NCBI RefSeq assembly: GCF_946188615.1
Contig: NZ_CAMHVK010000002.1
Span: forward strand, 175,616-215,615
Reading direction: 5' to 3'
DNA length: 40,000 bases
From: Streptococcus mitis
GTDB taxonomy: Bacteria; Bacillota; Bacilli; Lactobacillales; Streptococcaceae
Both the position numbers and the translations under genes were made by a program. This document shows, piece after piece, positions 1 to 40,000 of this stretch; positions within the stretch are counted from its first letter, which is position 1, and each line of letters begins with the position of its first letter. Under the pieces are notes generated by a model. That model was not told the origin of the DNA. It was given only the letters and a program-made list of their open reading frames with translations, and did no database searches.

Positions 1-286
1 TATACCCTCCAATCGAGATTTCCACTCGGTATTTTCCACTTGGTAGAATACTATCTAAATTAAAATTGACAGAATGGCTAGTGACGGGAGCAGTTGTCTT
101 CCACCTACGTTGTCCCTTTGTTAGAGTAACAACCGCATCTTGACCCTCAAACAAGGTCATAACACGGTAATTCTCGTCTAACAATTCAAACCCAAAAGTA
201 GAAGACAAATCCCCTTGTTTAATAAGGTCGCCACCGTCAATTCGAGCCAAATTGGTTGTATTAACTCTGTGGTTGTTACAACCCAT
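1..286 (-). CDS. Hypothetical phage protein, N-terminal part only (continues past the window edge); possibly a BppU_N-like structural protein
   Basis: Not in the supplied track. ATGATG at 289/286 follows AAGGAGGG and overlaps the upstream stop. Frame is open to position 1 (MMGCNNHRVNTTNLARIDGGDLIKQGD...). Confidence 0.45.
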   Translation of the reverse strand, partial: MGCNNHRVNTTNLARIDGGDLIKQGDLSSTFGFELLDENYRVMTLFEGQDAVVTLTKGQRRWKTTAPVTSHSVNFNLDSILPSGKYRVEISIGGY

Positions 287-737
287 CATTGCCCTCCTTA
301 TCCTTAGCAAATAAACCATCGTCCTTGAATGGCAACTTGCCAAAATTGTCATAGAGCCTATCGATGAACCCATTTCCGCCCAAAGCCTTGTAGCTTGAAT
401 ACATGCTATCGACTATTGAACATTCGTCCTTGTTCGTGAAACCTCTACGAATGGCCCTGCGAATATCTCTATCAAGACGCATACGCATGATGACTTGATG
501 TGCGTCATCATGCAGCTTCTGCTTGTCTTGAATTTGACTAATTTTCTTGTTGCTCTCACTAGCGGTAGTCTGGACATCTTCGATTTGTTTCTTGACATCT
601 GAAACTTCAGAGATAATCTGCTCTGTCTGCTCTTTTGATTTTTTCGGTAGCTTGTACCCCAACCACGCTATGATGATTGGGGATAATACCGAAACAACAT
701 TCGTGAATAAATGCTCAACGTGTTGTAAGACGTCCAT
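276..737 (-). CDS. Membrane-anchored coiled-coil phage protein, function unknown
   Basis: Track ORF 276..743. ATG at 737 (MDVLQH) follows AAGAGG. One N-terminal hydrophobic helix (VVSVLSPIIIAWLGY), then a charged coiled-coil. Confidence 0.6.
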   Translation of the reverse strand: MDVLQHVEHLFTNVVSVLSPIIIAWLGYKLPKKSKEQTEQIISEVSDVKKQIEDVQTTASESNKKISQIQDKQKLHDDAHQVIMRMRLDRDIRRAIRRGFTNKDECSIVDSMYSSYKALGGNGFIDRLYDNFGKLPFKDDGLFAKDKEGNDGL

Positions 738-747
738 AAACACCTCT

Positions 748-900
748 TTAGTTCGCCAAATCGCTCAAGCCAAGGCGTTCCAATTCTTTGCGTACACGGT
801 CTTTAAAACGTTTATTGACAAATGAAAAGTCAATCGCTCCACGTTTTAGCAAGTTAATGTACATGTCGATTTTAGCTTGGTCTAATGTAATCTTACTCAT
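748..900 (-). CDS. Small phage protein (50 aa), unknown function (XkdX-like position after the fibre genes)
   Basis: Inside track ORF 748..960. ATG at 900 is preceded by GGAGG and overlaps the end of the upstream gene. The longer start lacks an RBS. Confidence 0.5.
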   Translation of the reverse strand: MSKITLDQAKIDMYINLLKRGAIDFSFVNKRFKDRVRKELERLGLSDLAN

Positions 901-1570
901 TGTTGCTACCTCCATTGTTTTCACTAGTGCTCGCTTCGCTTGTCGGTGTAGGAATTTCATGTTCTGTCTCGCTTTCTGTTGGTTGTTCTACTGCTGGTGC
1001 TGGTTGGATACGTGGTTCTGCTGCTGGTTGTTCAGTAGTTGGTTGCGCTGGTGCTGGTGCTGGTTCAGATACGACCACGTTTGGAACTCCATTTGTGGCC
1101 ACTTCTGTAACGGGTTGGGGTTCTGGTTGAACGGGTTGAGTTACTGGAGCCGGTTCAGCAGGGTGTGTTTCTGTTTCCGCAACATGAGGTGTTTCTTCGT
1201 GCCCTTCTGCTTCGTCCTCGTGCTCGTGATCGATACCGTTGTGTTTCTCAAGTACTTCCAAGCGTGCAAAGATTTCTTCGATATCGTCAGTATTATGCAA
1301 GCTGACCTTCTGCATACCTTCCATAAGCTGATTGGCTTGTTCAAGTGCTGCAGTTGTTTTAGCCAATTGTTCTTGGTTTTTGACAATGGCACTAGTAGGG
1401 TCTAACTCAGTTCGTAGCACATCTTTAACCGCTTCGATGAGGGTTTCATCTGCATCACCCATGTGGTCTCCGTCAAGTTCACGAGTGAAGAAAGTGAACG
1501 GCTTGTCACATTGAATAGAGACTTCCGTCTTGCCGACTCTGAAAAATTTATTTACTAATACAAATTCCAT
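893..1570 (-). CDS. Phage protein with a proline-rich low-complexity C-terminus (N-terminus tentatively DUF1366-like)
   Basis: 225-aa ORF. ATG at 1570 follows AGGAGA. C-terminal PAPAPAQP/EPQP repeats. Confidence 0.6.
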   Translation of the reverse strand: MEFVLVNKFFRVGKTEVSIQCDKPFTFFTRELDGDHMGDADETLIEAVKDVLRTELDPTSAIVKNQEQLAKTTAALEQANQLMEGMQKVSLHNTDDIEEIFARLEVLEKHNGIDHEHEDEAEGHEETPHVAETETHPAEPAPVTQPVQPEPQPVTEVATNGVPNVVVSEPAPAPAQPTTEQPAAEPRIQPAPAVEQPTESETEHEIPTPTSEASTSENNGGSNNE

Positions 1571-1587
1571 GTTTAATGTTCTCCTGA

Positions 1588-1998
1588 TTATCTAAAATAA
1601 AAGAATAGTGAATCGCCATCTGCAAAATTTCTTTTAAATACTTGTTTTTGATTATCGTCTTTAAATGAGATATAGAGCGATTTTCCTGTAAGGAAATTAT
1701 CTTGTCCTGTGTTCCTATTGTACCACTGCGCATACTTCGCATGAACAGTTGTAATTGTATTATTACGGTGCTGAATCCGTACTTTAACATCCTTTACTCT
1801 GCTCTCTACACGATATTTATCGTTGAAGTCTCCATTTGCACTCGATACATTAAAAATCAAGTACTGGCTTGAATCGAACGGAGTTCTTAGATTCTGGAAA
1901 TACCCAACATAGACCCACTTACTCCAGACAAGTCTCGTTCCAACATAACGCTCGATGATATCTTTACCACCAACATAGATACCTTCTCTTGTAGCCAT
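1588..1998 (-). CDS. Hypothetical tail-fibre-associated protein
   Basis: 136-aa ORF with an ATG start, tightly packed after the fibre genes. No recognisable motif. Confidence 0.55.
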   Translation of the reverse strand: MATREGIYVGGKDIIERYVGTRLVWSKWVYVGYFQNLRTPFDSSQYLIFNVSSANGDFNDKYRVESRVKDVKVRIQHRNNTITTVHAKYAQWYNRNTGQDNFLTGKSLYISFKDDNQKQVFKRNFADGDSLFFYFR

Positions 1999-2006
1999 AG
2001 CATCAC

Positions 2007-2486
2007 CTACTCATACACATCATAGATTGTGTTCGGGTCTTTGTACGAAATTGACTCATACTGCGATTTAGAGCCGAACCAATACTTCATTTGCTGGTTT
2101 CCGTTTTGGTTAATCAGCTTGTGTGCAACTACTTCGGACGGTGTACTTGGAATCCCAAGCGCTGACCTATTTACTCGCAAAACACCCGAATTATCGACTG
2201 TAATCGTTGAGTTGTCAGGTCGCACTACACCAGTCTGTCCACTAGTTGCAGTCTTAGCTTTCAACACACCATTTGAAACCTCAGTCGTCTGATTATCAGG
2301 TCTGACAATCCCATTTGAGTTTGACGTAGCTACTGACACATTGCTACTCATTCCATTTTTTAATGTCTGCACAGATACTTTCTTCAACCCACGACCATCA
2401 TGAATCATGATGTTGTCTGAGTTGTTAACCTGACTGGCCTGTGGCAAATCAGTTACTTTTCGTGTCTGTGTACTAATTACTGCCAT
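2007..2486 (-). CDS. Tail fibre / receptor-binding accessory protein
   Basis: ATG at 2486 (MAVISTQ) follows GGAGGT, 2 nt after the upstream stop. Internal duplicated motif G(I/V)VRPDN-T. Confidence 0.55.
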   Translation of the reverse strand: MAVISTQTRKVTDLPQASQVNNSDNIMIHDGRGLKKVSVQTLKNGMSSNVSVATSNSNGIVRPDNQTTEVSNGVLKAKTATSGQTGVVRPDNSTITVDNSGVLRVNRSALGIPSTPSEVVAHKLINQNGNQQMKYWFGSKSQYESISYKDPNTIYDVYE

Positions 2487-2487
2487 G

Positions 2488-3534
2488 TTATACCTCCATA
2501 ATATATTTCCAATCTGCGACAATCACATGACCGTTTTCATCAGCAAGCAAGGTATGTTCTGTACCGTCGTCTGTACGAATCGGAGCAGTGAAGTCGTTCT
2601 GCAAGAACATGTACTCAATAGCATTTAGTCTATCTTCGTGTTCCTGAACCTCACGCTTCAAAGCTTCTACAGACTCATAGCTTGCTTGTCTGATGTTGTC
2701 TACGTTACCTAGACCTACCTGCGCCTTCGTAACGCTATGTGGATTGTTGCGACTGTTTAAGTGATTTTGAAAATCAACTTTACTTGCTTGTTCGACGTTT
2801 GCGACATTCCCTAACCCCACTTGTTGCTTCGTTACATTGTGTGGGTTGTTTCGGTTGTTGATGTGACCAGTTAGGTCAACCTTCTCAGCCTTACTTCTAG
2901 TGACCTCATCAATCTTTTCAGGCAGACCGTCGATGTCTGCCACCTTATGCCTGTGACTTGCGTCAGCTTTCCCATTCCAGCGTGTGCGTTCTTGATCAGA
3001 AACGTGACGGGCAGCATCTCTGATGTGATTATCGATATTGGTTTGTAGCTTTCTTTCTGTTGCCTTCAATTCAGGGACAGTTGCATAAACCAAATCAGTC
3101 GCATTGTATTGAATGGTAATCTGACTATTCTTACTAATAGTCGTGTTGAAATCATAATCTCGATACACATAGGCAGATGTTTTAGGAGGAATCACATCCC
3201 CCTGTTCTGCCCAAGTATACATATACATGAATTCTTCATGATTACCACGTTTTGCAAATACACCGATTTCATTCACAATCATTTCACGCTCAATCCGTGA
3301 ATTATCAAACCGTGCTGTGATACGGATTGTATCAGCGACATCAGTAGACATAGACTGCGTCACTTGCAGCGAATGAACAACTTGTACGATATTGTTTTTC
3401 TTGCCAATGTCCGTCCGATGCCGTCCGCTACCCAAAGCTATGCGAGTAAAGACCAGTGGTTCTCTATTTTGAATCGCTAAGGCCGTTTCACTGATTGCTT
3501 TATCAGTCACAATAGGCTGGATAAAATATCCCAT
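2488..3534 (-). CDS. Tail fibre protein
   Basis: 348 aa. Two tandem copies of the phage-fibre repeat NNPH-VTK-QVGLGNV-N. Lies directly after the baseplate genes. Confidence 0.75.
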   Translation of the reverse strand: MGYFIQPIVTDKAISETALAIQNREPLVFTRIALGSGRHRTDIGKKNNIVQVVHSLQVTQSMSTDVADTIRITARFDNSRIEREMIVNEIGVFAKRGNHEEFMYMYTWAEQGDVIPPKTSAYVYRDYDFNTTISKNSQITIQYNATDLVYATVPELKATERKLQTNIDNHIRDAARHVSDQERTRWNGKADASHRHKVADIDGLPEKIDEVTRSKAEKVDLTGHINNRNNPHNVTKQQVGLGNVANVEQASKVDFQNHLNSRNNPHSVTKAQVGLGNVDNIRQASYESVEALKREVQEHEDRLNAIEYMFLQNDFTAPIRTDDGTEHTLLADENGHVIVADWKYIMEV

Positions 3535-3544
3535 TTATTTCCTC

Positions 3545-4063
3545 CTATTCAAATCGAACCGAACGAATGTCTCTGAATGTGTGAGCCCCAATATAAATCG
3601 CGTTCATCATTGGCGCTTCAACCGAGAATTGGATTCCTAAGTGAGCAGGAATCAACTCGCGCACATACTTTAAAAAACGGTTCAAATATCCGGTCGGCAG
3701 TTCTCCTAAAAATCGGATATGTACCGCTGAACCTTTTACCGTTACTAAGTTGTTGACATTCGTAAAGCTCTTTGTAATTTTTTGTAAACTCACTGAGTTA
3801 ATTTTGATTTTGGAAGAAATTAATGTGATTAGATACCGCCTTCGTTCTTCCAAATCAATTGTTTTCGGTTTTACTTGTAAGGCTTTTTCCCAACGTGTAA
3901 TCCAGTCTTCCGTCGCTTCTGGCAATAACATCAATCGTCTGGTATCAAAGATTAAGTCTGTAATCAATTCCAGTTCTGGAATTTCAGTTTCAAACAAATC
4001 ATTAATGGTTGGATCTAAGACCTCTGGCAAAGCCGATAACATACGATATCTAACTTGTGACAT
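3545..4063 (-). CDS. Baseplate/tail protein, XkdU/YmfQ-like (DUF2313-like)
   Basis: 172 aa. Position after the baseplate J-like gene matches PBSX order. RBS GGAGGT. Confidence 0.55.
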   Translation of the reverse strand: MSQVRYRMLSALPEVLDPTINDLFETEIPELELITDLIFDTRRLMLLPEATEDWITRWEKALQVKPKTIDLEERRRYLITLISSKIKINSVSLQKITKSFTNVNNLVTVKGSAVHIRFLGELPTGYLNRFLKYVRELIPAHLGIQFSVEAPMMNAIYIGAHTFRDIRSVRFE

Positions 4064-5105
4064 TGATGGTTACCTCCGCTAGTTTAGGAAGCATGTTGGT
4101 AGAAAGTTCAATACTTTGCTCCTTATCATTCAACAAAATACGGTCCACATCTCGAACCCCGTTAATTCTGTCAATGATTGTGGCAACTTTATAGTTTCGA
4201 ACCTCTTTCTCTTCAAATGCTTCTTCACGTAAGTATTTAATGAGTTGAACTTTCGCCTCATTCTTGATTGTTTCAATATCTACATCTTCATCAATCTTGA
4301 TAGTTGCAGCAATACGAACATTGTAGCCACTTACAGACTGAACAGTCACATAAGCACCAATCGGAGCAACGCCTAAACCGTGGCCACTCGGTTCAGGATC
4401 CAAGTAATTCTTGAATTTCTTTACCAGCTCTGCACTTGCTTCGTTGCCGTCAGCATCTGTAATCGATACACGTACTGTATTTTCACCTTTCCATAGTGGC
4501 TCTACCAAAGCAGAACCAACACCAACAAACTCACTTGCCCACTTTTTATATTGAGCAATATTCCCGTTTAAGGTCGGTGTTTTCAAGTACTCAATGGTAC
4601 GCTTACGGAGTTGTTTATCCGTCTCTTCATCTTCGCCTACGACGATGACAGATCCGATTTCTGCCCCTTTAAATCCATTCAATACATCGATGTTGATGAG
4701 TTGCCCTCTTACATAGTTGGGAGCATTTCCGACTTGTTCAGCTACTACACTATACTCAAATCCAGAGCGACGTTCTAAAACACGGAAATTGTACTCACTG
4801 TTAACCACACTGAAACGGGTTCCGATTGGGATTTCCTGTTTGAATTGAACCAGTCGGACTGATGCCGTAGCTGGTAAGCGTTCAACTCCAAACTGCCTAC
4901 ATAAACGAGTTAGGAAGATTCCTGTACTCGTGTCTAAAAAGTTGACTTCCTCATACGATTTTAAGACCGTATACTGAATGGCAACTTCTCGAGCTGCAGG
5001 CGCTACTAAATTGTACAAGACAGACCCTTGTCTTTTGTCATACTTATCATCAAACAAGGCCAGCATATCCTCTAAAATTTCTGGATATGTTTTTACCTTT
5101 ATCAT
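4050..5105 (-). CDS. Baseplate J-like protein (XkdT-like)
   Basis: 351 aa. Size, position and overall similarity to baseplate J family proteins of contractile-tail phages. RBS GGAGGTG. Confidence 0.75.
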   Translation of the reverse strand: MIKVKTYPEILEDMLALFDDKYDKRQGSVLYNLVAPAAREVAIQYTVLKSYEEVNFLDTSTGIFLTRLCRQFGVERLPATASVRLVQFKQEIPIGTRFSVVNSEYNFRVLERRSGFEYSVVAEQVGNAPNYVRGQLINIDVLNGFKGAEIGSVIVVGEDEETDKQLRKRTIEYLKTPTLNGNIAQYKKWASEFVGVGSALVEPLWKGENTVRVSITDADGNEASAELVKKFKNYLDPEPSGHGLGVAPIGAYVTVQSVSGYNVRIAATIKIDEDVDIETIKNEAKVQLIKYLREEAFEEKEVRNYKVATIIDRINGVRDVDRILLNDKEQSIELSTNMLPKLAEVTINVTS

Positions 5106-5500
5106 CGTTTCACCTCCAAATCCATTTCAAATGTTCCAAAATCACTATCAACCATGAACTGCACGTAAAATTCATCTTTCTTTACCTTAGTAGAAAAAGA
5201 ATGTGCCTCATGAATCCTGTCATCCTCATACAAGGCCTCTTTTATGCGCCGTGCGATATCCATCTGGGCATAATCCATATCCCCACCAAACAGAGCATCT
5301 AACTCGACACCGTACCGATGATCATAAATCGTGTAGATAAACCGTTCAGTCGTCAGCATGCGTCTGATTGATTGCTTCAAAGCATGAATGCCATCTGTTT
5401 CTAGCAAGATATTAGTTTCATCTAGTGTTAAGCTAGGCTGTTTCTTAGCTTCGACAACATTTTTAGCGATGTTTAAAAAGTTTGTTTTAGGAGTACTCAT
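5102..5500 (-). CDS. Baseplate wedge protein, gp25/W-like (XkdS-like, DUF2634-like)
   Basis: 132 aa. Overlaps both neighbours by 4 nt. Synteny with PBSX xkdS. Confidence 0.55.
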   Translation of the reverse strand: MSTPKTNFLNIAKNVVEAKKQPSLTLDETNILLETDGIHALKQSIRRMLTTERFIYTIYDHRYGVELDALFGGDMDYAQMDIARRIKEALYEDDRIHEAHSFSTKVKKDEFYVQFMVDSDFGTFEMDLEVKR

Positions 5501-5793
5501 TCATCAGAACCCCCTTTCACTTTGCGCTTGTAGTGGAAAATTTTCTTGTACAAGACATAATAAAACCCTCCACCATCTTGTCTGATGAGATGAAGGGTTT
5601 GACCTACGTACTCAGGATCCAATGTTTCATCAGTCCATGTGACAGCGAGCATGGAATCATCCAATATCAATTCATTGGTCAATTGGATTTTGAGTGGAGA
5701 AACCGATAAAACTACACCAGTCGTTATCTTTGCGAACTGGCGATTTTCAATGAAATTACTAATCAATTTCTTTAGATTTTCTATTACTTCCAT
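5497..5793 (-). CDS. Baseplate/spike-associated protein, XkdR-like (DUF2577-like)
   Basis: 98 aa. Synteny between the XkdQ-like and XkdS-like genes. Confidence 0.5.
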   Translation of the reverse strand: MEVIENLKKLISNFIENRQFAKITTGVVLSVSPLKIQLTNELILDDSMLAVTWTDETLDPEYVGQTLHLIRQDGGGFYYVLYKKIFHYKRKVKGGSDE

Positions 5794-6759
5794 CTACTCA
5801 CTTCCTGCCATGAATAATTTAATTTCCATCGTGTGCTTTTCTGCACTGAAGGAATGAGTTGCCTCTTCAATGACATACCATCCCTTCTTCTCAATATCCT
5901 TAACATCCACATAGACTGCATGGCCTGCTAAAAAGTCAATACTTCCAATATCAGCTTTTAGACTGAAAGTTTCTTTGGGACGGTTTTTCATCTTCAAGAG
6001 CATTTCGCCCCATTGCTTTATTTGCCCCTCAGTCGCTTTCTCATCCACTTTTTTCATGTACTGGAGTTTTCCCCAAGCGCCGATATTGTAGCTGTCCTGA
6101 TAGATGTAGACCTCTCTCTTCTTGGTTTCTTTGTTCTCTTGGATCAAGCGGACAATATTGGCGCTATCTTCAATTGAACCTTCGAACTCAAAACTAGACA
6201 TAAAAGATTCATTACCGATAATGTATTGGATTGGTAAGTTTTTGGGAGTTGTTAGTGTCAACTCTCCGAACTTGTCATACAAAACCAGCAATTCTCCACT
6301 TTGTACCAAGGTCTCATCCATGGCTTCTTGGATAATATCCAAGGCCTTCTTATCCTCCTTTAGTTGAGGGGATAAGGTCACAGCTGGGGCTTTTAGTTCC
6401 CCAATCTTCAAATCAAAATCTCCTGCGATTGCCGATACGATTTGATTGACATTTTTATCCCTGGCAACAAAGTTGATATTGCGTAGTAAGTACTTTATCT
6501 GATCATGGAAGGTCAAGGTTGTTTTAGTATCTTTTTCGTACTTGATTTTCGTCAAATAACCAAAGAATACCTCTTTATCATCTAGCTTGAAAGCAAGTGG
6601 AGAACCATATTCAAAAGCTACTTTTGTAGAATTGTACAAGGTAATCTCCACACTCCAAGCCGACCCTTTCCTAGTTGTCTTGAACTCAACTTTTTCAGAC
6701 ACAGTTGCTAAATCCCATGTATCTCCAGTTTTATTGTTCTGATAGAATAATTGCATCAT
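5794..6759 (-). CDS. Baseplate hub protein, XkdQ/YqbQ-like
   Basis: Track ORF 5794..6792 uses TTG. ATG at 6759 forms an ATGA overlap with the LysM gene stop, with GGAG upstream. Confidence 0.6.
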
Positions 6760-7418
6760 GGTATCACAAACTCCTGTCCAGGATAAATCCAATGAGGGTC
6801 TTTGATTTTATCTTTGTTAGCTTCGTAAATTTCAGTATATCGGCTGCCGTCTCCGTAAAAAGTCTGAGCAATCCCCCACAGGGTATCACCACTCACAACC
6901 GTATGGCTTTTTTGAGCAGGTTTCTCTGTTGTGGCGCTACGTTCTTCAGTAGCTTTCGCCTGAGGTTTCTTTTTAGTAGCCTCAAGCGCTTTTTTGTCCT
7001 TGATAGTAACCTTCCGTGGTTTATGAGACCGATATTGTAAGAACTTAATCTTATATATCAGGTCATTTTCATATCCTGTCTTGGTAGAGACATCGAACTG
7101 TTCCACTAAAAATTTCCCGTTAATAGCAGAACCAAAAGCACCCCCAATCATGAGTTGAATAGGAGTGCCTTCCGTCTTAAATTTACGAATAGATGATACA
7201 AAGGATTCTGGAGAAACACGGCTATTCCGTTGGTAGTTCCCATCGTATCTTCCACTAGGAATAAAGGATTCAAACTCAATCGATTGAAGCTCTGGATTTC
7301 CGACAAGCGGAACGTTACCAGTATCGATGATAGCGACTGTCTCAATTCCTTGCTTGTCCTCCAGTTTGATTTCTTCTGGATTCACTGGCAATTTAATGCC
7401 TTCAATAAATATAAACAT
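6756..7418 (-). CDS. LysM-domain tail protein (XkdP-like)
   Basis: C-terminal LysM motif [34 protein letters not shown]. Lies directly after the tape measure gene. Confidence 0.8.
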
Positions 7419-7432
7419 CTGCTACCTCCTCC

Positions 7433-9886
7433 CTAGTAAGCCATGAGACCGTCAGCGCCATTATTTAAAGCGTCTACAATCGTTGCATTCAAATCATCCA
7501 ATACGTTAGCATACTGGCCAGCGTTGTTGATGGAGTCAATGTTGGTAACAATCTCTGGCTTCAAGGTAATAAAGTTCTGTTGCCACTTCATGGTTGCAAC
7601 GTCCTTAATTAACTTGATGTATTCATCGTCCAGTTTGATTTCATCTTCAATCTTGCCGACCTTATCTAATTTACCACCAGTTGGATTGTGGCCACCTCCA
7701 CCACCTTGTCCTCCGTCGCCTTGTCCAGGTGCTGAACTAGCTGGGCTGAGTTCGTAAGGTGTCTTTCCTTGGTCGCCTAAGAAATTGTTTCCTGCGCCGT
7801 TGGCATCGCCAGCACCTTTGAAGAAACCACCGACAGCCTTATCGATGCCTTTACCAAAATTATAGCCGTTATTAAAGGCTCCAAGAACGCTCCCTCCCTC
7901 TAAATAACCAAATTGAGGAGCGTCAAGGTGCGGAGTACTTAAGCCGGCTTTATGTTGTTTCAAACCATCTGCTAAGTGTAGACCTTCAAAGGTTTTCTTG
8001 ACTGGTTTTTCCATGCTATCAATAGCATTAGCAATATCACCAGCAAAGTTTGTCCGACCTAGAGAAACCGTTCCAACAGCGTTTAGATTTAGGCCGAACC
8101 CATTTAAGAAGCCAATCATTTTATTAAAGCCACCAAGCACAGAGTTAATCATGCCCTCGACTGCGCTGATAACACTATTGACCATGCTATCAACAAAGCC
8201 TGCAATAGCAACTGCCATAGACTTACCGCCTTGGGCAATGTCATACCAAGCACTTTGAACTTGGAAAGACATCTCGTTCCATAAGTTAACAGCACCAGTA
8301 ACAAACCAGTCAATAAAGTCTAAAATGCCTATCAAAATAGTTAAGATAGCCTGATAGAGAAACATCCAGAATGCTATTGCGGTATTCACATACCAAAAAA
8401 CACCCTGCAACATCATATTAATCACCCAGATAGCTGCATTGGCAATACTAAGAAGTATATTCCAAATGGTCATTCCTAGGTAAAATATAGCCCCTATGAT
8501 GATTCCTGTAGCTGATACAGCTGCACCAGTAAGGTTGTTAAACCATGCGACCAAGGCATAGAAGAGGCCGATAAGAATAATGACTGCCATCACAATCAAC
8601 ATGATTGGGTTCATTGCCATTACTGCATTCAAACCAGCCATTGCAGCTTTCGCAACATTTGTAGCGATACTAAACAAACCTGTTGCTATTCTTGCTGCAT
8701 TCATGGCAACTACATAAGTCCCTATAGCGAATGCCACAGCAATAATAATCGGTTGAATCACAGACCAGTTATCGATGACAAATTGAGCAATCGGCGCCAA
8801 CATACTCCAAACAGCCCCAATCATATCCATGGCAAAGATAACCGCTTGAACGACATATTGAAGTACCGTGGCTACAATCTGGGCAAATTGTTGGAAGGCG
8901 GACGAGTTCACTATCTGATTTATCTTAATCGATATTGGCTCAAACGCCTTGGTTACAAAGTTCAGGAAGTTCTGCCATGCCCTGCCCCATGTCATTGGCA
9001 TGTTGCGGAATTGTTGATCAATCGCTTCGCTTGCATCCAGCATGGCAGTTTTGACAATGTCGGCCGTAATCTTCCCGTCTGCTCCAAGTTTCTTAACCTC
9101 GCCACGGCTAACACCTAGTTTATTGGCAATAGCTTGGATTAAGGCTGGTGAAGTTTCAGCAAGGGAACGCAACTCGTCACCCTGCAACTTACCACTAGCC
9201 ATAGCCTGAGTAAGCTGAAGCATGGCGCTTTTTTGTTCTTCAATGCTTGCTCCACCAACAACAAAGGATTTGTTCATAGTTTCCAAAAAGGCAATTGTTT
9301 CGCCGTTGTTTTGGAAAACATCGCCAGCCTGCATCCGCATCTTAGCGACACCGTTTGCCATGGTTGTATAGGCCGAGCCTGTACGTTGTGCGGATGTATA
9401 GATAGACTTTTGTAGTTCCTCTGTCGTCTGCATACCGTCACGAATCATATCTAAACGAGCGTGCATATTAGCATACTCGTCTGACATACCTATAGCTTGC
9501 TTGGTAATCGCACCAACTGCAATACCAGCCAAGGCAGTCTTCAACAATCCTTTCAAAGATACTAGCTTACTTAATTTGTTAGAAGCGTTATTAGAGGCAT
9601 TCCCTAAATCTATTAGAGCCAGTTCTTCTTTTTTGAGCCCTGCAGCTGCTAAAGTTGCACTATTTACAAATCTACCGTTAATATCAATGACTCGCCCGGC
9701 TTTATTTACAAAATATTGGCCAGAATCACCAGCTTTTTTCATAGCGGACTCTTGGGCCTTCATAGCTTTATCTATGCCAGAACCTGCGTTTTTAACACGC
9801 TCCATAGTAGCATAGATTTTATTTAAAGTGCCTGTGACTCTATCGGTCAAAGACATGGTTGTTTGTATATTGGCCAATAGAATCAC
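7433..9886 (-). CDS. Tail tape measure protein
   Basis: 817 aa with a long central hydrophobic/Gly-Ala-rich region, located after the chaperone genes. Start uncertain: GTG 9886, TTG 9877 or ATG 9856. Confidence 0.85.
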   Translation of the reverse strand: MILLANIQTTMSLTDRVTGTLNKIYATMERVKNAGSGIDKAMKAQESAMKKAGDSGQYFVNKAGRVIDINGRFVNSATLAAAGLKKEELALIDLGNASNNASNKLSKLVSLKGLLKTALAGIAVGAITKQAIGMSDEYANMHARLDMIRDGMQTTEELQKSIYTSAQRTGSAYTTMANGVAKMRMQAGDVFQNNGETIAFLETMNKSFVVGGASIEEQKSAMLQLTQAMASGKLQGDELRSLAETSPALIQAIANKLGVSRGEVKKLGADGKITADIVKTAMLDASEAIDQQFRNMPMTWGRAWQNFLNFVTKAFEPISIKINQIVNSSAFQQFAQIVATVLQYVVQAVIFAMDMIGAVWSMLAPIAQFVIDNWSVIQPIIIAVAFAIGTYVVAMNAARIATGLFSIATNVAKAAMAGLNAVMAMNPIMLIVMAVIILIGLFYALVAWFNNLTGAAVSATGIIIGAIFYLGMTIWNILLSIANAAIWVINMMLQGVFWYVNTAIAFWMFLYQAILTILIGILDFIDWFVTGAVNLWNEMSFQVQSAWYDIAQGGKSMAVAIAGFVDSMVNSVISAVEGMINSVLGGFNKMIGFLNGFGLNLNAVGTVSLGRTNFAGDIANAIDSMEKPVKKTFEGLHLADGLKQHKAGLSTPHLDAPQFGYLEGGSVLGAFNNGYNFGKGIDKAVGGFFKGAGDANGAGNNFLGDQGKTPYELSPASSAPGQGDGGQGGGGGHNPTGGKLDKVGKIEDEIKLDDEYIKLIKDVATMKWQQNFITLKPEIVTNIDSINNAGQYANVLDDLNATIVDALNNGADGLMAY

Positions 9887-9887
9887 C

Positions 9888-10052
9888 TCACTTCTTCATT
9901 TTTTTACGTTGTTTCGCCTCTTCGTGCATGACTGCAGCGAAAAAGGCTTTTTCTTCTACATCCATATTCACAAATTCACTAGGGCGAATGTAATAGTTTA
10001 CGAGGGCGAAGTAGGCTAGCTGTGCCTCCGCGTCCTCTTTTATTAGTTTTTT
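9888..10052 (-). CDS. -1 frameshift extension of the tail assembly chaperone (G/GT-type long isoform)
   Basis: The -1 frame is open for 52 codons from the slippery site to TGA at 9888-9890 (LIKEDAEAQLAYFALVNYYIRPSEF...). It fills the otherwise uncoded gap before the tape measure gene. Confidence 0.6.
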   Translation of the reverse strand, partial: KKLIKEDAEAQLAYFALVNYYIRPSEFVNMDVEEKAFFAAVMHEEAKQRKKMKK

Positions 10053-10447
10053 GCCTCGTCAACCTTGTCTTGGAATGTCTGGTTGATACCGCTGAGTTCG
10101 GTCACAGCTTCCAAAATCAAGGCGCTTTCGCCCCAATTGAACATGGTACCAAATAACTCAGAAGCTCCCATTGTTCCGTAAGAATCTTGCAATTCTTTAT
10201 CGTTAAGGTCAGGAACCACGATAGACGCAATACAGATTTCACGGTTATATTTAACACCGTCAAAGACACGCTCTTGGCGTCCATTACGACCAGGTTTATT
10301 TACAAAGCAACGGTCATTGATTAAGTCCGCTTCACGAGCGCTCAACACTCGAATTTTAACTGGTTCCTCAAAAGAAGGAAGCAAGACATCCTTAGTCTCT
10401 TCGCCTTTTTTGTTTTGCTTCAAAAACGCTTGTAATCCACTCACCAC
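10043..10447 (-). CDS. Tail assembly chaperone (XkdN-like)
   Basis: 134 aa between the tail tube and tape measure genes. GTG start after AAGGAGG. Confidence 0.7.
   Translation of the reverse strand: MVSGLQAFLKQNKKGEETKDVLLPSFEEPVKIRVLSAREADLINDRCFVNKPGRNGRQERVFDGVKYNREICIASIVVPDLNDKELQDSYGTMGASELFGTMFNWGESALILEAVTELSGINQTFQDKVDEAKN
10046..10052 (-). promoter_or_regulatory. Programmed -1 ribosomal frameshift slippery heptamer A_AAA_AAC
   Basis: Minus-strand GCA AAA AAC TAA. This is a canonical X_XXY_YYZ heptamer at the last codons of the chaperone ORF. Confidence 0.6.
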
Positions 10448-10462
10448 TATTTCCTCCTTGTG

Positions 10463-10927
10463 TTAGTATGTAATTTCTTGGAATTCTGATAAGATATCAA
10501 AATCTTGGAATGTGAAGTCAGTTTCTTCGTCAATGACCTCATCCGCTGATCCATCTAGTTTAAAGATAAGTGATTCTTTGAACAGAACACCTTTCAAAAC
10601 GATGGTATAGCGACCTGCACGAGATGTGCGGTCTTCGTTGGTACACTTGATGTCGATACGAGGCAACAATCCGTTTTTAACGTATTCCAAAGCCATTTTC
10701 TTCAATTCAGGACGATGGTAATACATCTTCACAGTTCCTGTACCTTCCGCACCGACAATCTTACCACCCTTCATACGAGAGTTAAGAGGGGTAACATCAG
10801 CTTTTGTGTATTCAATTTTTGCTTCTAGAGAGATAAGCTCTGCTAGTTCGTACTGCTTGTCATTGATTGTAAAGAAGACCGTTCCTTCTTTAGCTGACAA
10901 AGCATCTAATTGGTTCATAATAGCCAT
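10463..10927 (-). CDS. Tail tube protein (XkdM-like)
   Basis: 154 aa, immediately downstream of the sheath gene. Size and sequence style match contractile-tail tube proteins. Confidence 0.75.
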   Translation of the reverse strand: MAIMNQLDALSAKEGTVFFTINDKQYELAELISLEAKIEYTKADVTPLNSRMKGGKIVGAEGTGTVKMYYHRPELKKMALEYVKNGLLPRIDIKCTNEDRTSRAGRYTIVLKGVLFKESLIFKLDGSADEVIDEETDFTFQDFDILSEFQEITY

Positions 10928-10945
10928 TAGCTAGTTTCTCCTTTC

Positions 10946-12229
10946 TTAATCACAGATAACCGTCATGTACAAGATTTCCATAGCGTCTGTCAAGACAACT
11001 GGCAAGTTTACCACAACTGATTCTTTAGTGATACCTTGTGAAATTTCAATATCTTTCGCTTTATACTCTAAAGCCTGCTTTTGAGCAAGTGGGTCAAGAA
11101 CCATTGTGATGATTCGTTGTTTAAACAACTCACGACCATTCACGTTGTTTGGTACTTTACCGATGAAGTAGTTCTCAAAGATATACTTGACATTGGTATT
11201 GATATTATCCATGGTGCGGACAAGTTTGTTCTTACCAAAAATACGGCTGTGTTCTGCCGTATAGCTAGTAAATGAGTTCACATCTGACAGGATAATAACT
11301 TTTTCATTTCGATAAGCAAAGATAAGCTGACCTTTGTTAATGAGCTTTTCAGCTTCTGCTTCGTTCTTACGTTCACAGTCGATAGCGCCTGGATAAGACT
11401 TGAATGTATTGGATTGCAAGCCAGCCCCTGCATACTTACCAGCTACGAAGTATACGCAGTCCTTAGCGCCTAGTTTCATACCGTCGCTTAATGTAACTCC
11501 ATTACCAACCGATACAACACCTTCATCATCAGCGTCCGTGTAGTCATTCAATACTGCAATGACTGAACGACCAGCGTTGCGCCATTTTTTGATGTGAGCT
11601 GTAACAAGAGCTTTCGTTGCTCTTTCATCTGTACCCAGAGCCAAGACACGGAAGTCTTGAGTATCGAGTGCATTTAGGAAATCTTCAACCTCTGAATTGG
11701 TTGTAGCTCCATCGGTACCACCTTCAAGCAAGATTGTTTTATCTTCTGTTGTTAAAGTACCCGTTACATTTACATAGTCATTTTTAAACGGCAAGGCTGT
11801 GATGATTTGCTTGTCAACTTCTTTTCCAAAGAAAACGGTTGTTACCTCAAATCCAGTAGCGACTTGTTTTTTGAAGATAACATGGATTTTATTACCAGCT
11901 AATCCTTTGTGTTTAGCTGTAACGACCATATCATTTTCTGTTTTCGTTGCCTGTACCCCAGTGTTATTCACACCGTTATAGACAAGGACCTTACCAGTTC
12001 CTTTCAAGGCTTCACGAATCGGAAGAAGTTCATCAATCGGTTTGCCAAATAGTCGGCGGAAGTTGCTTGTACCGTCAACAAGTGTGAAGGCACCAGGCTC
12101 TCCCCAAGATCCAGCAATCATGACTGCTGCAATCGTATTGTCTTCCAAAGGAATAATCACATCATCTCTTGATACGAAATTGATGTAGGCCTTTGGAACT
12201 CGTTTATTTTGTACTGTCCATTGTGCCAT
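10946..12229 (-). CDS. Contractile tail sheath protein (XkdK-like)
   Basis: 427 aa. It is the first gene of the sheath-tube-chaperone-TMP array. Confidence 0.8.
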   Translation of the reverse strand: MAQWTVQNKRVPKAYINFVSRDDVIIPLEDNTIAAVMIAGSWGEPGAFTLVDGTSNFRRLFGKPIDELLPIREALKGTGKVLVYNGVNNTGVQATKTENDMVVTAKHKGLAGNKIHVIFKKQVATGFEVTTVFFGKEVDKQIITALPFKNDYVNVTGTLTTEDKTILLEGGTDGATTNSEVEDFLNALDTQDFRVLALGTDERATKALVTAHIKKWRNAGRSVIAVLNDYTDADDEGVVSVGNGVTLSDGMKLGAKDCVYFVAGKYAGAGLQSNTFKSYPGAIDCERKNEAEAEKLINKGQLIFAYRNEKVIILSDVNSFTSYTAEHSRIFGKNKLVRTMDNINTNVKYIFENYFIGKVPNNVNGRELFKQRIITMVLDPLAQKQALEYKAKDIEISQGITKESVVVNLPVVLTDAMEILYMTVICD

Positions 12230-12441
12230 TAGTTAGCCACACCCTTTCTCCAGTCTTCTAAAATACGTCTTACTTCTGCTAGTGAGTATGACTGGTCATC
12301 TTCCAGCAAAATGTTTAACAAAGTTGCATCATCTTCAAAATACTTGAGTAATGCCTCTTTGCCAAATTTATCTTCAGTGGTTGTTACCACTGGTTCGGTT
12401 ACGTAACCTACTTCTTCATTCATTTCCATGAGAAGTTTCAC
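12229..12441 (-). CDS. Hypothetical phage protein
   Basis: 70-aa acidic ORF. Start ambiguous (GTG 12441 or ATG 12429). TAATG overlap with the sheath gene start. Confidence 0.45.
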   Translation of the reverse strand: MKLLMEMNEEVGYVTEPVVTTTEDKFGKEALLKYFEDDATLLNILLEDDQSYSLAEVRRILEDWRKGVAN

Positions 12442-12838
12442 CTATCCTTTCTAATATTTGCATTGTCGGTTCTTCTTCAACCCATCGAACGTATCGAGTG
12501 ATTGTAAATGTGCATATCAAGTCATTTGCATTGTATTCTACCTTCAAATCATTGATAGGGTACTTATCCCCTAAATAACGAAAAGCGGGCGAATTAAACA
12601 CCATTTCAATCTCTTCAAACTTCTGGTATAAGTCTGTTGTTTTTTCGGTGTAGTAATGCAGCAAGACAATAAAAACCTGCTTATCGTTTTGGTTAGCCAA
12701 CCGTTGCCGAGTCACAGGTTTCACATCTACAATAAAACAAGGCGTTTTCAATCCTTGCTGGATTTGTTCATCATACACCTTGCACCCAAACACATCTTTG
12801 AGTTGCTTAATGACGAGTGGTCTAATACTATAATCCAC
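12416..12838 (-). CDS. Tail completion / tail terminator-like protein
   Basis: 140 aa. GTG start after AAAGGAGG. Call rests on position between the gp10-like gene and the sheath gene. Confidence 0.45.
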   Translation of the reverse strand: MDYSIRPLVIKQLKDVFGCKVYDEQIQQGLKTPCFIVDVKPVTRQRLANQNDKQVFIVLLHYYTEKTTDLYQKFEEIEMVFNSPAFRYLGDKYPINDLKVEYNANDLICTFTITRYVRWVEEEPTMQILERIGETSHGNE

Positions 12839-13256
12839 CTAATTCCTCCTTTAGCCTCTCTTCGATTTGTTGCGTGATTTGTGGGATTTTCTGTTTAATC
12901 TGTTCTTCTGTCAGCCTCATCATGAAGCGCCCTTCTACCCAAGGATTGACCAAACGCTTACCAATTGCAGGGACATAACGCCCTACTTGTTGACGGTGTC
13001 CACTTTCGACGAAAGAAGCATACTCCATAGGGTTAAATGCGATAACCTCGTACACATTCCCATTTTTGCTTACTTCCATCTTCCAGGATTGATTGAGTTT
13101 ACCTGTTAAGCCTTTTGGTGTTCGTTCCTTAACCTCTTTCAAAAAGGCTAGACCGATATCTTTAGCAGCCTGCATAAACTCAGAATCAATGATTGCCTGA
13201 GCTCGTTCAAGTCGCTTCAAGAACTCTTGAACATCACTATCATCATAACCACTCAT
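12828..13256 (-). CDS. HK97 gp10-family head-tail joining protein
   Basis: 142 aa. Motifs TPKGLTGKL...NPMEYASFVESGHR are typical of the HK97 gp10 family. Confidence 0.65.
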   Translation of the reverse strand: MSGYDDSDVQEFLKRLERAQAIIDSEFMQAAKDIGLAFLKEVKERTPKGLTGKLNQSWKMEVSKNGNVYEVIAFNPMEYASFVESGHRQQVGRYVPAIGKRLVNPWVEGRFMMRLTEEQIKQKIPQITQQIEERLKEELGGL

Positions 13257-13599
13257 GTCGTCTCACCACAATTTCTTGATGTGTTACATAAACCATTGGA
13301 TCTTCACTGGTCAGGTACTGTACACCATCTACTACCAATTTGCTACCAGCTTTGATAGCAAATTTAGGCGAACAGAAAATTTTGTGTTCTGTCTTGAGTT
13401 GGTGTGCTTCGTTCTGTTCAGTATTCACTAAATTACGAACAGATACACGGCAGGGAACCTTCTTGTGAATTTCTTTGAATTCTACAAAATCAGCTCCGTT
13501 TGGTTTCGTGCCCTCGACAGCAGCAAACACATCCATCTTTTTATCATAGGTCCATTCAATGCTTGGTCTTGCCTGAGATAGGACATCATTGATATTCAT
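13243..13599 (-). CDS. Head closure / head-tail adaptor protein
   Basis: 118 aa. Call is by position between the connector and gp10-like genes. Confidence 0.45.
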   Translation of the reverse strand: MNINDVLSQARPSIEWTYDKKMDVFAAVEGTKPNGADFVEFKEIHKKVPCRVSVRNLVNTEQNEAHQLKTEHKIFCSPKFAIKAGSKLVVDGVQYLTSEDPMVYVTHQEIVVRRHEWL

Positions 13600-13600
13600 C

Positions 13601-13954
13601 CTACCACCTCAACTTTCTGAACCGCTGTAACTGGCTAGCAAAGTCCAGCAAGACACTTTCGGCACGTCTGGCAAGGTCTGACTTAGCCAATTCGACACGA
13701 GTATCTCCAACGGATATATTCTTGCCTTGGACAGCTTGGTCAGGATTATAAACAACATAAACCATCTGAATGGCCACAAATCGCAACTCTAAAGGAAAAT
13801 CCTCACGATTACAGTAATTAAGAATGTTCTGCATGACTTCATCGACTACTAACTCTTCTGGATAGCATGAATAACGTTGTTCATACAAGTCAATCAATGC
13901 TTGTCTAGCATCTTCATTATGCTTTTGGATTTCTTCCGATGTTCTCTTCTCCAT
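13601..13954 (-). CDS. Head-tail connector protein (gp6-like)
   Basis: 117 aa. Typical size and position, with a helical N-terminus. Confidence 0.55.
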   Translation of the reverse strand: MEKRTSEEIQKHNEDARQALIDLYEQRYSCYPEELVVDEVMQNILNYCNREDFPLELRFVAIQMVYVVYNPDQAVQGKNISVGDTRVELAKSDLARRAESVLLDFASQLQRFRKLRW

Positions 13955-13971
13955 CAGCAGAACCTCTCTTT

Positions 13972-14232
13972 CTACTTATCGTCTTTAGTGGATTTTTTAG
14001 ATAGTTTTTCAAGTTCAGCTAGAGCTTGGTCACGTTCAGCTAGAGCCTTATCACGTTCAGCAACTACTGCTCTGTACTCTTGAATAGTGTAAGTGCGTCC
14101 GCCAGTAGCAGATTCAACCACAGCGTACTCACCGTCACGAACTTCAACCACATCATAACCATCTTCCAAGAAGGTTACTTTTTCTAGTTCGTCGATATTC
14201 AATACACGATTGTCTTTCTTTACTGTTAACAT
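13972..14232 (-). CDS. Hypothetical head-associated protein
   Basis: 86 aa. RBS AAGGAGG. Lies directly after the capsid gene. C-terminal duplicated AERDKALAERDQALAE. Confidence 0.55.
   Translation of the reverse strand: MLTVKKDNRVLNIDELEKVTFLEDGYDVVEVRDGEYAVVESATGGRTYTIQEYRAVVAERDKALAERDQALAELEKLSKKSTKDDK
14015..14056. repeat. Imperfect 21-bp tandem duplication inside a CDS
   Basis: tcagctagagcttggtcacgt / tcagctagagccttatcacgt, 17 of 21 identical. It encodes the duplicated ALAERD peptide. Confidence 0.8.
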
Positions 14233-14248
14233 TTTCTATCCTCCTTCT

Positions 14249-15163
14249 TTAAGGTGCGACGACAAATGCTAGGCCTTCGTGCTTAGTTTTGAATAGCAAT
14301 ACATCATCGTAAGATTGTTCATAGTACAAGTAGTTACCGCTTGAAGAAGCACTTGGTGCGTCAAGTCCTACAAATTCATATTTTTGTGGCGCTGCCATAC
14401 ACGGAATGTGAATCAAGAAGAAATGGATTTGTTTAGCAGTTGGGTCAACCTTAGCTCCATTTGTGAAGTTGTACAAGGTCTTCATACGGTCAGATGGAAT
14501 AGATGGCTCAATCGTCACATCGTCCAAACGACCAATAGAACGGTCAATAACTGTACCTTGTCCGTGGATATTGACTGTACGGCCAAATTGCTTGATGTTC
14601 TTGATCATGCGTTTAACTGCTGGTGTACAGAAAATAACACGACCTTCTGCTGGTACTCCAGCTTCGTCCATTTGTTCCATCAGCTCATCGAATGTTGCGA
14701 GGAAGTTTTCCTCAGTCAAATTCAATGACTTAATTTGTTTACTTTCTGTATCAAGTTCTTTCTTACGAGAGAACAATTTAGATACCATGAATTTATCCAT
14801 TTCTGGAACTTTTTCAGTATCGTTGAATGTTTTAGTGATGTTAGCAATGGAAGTAACATAGTTAGTTTCATCAACATCTGATGGGTCTACTAGTGTTGAC
14901 CAGTAACGCTCATTAGTCAATGTGTATGTTTCCCATTGGTTTTCATAGTTAGCGTCAATGTTCGTAATCGTGCGACGTGTACGGTCTTTACGTCCTTCTT
15001 TAATCAAAAGACGTGGTACTTTCACTTCTTTAGCGCCTGTGAACTTCAAAAGTGTGTTGGATGGAGAATTCCAAAGTTTTTGAGTGAATAACAGTCCGTT
15101 TTCACTGTAACGATTTTGCAAACCTTGTTGGTAAGCCTGTGCATAGTTCAATGTTGCTGGCAT
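14249..15163 (-). CDS. Major capsid protein
   Basis: 304 aa, immediately downstream of the GP20-type scaffold gene. Strong RBS. Confidence 0.7.
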   Translation of the reverse strand: MPATLNYAQAYQQGLQNRYSENGLLFTQKLWNSPSNTLLKFTGAKEVKVPRLLIKEGRKDRTRRTITNIDANYENQWETYTLTNERYWSTLVDPSDVDETNYVTSIANITKTFNDTEKVPEMDKFMVSKLFSRKKELDTESKQIKSLNLTEENFLATFDELMEQMDEAGVPAEGRVIFCTPAVKRMIKNIKQFGRTVNIHGQGTVIDRSIGRLDDVTIEPSIPSDRMKTLYNFTNGAKVDPTAKQIHFFLIHIPCMAAPQKYEFVGLDAPSASSSGNYLYYEQSYDDVLLFKTKHEGLAFVVAP

Positions 15164-15189
15164 ATCTGTTCCTCTTTTCTATTTTTTGA

Positions 15190-15756
15190 TTATAGATCTG
15201 ACGTGAACGCATTAATCATCTGCGTTGTCAGGTCGTTAGCAACTGTTTCTTCTTGTGTTGCCCCTTGTGGCTTAGCACCAGCGATATGTGGTTCTACAGC
15301 CTTTTCTGAAGCAAATAAAAAGCCTTTAGATTCCTTCAAAGTCGTCAACTGTTCATCTAACCCAGTCACCGCTCCGTTGTCACCTAATCCCAATTTAGAC
15401 TTATCTAGTAGACTAGACACGATTCCAGCGTCATGAACCTTACCGCTTAAGTGCATTTCAATAGCATGATCTAGTTGCATTGTCTTGAGTTGTTGTTCAT
15501 GTTCCTTCTGTTGTGTCTTGTACTTGCTGTCCAAGTCTGAGTATTTTTGTTGTAAGTCAGCATTGCCTTCAGCGTCTTGTTTGAGCTGTTTCATGTCCTT
15601 ATCACGCTCTTTCAACTGGTCCTGCAAGCCCTTAGCATTATCTTCTGCAGCAGACACCTTCGCTTGTAGGTCCTGTGTTGATTTCCCATGTTCAGACATA
15701 ACTGCTTCAACTTGTTCTTCAGTCAATCCTAACTGTTCCAAAAATTTACGATTCAT
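15190..15756 (-). CDS. Capsid scaffolding protein (phage GP20 family)
   Basis: 188 aa. N-terminus MNRKFLEQLGLTEEQVEAVMSEHGK and a charged coiled-coil body are typical of GP20 scaffolds. Confidence 0.75.
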   Translation of the reverse strand: MNRKFLEQLGLTEEQVEAVMSEHGKSTQDLQAKVSAAEDNAKGLQDQLKERDKDMKQLKQDAEGNADLQQKYSDLDSKYKTQQKEHEQQLKTMQLDHAIEMHLSGKVHDAGIVSSLLDKSKLGLGDNGAVTGLDEQLTTLKESKGFLFASEKAVEPHIAGAKPQGATQEETVANDLTTQMINAFTSDL

Positions 15757-15846
15757 TTCTTTTCCTCCTGTACGTTTGTTTTAACGTGGCAACGACCACG
15801 ACATTTTGGTAAAGTAAAAAAGCCTTTTAACGCCATGCCCAGGGCG

Positions 15847-15876
15847 AAAGAAAACCGCCTCGATTTCGACGCGGTT
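15847..15876 (-). terminator. Intrinsic terminator after the small-ORF cluster
   Basis: Minus strand AACCGCGUCG-AAAU-CGAGGCGGUU followed by UUUUCUUU. Confidence 0.6.
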
Positions 15877-15880
15877 AGTT

Positions 15881-16093
15881 TTATAATTCGATTCCTTCGA
15901 TTTCTGATCGAACTTCTAGCCAGTATAAATACTGACCCATGGCACGTTTTTGATTTTTTAAAACTTCAATTGAGCATTTTGGCTCAAATTCAAGCGTACC
16001 AGCTTCGTATTTGATAATCATTTTATGTAATTTTGTATATTTATCCTTAAGCGAATTATACTCATCGATAAAGCGTTCTTTCCAATCTTCCAT
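15881..16093 (-). CDS. Hypothetical small helical protein (70 aa)
   Basis: ATG follows GAAAGGA. Located between the MuF/immunity genes and the scaffold gene, a moron-like position. Confidence 0.6.
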   Translation of the reverse strand: MEDWKERFIDEYNSLKDKYTKLHKMIIKYEAGTLEFEPKCSIEVLKNQKRAMGQYLYWLEVRSEIEGIEL

Positions 16094-16109
16094 TTTTAGT
16101 TCCTTTCTT

Positions 16110-16277
16110 TTACGTTTCTATAAGGATAACTTCGCAAGCTACCACTGAAATTCTTTTTACAACCAATTCACAATCCAAAAAATCGCTTGGATAACCTCCA
16201 TCCAAATCCTTGTTATTGTGGCAAACTGAAATGTCTTGTTGTTCATCTATCACTTCACAAAGTTCTTTAACTTTCAT
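16110..16277 (-). CDS. Hypothetical small protein (55 aa)
   Basis: Below the track cutoff. MKVKELCEVIDEQQD... Start is coupled by a TAATG overlap to the upstream mini-ORF. Confidence 0.4.
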   Translation of the reverse strand: MKVKELCEVIDEQQDISVCHNNKDLDGGYPSDFLDCELVVKRISVVACEVILIET

Positions 16278-16360
16278 TATTCTGATAACTCCAAAATTGA
16301 TTCTTCCGTATCTGTAAACTGTACAGCCTCAATCACTACTGGTTTTTTACGATATTTCAT
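16277..16360 (-). CDS. Mini-ORF (27 aa), possibly a truncated remnant
   Basis: MKYRKKPVVIEAVQFTDTEE... ATG follows AAAGGAG. The KKPVVIEAVQF start resembles N-termini of longer small phage proteins. Confidence 0.3.
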   Translation of the reverse strand: MKYRKKPVVIEAVQFTDTEESILELSE

Positions 16361-16383
16361 TTCTCGCTCCTTTCTAAGCATAA

Positions 16384-16410
16384 GAAAAAGCACTTAGAAT
16401 TACTAAATGC
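16384..16410 (-). terminator. Intrinsic terminator overlapping the stop codon of the putative immunity gene
   Basis: Minus strand GCAUUUAG-UAAUU-CUAAGUGC (one mismatch) followed by UUUUUC. Confidence 0.55.
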
Positions 16411-16738
16411 TTTCTTTTTTTGTCATTTCGATTATTTCTTTTAAACTTGGCTTAGTTTTCCAAATTCTAGTCCATGCTCTCATTTTTAAGAACGTCGGCA
16501 AATAAATGCCGTTTATCTTTGGCATTTCTTTAGATAAGTTATATTTTTTTCTAATTTCATCTTTATGATCCATTACGTACTGGTTACGAGGAAGGCAATA
16601 AAAGATACCTTCGCCAAAATAACTCAAATCTTCATCAGATATTTCAATAAGTTCTTCAGGTTTTACAAAAATAGACCTATTTACTCTATCTTCTCTCTTA
16701 GAAAAAATCTTTTGTACAAAATTTTTATCAAGACCCAT
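16403..16738 (-). CDS. Putative immunity protein for the upstream MuF-ART toxin (unknown family)
   Basis: ATG at 16738 follows GGAGG and overlaps the last 11 nt of the toxin gene. 111 aa and visibly AT-rich. The call is by position only. Confidence 0.45.
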   Translation of the reverse strand: MGLDKNFVQKIFSKREDRVNRSIFVKPEELIEISDEDLSYFGEGIFYCLPRNQYVMDHKDEIRKKYNLSKEMPKINGIYLPTFLKMRAWTRIWKTKPSLKEIIEMTKKESI

Positions 16739-18491
16739 TTTCCAACACCTCCAAACCATAAACAAGTAAGCCGTCTTCTGTCTCCTTTTTTGAAACAACA
16801 TTGTATTTCAAGTTGGGTTTCATCAGATATTCTTTTTCAGGGTTAAAGTCAGATAGTTCAGCAATATAAGCGCCTGTTTTTTGTCCTTTTCTAACAGTGA
16901 CTTCAAACAGAATATCTGCACCTTCGCCATCTATCGCAAACTCTCTAGCGTAATTCTTATCTAAACTAAAGGAAGTAAATGACTTGTCCAAAGTAAGTTT
17001 TTGACCAACTTCTAAATTCATATATCCTAAATCTTCCCCTAAAGCTGAAACAGAACCAGTACCTCTATACGCTTTAAACGATTTCTCGGGAGCAAAATCT
17101 GACAAAGCTTTTTCAAGGAAAGGAATTTTAGTTTTTGCTTCTCTAACTCGTTTCAAAGCAAGATCTAAATCGGCTTCACCGTGTTCTTCTAGCCAAAATT
17201 CTTCACTAAGTTTAAACGCTTTATCAATTCCAAAGCGTTTAATATTATTAAAATTGTGGTAATCACTTCCAGTGTAAGTGTAAATAGCATTCTTTTCTTC
17301 CTCTGTAAGCTCATTATACCACTTTTGATAAGACTTTTGTTTCTTAAAGAAGTCGTCTATTTCATTTGGTTTATCAGCTACAAAAACCTTGTCAGCCACT
17401 TCTGGCTTAGATTCCTTAACACCTCTAAGAACCGCTTCCCCTTCACGCTCCCATCCTGCAAAGATTTCGTCCAGAGAACGTTGCTCAGTGGCTAGTTTTA
17501 CTGAGCCGTCGTTTTGCAAGATATTGAAGTAAGGACTAGGTTTATCAGACTTAACTACAGGCCTGATAGTAGAACGGCAACGGACATGGAATGGAGGTGC
17601 GGTTCGACCTGGTTCATATTCCTTAACAGAATGAACCTCGTGATTTTCTAATCTGCAAATCTCACTTGTACGACTGTCTAATACCGCTACGATTTCGTAG
17701 TGGTCACCTCCCAACTCCTTGATAGTATCTAGCGTCGCAAGGTTATTATAAAAGGTCGTCTCAGTCCTAACAAGCGTATCTGCTCGATGATAGGCGACCC
17801 CTGTACGTTCAGAAAGAGCCCTAGCCATTCTATCAATAGACCAGCCACCTGTTAGGCCTTTATTGATTGTATCACTGATAGATTTATAAACAGCTGCATC
17901 ATGCCCCCATACATTCGTTGAGAAGGTTTTACCACTCCAGTTACTAGCCATCTTATGCTTAACTGCATCTACACCTAATATTGGTTTCTCTATGATTCCA
18001 AAATGTGCCAAGTTCTTAGCTTGATGGATTTTACCCTTGATGTAGACGTCACTCAGAGCCTCTGTGACCTTGTCATGTATGCCCTCTGGCTTTCCGTATA
18101 GCTCAGCTGTTAGACGCTCAATTTCGGCAAGCAAAGCCTCCTTGCGACTAATACGATGGCGATAACCCAAGGCGTCCAACAGAGGTGTCGGTGTGTCAGG
18201 ATTTAAGGCCATCTCACGGAATCTTTCAAGAGTTACATTCTTAAACTCTCTACGCTCTTTATCTGTCAGATATTGCTTGGCCTCTGCATGGGTCATTTTA
18301 TTATCAACTGCATACTTGGCATAGAACTTCTCAATCTCAGAAACCAGCTGGTGTTTATAATCTGCTAAGGATTGACCAATCTGGGCCATATACCTATCAG
18401 CAACTATCTGAGCGTTTTGTTCTTGTTGTAAAGCTCGCTCAGTCCAATACTCATCTATCTTTTTCTTGTTCTCGGTCGTCATGATCTTCAT
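16728..18491 (-). CDS. Head morphogenesis protein (Mu F / SPP1 gp7 family) fused to a C-terminal ADP-ribosyltransferase toxin domain
   Basis: N-terminal MuF signature LDSRTSEICRLENHEV...PPFHVRCRSTI. C-terminal ordered ART motifs YTYTGSDYHNFN, AYRGTG, FTSFSL, PEKEYLM (R-S-E type). Confidence 0.8.
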   Translation of the reverse strand: MKIMTTENKKKIDEYWTERALQQEQNAQIVADRYMAQIGQSLADYKHQLVSEIEKFYAKYAVDNKMTHAEAKQYLTDKERREFKNVTLERFREMALNPDTPTPLLDALGYRHRISRKEALLAEIERLTAELYGKPEGIHDKVTEALSDVYIKGKIHQAKNLAHFGIIEKPILGVDAVKHKMASNWSGKTFSTNVWGHDAAVYKSISDTINKGLTGGWSIDRMARALSERTGVAYHRADTLVRTETTFYNNLATLDTIKELGGDHYEIVAVLDSRTSEICRLENHEVHSVKEYEPGRTAPPFHVRCRSTIRPVVKSDKPSPYFNILQNDGSVKLATEQRSLDEIFAGWEREGEAVLRGVKESKPEVADKVFVADKPNEIDDFFKKQKSYQKWYNELTEEEKNAIYTYTGSDYHNFNNIKRFGIDKAFKLSEEFWLEEHGEADLDLALKRVREAKTKIPFLEKALSDFAPEKSFKAYRGTGSVSALGEDLGYMNLEVGQKLTLDKSFTSFSLDKNYAREFAIDGEGADILFEVTVRKGQKTGAYIAELSDFNPEKEYLMKPNLKYNVVSKKETEDGLLVYGLEVLENGS

Positions 18492-19878
18492 CTACCTTTT
18501 TGAAATTAGTTTCAGAGTATGGATCTTGTCCTTGTTCCTGTTGTTCTTTCAATCGTTCCTCAATTTGGGGTTGATACCATGGATGTTGTTCACGAATGCT
18601 TAGATCGTCTAAGATACCGATTGAGTTTACACAATCTTGAATAGCTTCAGACTCATTTGAAATGATGTCACGGTTAAATACATAAGTAAATTTAGATGAA
18701 TCAAACGCTACTCCTTTGTTAGCTGCATACTGTTCTACGAACCAAAGGAATTGCTTGATACCTTTTTGGAACTCATTTTCTAGCTCGTTACAGTCCAAAT
18801 CAAGATCTGTATAGCGCCATTTAAGAGCCTGACCGCTGGCATTACCTAGATTGTCATCTTGGGTATCAATGGCTCGTGCAGCCTCATACAAGAACTTACG
18901 AGAGCGTTCAATATCTGCTTCAACTCCGCTAGTATCATTGTCTGCTTGTAGGGTATCTACACCACCATCACTAGAAACCTTGATAGAGCGGAACTTATTC
19001 AGATTATTCATGAACTCGCCCAAGTCTGCGCCCTGATAGTTTTTTAAAACATAAATCAACTTCGGCATATCTGCCAGCATATCAGCATTAGTAGACATTT
19101 GAAGTTGAATATTATCAATCAGAGACTTGGTTTGGACTAAAAGACCGTCCTCATACTCGTTGTAGCGGAATGGAATCAGAGGCACTTTCTCCCAAGTATA
19201 AGGGATTCGTGTACCGTCTGCGTTGACATAATAAAAATTCCCCTTAGTCTCCTTGGATAGTGGGTTGAGTTCGAGGTGTGAACCTGTCCAGATATAATCT
19301 GTAATTCCTTGCTCATCGTAGTATTCTACAAAGGTTTTAGTCTTCTTTACTCCGCTTTCGTAGACCGCTTGATTATAGACACGCACAAAGGCTGATAATT
19401 CCAAATGACGCTCGTCTTTCCAAAAAGGGATAATCTGTTCGCTCGGGATTTTAAACAGGCGTAGACGGCCGTTCTCATCGTAATAAGGCAAGCCATAAGC
19501 TATCCCTTTCATCACTGCTTCCTTACCGAGTGACTTAATCGTAGATAAAAGGTCCTCGTCAAACACACTATCTAAAAAGTCTTGTGATTTTTCTCCTTCA
19601 AGCGAGATTGTCGGCTGCTTAGAAAACAAATACCCGACCTTCTGGTCTACCAACTTCTTAAACAAACCCAATTCAATCCTTGAGTTCGTCCGCCAGTCAA
19701 CATCTACTTTCTTATTTCGAATATCCGTGCGATTTCGATAGTAGTTGTAAGCTTCTTTCATTGTGCTTACTTTCTCAGAATTCTGGTGTTCTCTTATCTC
19801 AATCTCTAGTATTTCGTTTTGGGTTGTATTCTTAATCAACAACCGCCTGATTAACCATTTAAACCAATTACTCAACAT
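18451..19878 (-). CDS. Portal protein (SPP1 gp6-like)
   Basis: 475 aa, located between terL and the MuF gene. RBS GGAGAAGGAG. Confidence 0.85.
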   Translation of the reverse strand: MLSNWFKWLIRRLLIKNTTQNEILEIEIREHQNSEKVSTMKEAYNYYRNRTDIRNKKVDVDWRTNSRIELGLFKKLVDQKVGYLFSKQPTISLEGEKSQDFLDSVFDEDLLSTIKSLGKEAVMKGIAYGLPYYDENGRLRLFKIPSEQIIPFWKDERHLELSAFVRVYNQAVYESGVKKTKTFVEYYDEQGITDYIWTGSHLELNPLSKETKGNFYYVNADGTRIPYTWEKVPLIPFRYNEYEDGLLVQTKSLIDNIQLQMSTNADMLADMPKLIYVLKNYQGADLGEFMNNLNKFRSIKVSSDGGVDTLQADNDTSGVEADIERSRKFLYEAARAIDTQDDNLGNASGQALKWRYTDLDLDCNELENEFQKGIKQFLWFVEQYAANKGVAFDSSKFTYVFNRDIISNESEAIQDCVNSIGILDDLSIREQHPWYQPQIEERLKEQQEQGQDPYSETNFKKVDEDHDDREQEKDR

Positions 19879-19889
19879 TTCTCCTTCTC

Positions 19890-21146
19890 CTACCAGAATG
19901 ATATTCCTGGCTGTCTCATATCGTCTTCAAACGCATATCTTGTAGCGTCGATTGTGTGGTCGTTTACTTCTTCTAGCTTGGGTTTGGGATTTCCATCACG
20001 GTCAACTGCATAGTCGGCACTTTCGAACTCTCTTGCGATATTCGGTGTGCGCTCTGGATCTATCACAATGGCATCCAAATCATCCAACCAGCGCTCTCCA
20101 TACTCCCTACTGTCAGGACCTTTCTTAGCACCTTGAACAAGCGGAATATTCAGCTGCAGTTTTAACTCATCAATCGACTTAGGTTCTGCGCTATCACAGG
20201 TTATCATCTGAGATTGATAGCCTTTCTCACGGATTCTTTCAGCCAATTCACGGTTGCTAATCTTCACGCCATAAATCTCATCAATAGCATAGATAACACG
20301 TTTCTTCTTGTCGTAATGCCATCTTACAAAGGCCAGAGGGTCATTAGCATAACCGAAGTCGTTGCCTTGCCGAATGTTATCGAACCTTGCTATCTCCTCA
20401 TCTGTAATCTTGCGGAATACCAGATTTTCAAACGGTGCTACACCAGAACCGATAGCCTCACCCAGATACTCCCAACGGTAACGCTTCTCTGAACGTTCTC
20501 TCGTGGCCTCTGCTTCTTCTATGAATGCTTGGGATATATATGGGTTATCTAAGTAAGTCGAATGGTGTACGTGGGTGTTAGGAGGCTGTATGACACTCTC
20601 ATACTTCTTATTCACCCAAGACTGTTTTCTTTTTGGAGGATTGTAAGAGTAAAAGAATTTATAAAAAAGACCATCATCCAATTCTCCACGAAGAAGGGAG
20701 TTGGTGATTGTCTTTACTTCATCTTCAGTTTTGAACTCAGCAAGCTCTTCAATCCAACCGATTGCGAATGGAAAACGGCTGTCTTTCAAGGACTTAATAC
20801 GCTCTGGATCTTGTGCACCACGGAAGATAATATAATTTCCTCTTGGGATATAGGTTATCTTCAAAGGGGACTTATTAATCTTAAATAAATGACTAACCCC
20901 TTGCTCACTAATCGCCCATTTCAATTGCTCATAGACCGATTGTTCTAAGGTATTATCCGTCTTACGAATACACACGGCATTGACTGGATAGCGCATAATC
21001 AGTTGAATGATAGTGTGTCCGAGGTCGCTTGACTTACCAGAACCACGCCCACCCTTTTCAACTACATGTAAGATTTTAGGGTCGAATGCTGCACGCCACA
21101 TAGAGTAAAAAGCCTTTGGGATAAACTCACTCATTCTACGCTTCAT
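19890..21146 (-). CDS. terL: Terminase large subunit (PBSX-type)
   Basis: 418 aa. Walker A GGRGSGKS near the N-terminus. C-terminal nuclease-like acidic motifs. Overlaps terS. Confidence 0.9.
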   Translation of the reverse strand: MKRRMSEFIPKAFYSMWRAAFDPKILHVVEKGGRGSGKSSDLGHTIIQLIMRYPVNAVCIRKTDNTLEQSVYEQLKWAISEQGVSHLFKINKSPLKITYIPRGNYIIFRGAQDPERIKSLKDSRFPFAIGWIEELAEFKTEDEVKTITNSLLRGELDDGLFYKFFYSYNPPKRKQSWVNKKYESVIQPPNTHVHHSTYLDNPYISQAFIEEAEATRERSEKRYRWEYLGEAIGSGVAPFENLVFRKITDEEIARFDNIRQGNDFGYANDPLAFVRWHYDKKKRVIYAIDEIYGVKISNRELAERIREKGYQSQMITCDSAEPKSIDELKLQLNIPLVQGAKKGPDSREYGERWLDDLDAIVIDPERTPNIAREFESADYAVDRDGNPKPKLEEVNDHTIDATRYAFEDDMRQPGISFW

Positions 21147-21582
21147 CGCTAACTCCTATATCATCAACGAATTGAACAGCCGAAGACATCTCGATTTCTT
21201 TTCTCTCTAAATACGCACCATTTACTTTGAATATATGATCTAGGGAACGTTGTCTTTCTTCAATTGTCGGAGTAAATTCATAAGTCGTTTCAAATACTTC
21301 AACACCTTCAGCAGTCTTTACAGTTTTCTTAGAATATCCTTGTTGAGTTTCCCCTCTAGCGATACTAGCAGAGATTGCCAAGGCTTCTGCGATTGACATT
21401 GAACGTTCGTCAAAAAGTTCTTCTGTACGTTTTTTAATGTATTCAGAAATGTCAACTTTTGTCAACAATCTTTGTCCTATAGACCTCGCTGTTTTATCAG
21501 AATACCCTGCTTTTATTGCAGATTGTGTTGCATTTCTACTGATGATGTACTCATCAGCGAAATGTTTCTGTTTATCGTTCAT
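21136..21582 (-). CDS. terS: Terminase small subunit
   Basis: 148 aa. N-terminus MNDKQKHFADEYIISRNATQSAIKAGYSDKTA is typical of Terminase_2 small subunits. Confidence 0.85.
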   Translation of the reverse strand: MNDKQKHFADEYIISRNATQSAIKAGYSDKTARSIGQRLLTKVDISEYIKKRTEELFDERSMSIAEALAISASIARGETQQGYSKKTVKTAEGVEVFETTYEFTPTIEERQRSLDHIFKVNGAYLERKEIEMSSAVQFVDDIGVSDEA

Positions 21583-21608
21583 TTTCCATCACCACTTTTT
21601 TTTTAATC

Positions 21609-21632
21609 AAAAAAGCCACACGATGTGTGACC
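21609..21632 (-). terminator. Intrinsic terminator about 27 nt upstream of the terS RBS
   Basis: Minus strand GGUCACAC-AUC-GUGUGGC (5 Watson-Crick pairs plus G-U/G-C extension) followed by U6. Confidence 0.6.
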
Positions 21633-21668
21633 TTTTCAAGACCTCTCACTGCGAATTAAAACCGCAAT

Positions 21669-21692
21669 TGGAACGACAGGATTCGAACCTGT
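21669..21692 (-). other. Orphan tRNA-type T-arm plus 3' acceptor-like strand (not a complete tRNA)
   Basis: Minus strand ACAGG-UUCGAAU-CCUGU then CGUUCCA. No complementary 5' acceptor strand or anticodon arm upstream. Confidence 0.4.
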
Positions 21693-22424
21693 GACGTCAT
21701 CCGTCTACCATATATCCATTAACCAGCATGAGACTACTGCTTTAAACGAGTGACTTTTGATAACTTATGGTTTATTATCTTGTCCACAAATATTCCTACT
21801 TGTATCACCCATGCACGATTGGTTAGACCAATCACTCCTTACATCGCAAACTACTAAGCCATTTTTCAATTAACGAAGACTCCGCTAAAAGTCTAAGCTG
21901 CTTTACTCTTTGACTTTACTCTCATCCTTGCGAGACTTGAGCAGGCAATCTAATTGCCGAAGTACACTTTCGTTTGTGACGGGCGATGACTTTTGCTTTT
22001 TTGAGTTTTTTCTATCTTGAATAGCCTTAAAATATAAAAATCATCTTTCATCTATCACAGACACGCATCGCCATGTGTTTCATTCTCTTTTGAAGAACAA
22101 AATGCACAGCGCCTGCTTGTTATCGATTGTTTTGCGGACAATCAACTCACCTTACATACTTTTGGGAGGCGCCCAATTTTTGTAAGATATGGTATTAAGC
22201 TCTTGTTGCACCTCGAACCAAATACCTCTTTCCTCTTATAGACTCGTCTCACAGCCAAACTGCCACGTTTGCATTTCCTCAGCACCTTGCCGTTGGAATC
22301 TTTCTGTTTTAACTTCGCCCACCTATTCCAAAACTGAAATAGTTAAGATTAAATTGCTTAGATCGACCATTACTGGCAGGATGTTTGATAGATTTAAAAA
22401 CATCCTTTTCCTGAGTTACCACAG

Positions 22425-22453
22425 ATTATCTAGGCTAAGCCCTAAAAATGCAA
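22425..22453 (-). promoter_or_regulatory. SigmaA-type promoter pointing leftward into the ORF-free region
   Basis: Minus strand TTGCAT (22453-22448), 17-nt spacer, GATAAT (22430-22425). Confidence 0.5.
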
Positions 22454-22470
22454 GGCGACTACTACCTTGC
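22444..22470 (-). terminator. Intrinsic terminator after the 42-aa ORF
   Basis: Minus strand GCAAGG, 9-nt loop, CCUUGC followed by AUUUUU. Confidence 0.55.
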
Positions 22471-22487
22471 TTGTTAATTACGTTAGA

Positions 22488-22616
22488 TTATTTATAAACA
22501 ACAATATACGTCAGTTTATTATTAATCATTACAGGTTCTTTGATACACAACAATTCTTTTACAGTTTTCGCAAATTGTTTCGCATCTTCCAATTTATTAA
22601 ACATTGCTTGTTTCAT
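22488..22616 (-). CDS. Small hypothetical protein (42 aa)
   Basis: Below the track cutoff. ATG at 22616 lies 7 nt after GAGGTG. MKQAMFNKLEDAKQFAKTVKELLCIKEPVMINNKLTYIVVYK. It has its own terminator. Confidence 0.4.
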   Translation of the reverse strand: MKQAMFNKLEDAKQFAKTVKELLCIKEPVMINNKLTYIVVYK

Positions 22617-22648
22617 TTAAAACACCTCGTTGTGAAATACAGCATTAA

Positions 22649-22715
22649 CGGCGATGTCCGGACTCGAACCGAAAAAAATACATAGGAGATAAATCACTTT
22701 ACGCCTGTCACCGCC
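22649..22715 (-). other. tRNA-like element: acceptor stem plus T-arm, with no D-arm or recognisable anticodon arm
   Basis: The 5' GGCGGUG pairs with the 3' CAUCGCC (7 bp, one G-U). T-arm is UUCGG-UUCGAGU-CCGGA. Only 67 nt long, and the 35-nt middle section does not fold as a cloverleaf. Confidence 0.35.
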
Positions 22716-22735
22716 AAAACGAGGCCGAAGCCTCG
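22716..22735 (-). terminator. Intrinsic terminator ending the early/middle operon
   Basis: Minus strand CGAGGC-UUCG-GCCUCG followed by UUUU, 80 nt after the activator gene stop. Confidence 0.75.
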
Positions 22736-22816
22736 GAAATAAAATGAAAAATATAAGGAGTTATCAGTGCGCTTACCGCCTTCAGCTGATAATACTATTT
22801 TAGCAGATTAGAACTA

Positions 22817-23242
22817 TCATTTACTATCGTTATTATCAAACATTTTAGACATTTTAGCTAACGCTCTACCTCTTGTTCTTTGGATAGTTGCTGGGCTACA
22901 TCTTAATTTTCGTTCGACTTCATTCCACGTTAGGCCATTGATATAAAGCAACCTCATCACAATGTTTTCAAACGGATCATCAAGAGATTCAATCGCTTGA
23001 ATCATCTCGTCACGTTCACGATAAATCGACCTAATTTCCTCGTACAACTGTTCTGACTGGTCGATAATCGATACATTCAAATCTTCAGTCTTATTCTTGT
23101 TATCTCTAGCTTTAGGCATCGAATCAAACGTCTGCCCTCGTAAGATACTAGAACGCAAACTAATCAATTCTTGATGTTTCGACTTAGCTTTTATATCGAT
23201 ATATGGCAAAGCCTTCAACCTCTGTTTAATATCTACTGTCAA
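22817..23242 (-). CDS. Late-gene transcriptional activator (sigma-70 region-4-like; ArpU/RinA/DUF1492 class)
   Basis: 141 aa. TTG start after GAGGTG. C-terminal HTH LTWNEVERKLRCSPATIQRTRGRALAKM. It is the last gene before the packaging module. Confidence 0.65.
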   Translation of the reverse strand: MTVDIKQRLKALPYIDIKAKSKHQELISLRSSILRGQTFDSMPKARDNKNKTEDLNVSIIDQSEQLYEEIRSIYRERDEMIQAIESLDDPFENIVMRLLYINGLTWNEVERKLRCSPATIQRTRGRALAKMSKMFDNNDSK

Positions 23243-23628
23243 TCATACACCTCGATTCCAAAGAATTGACAAATGTCTTCTGCCTCACATTCAGAAATTT
23301 CCACGCCTCTCTCCCAGCTGCTTAGGATTGTTTCAGAATACCCCAAATGCTTTGCTAATTCTGTACGAGTAAGTCCTTGTTCCAAACGTTTTTCTTTCAA
23401 AAGCGCATTAAGATTTCCAATCTCACACTTCTTGAATAAAACATCTTTGTCCAATCCTAACTCTTTTGACAGACGTTCTTTCTGACGATCACTTGGTATC
23501 AGACCTCGTTCCCAATTTGAAAACGTCCTTGCACTAACACCAAATTTCTTTGAAGCTTTTCTTAAAGATAGACCTTTCCCAATTCGCCATAATCTAATCT
23601 GTTCTGAAAAAAATTTACTATTCTTCAT
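23239..23628 (-). CDS. DNA-binding protein with two XRE-type HTH domains
   Basis: Two repeats of the pattern LS/TR-ELA...S..T.S.WERG. ATG at 23628 (MKNSKF) follows GGAG. Confidence 0.7.
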   Translation of the reverse strand: MKNSKFFSEQIRLWRIGKGLSLRKASKKFGVSARTFSNWERGLIPSDRQKERLSKELGLDKDVLFKKCEIGNLNALLKEKRLEQGLTRTELAKHLGYSETILSSWERGVEISECEAEDICQFFGIEVYD

Positions 23629-23854
23629 GTTCCATCTCCTCAATCAGCCAGTCAAGGTTCTTTCTGGCTTTTTTTAGGTCTTCAAGCCCGTTTTTCTTCT
23701 GGAATCGCAGTTGATACTTCAAGGCATTTCCAAGATAAAAGCCTTTCAGCTGTTCTGGTGTCATGAAATTCCTTAAAGCATCGATAGATTCCATGCCAAA
23801 TCTGCCTTGGTAGTGACTTGGTTTATTTATATTGTCAATTATTTCTGGATCCAT
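23618..23854 (-). CDS. DUF3310-like phage protein
   Basis: PSHYQ...ESIDALRNF...GNALKYQLRFQKKNGLEDLKKA pattern. ATG at 23854 follows GGAGG. Confidence 0.6.
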   Translation of the reverse strand: MDPEIIDNINKPSHYQGRFGMESIDALRNFMTPEQLKGFYLGNALKYQLRFQKKNGLEDLKKARKNLDWLIEEMEHEE

Positions 23855-24195
23855 TTGATAGCCTCCAAAAGTTCTAAGATTATTCGATTCCATTCTTCTG
23901 TTGTTGTTTCTCTAAAATCAAACTGAGACATCATTTCAGCTTTTTTGAATAATGCCCTCTTAAAGAATGAAGCTTTTTTGGAAAAATCCATATCATCTGT
24001 TTTAAACTCAGTCGTAATTTTCTTTCCATAACCCTCTATCTCTACATGGACTCTTGTTTTTCCATATAGATGTAGAGGCTCAGCCCAAACACTTCCTTTC
24101 AAGTCTGATTCAACGACTTTTTTAAGCATTAACGATATCTTCTTAGCTTCACTCTCTTTTTTAGCACCACTGAAAGGGTATCTTTTTGGTCTCAT
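23839..24195 (-). CDS. Hypothetical phage protein
   Basis: 118-aa ORF, translationally coupled to its neighbours. No motif recognised. Confidence 0.55.
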   Translation of the reverse strand: MRPKRYPFSGAKKESEAKKISLMLKKVVESDLKGSVWAEPLHLYGKTRVHVEIEGYGKKITTEFKTDDMDFSKKASFFKRALFKKAEMMSQFDFRETTTEEWNRIILELLEAIKWIQK

Positions 24196-24587
24196 TTCTT
24201 ATCCTCCAAAAACTCTGGGTTCTCGTAGATGTTACCGATGATTTCACATTTCATGTAAGCTAAATAAAGAGGTTTCCATTCTGTTTTTCGATTTTGTAAC
24301 TCATCTACAAATCTGTAAATAAAACTTGCATAAGATCCATGCCATCTTACAAGCGCTTTTCTGCCTTTGTAATCAAGGATATCCCCCTCAAAGATTTCCT
24401 TGCCGTTCTTGTCTCTTAGTCCTGTTGATTGCATTAGATATTCATCGTCAATCGACCAGCCTTTTAAATTGTTACAGGTAAGCTTTTTACTATCGTTAGC
24501 ATAAACATTGTTATTCCAAATAAGCAATTCATCATTAGCAAACATCTTTTGACTATGTTTATCCCATGCTCTAAATTTTGGTAGCAT
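24192..24587 (-). CDS. YopX-family protein
   Basis: MLPKFRAWDK...TGLRDKNGKEIFEGDIL...IIGNIYENPEFLE are hallmark YopX motifs. Confidence 0.8.
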   Translation of the reverse strand: MLPKFRAWDKHSQKMFANDELLIWNNNVYANDSKKLTCNNLKGWSIDDEYLMQSTGLRDKNGKEIFEGDILDYKGRKALVRWHGSYASFIYRFVDELQNRKTEWKPLYLAYMKCEIIGNIYENPEFLEDKK

Positions 24588-24609
24588 GTTAAATTCTCCT
24601 TTTCATCTT

Positions 24610-25284
24610 CTAAAATAATTTTATTTGTTTTTCATAATCATTAAGTCTCTGTTGAGCAAGGTTGAAGATGTCTTTGTCAAGCTCGCAACCAACATACTCA
24701 AAACCTAACTCCTGACAAGCAATCAAGCTACTTGCTGAACCGACATGAGTATCAAGAATCTTGTCTCCTTCTTTTGCGTAAGTTTGAAGTAACCAAAGAT
24801 AAAGATTTATCGGTTTTTGTGTCGGATGGATTCTAACCTCATTTAAGGCCTTATTTCCTTGTTGTATATGACCTTCAGAGACTGATTTACCTTGCATCAT
24901 ACCATTCCACATGTAACGAAATAGCCGAGTACTATCATGATAACTGCAGTACGCTATCTCACAATCCGAAAAACTTGATTGACCATTAACTTTATCCCAA
25001 ACGATACGGCCAGAACCAAAAGAATAGTCGAAGTAGTTCACACCCCAAATTATTTGATTTTTTGAAACTCTAAATAACTCATCAAAATAATCTCTATTTG
25101 GAATTTTCCACTCTGATGTTTTACCATACAGTCTATTGACACCAATCGGACTGATTTTTCGACCGTAGTATTCTCTTTTTTCTGGTCCAGAAAAATACGG
25201 TGGGTCTACAATAGCTAAATCAAAATAATTATCAGGATATTTTTTCATGACGTCCATACAATCTTCGTGAAGAAATAATTTCAC
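24610..25284 (-). CDS. DNA methyltransferase (N6-adenine/N4-cytosine, DPPY type), orphan
   Basis: Catalytic DPPY (AIVDPPYF) near the N-terminus. AdoMet motif DTHVGSASS near the C-terminus. No adjacent endonuclease gene. Confidence 0.85.
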   Translation of the reverse strand: MKLFLHEDCMDVMKKYPDNYFDLAIVDPPYFSGPEKREYYGRKISPIGVNRLYGKTSEWKIPNRDYFDELFRVSKNQIIWGVNYFDYSFGSGRIVWDKVNGQSSFSDCEIAYCSYHDSTRLFRYMWNGMMQGKSVSEGHIQQGNKALNEVRIHPTQKPINLYLWLLQTYAKEGDKILDTHVGSASSLIACQELGFEYVGCELDKDIFNLAQQRLNDYEKQIKLF

Positions 25285-25541
25285 AACATCACCTCATCCC
25301 CTACTTTTATTTTATCCCACTGTTCTCTAGTGACTACGAAAATCCCATAATCTCTGATAGTCACTGTATATAGCTTCCCATGTCGTCCTTTCTCGACGAC
25401 TTTACCGAATATCTCAGCGCCTGCGTTGTCAGCCTTATAGATAACCATCGGCTTTTTCTTTTCTAGTTCTGCAATCCTGTCCATCTGCCAGATGTTCAAT
25501 CCAGCAGATAGCAGAATCCAGATAGCTATGAATCGTTTCAA
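25281..25541 (-). CDS. Hypothetical protein with an N-terminal signal/TM segment
   Basis: 86 aa, FIAIWILLSAGLNIW hydrophobic start, 4-nt overlaps on both sides. Confidence 0.55.
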   Translation of the reverse strand: MKRFIAIWILLSAGLNIWQMDRIAELEKKKPMVIYKADNAGAEIFGKVVEKGRHGKLYTVTIRDYGIFVVTREQWDKIKVGDEVML

Positions 25542-25741
25542 TATGTGACCTCCTCTCCATCGTATGGTATGTCTCCATTTGATAAGTACTTAGATTCAAT
25601 CATCAAGAAATCATTGACGCATTGATGACTACAGAAACAATTTTCAACATCGTTAAATAATGCTAGAATAACATGATTCTCTTGCACTACCAGAAACTCG
25701 TCTTCGATTTCTTTACAACAATTCGAACACTCATAACTCAT
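25538..25741 (-). CDS. Small Cys-rich (zinc-binding-like) protein
   Basis: 67 aa with CSNCC ... CFCSHQC. Coupled to its neighbours. Confidence 0.5.
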   Translation of the reverse strand: MSYECSNCCKEIEDEFLVVQENHVILALFNDVENCFCSHQCVNDFLMIESKYLSNGDIPYDGEEVTY

Positions 25742-26280
25742 ACCTCAACCTCCTCAATCTCAATCCCTGGGCAATCGAATACCCAGCCAAAGCCAGCTTC
25801 TTCTAGTTCTTTTTTTGTAAAATAGCCTTTGAATGTTAGAGAAAAAAATATTTTCCCATTTCCATCTTTTACAAGGTAGTGTTTTGTTGCTTTAATCTTG
25901 ACCAAATACTGCTTTTCTTTCTCAATCTCGTAGCCGAATTGGTGCATGTTGACAAGTGTTTGAATAGGATTTTCTCTGCTGTCATTAATCCAATTATTAA
26001 ACTCTCTATTTTCTATTTTTTTAGCCTCATCCCTGAAAGCAATCCAATCCAAAACATTAAATTCAAAAGAATCCTTATTCTTTTCATACCAATCCGCCAC
26101 AAACTGCAGAACTTTGACTTTTTGGGATTTTTTAAAATCAACTTTCGGTAGTTCAATTTTTTGCGGTTCATCAAGTTGATTAATAATTCCTTTGATATAA
26201 CCAAATACACCCCAACCATGTAGTTCCAAAATCATGTCTCTTTGCTCTTCAATTTGTTTTAATGCGTCCTGCTTATTCAT
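25738..26280 (-). CDS. Phage protein, tentatively DUF1642-like
   Basis: 180 aa. Architecture and C-terminal ...FTKKELEEAGFGWVFD...EEVEV resemble streptococcal/lactococcal DUF1642 proteins. Confidence 0.5.
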   Translation of the reverse strand: MNKQDALKQIEEQRDMILELHGWGVFGYIKGIINQLDEPQKIELPKVDFKKSQKVKVLQFVADWYEKNKDSFEFNVLDWIAFRDEAKKIENREFNNWINDSRENPIQTLVNMHQFGYEIEKEKQYLVKIKATKHYLVKDGNGKIFFSLTFKGYFTKKELEEAGFGWVFDCPGIEIEEVEV

Positions 26281-26461
26281 CTTCCAACTCCTCCACTTTC
26301 CGTCTCAATTCTTTATTCTTTTTCCTCAACGAATCGCGCTCCAGCGCTCTAATCCGTCTCTTGCGTGCATCGCACGGCTTCGAATACTCGATTATCTTCT
26401 CTTCGTTTTGCTCGATTGTGCGTTTTAATCCGTCGATTACTGTCTGTTTGTCGTACTTCAA
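26273..26461 (-). CDS. Small basic coiled-coil protein
   Basis: 62-aa ORF overlapping both neighbours. Confidence 0.5.
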   Translation of the reverse strand: MKYDKQTVIDGLKRTIEQNEEKIIEYSKPCDARKRRIRALERDSLRKKNKELRRKVEELEDE

Positions 26462-26688
26462 CTAAACACCTCATCAAATTTCATGACATCTTCATTCCAC
26501 TTGAACGGTTCGTGTGCCAGTCTTGCGAAACCATTCTTATTAACTCCGTTCGGTCTATCCGTGGCATATTTTAAAAATAAGGGTTGCTTACACACATAGC
26601 ATCGAACCGATTTCCAATCTAATCCAACATATCTAACGAAACAGCTTCCGCAAAACGGACACTGTACGTCTGTTCTTAGTTTATTCAT
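26458..26688 (-). CDS. Zinc-ribbon protein
   Basis: CPFCGS...CYVCKQ pairs. ATG at 26688 (MNKLRT) follows GGAGA. The track start at 26712 lacks an RBS. Confidence 0.55.
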   Translation of the reverse strand: MNKLRTDVQCPFCGSCFVRYVGLDWKSVRCYVCKQPLFLKYATDRPNGVNKNGFARLAHEPFKWNEDVMKFDEVFS

Positions 26689-26712
26689 TTTTTCTCCATT
26701 TTTTACAAACAA

Positions 26713-26999
26713 AATTTAATGCAACCGTGCAACCGATAGAAATCAAAAAGTAAAAAGTAAATTTTAAGAATCCTTATTTAATAGGCTTTCTCTTTATATA
26801 CTATTATTAAATATACTTTTTATAAAATATCGGTTGTATCGGTTGCATTATATAAAAATAGTCTAAAAAAACCAGTAGTATCAAGGGGTTAGGGGTGCAA
26901 CCGTTCTTTCAATTTATCGGATACATATCGGATACATGCAACCGTTCTTTTTTTAAAGTGTATCCGATGCAACCGATAGAAATCAGAAACGTATCCGAT
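26713..26999. repeat. Iteron-rich noncoding region: putative phage origin of replication
   Basis: TGCAACCG occurs 5 times directly and once inverted, plus a CGGTTGTA variant. 22-mer TGCAACCGATAGAAATCA(A/G)AAA occurs twice. TGCAACCGTTCTTT occurs twice. ATCGGATAC occurs twice directly and twice inverted. AT-rich core at 26750-26830. Confidence 0.6.
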
Positions 27000-28334
27000 C
27001 TAATTTTGTATAATTCTCTTAAAACCTTTTGTATTTTTTCCACCGATTCGAAACTGCCCCTTTTGCCAATCGGGATGATTGTCCATGATCATATTGATTT
27101 TAGTCGATAGTTTCTTATCATTTGAATTTCTCATAAATAGGTTATACATGATTTCCCGAGTTGAAACTTTCGATAGTTTTTCAGCGCCAGGTTCAAACTC
27201 GCCATTGTTATCAAAATACTTAAAAGTATATTGATGTTGCTGCTGCATGGACCAATTATGCCAATTTCGAGGTACAGGCATATCTAAATATTCAAGTACC
27301 TGTAATTCAACTTCATCACGATACATGAACCGCTCTCGATAGATGTTCAGCTCTTCTTCTGTCTTCTTATCAAACATCAAATCAACACCAGTTTTATAGA
27401 TTGTGACAGCCTCGCCCCAAATCTGCTCAATTGTCTCAGGTTCGATTTCCATCGGATGTTTCTTCTGCTTGCTAGCATCTGCCATCACAGATAAGAACCG
27501 TCGTTCCCCTGTCTTATCCTTAAGGTATTCTTTTTGGTTCGTCGTCCTTGCTAAGATGAAGTTCTTAGCGAACTCTTCGGTACGCTTCATGTAAGGCTTA
27601 CGATAACGTAAGCTTGTTTTTGAGATAAAGGCTTTCGTTTCAGCAAAACTCATGCGATTGCTAGCAACCATTTCATCATCATTGACAATCAACGATTTTA
27701 GCATGATGTCATAATTATCTTTGTTCGCAAAATCAGTCACGGCATCGGTATACCAATCACCACCAAGCTTTTGGAGAAGTGAGGTTTTCCCAACGCCTTG
27801 ACCACCGACTAGGTCTAGAACGTAGTCAAATTTTACGTAAGGATCATAGACTTTAGCAACTGCACCAACTAACCACATTTGAGCGATTTTAGAAATCAAG
27901 GGATTATCATCAGCACCGAGATAGACTTGAAGCATTTGGTTAATACGCTCACGACCGTCCCACCTTCCTTCTGCTCGTTCCATGTATTCTAGAACCGGAT
28001 TGTAGCTTCTTTCTGAGAAGAAAGTCTCCATACCATCCAGCATGGCTTGATTGGTAAAAGCTACGCCCAAAACACTTTCAAAATAAACTTTTATAACTGA
28101 GTCAAAATTTGAAGGCAATTCCCCTTTTTTGAAAAGGGTGTTGCCTATTTTGATATCCTTAAGGAGTTCATGTTCTTGTGAAAATTCATTGTGCTTTAAA
28201 TAAATGCTTAGTTGATCATCCGCCTTAAAGGAAAGTAGCACATTATTGGGGCTGTTCGATTTAATCGCACCTTTATCTGTTAGTATCATCTTGTCTTGTG
28301 AATTAATACTTACAACATTACCAATTGCTCTCAC
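27000..28334 (-). CDS. VirE-like (virulence-associated protein E family) P-loop primase-helicase accessory protein
   Basis: 444 aa. Walker A GGQGVGKT. Follows the PrimPol gene. Start uncertain (GTG 28334 sits inside the SD; ATG 28289 is the alternative). Confidence 0.75.
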   Translation of the reverse strand: MRAIGNVVSINSQDKMILTDKGAIKSNSPNNVLLSFKADDQLSIYLKHNEFSQEHELLKDIKIGNTLFKKGELPSNFDSVIKVYFESVLGVAFTNQAMLDGMETFFSERSYNPVLEYMERAEGRWDGRERINQMLQVYLGADDNPLISKIAQMWLVGAVAKVYDPYVKFDYVLDLVGGQGVGKTSLLQKLGGDWYTDAVTDFANKDNYDIMLKSLIVNDDEMVASNRMSFAETKAFISKTSLRYRKPYMKRTEEFAKNFILARTTNQKEYLKDKTGERRFLSVMADASKQKKHPMEIEPETIEQIWGEAVTIYKTGVDLMFDKKTEEELNIYRERFMYRDEVELQVLEYLDMPVPRNWHNWSMQQQHQYTFKYFDNNGEFEPGAEKLSKVSTREIMYNLFMRNSNDKKLSTKINMIMDNHPDWQKGQFRIGGKNTKGFKRIIQN

Positions 28335-29152
28335 CTCCTGTCTTTCTTAATCATACTTTCAATCGTTCGCATCATTTCTTTGTCAGGCAAAGGATTTGGA
28401 CTATTGACATTCGCTAATCTAGCCAACTGGACAACAACTTCATCATCAACTGCTCTAAACAAGAGACCGCCAACGAATTTGGCTAGTTTGTCATTTCGTC
28501 CACCCTCATCACCAAAACCAAGGGCTATGGTTTCGAAGAGTTCGGTTGTTTGTGTCTTCTCTCTGGTTTGGGACCGTCTAGCTAAATCCCTAAGACCGTC
28601 TTTTCCATCGTATCTATAGCCGTGAGTTTCACCGTATTGTTTCTTAATCGCTTGGATTAAATCTCTGGAAGGAGTGACGATTGTCCCACCTTCCTTTGAT
28701 TTTTCTAAATCCCACTCATACTGGCCTTTCTCGGTAGCAGAAGGAGCGACTAAGACATAGTTATTCTCATGAGCCTTGATATCGACACCAGGCAGGAATT
28801 TAATCATTTGAGTAATCGGCTCATCGTCCCGCTTAAAGTAGAAAAGATGCTTACCACCACTAGCAGTTTTGGCTTGTAGCGTCGGTTCGATTAAATCCAG
28901 ATGTTTCCATTTCTTCAACGACTCAAAGCCGTTCTCTTTTCCATGCTTGTCAATATCAACCACAAAGAAATTGGTTGTCCTTAAAGCAATATTGGCATTC
29001 GGAAAGCCGTCCCAAAAGGTTTCAATTTCGCTTGCAGTCATAGCAGGTTTATCAGCAAATTCAATCAATGGCATCTTATTTCTAGGATTGATTGGGATAA
29101 CTGAGAAGCCTAATTTTTGATACTGCAAAGCGCATTCTTTCATTGACGGCAT
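28331..29152 (-). CDS. Bifunctional DNA primase/polymerase (PrimPol)
   Basis: 273 aa. N-terminal LGFSVIPINPRNKMPL and VVDIDKH acidic motif are typical of the Prim-Pol domain. Confidence 0.75.
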   Translation of the reverse strand: MPSMKECALQYQKLGFSVIPINPRNKMPLIEFADKPAMTASEIETFWDGFPNANIALRTTNFFVVDIDKHGKENGFESLKKWKHLDLIEPTLQAKTASGGKHLFYFKRDDEPITQMIKFLPGVDIKAHENNYVLVAPSATEKGQYEWDLEKSKEGGTIVTPSRDLIQAIKKQYGETHGYRYDGKDGLRDLARRSQTREKTQTTELFETIALGFGDEGGRNDKLAKFVGGLLFRAVDDEVVVQLARLANVNSPNPLPDKEMMRTIESMIKKDRR

Positions 29153-29167
29153 ATCTTAACTCCTTAC

Positions 29168-29677
29168 TTAGAATGGCAAACCATCATCCTCGATTTCTTC
29201 TACATTTGCAGGCTGCATGGTATCTTCTTCAAGGTCATAGCTACGGAACTCACGACCATCTTTACCTTTAGTTACGGTGATAATCAGATTATAATAAGAA
29301 CCAACCGCTTTACGTTGAAGCGCCTCTTCCATGCTCTTCCCGTCTACGAAATCATCGGTCATAACCTGGTCACCACTTAATACAATTGTTTTTTGGAAGA
29401 ATTTAATAGTACGTTGTACTGCCCATTCAAGACTTTTACCTTTCCACTCTGTCAAAGTCCCGAATGTGGCAAATTCAGAACGCCCGATGTGGTCTCCGCC
29501 TCGAATTTCGAACTGATAACCCAAATTCTCCCAACCGCTATCTGCCACGTTGAAGGTTGCTTTTTTCAATACTACTGGATAAGTTCCAGCCGGAATAGGA
29601 TCAGGTCCATTTGCGCTGTCCTTGCGTGGGTCGAAACCTTCTTTTTTGATTGATTTTGCGATATCTAATAAACTCAT
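29168..29677 (-). CDS. DUF669-like single-strand DNA-binding-type protein
   Basis: 169 aa, located between the AAA_24 and PrimPol genes. Acidic C-terminal tip EIEDDGLPF resembles the SSB tail DDDIPF. Confidence 0.65.
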   Translation of the reverse strand: MSLLDIAKSIKKEGFDPRKDSANGPDPIPAGTYPVVLKKATFNVADSGWENLGYQFEIRGGDHIGRSEFATFGTLTEWKGKSLEWAVQRTIKFFQKTIVLSGDQVMTDDFVDGKSMEEALQRKAVGSYYNLIITVTKGKDGREFRSYDLEEDTMQPANVEEIEDDGLPF

Positions 29678-29696
29678 TTTGTTTCTCCTTTAATTC

Positions 29697-30494
29697 TTAA
29701 AATAATTCTTTAACTGCTGTATCTTCATCTTTCTCTACTTTAGCAGTCGATTCAATTTTTGGTGCTTCTGTTTTCTTAACTCGTGCAGGTTCAACTGCAC
29801 CACGGATAGTTGTCAAGATTTTTAAAATCTCTTTATCATCGACTTGGTCTGCATAGTAAGTCTTACGTTTGCGGTCAACCTCACGGTTATAATTGCGACC
29901 GATTTTTTCAGTATGGATCATCAAGTCCGAATTACCGTTGATAAGGTTGACGTACTTATCTTTCAAACTTGGCTTATCTTTAGTTGCGTTTCCGTTGTCA
30001 TCATATTCTGAAATCTGACGGCTGATATAAATCACGTTCATCGGTAAGGCTTTCAAATCAATAACCAACTCAGTGACTGCTTGATTAAAGAAATCATACC
30101 CTTTGCCGTACGGAACTTCTGACAAGGATTTCAACCTTGGTTTACCAGCTGGTGTCAATTCGTCACAAACTGCAATCTTAATCATTTCAATCACATCATC
30201 GATAACATCGACAACGACTGTTTCGTAAGAATGTTTTTGAGTTTGAAGAGCCAAAAGGATTTCTCCCAATTGCTTAATGACTGAGTTCGTGATTTTTCCA
30301 GTTTGGTCTTTTTCATTTACTAACTGAATACTTGGTACACTATTTGCTTCAGCATTTCCGTCCGTATTCAAAATGATTGGATTCGGAAACTCATTTGCTA
30401 AATAGGACTTGCCACTCATGGTTTCGCCATAAATGAAATAGTTTCGAGGTGTGTCCCGTGGGACTCGAGGTTTGTTTTCTGGTAATTTAAACAA
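29697..30494 (-). CDS. AAA_24 / Sak4-like RecA-fold ATPase
   Basis: 265 aa. Walker A GETMSGKS. TTG start 8 nt after AAGGAG. Typical partner of DUF669 and the helicase. Confidence 0.7.
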   Translation of the reverse strand: MFKLPENKPRVPRDTPRNYFIYGETMSGKSYLANEFPNPIILNTDGNAEANSVPSIQLVNEKDQTGKITNSVIKQLGEILLALQTQKHSYETVVVDVIDDVIEMIKIAVCDELTPAGKPRLKSLSEVPYGKGYDFFNQAVTELVIDLKALPMNVIYISRQISEYDDNGNATKDKPSLKDKYVNLINGNSDLMIHTEKIGRNYNREVDRKRKTYYADQVDDKEILKILTTIRGAVEPARVKKTEAPKIESTAKVEKDEDTAVKELF

Positions 30495-30497
30495 AAT

Positions 30498-31691
30498 TTA
30501 TACTCCTTTAAAATAAAATTCAATTACATTTACATCATGCTGCTGACGGCTTCCTGTTATCCGCCAAAGCAATTGCCGATAGTCATCATACTCTCCAGAA
30601 CCTTCTTCGACAGGATCCAGAACAACAATAGTTTGGTATTTGTGTTGCAAGCCGTCTACTCCAACACCCAACACTTGACTGGTAGCAACGACCACTTGAT
30701 TATCAAGTCTTTCTTGAATATCGCCTGTCCAAATTCCAACATCCGGATGGCGCTCACGAATAACATTCACAATCTGCTTAGACTTGCTGACAATCAGCAT
30801 ATCGTGTGGCGCTCGTTCAATTAGTCCATCTAATTTTAATAGTAGTGGTGTATCAGCGTTGACCGGCTTTAGTTTTGGAAAGTCAACAACAACACCCGTT
30901 TGGTTTAAGTAGCGTTCAAAAGTCAACCGTCCAAATGATTGCTTGGCCATTGCCGTATCATTTCCAACTGTTACTAAATTCAACTTTCTAAACTTGGAAA
31001 GCTTCTCGGGATTTCCTGGTTCGACTGTCACGGGATAAAACTTTGTTTCAAAGCCGTTATTCTCAACTGCATTTTCGATTTCTTCGATTTCTTCCCAGCG
31101 GAAGAAGTTAGGCAAGTTCGAGATATAACTTTCATAATTCCTAAAATCTTCCCACTTCTCTTTTGAATAGCTGAATGGATCATAGACCATTTTCCCATGA
31201 ATCTTTTGCCAATCAAATTTATTATTGGGGGTCGCCCAACCAAACACTGTCTTTTCAAGTGGGTAGAAATTTTGTCCTTTTTTCCGGATTGGCGTTGCTG
31301 AAAGACCTATCGTGTATTTCCGCTTTATTTTGCGATACAAGGCCACTTGTTTATCGGACGACATATTCTGCCACTCATCTATTATCAGTACGTCACAGGC
31401 TAATTTATGCCCCTTCTTGAGCTGATTTTGAAGATACCTGTCTGTTTGAATGACAACTTCAACATCTTCATCAAAATTCATAAATTTAACGGCATCAACC
31501 CAACCATTTAAGATTGCCAATCTATTGTTTGTGATAATGATTTTTTTAGCTTTCTTATGCTTGGCGATAGCAAGCGCACAGATAGTTTTGCCTCTGCCCC
31601 CTAAAGCCTCAAGAAAAATTCCATTTGATAAATGTTCACTTCTCTTTACTGCTTCAGCTTGCCACTTTCTTAACTTTATCGTGATACTCAC
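30498..31691 (-). CDS. DEAD/DEAH-box (SF2) helicase
   Basis: 397 aa. Walker A GGRGKT. Motif II VLIIDEWQN. Motif III GLSATP. Confidence 0.8.
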   Translation of the reverse strand: MSITIKLRKWQAEAVKRSEHLSNGIFLEALGGRGKTICALAIAKHKKAKKIIITNNRLAILNGWVDAVKFMNFDEDVEVVIQTDRYLQNQLKKGHKLACDVLIIDEWQNMSSDKQVALYRKIKRKYTIGLSATPIRKKGQNFYPLEKTVFGWATPNNKFDWQKIHGKMVYDPFSYSKEKWEDFRNYESYISNLPNFFRWEEIEEIENAVENNGFETKFYPVTVEPGNPEKLSKFRKLNLVTVGNDTAMAKQSFGRLTFERYLNQTGVVVDFPKLKPVNADTPLLLKLDGLIERAPHDMLIVSKSKQIVNVIRERHPDVGIWTGDIQERLDNQVVVATSQVLGVGVDGLQHKYQTIVVLDPVEEGSGEYDDYRQLLWRITGSRQQHDVNVIEFYFKGV

Positions 31692-32142
31692 TCACCACCT
31701 TTCCGATGTCTTGGATAACTTCTTCAATATCGTTTCTCATTGCCCAGAACAATCCGAGTCTTGCTGCTGCTCGAATGTCTTGATGATGGCTTTTCTCAAA
31801 CTTCCAAAGACCCAAGATTTTCAAAAGGTCGTCTGGAATATCTGACTTATAGCCTGCATTGAATTGAAGAATAGCATCTGGATAACAAAGCTGGATATAA
31901 GCGATAGTTTCTGCCACGCTATTGTCCTTTGACTTATCGTTGTCTCGTGCTCTAAATTCTTCAACAATCACTACATCGAACTCCAGGCTAGTTCCAATTT
32001 CATGGAACCAATCGGCAAAACCTCGCATACCATAAGAAACTGCCCAACTATCGACTAATCTCGCATTGTCTAATAAGACAATCCCTGTTGTTGAAGTTTC
32101 AATTTTATTGCTACTTGGGTCAATAGCTAAAATTTTCATCAA
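31654..32142 (-). CDS. RuvC-like Holliday junction resolvase
   Basis: 162 aa. ILAIDPSS (Asp), VVIVEEF (Glu), and HHQDIRAAARLG (His/Asp) in RuvC order. Confidence 0.6.
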   Translation of the reverse strand: MMKILAIDPSSNKIETSTTGIVLLDNARLVDSWAVSYGMRGFADWFHEIGTSLEFDVVIVEEFRARDNDKSKDNSVAETIAYIQLCYPDAILQFNAGYKSDIPDDLLKILGLWKFEKSHHQDIRAAARLGLFWAMRNDIEEVIQDIGKVVSEYHDKVKKVAS

Positions 32143-32498
32143 ACACCAACTTTCTCAGTCAGCACTCCTGGATAAAGGGCAGTGTTAAACCAATTTTGTT
32201 TATTTGCTTTTGCAAAAGCAAATAGTGATCTAACTTCTTTTGCTTGCTTCTCGAATTTTCGAATATCTTCTTCCGATTCAAAGATAGGTTTTTCTTTGTA
32301 TTTAGCGACTGTGACCAGCTTGTACTCTGGAGTGAATACTGGCTTTTCATTTCCTTGATCAAGATTCGTTTCGTCTACTTTCACAAAACGAATCGCAACA
32401 TCGAATAGAAATCCTTCTGTAACAAGTACTTCAATTGATTTTGGTCCAATCACAACTGCTAGCGAATCTGTTGCTCGTGTTTTGTTTACCAATTCCAT
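32139..32498 (-). CDS. Hypothetical phage protein
   Basis: 119-aa ORF, 4-nt and 1-nt overlaps with its neighbours. Confidence 0.55.
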   Translation of the reverse strand: MELVNKTRATDSLAVVIGPKSIEVLVTEGFLFDVAIRFVKVDETNLDQGNEKPVFTPEYKLVTVAKYKEKPIFESEEDIRKFEKQAKEVRSLFAFAKANKQNWFNTALYPGVLTEKVGV

Positions 32499-32977
32499 TA
32501 CTTAATCCTCAAACTTCTACTTTCTTGCAAGGTAGCACCCTTGACCTTCTTACCTGCATTCAGCAATTCCTTGATAGCTGTCTTATCCGGAGTTAGTTTC
32601 TGCACAAAATATTTCTTAGGTAGCAATTCCTCATCAATAACTACAGATGGTTGATTTTTACCCATGTAAACAGTAAAAAGTAAACCCTTAACTTTTTCAT
32701 GCCCTGTAATTTCAAATGCTTCTTGCATGCTTTTTTTAAGCCATACAACATCATTATCTAATGATTTATAACGAGCAGTCAGACGATCAATTTCTTCTTT
32801 GATTAGCTTTTTGCTAGCTTCTTTATTCTTGATAACCTTAGCAGTATTTTCGACCTTTTCTTCAAACTGCTCAGTCCAATCAATTGATTCTAGTGTGTCA
32901 GCTTTTGTTTCTTCGTCTAACCCTTCCGTATCATTTATCCGTTTAAAGGTTCCTGTTAGTTCATAAAGTGTTGCCAT
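32498..32977 (-). CDS. Siphovirus Gp157-family protein
   Basis: 159 aa. MATLYELTG start and a coiled-coil body are typical of Sipho_Gp157 proteins of streptococcal phages. Confidence 0.7.
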   Translation of the reverse strand: MATLYELTGTFKRINDTEGLDEETKADTLESIDWTEQFEEKVENTAKVIKNKEASKKLIKEEIDRLTARYKSLDNDVVWLKKSMQEAFEITGHEKVKGLLFTVYMGKNQPSVVIDEELLPKKYFVQKLTPDKTAIKELLNAGKKVKGATLQESRSLRIK

Positions 32978-33318
32978 TATTTCGTTACCTCTTTCATTAA
33001 TTTATTAGCTTCTTTGATCAGCAAACGCATAACGTTGCTATCTGTTTCTTTCTCTGCTGCCCTCGTAAGCATATCAACCCACTCACGTCTAGTGTCATTC
33101 TTCCAATCAACTAGTTCGATGAGTTCTTCTGTTTTACTAAAGTAAGGTGAGTAGTCTAAAGACTTATCTTCCAAGCGGACGCATCTACCTGCCTTCATAT
33201 CTTTAGACACATTCGCTCTCACAATACTATTCGTTGTGTTGATAGCCTCAGCCACTTCATCGTATGAGGCATCGGGTTTATTTTTAAAATATTCCCTAAT
33301 TCGTTCCGCTTGAGTCAT
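32977..33318 (-). CDS. Hypothetical protein, possible winged-helix DNA-binding protein
   Basis: 113-aa ORF. SYDEVAEAINTTNSIVRANVSKD looks HTH-like. Confidence 0.5.
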   Translation of the reverse strand: MTQAERIREYFKNKPDASYDEVAEAINTTNSIVRANVSKDMKAGRCVRLEDKSLDYSPYFSKTEELIELVDWKNDTRREWVDMLTRAAEKETDSNVMRLLIKEANKLMKEVTK

Positions 33319-33329
33319 TTCTTCTCTCC

Positions 33330-33557
33330 TTACACGTTCATGTTCACATTTGAACTCGCATCTTCAACCAATGCCTTCAAATCGTTTTGGTATTTATCAA
33401 TCAGTTGTCTGTTGTTGTTTACGAAATTAGCAACAACCTGTCCAAGAAATTCTTGAGTTGGAATTCCTTTTATATCAGCCAGTAACTTTACAAACTCTTT
33501 CTGTTCCTCAGTCACTTCTGCTCTGAGAAATGACTTTCCTTTATGATGTAAATCCAT
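33330..33557 (-). CDS. Hypothetical small protein
   Basis: 75-aa ORF. ATG overlaps the stop of the upstream zinc-ribbon ORF (TGATG). Confidence 0.55.
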   Translation of the reverse strand: MDLHHKGKSFLRAEVTEEQKEFVKLLADIKGIPTQEFLGQVVANFVNNNRQLIDKYQNDLKALVEDASSNVNMNV

Positions 33558-33694
33558 CAGTCATACGCCCTTCCTTTAAATTCATTTTTGATTTCCACGC
33601 TCCCACATTTTACGCATTCAAGAGGTAGATAATTATCATACCAATCAAACTCACGTCCACAATCAGCGCACGTACATTTCCATAAGTACATCAT
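33557..33694 (-). CDS. Small zinc-ribbon protein (45 aa)
   Basis: Below the track cutoff. MMYLWKCTCADCGREFDWYDNYLPLECVKCGSVEIKNEFKGRAYD. ATGA and TGATG overlaps couple it to both neighbours. GGAGG RBS. Confidence 0.55.
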   Translation of the reverse strand: MMYLWKCTCADCGREFDWYDNYLPLECVKCGSVEIKNEFKGRAYD

Positions 33695-33882
33695 TTCCTC
33701 CGTAATTTCAGTTGGAAATTCTCTGCTTCTAATCTTTTTCTTAAAGATTGTTCCTGTCGCAATTGTTTCTTGAGATCATCAATTTCATGTTGCATATGCG
33801 CCATCATCTCTAGGCCACGCATCTTCTCTCTACGTTTGCAAGTGGATAAATCCCACGCTTGTCTATCCCATACGATTTGCAT
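33691..33882 (-). CDS. Small coiled-coil protein
   Basis: 63-aa ORF overlapping the upstream gene by 20 nt. Confidence 0.45.
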   Translation of the reverse strand: MQIVWDRQAWDLSTCKRREKMRGLEMMAHMQHEIDDLKKQLRQEQSLRKRLEAENFQLKLRRK

Positions 33883-34189
33883 AGCGTACTCTCCGTGGTT
33901 CTGGCAATGCTAGAGGTTCTGGACGCAACCCTTCTGGTCGCTCGTTGTCAAATGTGAAACCTGGAAATGGACGTCTGATGTTCTTGCGGATTTGTTGACA
34001 TTCAATTTTTCGTCCGATTTCAAGCAATTCATTGCAAGTTCTAATCGCTTGCGTGTCCTGTTCTTCTTGAAGTCGTCTTTCTTCAAGTTCCCGTTGCTCA
34101 CGTTGGTGTGCTAGGATTCCTGCTCCTAGAAAACCAATGACTAAGGCGCCTGCTCCTAATAGCTGGCTAACTAAAGGTGGTTCAAACAT
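33863..34189 (-). CDS. Membrane-anchored hypothetical protein
   Basis: 108 aa. N-terminal TM LLGAGALVIGFLGAGILA, then a charged region. Confidence 0.5.
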   Translation of the reverse strand: MFEPPLVSQLLGAGALVIGFLGAGILAHQREQRELEERRLQEEQDTQAIRTCNELLEIGRKIECQQIRKNIRRPFPGFTFDNERPEGLRPEPLALPEPRRVRYANRMG

Positions 34190-34191
34190 TT

Positions 34192-34503
34192 TTATACTCC
34201 TAACATTTTTTCTTTCTTCATATTCTCAAGCATTTCTGCCAAAGTTTCTTTCTTCGTACGATATCGATTTCTGCTTTTCCATTTAACAAACAATCGAAAT
34301 CCTTCGTAATCGATAAATACAATCTTATGAGTTGGGTTATCGATGAACTGTTTGAAGTCTGGATGTTCTCGCATTTCACTTGCCCACACTTTTGCAGTTC
34401 CAGTAGTTAACCCTTCCCACCTCTGACAAAGATGGCTATAGTCGCCGTGTGTGGCTTTTTCATCCACATCGACTGGCTTATAAGTAATTTCTGCTTTTGG
34501 CAT
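34192..34503 (-). CDS. Hypothetical early protein (tentatively DUF771/excisionase-like)
   Basis: 103-aa ORF. The segment WASEMREHPDFKQFIDNP...FIDYEGFRLFVKW weakly resembles DUF771 phage proteins. Confidence 0.45.
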   Translation of the reverse strand: MPKAEITYKPVDVDEKATHGDYSHLCQRWEGLTTGTAKVWASEMREHPDFKQFIDNPTHKIVFIDYEGFRLFVKWKSRNRYRTKKETLAEMLENMKKEKMLGV

Positions 34504-34522
34504 GGCATTCCCTTTCTATTTG

Positions 34523-34531
34523 TGTTATAAT
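34523..34531 (+). promoter_or_regulatory. Plus-strand extended -10 promoter element (TGTTATAAT)
   Basis: Perfect TGnTATAAT in an intergenic gap of an otherwise all-minus-strand region. Weak -35 (TGGCAT). Confidence 0.4.
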
Positions 34532-34551
34532 TTCATTGAATAATTTTGATT

Positions 34552-34581
34552 AGCACTTGACTCTCGTTAGGTGCTTTTTTT
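34552..34581 (+). terminator. Orientation-specific plus-strand intrinsic terminator, the 3' end of a putative ~45-nt antisense RNA
   Basis: AGCACUUGAC-UCUC-GUUAGGUGCU, 10 bp including two G-U pairs, followed by a U6-7 tract. G-U pairs and the U-tract exist only on the plus strand. Confidence 0.6.
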
Positions 34582-34586
34582 ATGAA

Positions 34587-35363
34587 TTAAGCCACCTCTT
34601 TCTTCTCAATCAGCGGCAAAATCCCCTTTTTATTTTTAAGTAGATCATAAAGGAATAAACGACCTTTTTGAGTCCAGTAAGTATGCATCTTGCTATAATC
34701 TGCATCAATTGTATGAGTTTTTGACTGAGTGTAACCTTTGCCTGCGTACTTCTGATACAAAAGCCAAGTACTACCTTGCTTGTATTGTACTTTAAGTTCA
34801 TGCAAGATTTTATTAAGCTTTGTGGCGCTCATCCCGTAATCTTTAGCGATTACTGAAATCGGTACAAGTGATTTATTTTGCAAGACTAAGTCGTAATATG
34901 TTGCTTTAGGTTGTAGTTCTTGGATAATTTGATTCTTTTGAGCCACTTCTTCCTGCGCTTTCAAACGCAGTTGTCGTTCTTCTTTTAGCTTCTGAAGTGC
35001 TGCGATTGCCATGTCTGGATTCTCAAGCAGATCATCAATAGCGTACAAGCCATGCTTGCGAATAGATTTCAAGATTTCTTTGACTTTTTTCTTGAACTCT
35101 TTTGCCAATGGTTTTCGAGATTGCATAAGAACTTCATAGAGTCCGTTCTCTGTTAAGAACCATACCTCTCTATTTTGACCTGCCCTAAGGATTGTTGAGG
35201 TCAGCTTTTCATCTTCATCTACTGACTTTAACATTTCCGTAGGATTGCTATGCTCAATCCATTCAGCTACATCCTTTGCGACAAACAATAGTTCATCTGC
35301 TGTTCCGTATACTGTGAAGTGTTTACCGAGAACTTCCTGCTCGTTAATAATAGTTAATTCCAT
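34587..35363 (-). CDS. Phage antirepressor (Bro-N domain plus KilAC domain)
   Basis: ATG at 35363 (MELTII) follows GGAGG. N-terminal Bro-N-like FVAKDVAEWIEHSNP. C-terminal KilAC-like SVIAKDYGMSATKLNKILHELKVQY. Confidence 0.8.
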   Translation of the reverse strand: MELTIINEQEVLGKHFTVYGTADELLFVAKDVAEWIEHSNPTEMLKSVDEDEKLTSTILRAGQNREVWFLTENGLYEVLMQSRKPLAKEFKKKVKEILKSIRKHGLYAIDDLLENPDMAIAALQKLKEERQLRLKAQEEVAQKNQIIQELQPKATYYDLVLQNKSLVPISVIAKDYGMSATKLNKILHELKVQYKQGSTWLLYQKYAGKGYTQSKTHTIDADYSKMHTYWTQKGRLFLYDLLKNKKGILPLIEKKEVA

Positions 35364-35364
35364 G

Positions 35365-35559
35365 TTATTCCTCCAATAATTGTTCAAGACGAACATTCAA
35401 ATAATTTGCAATTGAATTTAAAGTAGTCGCTGACGGCGAACTGGTATTCCATTTGCTGATAGTACCGTTACCTAAATCGAGATCTTTTTCAATTCGATAA
35501 ATCGAAATCCCTTTGTCCAAGGCGATTTGTTTTATTCTGTCATAAATCACATCCAACAC
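35365..35559 (-). CDS. Cro-like XRE-family HTH regulator
   Basis: 64 aa, ISIYRIEKDLDLGNGTISKWN HTH, divergent from the cI-like gene. The true start may be GTG 35550, 8 nt after GGAGG. Confidence 0.75.
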   Translation of the reverse strand: MLDVIYDRIKQIALDKGISIYRIEKDLDLGNGTISKWNTSSPSATTLNSIANYLNVRLEQLLEE

Positions 35560-35832
35560 CTCCTTCTATTAGAAAATTTTATAAGAAAATAAGCACTAAA
35601 TGTTGACAAATAATAGAAAATAGTCTATTATTAAGGTATACAAAATACAGCTATATCATAAAAGTTAGATATAACAAAAAATCTTGGCGGATTATTCTAT
35701 TTGTATTTTACTTTATGTTAGCTGGTCAACTAGCTTACAAAATAAGTATAACTGAAAATTTTCTATTTGTCAACAATTTGATAGAAAATTTTACATTATT
35801 TTGTAAAGCCTTATTTTTGGAGGTTTTTACAC
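35560..35832. promoter_or_regulatory. Genetic switch region: two face-to-face promoters and repeated operator-like sites
   Basis: Plus strand TTGACA (35603)-17-TATTAT (35626). Minus strand TTGACA (35773-35768)-17-TATACT (35750-35745). 12-bp inverted repeat TGTTGACAAATA. TAGAAAATTTT occurs 3 times, plus ATAGAAAAT. Confidence 0.6.
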
Positions 35833-36201
35833 ATGACTATTTTAGATAGAATACGTTCGTTAGCCAATGATAGAAAGGTTACTCTTGCTGAATTGGAAAG
35901 GAGTTTAAACTTTAGTAATGGCAGTCTCAGAAAATGGGAAACTTCAACTCCTAGTGGCGATAAAATTGAAAAAATTGCTGATTACTTTAACGTATCAGTT
36001 GATTATTTATTGGGCAGAACAAAAAATCCTTACACATCAAATGACGATTTGATGAACACTCAAGAACTTGAAACTCTAATAATGTTTCGAAAAGAAACCG
36101 AGGATATGTCCGATGATGAAAAAGAGCGTTTTAACAAAGCACTCTTTAGCATGATGAAAAATGCTCGTGCTCTTGCCAAAGATGATTCTTTCTGGAAGTA
36201 G
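35833..36201 (+). CDS. cI-like repressor (XRE-family HTH)
   Basis: 122 aa, VTLAELERSLNFSNGSLRKWE HTH. First gene of the plus-strand lysogeny operon. RBS GGAGG. Confidence 0.8.
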   Translation: MTILDRIRSLANDRKVTLAELERSLNFSNGSLRKWETSTPSGDKIEKIADYFNVSVDYLLGRTKNPYTSNDDLMNTQELETLIMFRKETEDMSDDEKERFNKALFSMMKNARALAKDDSFWK

Positions 36202-36209
36202 GTGGCTAT

Positions 36210-36971
36210 TTGAAACGATTTACAAGACCCTCAAAAGAAACTTACTTACAATATCACGGAAATGCAAACAGACTACTTATGGATATATCTAACCATTTCA
36301 ATATCCATATTTCTCAAATCACTTTCGATCTAATCATTGAATTCTTTGAAACTAAGTTTAATATTTTATTTGTCTATTTTGAAGCGGATTTAATGTACAA
36401 ATGGTTCCCGAATAAAAAACAAGAACTTAAGTATAATTTAACTTCAAATAATTCTCTCTTGTTGGTTGATTTCAGCTTTTGTAATGTTTGTTCTGGAATG
36501 ACGATTCCTGATTTTCAAAAGAATCGTTTTGTTGTTTATATCAACCAAGATGTGATTAAGGGAAGAGTTATGTTTACAATCCTTCACGAATTAGCCCATA
36601 TATACTGTCATCTTATGGATTCTGTTTATGATAAAGTCCTGGTTTCTAAGACCTCGTCAAACTATAGCGATTCCTACCCAAGTGAGATTGCCCCATTAGA
36701 GGACGAAGCAAATACCATTGCATCAATTTTGTTTCTCAACGATTATAAACTGCTTGAATATATAAATTCTGGGCTGACATTCAAACAACTTATTGATCTC
36801 AGTCAAATGTCAAAACCTGCATTACATAATCGTTTGATGAACTTTCTAATGTATAATTGTAGTTGCCAAGAGTATTACGCCCTCAGCATAGTCCAAGGGT
36901 ACAAAAATGACGAAGACTGGGCTATTTTGACTTTACAACAATTTCAAAGAGAATTACAAGAAATTGCTTAA
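36210..36971 (+). CDS. ImmA/IrrE-family metallopeptidase
   Basis: 253 aa. HEXXH motif (ILHELAHIY). Immediately downstream of the repressor. TTG start after AGGTGG. Confidence 0.75.
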   Translation: MKRFTRPSKETYLQYHGNANRLLMDISNHFNIHISQITFDLIIEFFETKFNILFVYFEADLMYKWFPNKKQELKYNLTSNNSLLLVDFSFCNVCSGMTIPDFQKNRFVVYINQDVIKGRVMFTILHELAHIYCHLMDSVYDKVLVSKTSSNYSDSYPSEIAPLEDEANTIASILFLNDYKLLEYINSGLTFKQLIDLSQMSKPALHNRLMNFLMYNCSCQEYYALSIVQGYKNDEDWAILTLQQFQRELQEIA

Positions 36972-37065
36972 AATACAAGAGGTAAAAAAACACGACGACA
37001 TCCGAACTATTAGGGAAGTTGTCAGTGTGTATAGAGAAAAATAAAAAAGAAAGTAGGTAATTACA

Positions 37066-37323
37066 ATGGGAATGTTTAAAGGTCCTAGCACTCTTTCAGT
37101 CGCTTCAGAAGCTGAAGATTTACAATATGTTGTCTTACAGGTAACTTTAAAAGAGAAACTTTTTGGTACAGGGTCGCGTAACCTTACAGCCTTAGAAGAG
37201 GTTATCAACGAGCAAGCAGCCAAAGGCTATAGACTTCACACAATAAGCACTGCTAGTGGCGGTAGTTCTGGTTTGGTTGGTGGTGACCGTATCCAAGCGA
37301 CTATGGTATTTGAGAAAATTTAA
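37066..37323 (+). CDS. DUF4177-like small protein
   Basis: 85 aa. LEEVINEQAAKGYRLHTIS pattern. Possible own promoter TTGTCA-17-TAAAAA upstream. Confidence 0.6.
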   Translation: MGMFKGPSTLSVASEAEDLQYVVLQVTLKEKLFGTGSRNLTALEEVINEQAAKGYRLHTISTASGGSSGLVGGDRIQATMVFEKI

Positions 37324-37328
37324 AAAAT

Positions 37329-37367
37329 CCCCACGCTCTCAAAACTTTGGCGAGTCTGAGCGTGGGG
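37329..37367 (-). terminator. Strong hairpin with a U-tract only on the minus strand
   Basis: CCCCACGCTC, 19 nt, GAGCGTGGGG (10 bp perfect). The minus strand is followed by AUUUUUUAAAUUUU. The plus strand has no U-tract. Confidence 0.55.
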
Positions 37368-37442
37368 ATATCCTGGATAGTAAAAGGCATTAAAAAGCCC
37401 TCTTTACTATACCCATTTTATCAAAAAAGTGAGGTAAATACA

Positions 37443-38594
37443 ATGTGGATGGAAGAACTTTCTAACGGAAAATACAAATTTTTTGAACGATATAGAGACC
37501 CGTATACCGAGAAGTGGAAACGAGTGTCGGTTACTCTTGATTCTGGCTCAAGCAGGGCAAAGAAAGAAGCTCAGAAACAACTGGACGAGAAAATAGCAGA
37601 AAAGCTCCAAAGTCTTACTACTACAGATATGCTTTTTACAGACGTGCTCAACGACTGGTGGGAACTTCATAAAAAGTCAATCAAACCTTCTACCATAAAG
37701 ACCATGGTCTATTCCGTAGATGAAGTAAAAGAGACTTTTGCGCCTGACGTGAAAATAAAAAATATCACTGCCAAATACACCCAGCAGTACTTTACGGACT
37801 CGGAAGAAAATCATATCAAACTCAAAAAGCAAAAGTCAGTACTAAGCATGGTTTTTAAGTATGCGCTTGATATGGAACTAGTAGATAGCAATCCTGTTCA
37901 GCGTGTAAGACTTCCTAAAAAGGTTGTTACATACGAAAATATGGAACAGATTGAGGATAAGTTCCTTGAGCAAAGTGAATTAAAAAGGCTTCTTAAAGCG
38001 ATGAAAAACTACAATCGGGGCTATCACGTTGCTCGTATGGCTGAATTCATGGCGCTGAACGGCTGCCGTGTCGGGGAAGCTGGGGCTCTGAAGTTTGAAA
38101 ATTATGATAAAGAAAATCGCACTATCACCATCAATGGCACTTTAGATCCAACCAGAAAAGGTTCTGAGGGTATTAAGACCACACCTAAGACCTTATCATC
38201 TATCAGAGTAGTTGACCTAACAAAAAAAGAAATTGAAATCATTGAAGAATTCATAGAGTTACATAAACTAAGAAAGAATACAAACCCAAACTATAAAGAT
38301 ATGGGATTTATATTTGTATCAGCCAATGGAATTCCCATTCATAAATCAAGTATCGGCAAGCTCATGAAAAATGCAAACGCCACTTTAAAGAAGCCAATCA
38401 ACAAACCACTTCACCCACATATACTACGTCATACACTAATCAGTACGCTTGCTGAAAACAATATTCCACTAAAGGCCATCACGCAAAGAGTTGGGCATAA
38501 AGATAACGGAAAGACCACAATGGAAATCTATACTCACGTAACCAAGAACATCAAGTCGAAAGTTGTTGATGTACTAGATAAAATTTATAAATAG
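37443..38594 (+). CDS. int: Tyrosine site-specific integrase
   Basis: ATG at 37443 (MWMEEL) follows GTGAGG. C-terminal HPHILRHT and EIYTHV (catalytic Tyr) motifs. It is the last phage gene before host DNA. Confidence 0.9.
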   Translation: MWMEELSNGKYKFFERYRDPYTEKWKRVSVTLDSGSSRAKKEAQKQLDEKIAEKLQSLTTTDMLFTDVLNDWWELHKKSIKPSTIKTMVYSVDEVKETFAPDVKIKNITAKYTQQYFTDSEENHIKLKKQKSVLSMVFKYALDMELVDSNPVQRVRLPKKVVTYENMEQIEDKFLEQSELKRLLKAMKNYNRGYHVARMAEFMALNGCRVGEAGALKFENYDKENRTITINGTLDPTRKGSEGIKTTPKTLSSIRVVDLTKKEIEIIEEFIELHKLRKNTNPNYKDMGFIFVSANGIPIHKSSIGKLMKNANATLKKPINKPLHPHILRHTLISTLAENNIPLKAITQRVGHKDNGKTTMEIYTHVTKNIKSKVVDVLDKIYK

Positions 38595-38620
38595 TTTTGC
38601 CCCTTTTTTGCCCCCTGGCA

Positions 38621-38659
38621 CATAAAAATAAAAACCGCTACTCCTAAGAATAGCGGTTT
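38621..38659 (-). terminator. rplJ-rplL operon terminator (also faces the int 3' end)
   Basis: Minus strand AAACCGCUA, 10 nt, UAGCGGUUU followed by UUAUUUUUAU. Confidence 0.7.
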
Positions 38660-38694
38660 AATCATGTTTTTAAGCTACTAATGTAGTCGCTCTA

Positions 38695-39060
38695 TTATTT
38701 AAGAGTAACTGAAGCTCCAGCTTCTTCCAATTTAGCTTTGATTTCTTCAGCTTCTGCAGTTGCAACGCCTTCTTTGATGACACCTGGTGCACCATCAACA
38801 AGTTCTTTAGCTTCTTTAAGACCAAGACCAGTGATTTCACGTACAACTTTGATAACGCCGACTTTCTTGTCGCCTGCAGCTGTCAATTCAACGTCAAATG
38901 AATCTTTAGCAGCTTCTTCAGCGCCACCAGCAGCAGCTACAGCTACAGGAGCAGCTGCAGTTACACCAAATTCTTCTTCGATAGCTTTTACAAGGTCGTT
39001 CAATTCAAGGATTGAAGCTTCTTTAATTTCAGCAATAATGTTTTCAATGTTCAATGCCAT
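38695..39060 (-). CDS. rplL: 50S ribosomal protein L7/L12
   Basis: [33 protein letters not shown]...EAGASVTLK is unmistakably L7/L12. ATG at 39060 follows GGAGGA. Confidence 0.97.
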
Positions 39061-39136
39061 TGTTATTTCCTCCAAATAAGTTTTAAAATTAGTTTTTTAT
39101 TTTTTTCGTAGCTAGGCTACGCTGCGTAGCTTAAGA

Positions 39137-39637
39137 TTAAGCTGCGTCTTCTTTGTTGTCTGCAACCGCTTTGACTGCAAGAGCAACGTTGCGCACTGGC
39201 GCTTGAAGTACAGAAAGGAGCATAGAAAGAAGTCCTTCGCGGTTTGGAAGAGTTGCAAGAGCAAGAATCTCTTCTTTAGATGCGACAGCGCCTTCGATTG
39301 CACCACCTTTGATTTCAAGTGCTTCAGCGTTTTTAGAAAAGTCGTTCAAGATTTTCGCTGGTGCGATAACATCTTCGTTAGAAAATGCTACTGCAGATGG
39401 TCCAACAAATACAGATGCAAGATCTTCAAGACCAGCTTTTTCAGCTGCACGACGCAAGATTGAGTTTTTAATAACTTTATACTCAACTTCGCTTCCACGA
39501 AGCTCACGACGAAGAACTGTATCTTGCTCAACTGTCAAACCACGAGCGTCTACAACGACGATAGATGCAGCAGCTTTCATTTTTTCAGCTACTACGTCAA
39601 CTAGTTCCGCTTTTTTAGCAATAATTGCTTCACTCAT
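39137..39637 (-). CDS. rplJ: 50S ribosomal protein L10
   Basis: [46 protein letters not shown]... is typical L10. ATG at 39637 follows GGAGGTG. Confidence 0.95.
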
Positions 39638-39808
39638 TAGTGTGTTCACCTCCGTTATTATTTTGCTTGGGGAATTTTTCCAAAAGAAAAACGCGCCCAA
39701 ACCTAGACACGAAAGTACAATACGCTTCTTTTTACATGATACGTTTTGTCCTCGGTAGGATACTTATGAGTCGAGCTCCCCTACTGTCTTAGGCAGTTTT
39801 TTCAAACC
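39638..39808 (-). promoter_or_regulatory. rplJ 5' leader (probable L10-leader autoregulatory RNA)
   Basis: A ~170-nt untranslated leader lies between the promoter and rplJ. Firmicute rplJ operons carry an L10(L12)4-binding leader. Structure not verified here. Confidence 0.45.
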
Positions 39809-39815
39809 GTATATA

Positions 39816-39844
39816 AGTATAGCATAGTAAAAAAAAGAATGCAA
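39816..39844 (-). promoter_or_regulatory. rplJ operon promoter
   Basis: Minus strand TTGCAT (39844-39839), 17 nt, TATACT (39821-39816). Confidence 0.6.
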
Positions 39845-39887
39845 GATTTTTGCAAACTTTTTTTAAAATTTTTTCGTGATTTTTCTT

Positions 39888-40000
39888 TTAAAATTCTACT
39901 GTTAGGACTTGACCTTGCTTAACAACCTGTTCTCCGTCAATATAGACATCATCTACATCACTGGACTTGACAGCATAGACTAGGTGAGAGAGCATATTTT
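39888..40000 (-). CDS. Amidohydrolase-family protein, C-terminal fragment (gene starts outside the window)
   Basis: Frame is open from the window edge to TAA at 39888-39890. ...VYAVKSSDVDDVYIDGEQVVKQGQVLTVEF is a typical amidohydrolase/chlorohydrolase C-terminus. Confidence 0.5.
   Translation of the reverse strand, partial: NMLSHLVYAVKSSDVDDVYIDGEQVVKQGQVLTVEF

Follow-up and report, generated by a model that had tools for sequence, protein, structure and literature searches.

MuF toxins are widespread in the prophages of human-associated Firmicutes, and the roles considered for them are those of an injected effector, an interbacterial weapon or a host-directed factor. To our knowledge, only two of them, Apk2 and Bxa, have been studied by experiment. 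A further point of reference is the Alt protein of the virulent phage T4, a stand-alone protein that is targeted to the prohead and cut by the prohead protease; we know of no MuF domain, cognate inhibitor gene or cassette polymorphism associated with it.

ADP-ribosyltransferase (ART) domains account for 14 % of Jamet's MuF set (PMC5576092). Bxa, encoded by the prophage PhiBxa of Bacteroides stercoris, is such a MuF-ART; it transfers ADP-ribose to arginines, and Bsi, a small protein that binds it, neutralises it (PMC11699363). For phage ARTs of the Alt/VIP2 family that are fused to MuF, packaging into the head has been proposed (PMC9503650). With reference to a paper on gp44, the ejection protein of phage 80alpha, it is presumed that a head contains 2–3 copies of a MuF protein, which would also bind viral DNA (PMC12226406).

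The window considered here is a stretch of 40,000 nucleotides from Streptococcus mitis (contig NZ_CAMHVK010000002.1) and contains a gene that joins a MuF domain to an ART domain (Table 1). It lies within a series of genes that are all on the minus strand and follow each other in the order TerL (19890-21146), portal, MuF-ART, scaffold (15190-15756) and major capsid (14249-15163). The portal gene is found directly upstream of MuF-ART, its end overlapping the MuF start, and the portal is the expected docking partner of the MuF part. An integrase (37347-38594), an HTH repressor with ImmA/IrrE and an antirepressor are markers of a temperate life style, a tail sheath gene is present and the chromosomal rplJ adjoins the element. 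By this gene content, the element that hosts MuF-ART is a temperate contractile-tailed prophage of a mitis-group Streptococcus. Classification of the locus as an anti-phage defence system was rejected, as it has no PADLOC match and the gene resides in the head module. Plus-strand ORFs also occur across the region (e.g., 16565-16846); they lie opposite conserved genes, in DNA rich in AT, and were classed as chance ORFs.

We interpret this arrangement, with a probability of about 70 %, as a MuF-family polymorphic toxin locus, in which an exchangeable ART comes with a 111-aa inhibitor and would be packaged, injected and used to ADP-ribosylate proteins of the recipient cell.

Table 1. Features of the MuF-ART locus (positions in the window; residues are those of the 587-aa protein)
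Feature	Position	Strand	Basis or remarks
Portal gene, SPP1 gp6-like	18451..19878	-	Pfam SPP1_portal 3e-74; PHROG 64
MuF-ART fusion gene	16728..18491	-	587 aa; Pfam Phage_Mu_F and ADPrib_exo_Tox; PHROG 595 full length
Conserved MuF N-terminal module, aa 1-354, ending ...EIFAGWEREGEAV	17430..18491	-	Comparison with MissE2 and Javan308
Pfam MuF core, aa 204-309	17565-17882	-	Pfam
Mobile toxin-immunity cassette (linker, ART and 111-aa gene)	16399..17429	-	About 1.03 kb, GC 0.33; comparison of relatives
Pre-toxin linker, aa 355-384, LRGVKESKPEVADKVFVADKPNEIDDFFKK; 5' edge of the cassette	17340..17429	-	Comparison of loci
ART domain, Pfam aa 385-569, fold extends to aa 583	16785..17339	-	Pfam, AlphaFold, Foldseek
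ART catalytic codons	R476 17064-17066; S507 16971-16973; S509 16965-16967; E552 16836-16838; E554 16830-16832	-	
Putative cognate immunity (ART inhibitor) gene, 111 aa	16403..16738	-	Pairing, overlap, selection
Conserved 3' flank, RBS and 27-aa ORF (16277-16360)	16277..16401	-	Remnant of a PGDYG-type gene start

The fusion gene can also be read from an alternative start at 18482, giving 584 aa; NCBI-type annotation begins there, 3 codons downstream of the 587-aa start, and the identical 584-aa protein is found on 16 contigs (NCBI/UniRef). The original prediction had recognised in this gene a MuF signature, LDSRTSEICRLENHEV...PPFHVRCRSTI, and a series of R-S-E ART motifs, NAIYTYTGSDYHNFN, AYRGTG, FTSFSL and PEKEYLM. 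All of them are present, and the corresponding Pfam families score above their curated cut-offs: Phage_Mu_F (PF04233) with 49.5 bits against 29.6 (E = 8.6e-13) and ADPrib_exo_Tox with 54.4 bits against 23.4 (E = 1.3e-14), while the ART family PF01129 reaches 23.4 bits (cut-off 22.3). Since PHROG 595 spans aa 14-572 (3e-89), the full-length fusion represents an already existing phage family. This PHROG bears the label “head maturation protease”, yet it is the MuF-ART family itself, and no protease family was matched in Pfam by any of the 8 proteins scanned from terminase to capsid. Three further PHROGs (115, 2841 and 4728; minor head or head morphogenesis) match aa 2-426. Alignment of MuF homologues reveals the expected sharp break between a conserved N-terminal and a variable C-terminal part, which falls after residue 354 (...GWEREGEAV). 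Up to this residue MissE2 is 97.8 % and Javan308 89 % identical to the window protein and beyond it both diverge. By profile matches and conservation, the N-terminal 354 residues are a head-morphogenesis module of the SPP1 gp7 / Mu F type.

In the C-terminal 233 residues, which form the exchangeable part, the ordered set R / S507-F-S509 / E552-K-E554 is complete, its STS and ExE motifs align with those of Vip2, and an ARTT-like stretch, S-x-F-x-x-E-x-E, occupies aa 547-554. None of R476, S507/S509 and E552-x-E554 varies among 37 unique homologues (64-100 % identity) or between three ART subtypes (36-44 % identity). The phmmer alignments to Vip2 and Certhrax place the catalytic Arg about 15 residues off; R476 is taken as this residue because it is invariant and is situated on the strand that opens the core of the AlphaFold model (aa 471-479). 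The fold is predicted with confidence (pLDDT 90.6, pTM 0.85), and in Foldseek the model matches solved C3/Vip2-type ARTs, namely Plx2A, C3bot, Certhrax, Vis and Vip2, with E-values around 1e-11, a probability of 1.00 and target-normalised TM-scores of 0.66-0.77. A dN/dS of 0.09 indicates purifying selection. Judged by its motifs and modelled fold, the domain is a mono-ADP-ribosyltransferase of the C3/Vip2-type R-S-E class, for which the E-x-E ARTT motif and the example of Bxa suggest arginine as the acceptor.

The original prediction had also suspected a swapped cassette from the AT-richness of the ART part and the next gene, and two relatives demonstrate such a swap directly. MissE2, which has the same backbone, is 95-98 % identical on either side and carries unrelated DNA over 16399-17429, homology stopping at 17430. 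In the viral contig L005, the MuF N-part is about 30 % identical and the DNA over 16368-17421, and only this DNA, is shared at 97.9 % identity. In loci with unrelated backbones, DNA homology begins at 17421-17424, and altogether the cassette is carried by five MuF N-part clusters with <60 % identity. The linker at the 5' edge is common to the three ART subtypes, its residues 355-363 being disordered in the model (pLDDT <50). On the other side, the 3' flank recurs at 83-92 % identity in numerous phages of S. pneumoniae and S. mitis that have no other DNA in common with the query, homology with Javan308 picks up again at 16320-16401, and the PGDYG-type gene is intact, with 87 aa, in locus L176. 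This flank (16277-16401) probably serves as the downstream homology arm when cassettes are exchanged. The shift in base composition is real, with a GC content of 0.439 in the MuF N-part, 0.352 in the ART part and 0.292 in the next gene, compared to a prophage mean of 0.393 (sd 0.028); just 3.8 % of equal-sized segments are as low in GC as the cassette. The AT-rich tract, however, extends beyond the cassette. Because it runs on to about 15900, through genes conserved with relatives, GC delimits the swapped segment on its upstream side only, and both edges were set by comparison with relatives. Each computational check suggested with the original prediction turned out in its favour.

The window-type MuF module was found at 75 IMG/VR loci, mostly at 87-99 % identity and in a few cases at 57-64 %. 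The 69 complete C-termini on this backbone form 12 clusters that correspond near one-to-one to clusters of downstream ORFs, and about 10 alternative C-terminal domains, among them PBECR nuclease and HExxH peptidase-like domains, each come with their own small downstream ORF. The same pairing holds among the ART subtypes: behind subtype 1 there is always a member of the 111-aa family and behind subtype 2 always one of a 121-aa family, while subtype 3 is accompanied by a 110-aa family. The subtype-1 ART has been seen only in Streptococcus mitis/oralis and their phages, and it and its 111-aa partner are absent from all 50,697 GenBank phage records. Word-index homologue searches with the ART returned 20-30 proteins, mostly fragments; the locus scans were far richer.

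The partner gene begins at the ATG at 16736-16738, giving 111 aa, and not at 16801, the mechanical ORF start. It overlaps the end of the toxin gene (stop codon 16728-16730) by 11 nt and is preceded, 9 nt upstream, by the Shine-Dalgarno sequence GGAGG (16748-16752). This ORF is located behind the subtype-1 ART wherever downstream DNA is available; the 11-nt overlap was found at 90 loci, and it exists in every ART-bearing cassette examined. The gene is under purifying selection (dN/dS 0.14), and synonymous-site conservation is raised only at the Shine-Dalgarno/overlap region and around aa 391-402. Two viral contigs, L020 and L029, have in common a 566-bp deletion of the ART and a stop at the MuF/linker junction, yet their Shine-Dalgarno sequence and 111-aa ORF are intact, with a pN/pS of 0.19 between the two. 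Pairwise divergences of ART and partner correlate only loosely (r = 0.39); if the pair interacts, specificity within the subtype is probably broad. From this pairing, overlap and selection, and by analogy with Bsi, the 111-aa protein is a putative cognate ART inhibitor. It has no match in Pfam, PHROG or PADLOC, and a HMMER profile run against 1.84 billion representatives found no more than 10 clusters; one is a weak match (E = 2.5e-4) in a 1339-aa protein, and the others are close relatives or fragments. Its AlphaFold model is not confident (pLDDT 47). Since the gene is situated in the late operon and no promoter-like site was found on the minus strand within about 450 nt upstream of it, a lysogen may not be “immune” in the classical sense.

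A bolder proposal is that the 111-aa protein and the small proteins behind ART subtypes 2 and 3 are diverged members of one undescribed family of proteinaceous ART inhibitors with the motif [ST]-D-[DE]-x-(L/V)-x-x-(F/I/L)-G-x-(G/A)-(I/V)-F-(Y/F), present in the 111-aa protein as SDEDLSYFGEGIFY, which would be kept in ART-less phages for phage-versus-phage conflict. Comparison of the three small-ORF families yields weak evidence of homology, with hmmsearch E-values of about 5e-4 (in a tiny database) and a hhalign probability of 23 % over 22 columns, and we regard the proposal as doubtful. If it were true, the inhibitor by itself would enable a phage or prophage to neutralise the ARTs that superinfecting relatives inject, and beyond self-protection of the producer the cassette would be an attack/defence pair between competing streptococcal phages.

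The polymorphic toxin reading implies the following course of events. After induction, the late operon would produce MuF-ART, and the anatomy of the junction suggests that the 11-nt overlap and the internal GGAGG couple the synthesis of the 111-aa protein to that of MuF-ART. The small protein would bind and block the ART such that the producer survives until assembly is done; strict pairing, subtype specificity and the analogy with Bsi/Bxa all point in this direction. By docking on the portal, as established for SPP1 gp7, the MuF part would bring a few copies into the procapsid. At the next infection MuF-ART could then leave the head together with the DNA and without the inhibitor, for which phage 80alpha gp44 and T4 Alt provide precedents; no Gram-positive MuF-ART has been reported in the literature inside virions or entering cells. 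Once in the recipient cytoplasm, the ART would use NAD+ to ADP-ribosylate arginines on bacterial proteins, and cells devoid of the inhibitor would be arrested or reprogrammed.

The target could, however, also be the human host. S. mitis and S. oralis inhabit human mucosa, the solved structures nearest to the ART model (C3, Vip2, Certhrax, Plx2A and CDTa) are toxins acting on eukaryotic proteins, and Bxa, the sole characterised MuF-ART, modifies epithelial non-muscle myosin II and promotes gut colonisation (PMC11699363). A Bxa-like ART freed at prophage-induced lysis would accordingly modify mucosal proteins (actin, myosin or Rho-type) and aid colonisation, and the 111-aa protein would guard the producer only before lysis. 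Yet the PDB is biased towards ARTs acting on eukaryotes, the window ART comes without a translocation or receptor-binding component, and Bxa is antibacterial too. Moreover, the need for a tightly coupled inhibitor implies an enzyme able to act on bacterial contents, and the sister cassettes on the same backbone encode nucleases and peptidase-like domains of kinds typical of interbacterial toxins. A mainly host-directed function thus appears unlikely.

Another alternative shares the delivery route with the polymorphic toxin reading and differs from it only in the consequence for the cell. The ART would be a non-lethal takeover enzyme resembling T4 Alt, injected so as to modify RNA polymerase or other machinery for the phage or to disarm defence, and the small protein would just delay its activity. 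In addition to the T4 Alt precedent itself, it has been argued from comparative genomics that head-packaged MuF-ARTs of the Alt/VIP2 family are enriched in myoviruses (PMC9503650), the prophage has a tail sheath, and the BFVD neighbours of the ART model include an RNA polymerase ADP-ribosylase. However, a beneficial modifier would not need a dedicated, subtype-specific and translationally coupled partner, nor would a non-toxic one exchange with nuclease and peptidase cassettes at a single site. The ART is also dispensable enough to have been deleted in L020 and L029, and we consider a takeover enzyme of this kind improbable.

Strict co-occurrence and translational coupling would suit equally well a 111-aa protein that serves as chaperone or adaptor for ART folding or procapsid loading, and the protein indeed matches no known immunity family. 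Nevertheless, a chaperone deprived of its client should decay, in contrast to the constrained gene with its Shine-Dalgarno sequence in the two diverged ART-less contigs, and a separate partner for each unrelated toxin type on one backbone is the hallmark of immunity genes (PMC5576092), which makes a chaperone role quite unlikely. Finally, it is very improbable that the domain acts chiefly as a NAD+ glycohydrolase depleting NAD+ and not as a protein ADP-ribosyltransferase: ART-fold NADase effectors such as Tne5 are known (PMC13285283), but the full R / S-x-S / E-x-E set with its ARTT-like stretch is typical of arginine-transferring enzymes, e.g., Vip2, and Bxa, the closest characterised MuF-ART, transfers to arginine.

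As a polymorphic toxin locus, the region is a compact case from commensal streptococci, which combines a precise 1-kb cassette of ART plus partner, about ten alternatives on one backbone and viral contigs with natural ART deletions. It offers material to address packaging and ejection of MuF cargo, the action of an Arg-type ART in a Gram-positive cell and the specificity of small inhibitors.

Among the systems to which the locus can be compared, the C3/Vip2/iota-type R-S-E ARTs (PF03496; PDB 1qs2, 1g24, 4fk7, 4xzj, 5urp) resemble the predicted domain in fold and share with it the N-terminal helical Y-x-x-(I/F)-N-x-x-x-R motif, the Y-R strand, S-x-S and an ARTT loop with E-x-E; FNPEKEYLM of the window ART is close to FASEKEILL of Vip2. 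Sequence identity is nevertheless only 14-24 %, the STS motif reads S-F-S, and the window ART is fused to a phage head protein while the others are secreted or paired with a binding component. T4 Alt is similar in being an ART of the Alt/VIP2 family that resides in the capsid, belongs to a phage with a contractile tail and has been suggested to act at once on entry (PMC9503650), but its stand-alone, protease-processed architecture is not matched by the MuF fusion.

Bxa is likewise a MuF-ART fusion encoded in a head-morphogenesis region, and other members of its polymorphic family carry alternative toxin domains. Its catalytic glutamate is essential, and the E-x-E motif is present in the window protein; Bsi is encoded by a small ORF adjoining Bxa, a position like that of the 111-aa ORF. 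In contrast, Bxa is larger (869 aa with the ART at residues 621-869, against 587 aa), its host belongs to a different phylum and it has a second, enzymatic immunity protein, BAH, an ARH1-type hydrolase. No ARH or macro domain was detected by Pfam in the four ORFs downstream of the window toxin and 20 other prophage ORFs. The Apk2 toxins of S. pneumoniae and Bacillus prophages, which are (p)ppApp synthetases (PMC10083569, PMC12226406), have an equal architecture, occur in closely related streptococcal prophages and are accompanied by adjacent immunity proteins, among them a non-enzymatic binder. However, their toxin domain is a RelA/SpoT-type pyrophosphokinase and not an ART, and a hydrolase-type immunity protein is found in addition.

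The locus fits in with the MuF polymorphic toxins (Zhang 2012, PMC3482391; Jamet 2017, PMC5576092), which likewise combine an N-terminal MuF domain encoded beside portal and terminase genes with a variable C-terminal toxin, an ORF of <150 aa directly downstream and a temperate Firmicute phage; the latter paper does state what the original prediction had taken from it. By architecture and gene context the locus belongs to this family, and its kind has already been described, although the ART subtype and its 111-aa partner are uncharacterised. What the locus documents beyond earlier descriptions are the boundaries of the cassette, its passage between five MuF lineages, and derivatives that have lost the toxin and retain the immunity gene alone. 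The current picture of MuF toxins is thereby confirmed and illustrated, not altered.

The MuF-ART gene, in which a MuF head-morphogenesis part is fused to a C-terminal ADP-ribosyltransferase (ART), lies inside a canonical packaging and head module that runs, all on the minus strand, from the large terminase through portal, MuF-ART, three small ORFs and scaffold to the major capsid protein. Taken in full, the window represents a temperate prophage adjoining a chromosomal rplJ gene, with genes for an integrase, a tail sheath, a tape-measure protein and an antirepressor as well as for an HTH repressor paired with ImmA/IrrE. The GenBank phages closest to it both come from Streptococcus: MissE2 and the S. 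mitis B6 prophage Javan308. The lowest GC content of the window (about 0.30) occurs at 35400-35700, between the divergent antirepressor and repressor genes, presumably the lysogeny switch region. In relatives and in NCBI-type annotation, MuF-ART starts 3 codons downstream, giving 584 aa.

Features of the MuF-ART locus (window positions unless a relative locus is named)
Feature	Position	Strand	Remark
Major capsid protein	14249-15163	-	packaging/head module
Scaffold	15190-15756	-	packaging/head module
70-aa crAss001_48-related gene	15881-16093	-	PF21825, 6.5e-20
55-aa ORF	16110-16277	-	small AT-rich gene between cassette and scaffold gene
27-aa ORF MKYRKKPVVIEAVQFTDTEESILELSE with RBS	16277-16401	-	remnant of PGDYG-type gene start
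Motif in 111-aa protein, aa 34-47	16598-16639		follows ART subtype 1
MuF-ART gene	16728-18491	-	open ORF, 587 aa
SPP1-type portal	18451-19878	-	packaging/head module
Large terminase	19890-21146	-	packaging/head module
Integrase	37347-38594		prophage gene
rplJ	39137-39700		chromosomal gene adjoining prophage
Small protein of ART subtype 2	L101:3596-3961		
Small protein of ART subtype 3	L002:4000-4332		

All motifs quoted in the original prediction are present in the 587-aa ORF, and both domains that it proposed are recovered by Pfam well over the curated cut-offs: Phage_Mu_F at aa 204-309 (E = 8.6e-13) and ADPrib_exo_Tox at aa 385-569 (E = 1.3e-14). The match to a further ART profile, PF01129, is borderline. 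Since PHROG 595 spans aa 14-572 (3e-89), the whole fusion is already a phage protein family. The ART fold is supported by a confident AlphaFold model of aa 355-587 (pLDDT 90.6, pTM 0.85), with an N-terminal helical bundle and a beta core after it, and by C3/Vip2-type Foldseek matches in the PDB, which comprise Plx2A, C3bot1/2, Certhrax, Vis, Vip2, CDTa/iota and a Listeria ART effector (E 1e-12 to 1e-9; TM-scores normalised to target 0.66-0.77). Among viral models, many Foldseek matches contain an ART domain and go by the name of minor capsid, portal or head morphogenesis protein; the annotation of one reads "ADP-ribosyltransferase domain and MuF-like fusion protein". The outcome named as fatal to the original prediction, absence of an ART fold, thus did not occur.

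The catalytic residues R476, which sits on the first core strand of the model, S507/S509 and E552-K-E554 show no variation among 37 unique homologues (64-100% identity) or across three ART subtypes, of which the window's is subtype 1 and whose mutual identity is only 36-44%. The ARTT-like S-D-F-N-P-E-K-E is similar to F-A-S-E-K-E of Vip2. In the C3/Vip2-type ART clade, E-x-E (not Q-x-E) indicates an arginine acceptor; a rival view of the chemistry is that the domain is an NADase and not a transferase. The ART evolves under purifying selection (pairwise dN/dS = 0.09, 45 unique cassettes), and the predicted domain looks functional.

That the ART part and the next gene form a swapped cassette, as originally suggested from their AT-richness, is shown by comparison with relatives. 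MissE2 is 95-98% identical on both flanks and has, in place of 16399-17429, unrelated DNA that codes for a C-terminus of non-ART type and a distinct ORF of 103 aa. Conversely, the viral contig L005, whose MuF N-part is only about 30% identical, matches the window at 97.9% DNA identity only over 16368-17421. Five MuF N-part clusters with <60% mutual identity bear the subtype-1 cassette, and one further homologue has a Phage_min_cap2 N-terminus. The GC shift is real (0.33 against 0.44), the low-GC tract running past the cassette to about 15900. As the 70-aa and 55-aa genes in this tract are kept in MissE2 irrespective of toxin type, they lie outside the cassette. MissE2 and Javan308 possess an extra 430 bp (L001:3049-3477, L002:3049-3477) with a plus-strand 68-aa ORF, located between the scaffold and crAss001_48-like genes and absent from the window at 15847/15848.

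The 5' junction falls in a linker, disordered according to the AlphaFold model, whose sequence KESKPEVxDKVFVADKPNEIDDFFKKQKSYQKW is common to ART subtypes. The 3' junction adjoins about 100 conserved bp (16299-16401) in which a PGDYG-type gene has its RBS and initial codons; L176 has the gene intact (87 aa), and the TAA of the 27-aa remnant overlaps the ATG of the 55-aa ORF. Many phages of S. mitis and IPP phages of S. pneumoniae that have no other similarity to the query match this stretch at 83-92% identity, and the stretch, because it abuts the 3' edge of a toxin cassette, may serve as a recombination arm.

The expected break between a conserved N-part and variable C-termini is found on the window's own backbone, where 69 complete C-termini (N-parts mostly 87-99% identical, a few 62-64%) fall into 12 clusters, all starting after the invariant ...EIFAGWEREGEAV (GWEREGEAV). 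Besides the three ART subtypes, they comprise a WLM/SprT-like HExxH domain (n = 18), nucleases of PBECR type and several unassigned domains, together with one truncated form and a single short MuF. In L126-L199, L001 and L002, about 10 alternative C-terminal domains each have their own small downstream ORF. Pfam identifies a PBECR3 nuclease among these alternatives, PBECR2 and DUF3626 matches are weak, and three C-termini (262, 166 and 160 aa) lack a meaningful Pfam match, the 160-aa one giving sub-threshold noise only. Each C-terminal cluster is paired with its own downstream ORF cluster, ART subtype 2 always being followed by a 121-aa protein and subtype 3 by a 110-aa protein. On another backbone (L003:5386-7122, L004:2177-3913), gene calls divide MuF-ART in two (186 + 373 aa), perhaps because of a frameshift or because the gene is split; this accounts for the many 372-375-aa "MuF+ART" database proteins.

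In the window, the partner is a 111-aa protein, the true start of the mechanical ORF 16403-16801 being the ATG at 16738; GGAGG lies 9 nt 5' of this start, which overlaps the toxin TGA by 11 nt. The protein has no match in Pfam, PHROG or PADLOC, and its structure is poorly predicted (pLDDT 47). A filter-free profile search returned just 10 clusters among 1.84 billion representatives, so the family is small and restricted. The gene is under purifying selection (dN/dS = 0.14), and it is almost never separated from the ART. A scan with the ART yielded 68 viral and 8 genomic loci, in which the 111-aa family follows every subtype-1 ART having downstream sequence; of the 45 IMG/VR loci found with the 111-aa protein, all those with sufficient upstream DNA, bar two, have the same ART in front with the same 11-nt overlap. 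The exceptions, L020 and L029 (IMG/VR contigs 7000000653_000028 and 7000000350_000028; region 3850-4340 in each), share one identical 566-bp deletion that removes ART residues about 385-572; in each, a stop codon falls precisely on the MuF/linker junction, and SD and 111-aa ORF are intact. The two differ by 8% in DNA (111-aa gene pS 0.178, pN 0.033). They are natural toxin-less, immunity-only alleles, and such loss with retention is what a toxin-immunity logic would predict.

The small proteins following ART subtypes 1, 2 and 3 have a motif in common (SDEDLSYFGEGIFY, SDDELHRIGKAVFY, TDEQVAFLGNAIFF) and may be diverged homologues, the statistics being weak (hhalign probability 23%). An AT-rich 13-pair hairpin with a T-run at 16385-16415 (-), terminator-like by consensus match only, extends across the 111-aa stop codon and the 3' cassette boundary. 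Because the 111-aa gene belongs to a late operon and no promoter-like site was found on the minus strand in the ~450 nt upstream, "immunity" of uninduced lysogens should be invoked with caution.

The original observation is thus confirmed and its interpretation supported, the published MuF-toxin model being the best-supported reading of the locus. The MuF part would carry the ART into the head through the portal, while the coupled 111-aa protein would bind the fresh ART and hold it inactive in the producer cell. On infection, the cargo would exit the head together with the DNA and ADP-ribosylate arginines of, we infer, bacterial proteins. Rival readings have the ART acting on human cells following lysis, like Bxa, the MuF-ART of a Bacteroides prophage, or serving as a non-lethal Alt-like takeover factor. 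A chaperone role for the 111-aa protein is argued against by its retention in L020 and L029, where the ART is lost.

Relatives of the window ART are confined to S. oralis, S. mitis and unnamed Streptococcus (one genome per species, 185,579 GTDB species). None of the 50,697 GenBank phage records contains subtype 1; the closest entries there are Javan308 (36.5%) and Enterococcus phage phiFL4A gp35 (29%). Exact copies of the 111-aa protein are found on 237 contigs, and those of the 584-aa fusion on 16.

The prediction of MuF-fused toxins dates from 2012 (PMC3482391) and their definition as a family from 2017 (PMC5576092); a survey of MuF-fused Alt/VIP2 ARTs appeared in 2022 (PMC9503650). Bxa modifies arginine; a small protein, Bsi, blocks it by binding, and the hydrolase BAH also reverses the modification (PMC11699363). 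The window MuF-ART differs from Bxa in size and host phylum, and no hydrolase gene was detected by Pfam in 4 downstream and 20 other prophage ORFs. The Apk2 toxins, MuF members of Streptococcus and Bacillus, are a different enzyme (PMC10083569, PMC12226406). All the testable features that define the MuF polymorphic toxin family are present in the locus, as are those of R-S-E ARTs in its ART, and it belongs to this already described kind. Its importance would rise only if the small-protein families were a new ART-inhibitor class in phage-phage conflict; what it adds is descriptive: it gives the exact limits of the cassette, shows how widely cassettes are exchanged in mitis-group phages, and provides natural ART-deletion variants and a partner family as yet without annotation.

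Follow-up and report, generated by a model that had tools for sequence, protein, structure and literature searches.

An intact GOLLD RNA gene between the late activator gene and terS of a Streptococcus mitis-group prophage

Results

Organization of the region between the late activator gene and terS

The window analyzed in this work is a stretch of 40,000 nucleotides from Streptococcus mitis, and the features described here are located on its minus strand, where a gap of 1,234 nt (21583-22816) separates the gene of a late transcriptional activator from terS. Both flanking genes had been assigned to these functions in the first-pass annotation, and the Pfam matches (DUF1492/LtrB-type and Terminase_2) agree with it. 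The ORF list includes no minus-strand ORF of at least 60 aa in the gap, as had also been reported; the claim that a 42-aa ORF is the only short one on this strand has to be corrected, given that a 47-aa GTG ORF is present at 22142-22285, among others. The unit inside the gap was described as less AT-rich than other intergenic DNA, and its GC content is indeed 0.39, versus 0.35 in the DNA just upstream and 0.393 in the whole window. The features, ordered from the activator gene to terS, are the following:

22817-23242, minus strand: late transcriptional activator gene, LtrB/DUF1492 family (Pfam PF07374, 31.4 bits versus a cut-off of 21.5)
22787-22805, minus strand: extended -10 promoter-like element, TGCTAAAAT (22805-22797) plus AGTATTATCA; candidate late promoter
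22649-22715, minus strand: tRNA-like element on the upstream side, with an acceptor-like stem of 7 bp (GGCGGUG/CAUCGCC), a 5-bp T-arm and a UUCGAGU loop
22488-22616, minus strand: small ORF (42 aa) with a GAGGTG ribosome-binding sequence; accessory insert that separates the tRNA-like element from GOLLD
22444-22470, minus strand: hairpin GCAAGG-N7-CCUUGC followed by AUUUUU (T2); terminator-like site directly upstream of the GOLLD 5' end
21725-22441, minus strand: full-length GOLLD RNA, about 717 nt (RF02032 match, conserved 5' boundary, 185-pair consensus)
22118-22441, minus strand: GOLLD 5' domain, outside the Rfam model, about 324 nt (RNAalifold and pair counts, 13 sequences)
21725-22117, minus strand: GOLLD 3' domain, the part covered by Rfam, about 393 nt (cmscan, 276.1 bits)
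22066-22072, minus strand: GGCGAUG, 5' partner of a long-range pairing of pseudoknot type (7 pairs with 21982-21988)
21997-22056, minus strand: A/U-rich variable linker after the first 3'-domain hairpin, 24% GC
21982-21988, minus strand: CAUCGCC, 3' partner of the long-range pairing (with 22066-22072)
21668-21717, minus strand: decayed tRNA (pseudo-tRNA) that retains its T-arm (ACAGG-UUCGAAU-CCUGU) intact and, of the acceptor, the 3' strand CGUUCCA
21609-21632, minus strand: hairpin of the intrinsic-terminator type followed by U6 (T3); the terS start codon is 27 nt further on
21136-21582, minus strand: terS, terminase small subunit, the first late gene (Pfam Terminase_2, E 4e-29)

The gap carries a GOLLD RNA gene

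The first-pass annotation proposed that the gap encodes a GOLLD- or ROOL-class RNA, or else an undescribed phage RNA, and suggested a search against Rfam. This search (cmscan, Infernal) found GOLLD (RF02032) at 22117-21725 on the minus strand, with a score of 276.1 bits (E 6.6e-78) where the gathering score of the family is 150 bits. The match spans model positions 1-416 of 416 and is not truncated; an optional hairpin at approximately model positions 232-250 is missing from this copy, and an insertion-type stretch is found in its place. ROOL was not matched, either in 21400-23000 (E up to 1) or, at the gathering score, anywhere in the window; likewise, no Rfam family other than GOLLD matched in the gap at E up to 1. 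The context is that of a phage, with the DUF1492 late activator on one side, terS/terL on the other, and Streptococcus phages as the source of the homologues. From these results we conclude, with a probability of about 0.95, that minus-strand positions 22441-21725 are an intact GOLLD RNA gene (RF02032) in a prophage of the S. mitis group. The option of an undescribed RNA was not borne out: the class is already known, the copy in the window is ordinary for its phage group, and homologous, near-identical ncRNAs are already labelled GOLLD in three GenBank phage records, where the annotation covers the 394-nt Rfam part and leaves out the 5' domain.

Extent and consensus structure of the RNA

The 5' boundary of the gene was placed at 22441 by alignment with 12 related streptococcal phage copies, where the invariant GGCUUAGC is present in all diverged copies. 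In seven related loci a tRNA ends 3-5 nt before GGCUUAGC, and the 5' end of the mature RNA is probably 3-5 nt upstream of 22441, near 22445.

The structure was derived from the window copy and these 12 relatives (13 sequences), nine of which are diverged, with 50-57% identity to the window in the 5' domain. In the full-length alignment the consensus consists of 185 pairs, and 97.8% of the cells are paired, versus 37-42% in a control in which the partners were slid. Compensatory changes occur at 91 of the 185 pairs, none of 500 shuffles matched the observed pairing and compensation values, and the window copy itself forms 182 of the pairs. Before counting, two weak RNAalifold helices (columns 98-100/761-763 and 476-479/486-489) were taken out, and the long-range pairing of the 7-mers was substituted for them. 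The 5' domain comprises 18 helices, most of them with compensatory changes, and in the 3' domain consensus helices 19-32 are 97-100% paired, many also with compensatory changes. The four hairpins named in the first-pass annotation are all helices, either in the Rfam model or in the consensus supported by covariation, and the 9-nt direct repeat it listed is present.

In the 5' domain a multi-helix junction is closed by the invariant GCUUAG (22440-22435), which pairs with CUAAGC (22361-22356), and several covarying hairpins come after it; since the closing helix never varies, covariation supports it neither way. When the 5' domain was folded alone, RNAalifold matched GGCUUAGC to the beginning of the 3' domain, a truncation artefact; in the full-length fold GGCUUAGC pairs with CUAAGC. 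The complementary 7-mers GGCGAUG and CAUCGCC, noticed earlier, are paired in 98.9% of the cells, and in 5 of the 13 sequences one of the pairs covaries from G:C to A:U; from the sequence alone, a pairing within one molecule is indistinguishable from one between molecules. The linker (22056-21997) corresponds to unaligned columns of variable length (406-475), is mostly deleted in locus L064, and matches by position the disordered internal linker of the solved GOLLD cages (PMC12286853).

A protein-coding reading of the region was discarded: the 102-aa and 85-aa ORFs of the plus strand and the short minus-strand ORFs are not conserved in position or frame, and the homologues have no ORF in common. 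Because the homologues show extensive covariation and no conserved ORF, two of the observations that had been named as contrary to a structured RNA, homologues without covariation-supported pairs and an intact ORF across the segment, do not apply to this locus. In some GenBank records hypothetical proteins are annotated over the homologous DNA.

tRNA-derived elements and the 42-aa ORF

A tRNA-type T-arm had been noticed near the 3' end of the unit, and it is real: it corresponds to CAGGUUCGAAUCCUG (approximately 21692-21676) and belongs to the pseudo-tRNA at 21717-21668, which has lost the D arm and the anticodon arm and forms about 4 of the 7 acceptor-stem pairs. This element occupies the slot where the real tRNA of the relatives begins, 9-14 nt past the last hairpin of GOLLD (18 loci, mostly tRNA-Ser gct), and a better-kept version in locus L021 is called a tRNA by ARAGORN. 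The upstream tRNA-like element (22715-22649) has a degenerate middle; it is present in 39 related loci, and both stems are kept in 16 distinct variants. The window has tRNA-derived remnants in both slots that hold real tRNAs, at fixed spacing, in the relatives. We use the term remnants, and not tRNAs, because ARAGORN found no tRNA gene in the window and Rfam gave no tRNA match at E up to 1. Neither the two tRNA-like elements nor a Javan345-type element of about 90 nt folds with a better energy than shuffles; given these energies and the poor acceptor stems, a cleavage by RNase P or RNase Z at the remnants is doubtful. The 42-aa ORF, which separates the upstream element from GOLLD, is intact in only 7 related loci and has no Pfam match.

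Terminator and hairpins

The hairpin GGUCACAC-AUC-GUGUGGC plus U6 (21632-21609), put forward earlier as an intrinsic terminator, is also predicted as such here, with a folding energy of -15.4 kcal/mol (z -2.4). Of 99 related loci, 85 have a hairpin with a U-run after the GOLLD module, in 75 of these 85 the next long ORF begins at most 60 nt from it, and the stem bases covary among loci (ACAC/GUGU, CUC/GAG, AUCAC/GUGGU). The consensus terminator scan did not list this hairpin, likely because its U-run can pair with an upstream A-run. The hairpin at 22470-22444 (-10.1 kcal/mol, z -3.0) aligns, in the S. agalactiae phage loci L003 and L004, with the T-arm and acceptor end of a tRNA-like element located upstream of GOLLD there, and is absent from locus L010. 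A further hairpin, at 22735-22720, was rejected as a conserved terminator; many relatives have ACAUGG after it in place of a U-run.

Candidate promoters

Ltr activators work on promoters located immediately distal to the genes that encode them (PMC3753634). The extended -10 element lies 12 to about 40 nt past the activator stop codon in the window and in loci L001 and L004, and directly follows activator genes annotated as DUF1492 or ArpU; about 95 of 127 loci, diverged lineages included, carry the pattern TGnTAnnAT-RGTAKTRTC upstream of the GOLLD 5' motif, at a distance of 44-499 nt.

The first-pass annotation described a promoter-to-terminator unit starting at the promoter TTGCAT-17-GATAAT. 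The terminator end of this unit stands and the promoter end is not supported. TTGCAT shares 3 of 6 positions with TTGACA, is the 3' arm of the hairpin at 22470-22450, and is not conserved as a -35 element beyond the close relatives; GATAAT (22430-22425) is inside the invariant block GGCUUAGCnnAGAUAAUC, common to all diverged GOLLD copies. The consensus scan did not list this pair, given that 8 of its 12 hexamer positions match, which is below the threshold, and the scan as a whole gave 5 sites versus 6.9 in shuffles, with no excess. The extended -10 element appears to be the likelier start, and transcription from it would place GOLLD in the late-operon leader. Such a leader, read through by antitermination, had been offered as the alternative to a GOLLD-class RNA. 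That the stretch is a leader is probably also true, since the best promoter candidate is located right after the activator gene and terS begins 27 nt past the terminator; what does not hold is that the two readings exclude each other. To our knowledge, no antiterminator has been described in Ltr-type phages.

Relatives and distribution

DNA with 94-97% identity is present in 16 phage records of S. pneumoniae and S. oralis, with copies in phiARI0285-1, phiARI0746, phiARI0598b, IPP9, IC1, K13, V22, 8140 and Javan345. The identity extends over the hairpin, GOLLD, the pseudo-tRNA and the terminator, and the homology block, from approximately 22470/22480 to 21605, coincides with the unit; as in the window, these copies are directly upstream of terS. 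The DNA upstream of 22470 differs, the window having the 42-aa ORF, and its pseudo-tRNA is a short form, about 23 nt shorter than that of phiARI0285-1. The copies of S. agalactiae phages and of diverged metagenomic viral contigs score 245-277 bits against RF02032, and the score of the window copy is as high as that of any relative; the copy of an S. suis phage aligns along the full length of GOLLD. A scan of bacterial genomes with a 16-base motif gave 101 matches, most of them due to chance; 27 were accompanied by GOLLD-like sequence, and the GOLLD-bearing records inspected are from Streptococcus.

Discussion

GOLLD is among the largest non-coding RNAs of bacteria and phages, and it was recently shown to form nanocages made only of RNA. 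The locus described here adds no new class; it places an intact and compact GOLLD of about 717 nt in a prophage of the mitis group, which is closely related to the genetically tractable pneumococcus, and the comparative work shows that the gene is almost twice as long as the 394 nt of its 3' part that are publicly annotated. Its layout is well defined (activator, promoter-like element, tRNA relic, GOLLD, tRNA relic, terminator and terS) and offers a simple experimental handle on what the cage does.

The copy in the window matches the full length of the RF02032 model (Weinberg et al. 2009, as cited in PMC12286853) and, in common with the family, has a conserved 3' domain, a variable 5' domain, an internal A/U-rich linker and a prophage location. 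Members of the family are frequently, though not obligatorily, adjacent to tRNA genes; this copy has remnants in the corresponding slots. It is shorter than many members, which exceed 800 nt, and lacks the optional 3'-domain hairpin; nothing essential separates it from the family. The closest structurally solved relative is the GOLLD of S. agalactiae (Sag, 700 nt), for which cryo-EM revealed a dodecamer (PDB 9L0R) and, for the 3' domain, a decamer (9LMF) (PMC12990946). Both RNAs belong to the same streptococcal subtype, begin at GGCUUAGCnnAGAUAAUC and have covarying helices in common; each lacks a 3'-domain hairpin of the family consensus, which in Sag is P21b according to a review and may be another in the window copy. 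Compared with the S. agalactiae phage loci L003 and L004, which stood in for the PDB sequence, about 74% of positions are identical in the 3' domain and about 54% in the 5' domain. In the window copy one hairpin of the 5' domain carries about 17 additional nt and the linker is longer, the RNA as a whole being about 30 nt longer, and the S. agalactiae copies have a real tRNA-Ser(gct) and a tRNA-like element at their flanks. The marine metagenomic env-38 GOLLD (833 nt) forms a 14-mer nanocage (PDB 9MEE; PMC12286853). It belongs to the same family, with the same domain order and a disordered linker about 76 nt into its 3' region; it differs in its greater length, in its stoichiometry and in the extra helices P9, P11a-c and P21b, which according to a review Sag lacks. 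ROOL is likewise a large ornate RNA of phages and prophages, found near tRNAs and able to form cages (PMC5737381, PMC12286853), and is unrelated to GOLLD in sequence and fold.

By homology, the transcript most likely assembles with itself into a closed nanocage of identical subunits whose linkers face inward; the number of subunits cannot be read from the sequence, given that the 5' domain shares only about 54% identity with the S. agalactiae copies and the RNA is about 30 nt longer. Such assembly is known only from the S. agalactiae and env-38 GOLLDs, isolated GOLLD transcripts fold and assemble unaided, and an increase of GOLLD expression during phage lysis has been reported for the family (PMC12286853, PMC12990946); the published ideas on the role of the cage include the sequestration of tRNAs, ribosomes or other macromolecules in late infection. 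In the locus studied here, transcription would start at the extended -10 element (22805-22797), just past the activator gene, and GOLLD would be produced as the 5'-proximal portion of the late transcript during lytic growth, as its position downstream of the late activator and the conserved promoter-like element suggest. Its 3' end would be formed at the conserved terminator (21632-21609), and only polymerases that read through it would get as far as terS and the late genes; alternatively, GOLLD could be excised at the flanking tRNA-derived elements, and in the relatives the real flanking tRNAs would permit an excision by RNase Z and RNase P. For these steps of transcription and processing our confidence ranges from tentative to, at best, about even. 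The hairpins at 22470-22450, which has a U-run, and at 22735-22720 lie between the candidate promoter and GOLLD and speak against this scheme; if either of them acts as a terminator, GOLLD would need a closer promoter.

Such a closer promoter is at the center of a different explanation, in which GOLLD is a self-contained unit, independent of the late operon, that starts at about 22418 from TTGCAT-17-GATAAT and stops at 21609. Both hexamers are present with a 17-nt spacing, the hairpin and U-run at 22470-22444 could shield the unit from transcription arriving from upstream, and the homology block with the pneumococcal phages starts at this hairpin. Nevertheless, besides the poor -35 match and a scan that shows no excess over shuffles, the GATAAT block is conserved even in loci where the 3' end of a tRNA occupies the position of the -35 element, L010 has neither the hairpin nor the -35 element, and the invariant helix closing the first junction would lose its 5' strand, GCUUAG, if transcription began past GATAAT; we regard this explanation as quite unlikely. 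Slightly less so, and still improbable, is that the stretch is mainly a regulatory leader whose structures and three terminator-like hairpins gate the late genes by antitermination or attenuation, the free RNA being a by-product. The location of terS, 27 nt past the terminator and with no promoter-like site that fits between them, the conserved position of the hairpin, which in 75 of 85 loci directly precedes the first late ORF, and a candidate promoter about 1.2 kb upstream are in favor of it. Against it, GOLLD also occurs outside late-operon leaders: in the S. suis phage Javan565 it is located between terL and the portal gene, and the literature places it in mycobacterial tRNA arrays and in non-prophage regions as well. 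Moreover, isolated transcripts assemble alone, and the conserved tertiary and quaternary architecture goes far beyond what a leader needs. Regulation fits as a layer added to the explanation preferred here and not as its replacement.

That the region is instead the now functionless remains of a tRNA array or of a protein gene is hardly credible. The two tRNA-like remnants, in a locus that has no intact tRNA, and the hypothetical proteins annotated across homologous DNA would agree with decay; however, the window keeps nearly all the consensus pairs, scores as high as any relative and shares no ORF position or frame with its homologues, and the compensatory changes at 91 pairs show an ongoing selection for structure.

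For a GOLLD RNA that would be part of the late leader, two other systems offer analogies, of function only. In phage lambda, the late leader pR'-6S RNA-tR' yields a short RNA that ends at a terminator directly before the late genes; and in tRNA-punctuated precursors, structured RNAs are bounded by tRNA-shaped elements that can be cut by RNase P and RNase Z. We tentatively suggest that in Ltr-regulated streptococcal phages GOLLD could be a processed 5' leader of the late operon and not an independent gene, a proposal that, with its three parts taken jointly, we consider possible and somewhat short of an even chance. The conserved extended -10 promoter would drive a module formed by tRNAs (or tRNA-like elements) and GOLLD; the tRNA-shaped elements, kept as T-arm and acceptor relics after the decay of the tRNA, would mark the cutting points; and the covarying terminator, at most 60 nt before the first late ORF, would set the ratio of cage RNA to late mRNA. 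If this were true, a mechanical link would tie the making of the RNA cage to the onset of virion assembly.

GOLLD RNA gene between the late activator gene and terS

Scanning the whole window against Rfam 15 at gathering score gave two matches, one of which is GOLLD (RF02032), a giant structured phage RNA, at 22117-21725 of the minus strand (276.1 bits, the threshold being 150; E 6.6e-78), spanning model positions 1-416 without truncation. A permissive Rfam scan of 21400-23000 yielded no family besides GOLLD, which excludes ROOL; the first-pass annotation, which had proposed from the sequence alone a phage RNA of the GOLLD/ROOL class or a new one, was thus right as to class. The match lies in a gap of 1,234 nt between the stop codon of the activator gene (22817-23242, minus strand) and the start of terS (21582), and the ORF listing bears out that no minus-strand ORF in this gap reaches 60 aa. 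The 141-aa upstream protein is assigned by Pfam to DUF1492 and carries a weak sigma-70 region-4 signal, which places it in the LtrB family of late activators (PMC3753634), and the 148-aa downstream protein is a Terminase_2 small subunit. Four hairpins, a 9-nt repeat and a T-arm motif previously noticed in the unit were all recovered on direct reading and folding; its GC content (0.39) is above that of the DNA just upstream (0.35) and equals the window mean.

These results, together with the pairing evidence below, show that the locus is an intact GOLLD gene of the streptococcal subtype. The RNA family is known and already annotated in this phage group; what is added here is its full 5' extent, a conserved promoter candidate adjacent to the activator gene that replaces the one first proposed, and a conserved order of elements, from the promoter through GOLLD, with one tRNA relic on each side of it, to the terminator and the late genes.

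Extent and structure of the RNA

The Rfam model, and hence the GenBank annotations derived from it, reach only the 3' domain. When the window was aligned with pneumococcal, S. oralis, S. agalactiae and S. suis phage loci, homology was seen to start at the invariant GGCUUAGCnnAGAUAAUC (22441-22424). A scan of IMG/VR for this motif returned 120 loci that form 28 clusters at 97% identity, and those of the diverged clusters that were scanned scored 245-277 bits for GOLLD. A full-length alignment of 13 sequences was folded and its pairs counted; nine of these are diverged, sharing with the window only 50-57% identity across the 5' domain and 71-76% across the 3' domain. The consensus fold has 185 pairs in 32 helices, with standard pairs in 97.8% of cells versus 37-42% when the partners were slid by 1-3 columns, and none of 500 shuffles reached any observed pairing measure. 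Both sides have changed at 91 of the 185 pairs, and the window copy forms 182 of the 185. No ORF is shared among the homologues by position or frame, which argues against a decayed gene; the sequence-based outcomes named in the first-pass annotation as refuting it (no model match and no covariation, or an intact ORF across the segment) were not observed. Since the homology boundary and the consensus pairing extend past the Rfam 3' domain, the RNA is assigned a length of about 717 nt.

Parts of the GOLLD RNA
22441-21725, minus strand: GOLLD RNA, ~717 nt
22441-22118, minus strand: 5' domain
22117-21725, minus strand: 3' domain
22056-21997, minus strand: linker within the 3' domain, 24% GC, length-variable

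Two complementary 7-mers pointed out in the first-pass annotation form a long-range pairing kept in 98.9% of cells, and at one of its pairs five sequences show an exchange of G:C and A:U. One covariation-predicted GOLLD pairing proved to be an intermolecular bridge (PMC12286853), and as far as the sequence goes the 7-mer pairing could be of either kind, intra- or intermolecular. The 700-nt GOLLD of S. agalactiae is a dodecamer (PDB 9L0R), its 3' domain alone being mainly a decamer (PMC12990946), and the 833-nt env-38 GOLLD is a 14-mer; at the position matching the window linker, the solved cages have a disordered, inward-facing linker (PMC12286853). By homology, the transcript would fold into separate 5' and 3' domains and self-assemble into a closed homo-oligomeric cage, for which the encapsulation of tRNAs, ribosomes or other macromolecules has been suggested in the literature.

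Candidate promoters, terminator and the late transcript

The unit had been proposed to start at a promoter formed by TTGCAT (22453-22448) and GATAAT (22430-22425). Both hexamers are present, 17 nt apart, but a promoter role is not supported. TTGCAT agrees with TTGACA at three of six positions and forms the 3' side of the hairpin GCAAGG-N7-CCUUGC (22470-22450); the site was not listed by a consensus promoter scan, which gave no excess over shuffles (5 vs 6.9). GATAAT lies inside the invariant GOLLD 5' block in every lineage, and a start at ~22418 would delete GCUUAG, which supplies the 5' side of the invariant closing helix of the first junction. The position of the hairpin corresponds to the 3' end of a tRNA-like element in two S. 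agalactiae phage loci (L003 and L004), and the hairpin is absent in another related locus, L010.

A better candidate is TGCTAAAAT (22805-22797) followed by AGTATTATCA, 12 nt past the activator stop codon. The pattern TGnTAnnAT-RGTAKTRTC precedes the GOLLD 5' motif by 44-499 nt in ~95 of 127 loci, diverged lineages included. In annotated phages the promoter-like element follows the gene ahead of the module at a distance of 12 to ~40 nt; this gene belongs to DUF1492 in the window, Javan345 and phiGBSVK-E1, and carries an ArpU-family annotation in LYGO9. Ltr activators are reported to bind immediately beyond the genes that encode them and to drive the entire late operon from a single promoter located before terS (PMC3753634). 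From this precedent, the conserved promoter-like element and the adjoining activator gene, we infer that GOLLD lies within the 5' leader of the late transcript, and the gene arrangement suggests that the RNA would be made in the lytic cycle from a late promoter.

The motif CTAAAAT occurs three times on the minus strand, twice in tandem in the 3' end of the activator gene (22842-22857) and once at 22797-22803, coinciding with the -10 of the conserved element; the copies resemble the 7-nt direct repeats to which Ltr activators bind (PMC3753634), a likeness that could be due to chance. A 42-aa ORF (MKQAMFNKLEDAKQFAKTVKELLCIKEPVMINNKLTYIVVYK, 22488-22616, minus strand) has a good ribosome-binding site and no Pfam match, is intact in only 7 of ~120 related loci, and has the appearance of an accessory insert within the leader.

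At the other end, the proposed terminator GGUCACAC-AUC-GUGUGGC plus U6 (21632-21609) was confirmed by folding (-15.4 kcal/mol, z -2.4). A perfect-stem hairpin followed by a U-run is found downstream of the module in 85 of 99 loci, and in 75 of these 85 the next long ORF starts at most 60 nt away, although ORF-start detection was crude. The stems covary (ACAC/GUGU, CUC/GAG, AUCAC/GUGGU) with the outer GUCAC...GUGGC kept. In the window the start codon of terS follows the U-run after 27 nt, a stretch into which no promoter-like site fits, so terS is probably expressed by read-through. The late-gene leader that the first-pass annotation offered as the alternative to a discrete RNA is therefore likely to be real, but alongside the GOLLD RNA and not in its place. 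On the minus strand at 21609-21637 an A-run that precedes the hairpin is able to pair with the U-run (AAAAGG...CCUUUUUU-type symmetry), which probably explains why the consensus scan missed the terminator; the same symmetry gives the plus strand a hairpin with a T-run, too, though a weaker one.

tRNAs and their relics

In diverged relatives, real tRNAs adjoin GOLLD at fixed spacing. At seven loci a tRNA or tRNA-like element called on the upstream side (four Ser-gct, three unassignable) ends 3-5 nt before GGCUUAGC, and at 18 loci a downstream tRNA begins 9-14 nt past the last GOLLD hairpin; the latter are Ser-gct and Phe tRNAs, one tRNA with a UUA anticodon and, in the related locus L021, a marginal His-like call. 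Neither ARAGORN nor Rfam calls a tRNA in the window, where two relics are recognized.

tRNA relics flanking GOLLD
22715-22649, minus strand: upstream tRNA-like element, 7-bp acceptor-like stem and T-arm with UUCGAGU loop
21717-21668, minus strand: downstream pseudo-tRNA, perfect T-arm plus strand CGUUCCA, remainder lost

The upstream element is conserved in 39 related phage loci, with both stems kept in 16 variants; it has no recognisable D arm or anticodon arm, and is preceded by a UUCG-loop hairpin (22720-22735, minus strand). The short form of the downstream pseudo-tRNA is common in mitis-type loci, and a better-preserved version in L021 is still called a tRNA. Judging from the architecture, the RNA would end at the terminator or at tRNA-derived boundaries; that the remnants still direct processing is speculative, because the downstream one has a poor acceptor stem and the remnant folds are no more stable than shuffles.

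A UUA-anticodon tRNA of the ochre-suppressor type, which ARAGORN labels 'tRNA-Stop', follows GOLLD at a distance of 11 nt on a diverged phage contig (L063, 4198-4275, minus strand). In another related locus (L098, 5896-6008), a 113-nt Rfam tRNA match of 36 bits with two T-arm-like motifs directly follows GOLLD; it could represent either a single tRNA carrying a large insertion or the fusion of two remnants. Between pseudo-tRNA and terS-proximal terminator, Javan345 (~3330-3420 of its locus) and many mitis-type loci carry a conserved element of ~90 nt (UUGUAUCUCUGUGAG...ACAGAGAUAAAGUAGCG), which has no Rfam match and no significant single-sequence fold (z -0.9); the corresponding stretch of the window is different and much shorter.

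Distribution among phages and genomes

Megablast against phage records matched 22 Streptococcus phage records, 16 of which, from S. pneumoniae and S. oralis phages, are 94-97% identical (among them IPP8, IPP9, IPP60, IC1, K13, V22, 8140, SF39, 109751, phiARI0285-1, phiARI0746, phiARI0598b and Javan345). The block common to the 16 runs from ~22470/22480 to 21605 of the window, exactly the hairpin-to-terminator unit, and an ncRNA 'GOLLD' is annotated directly upstream of the terminase genes in the three phiARI phages. With S. agalactiae phages the match is limited to the 3'-domain core (82%). In a motif scan of species-representative genomes, 27 of 101 matches bear GOLLD, and those with known titles are all Streptococcus (mitis, pseudopneumoniae, pneumoniae, suis, porci, porcorum, minor and unnamed species), the best whole-unit match being an S. 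mitis assembly (95.7% over 1,221 nt); from these matches the window most likely carries a mitis-group Streptococcus prophage.

In the S. suis phage Javan565, GOLLD (~2505-3205 of its locus) lies between the terL and portal genes rather than ahead of terS, with tRNA-Phe and tRNA-Trp coming after it; the module has been relocated, still inside the late cluster. On a related viral contig (L049), similarity to the window covers only ~460 nt of the GOLLD region, and Rfam gave no GOLLD match; the contig has an Rfam match to skipping-rope RNA (3103-3182, minus strand, 41.5 bits versus a gathering score of 36.7). The second window match at gathering score is a ribosomal protein L10 leader (RF00557, 39676-39811, minus strand, 83 bits), so this end of the window is bacterial chromosome flanking the prophage.
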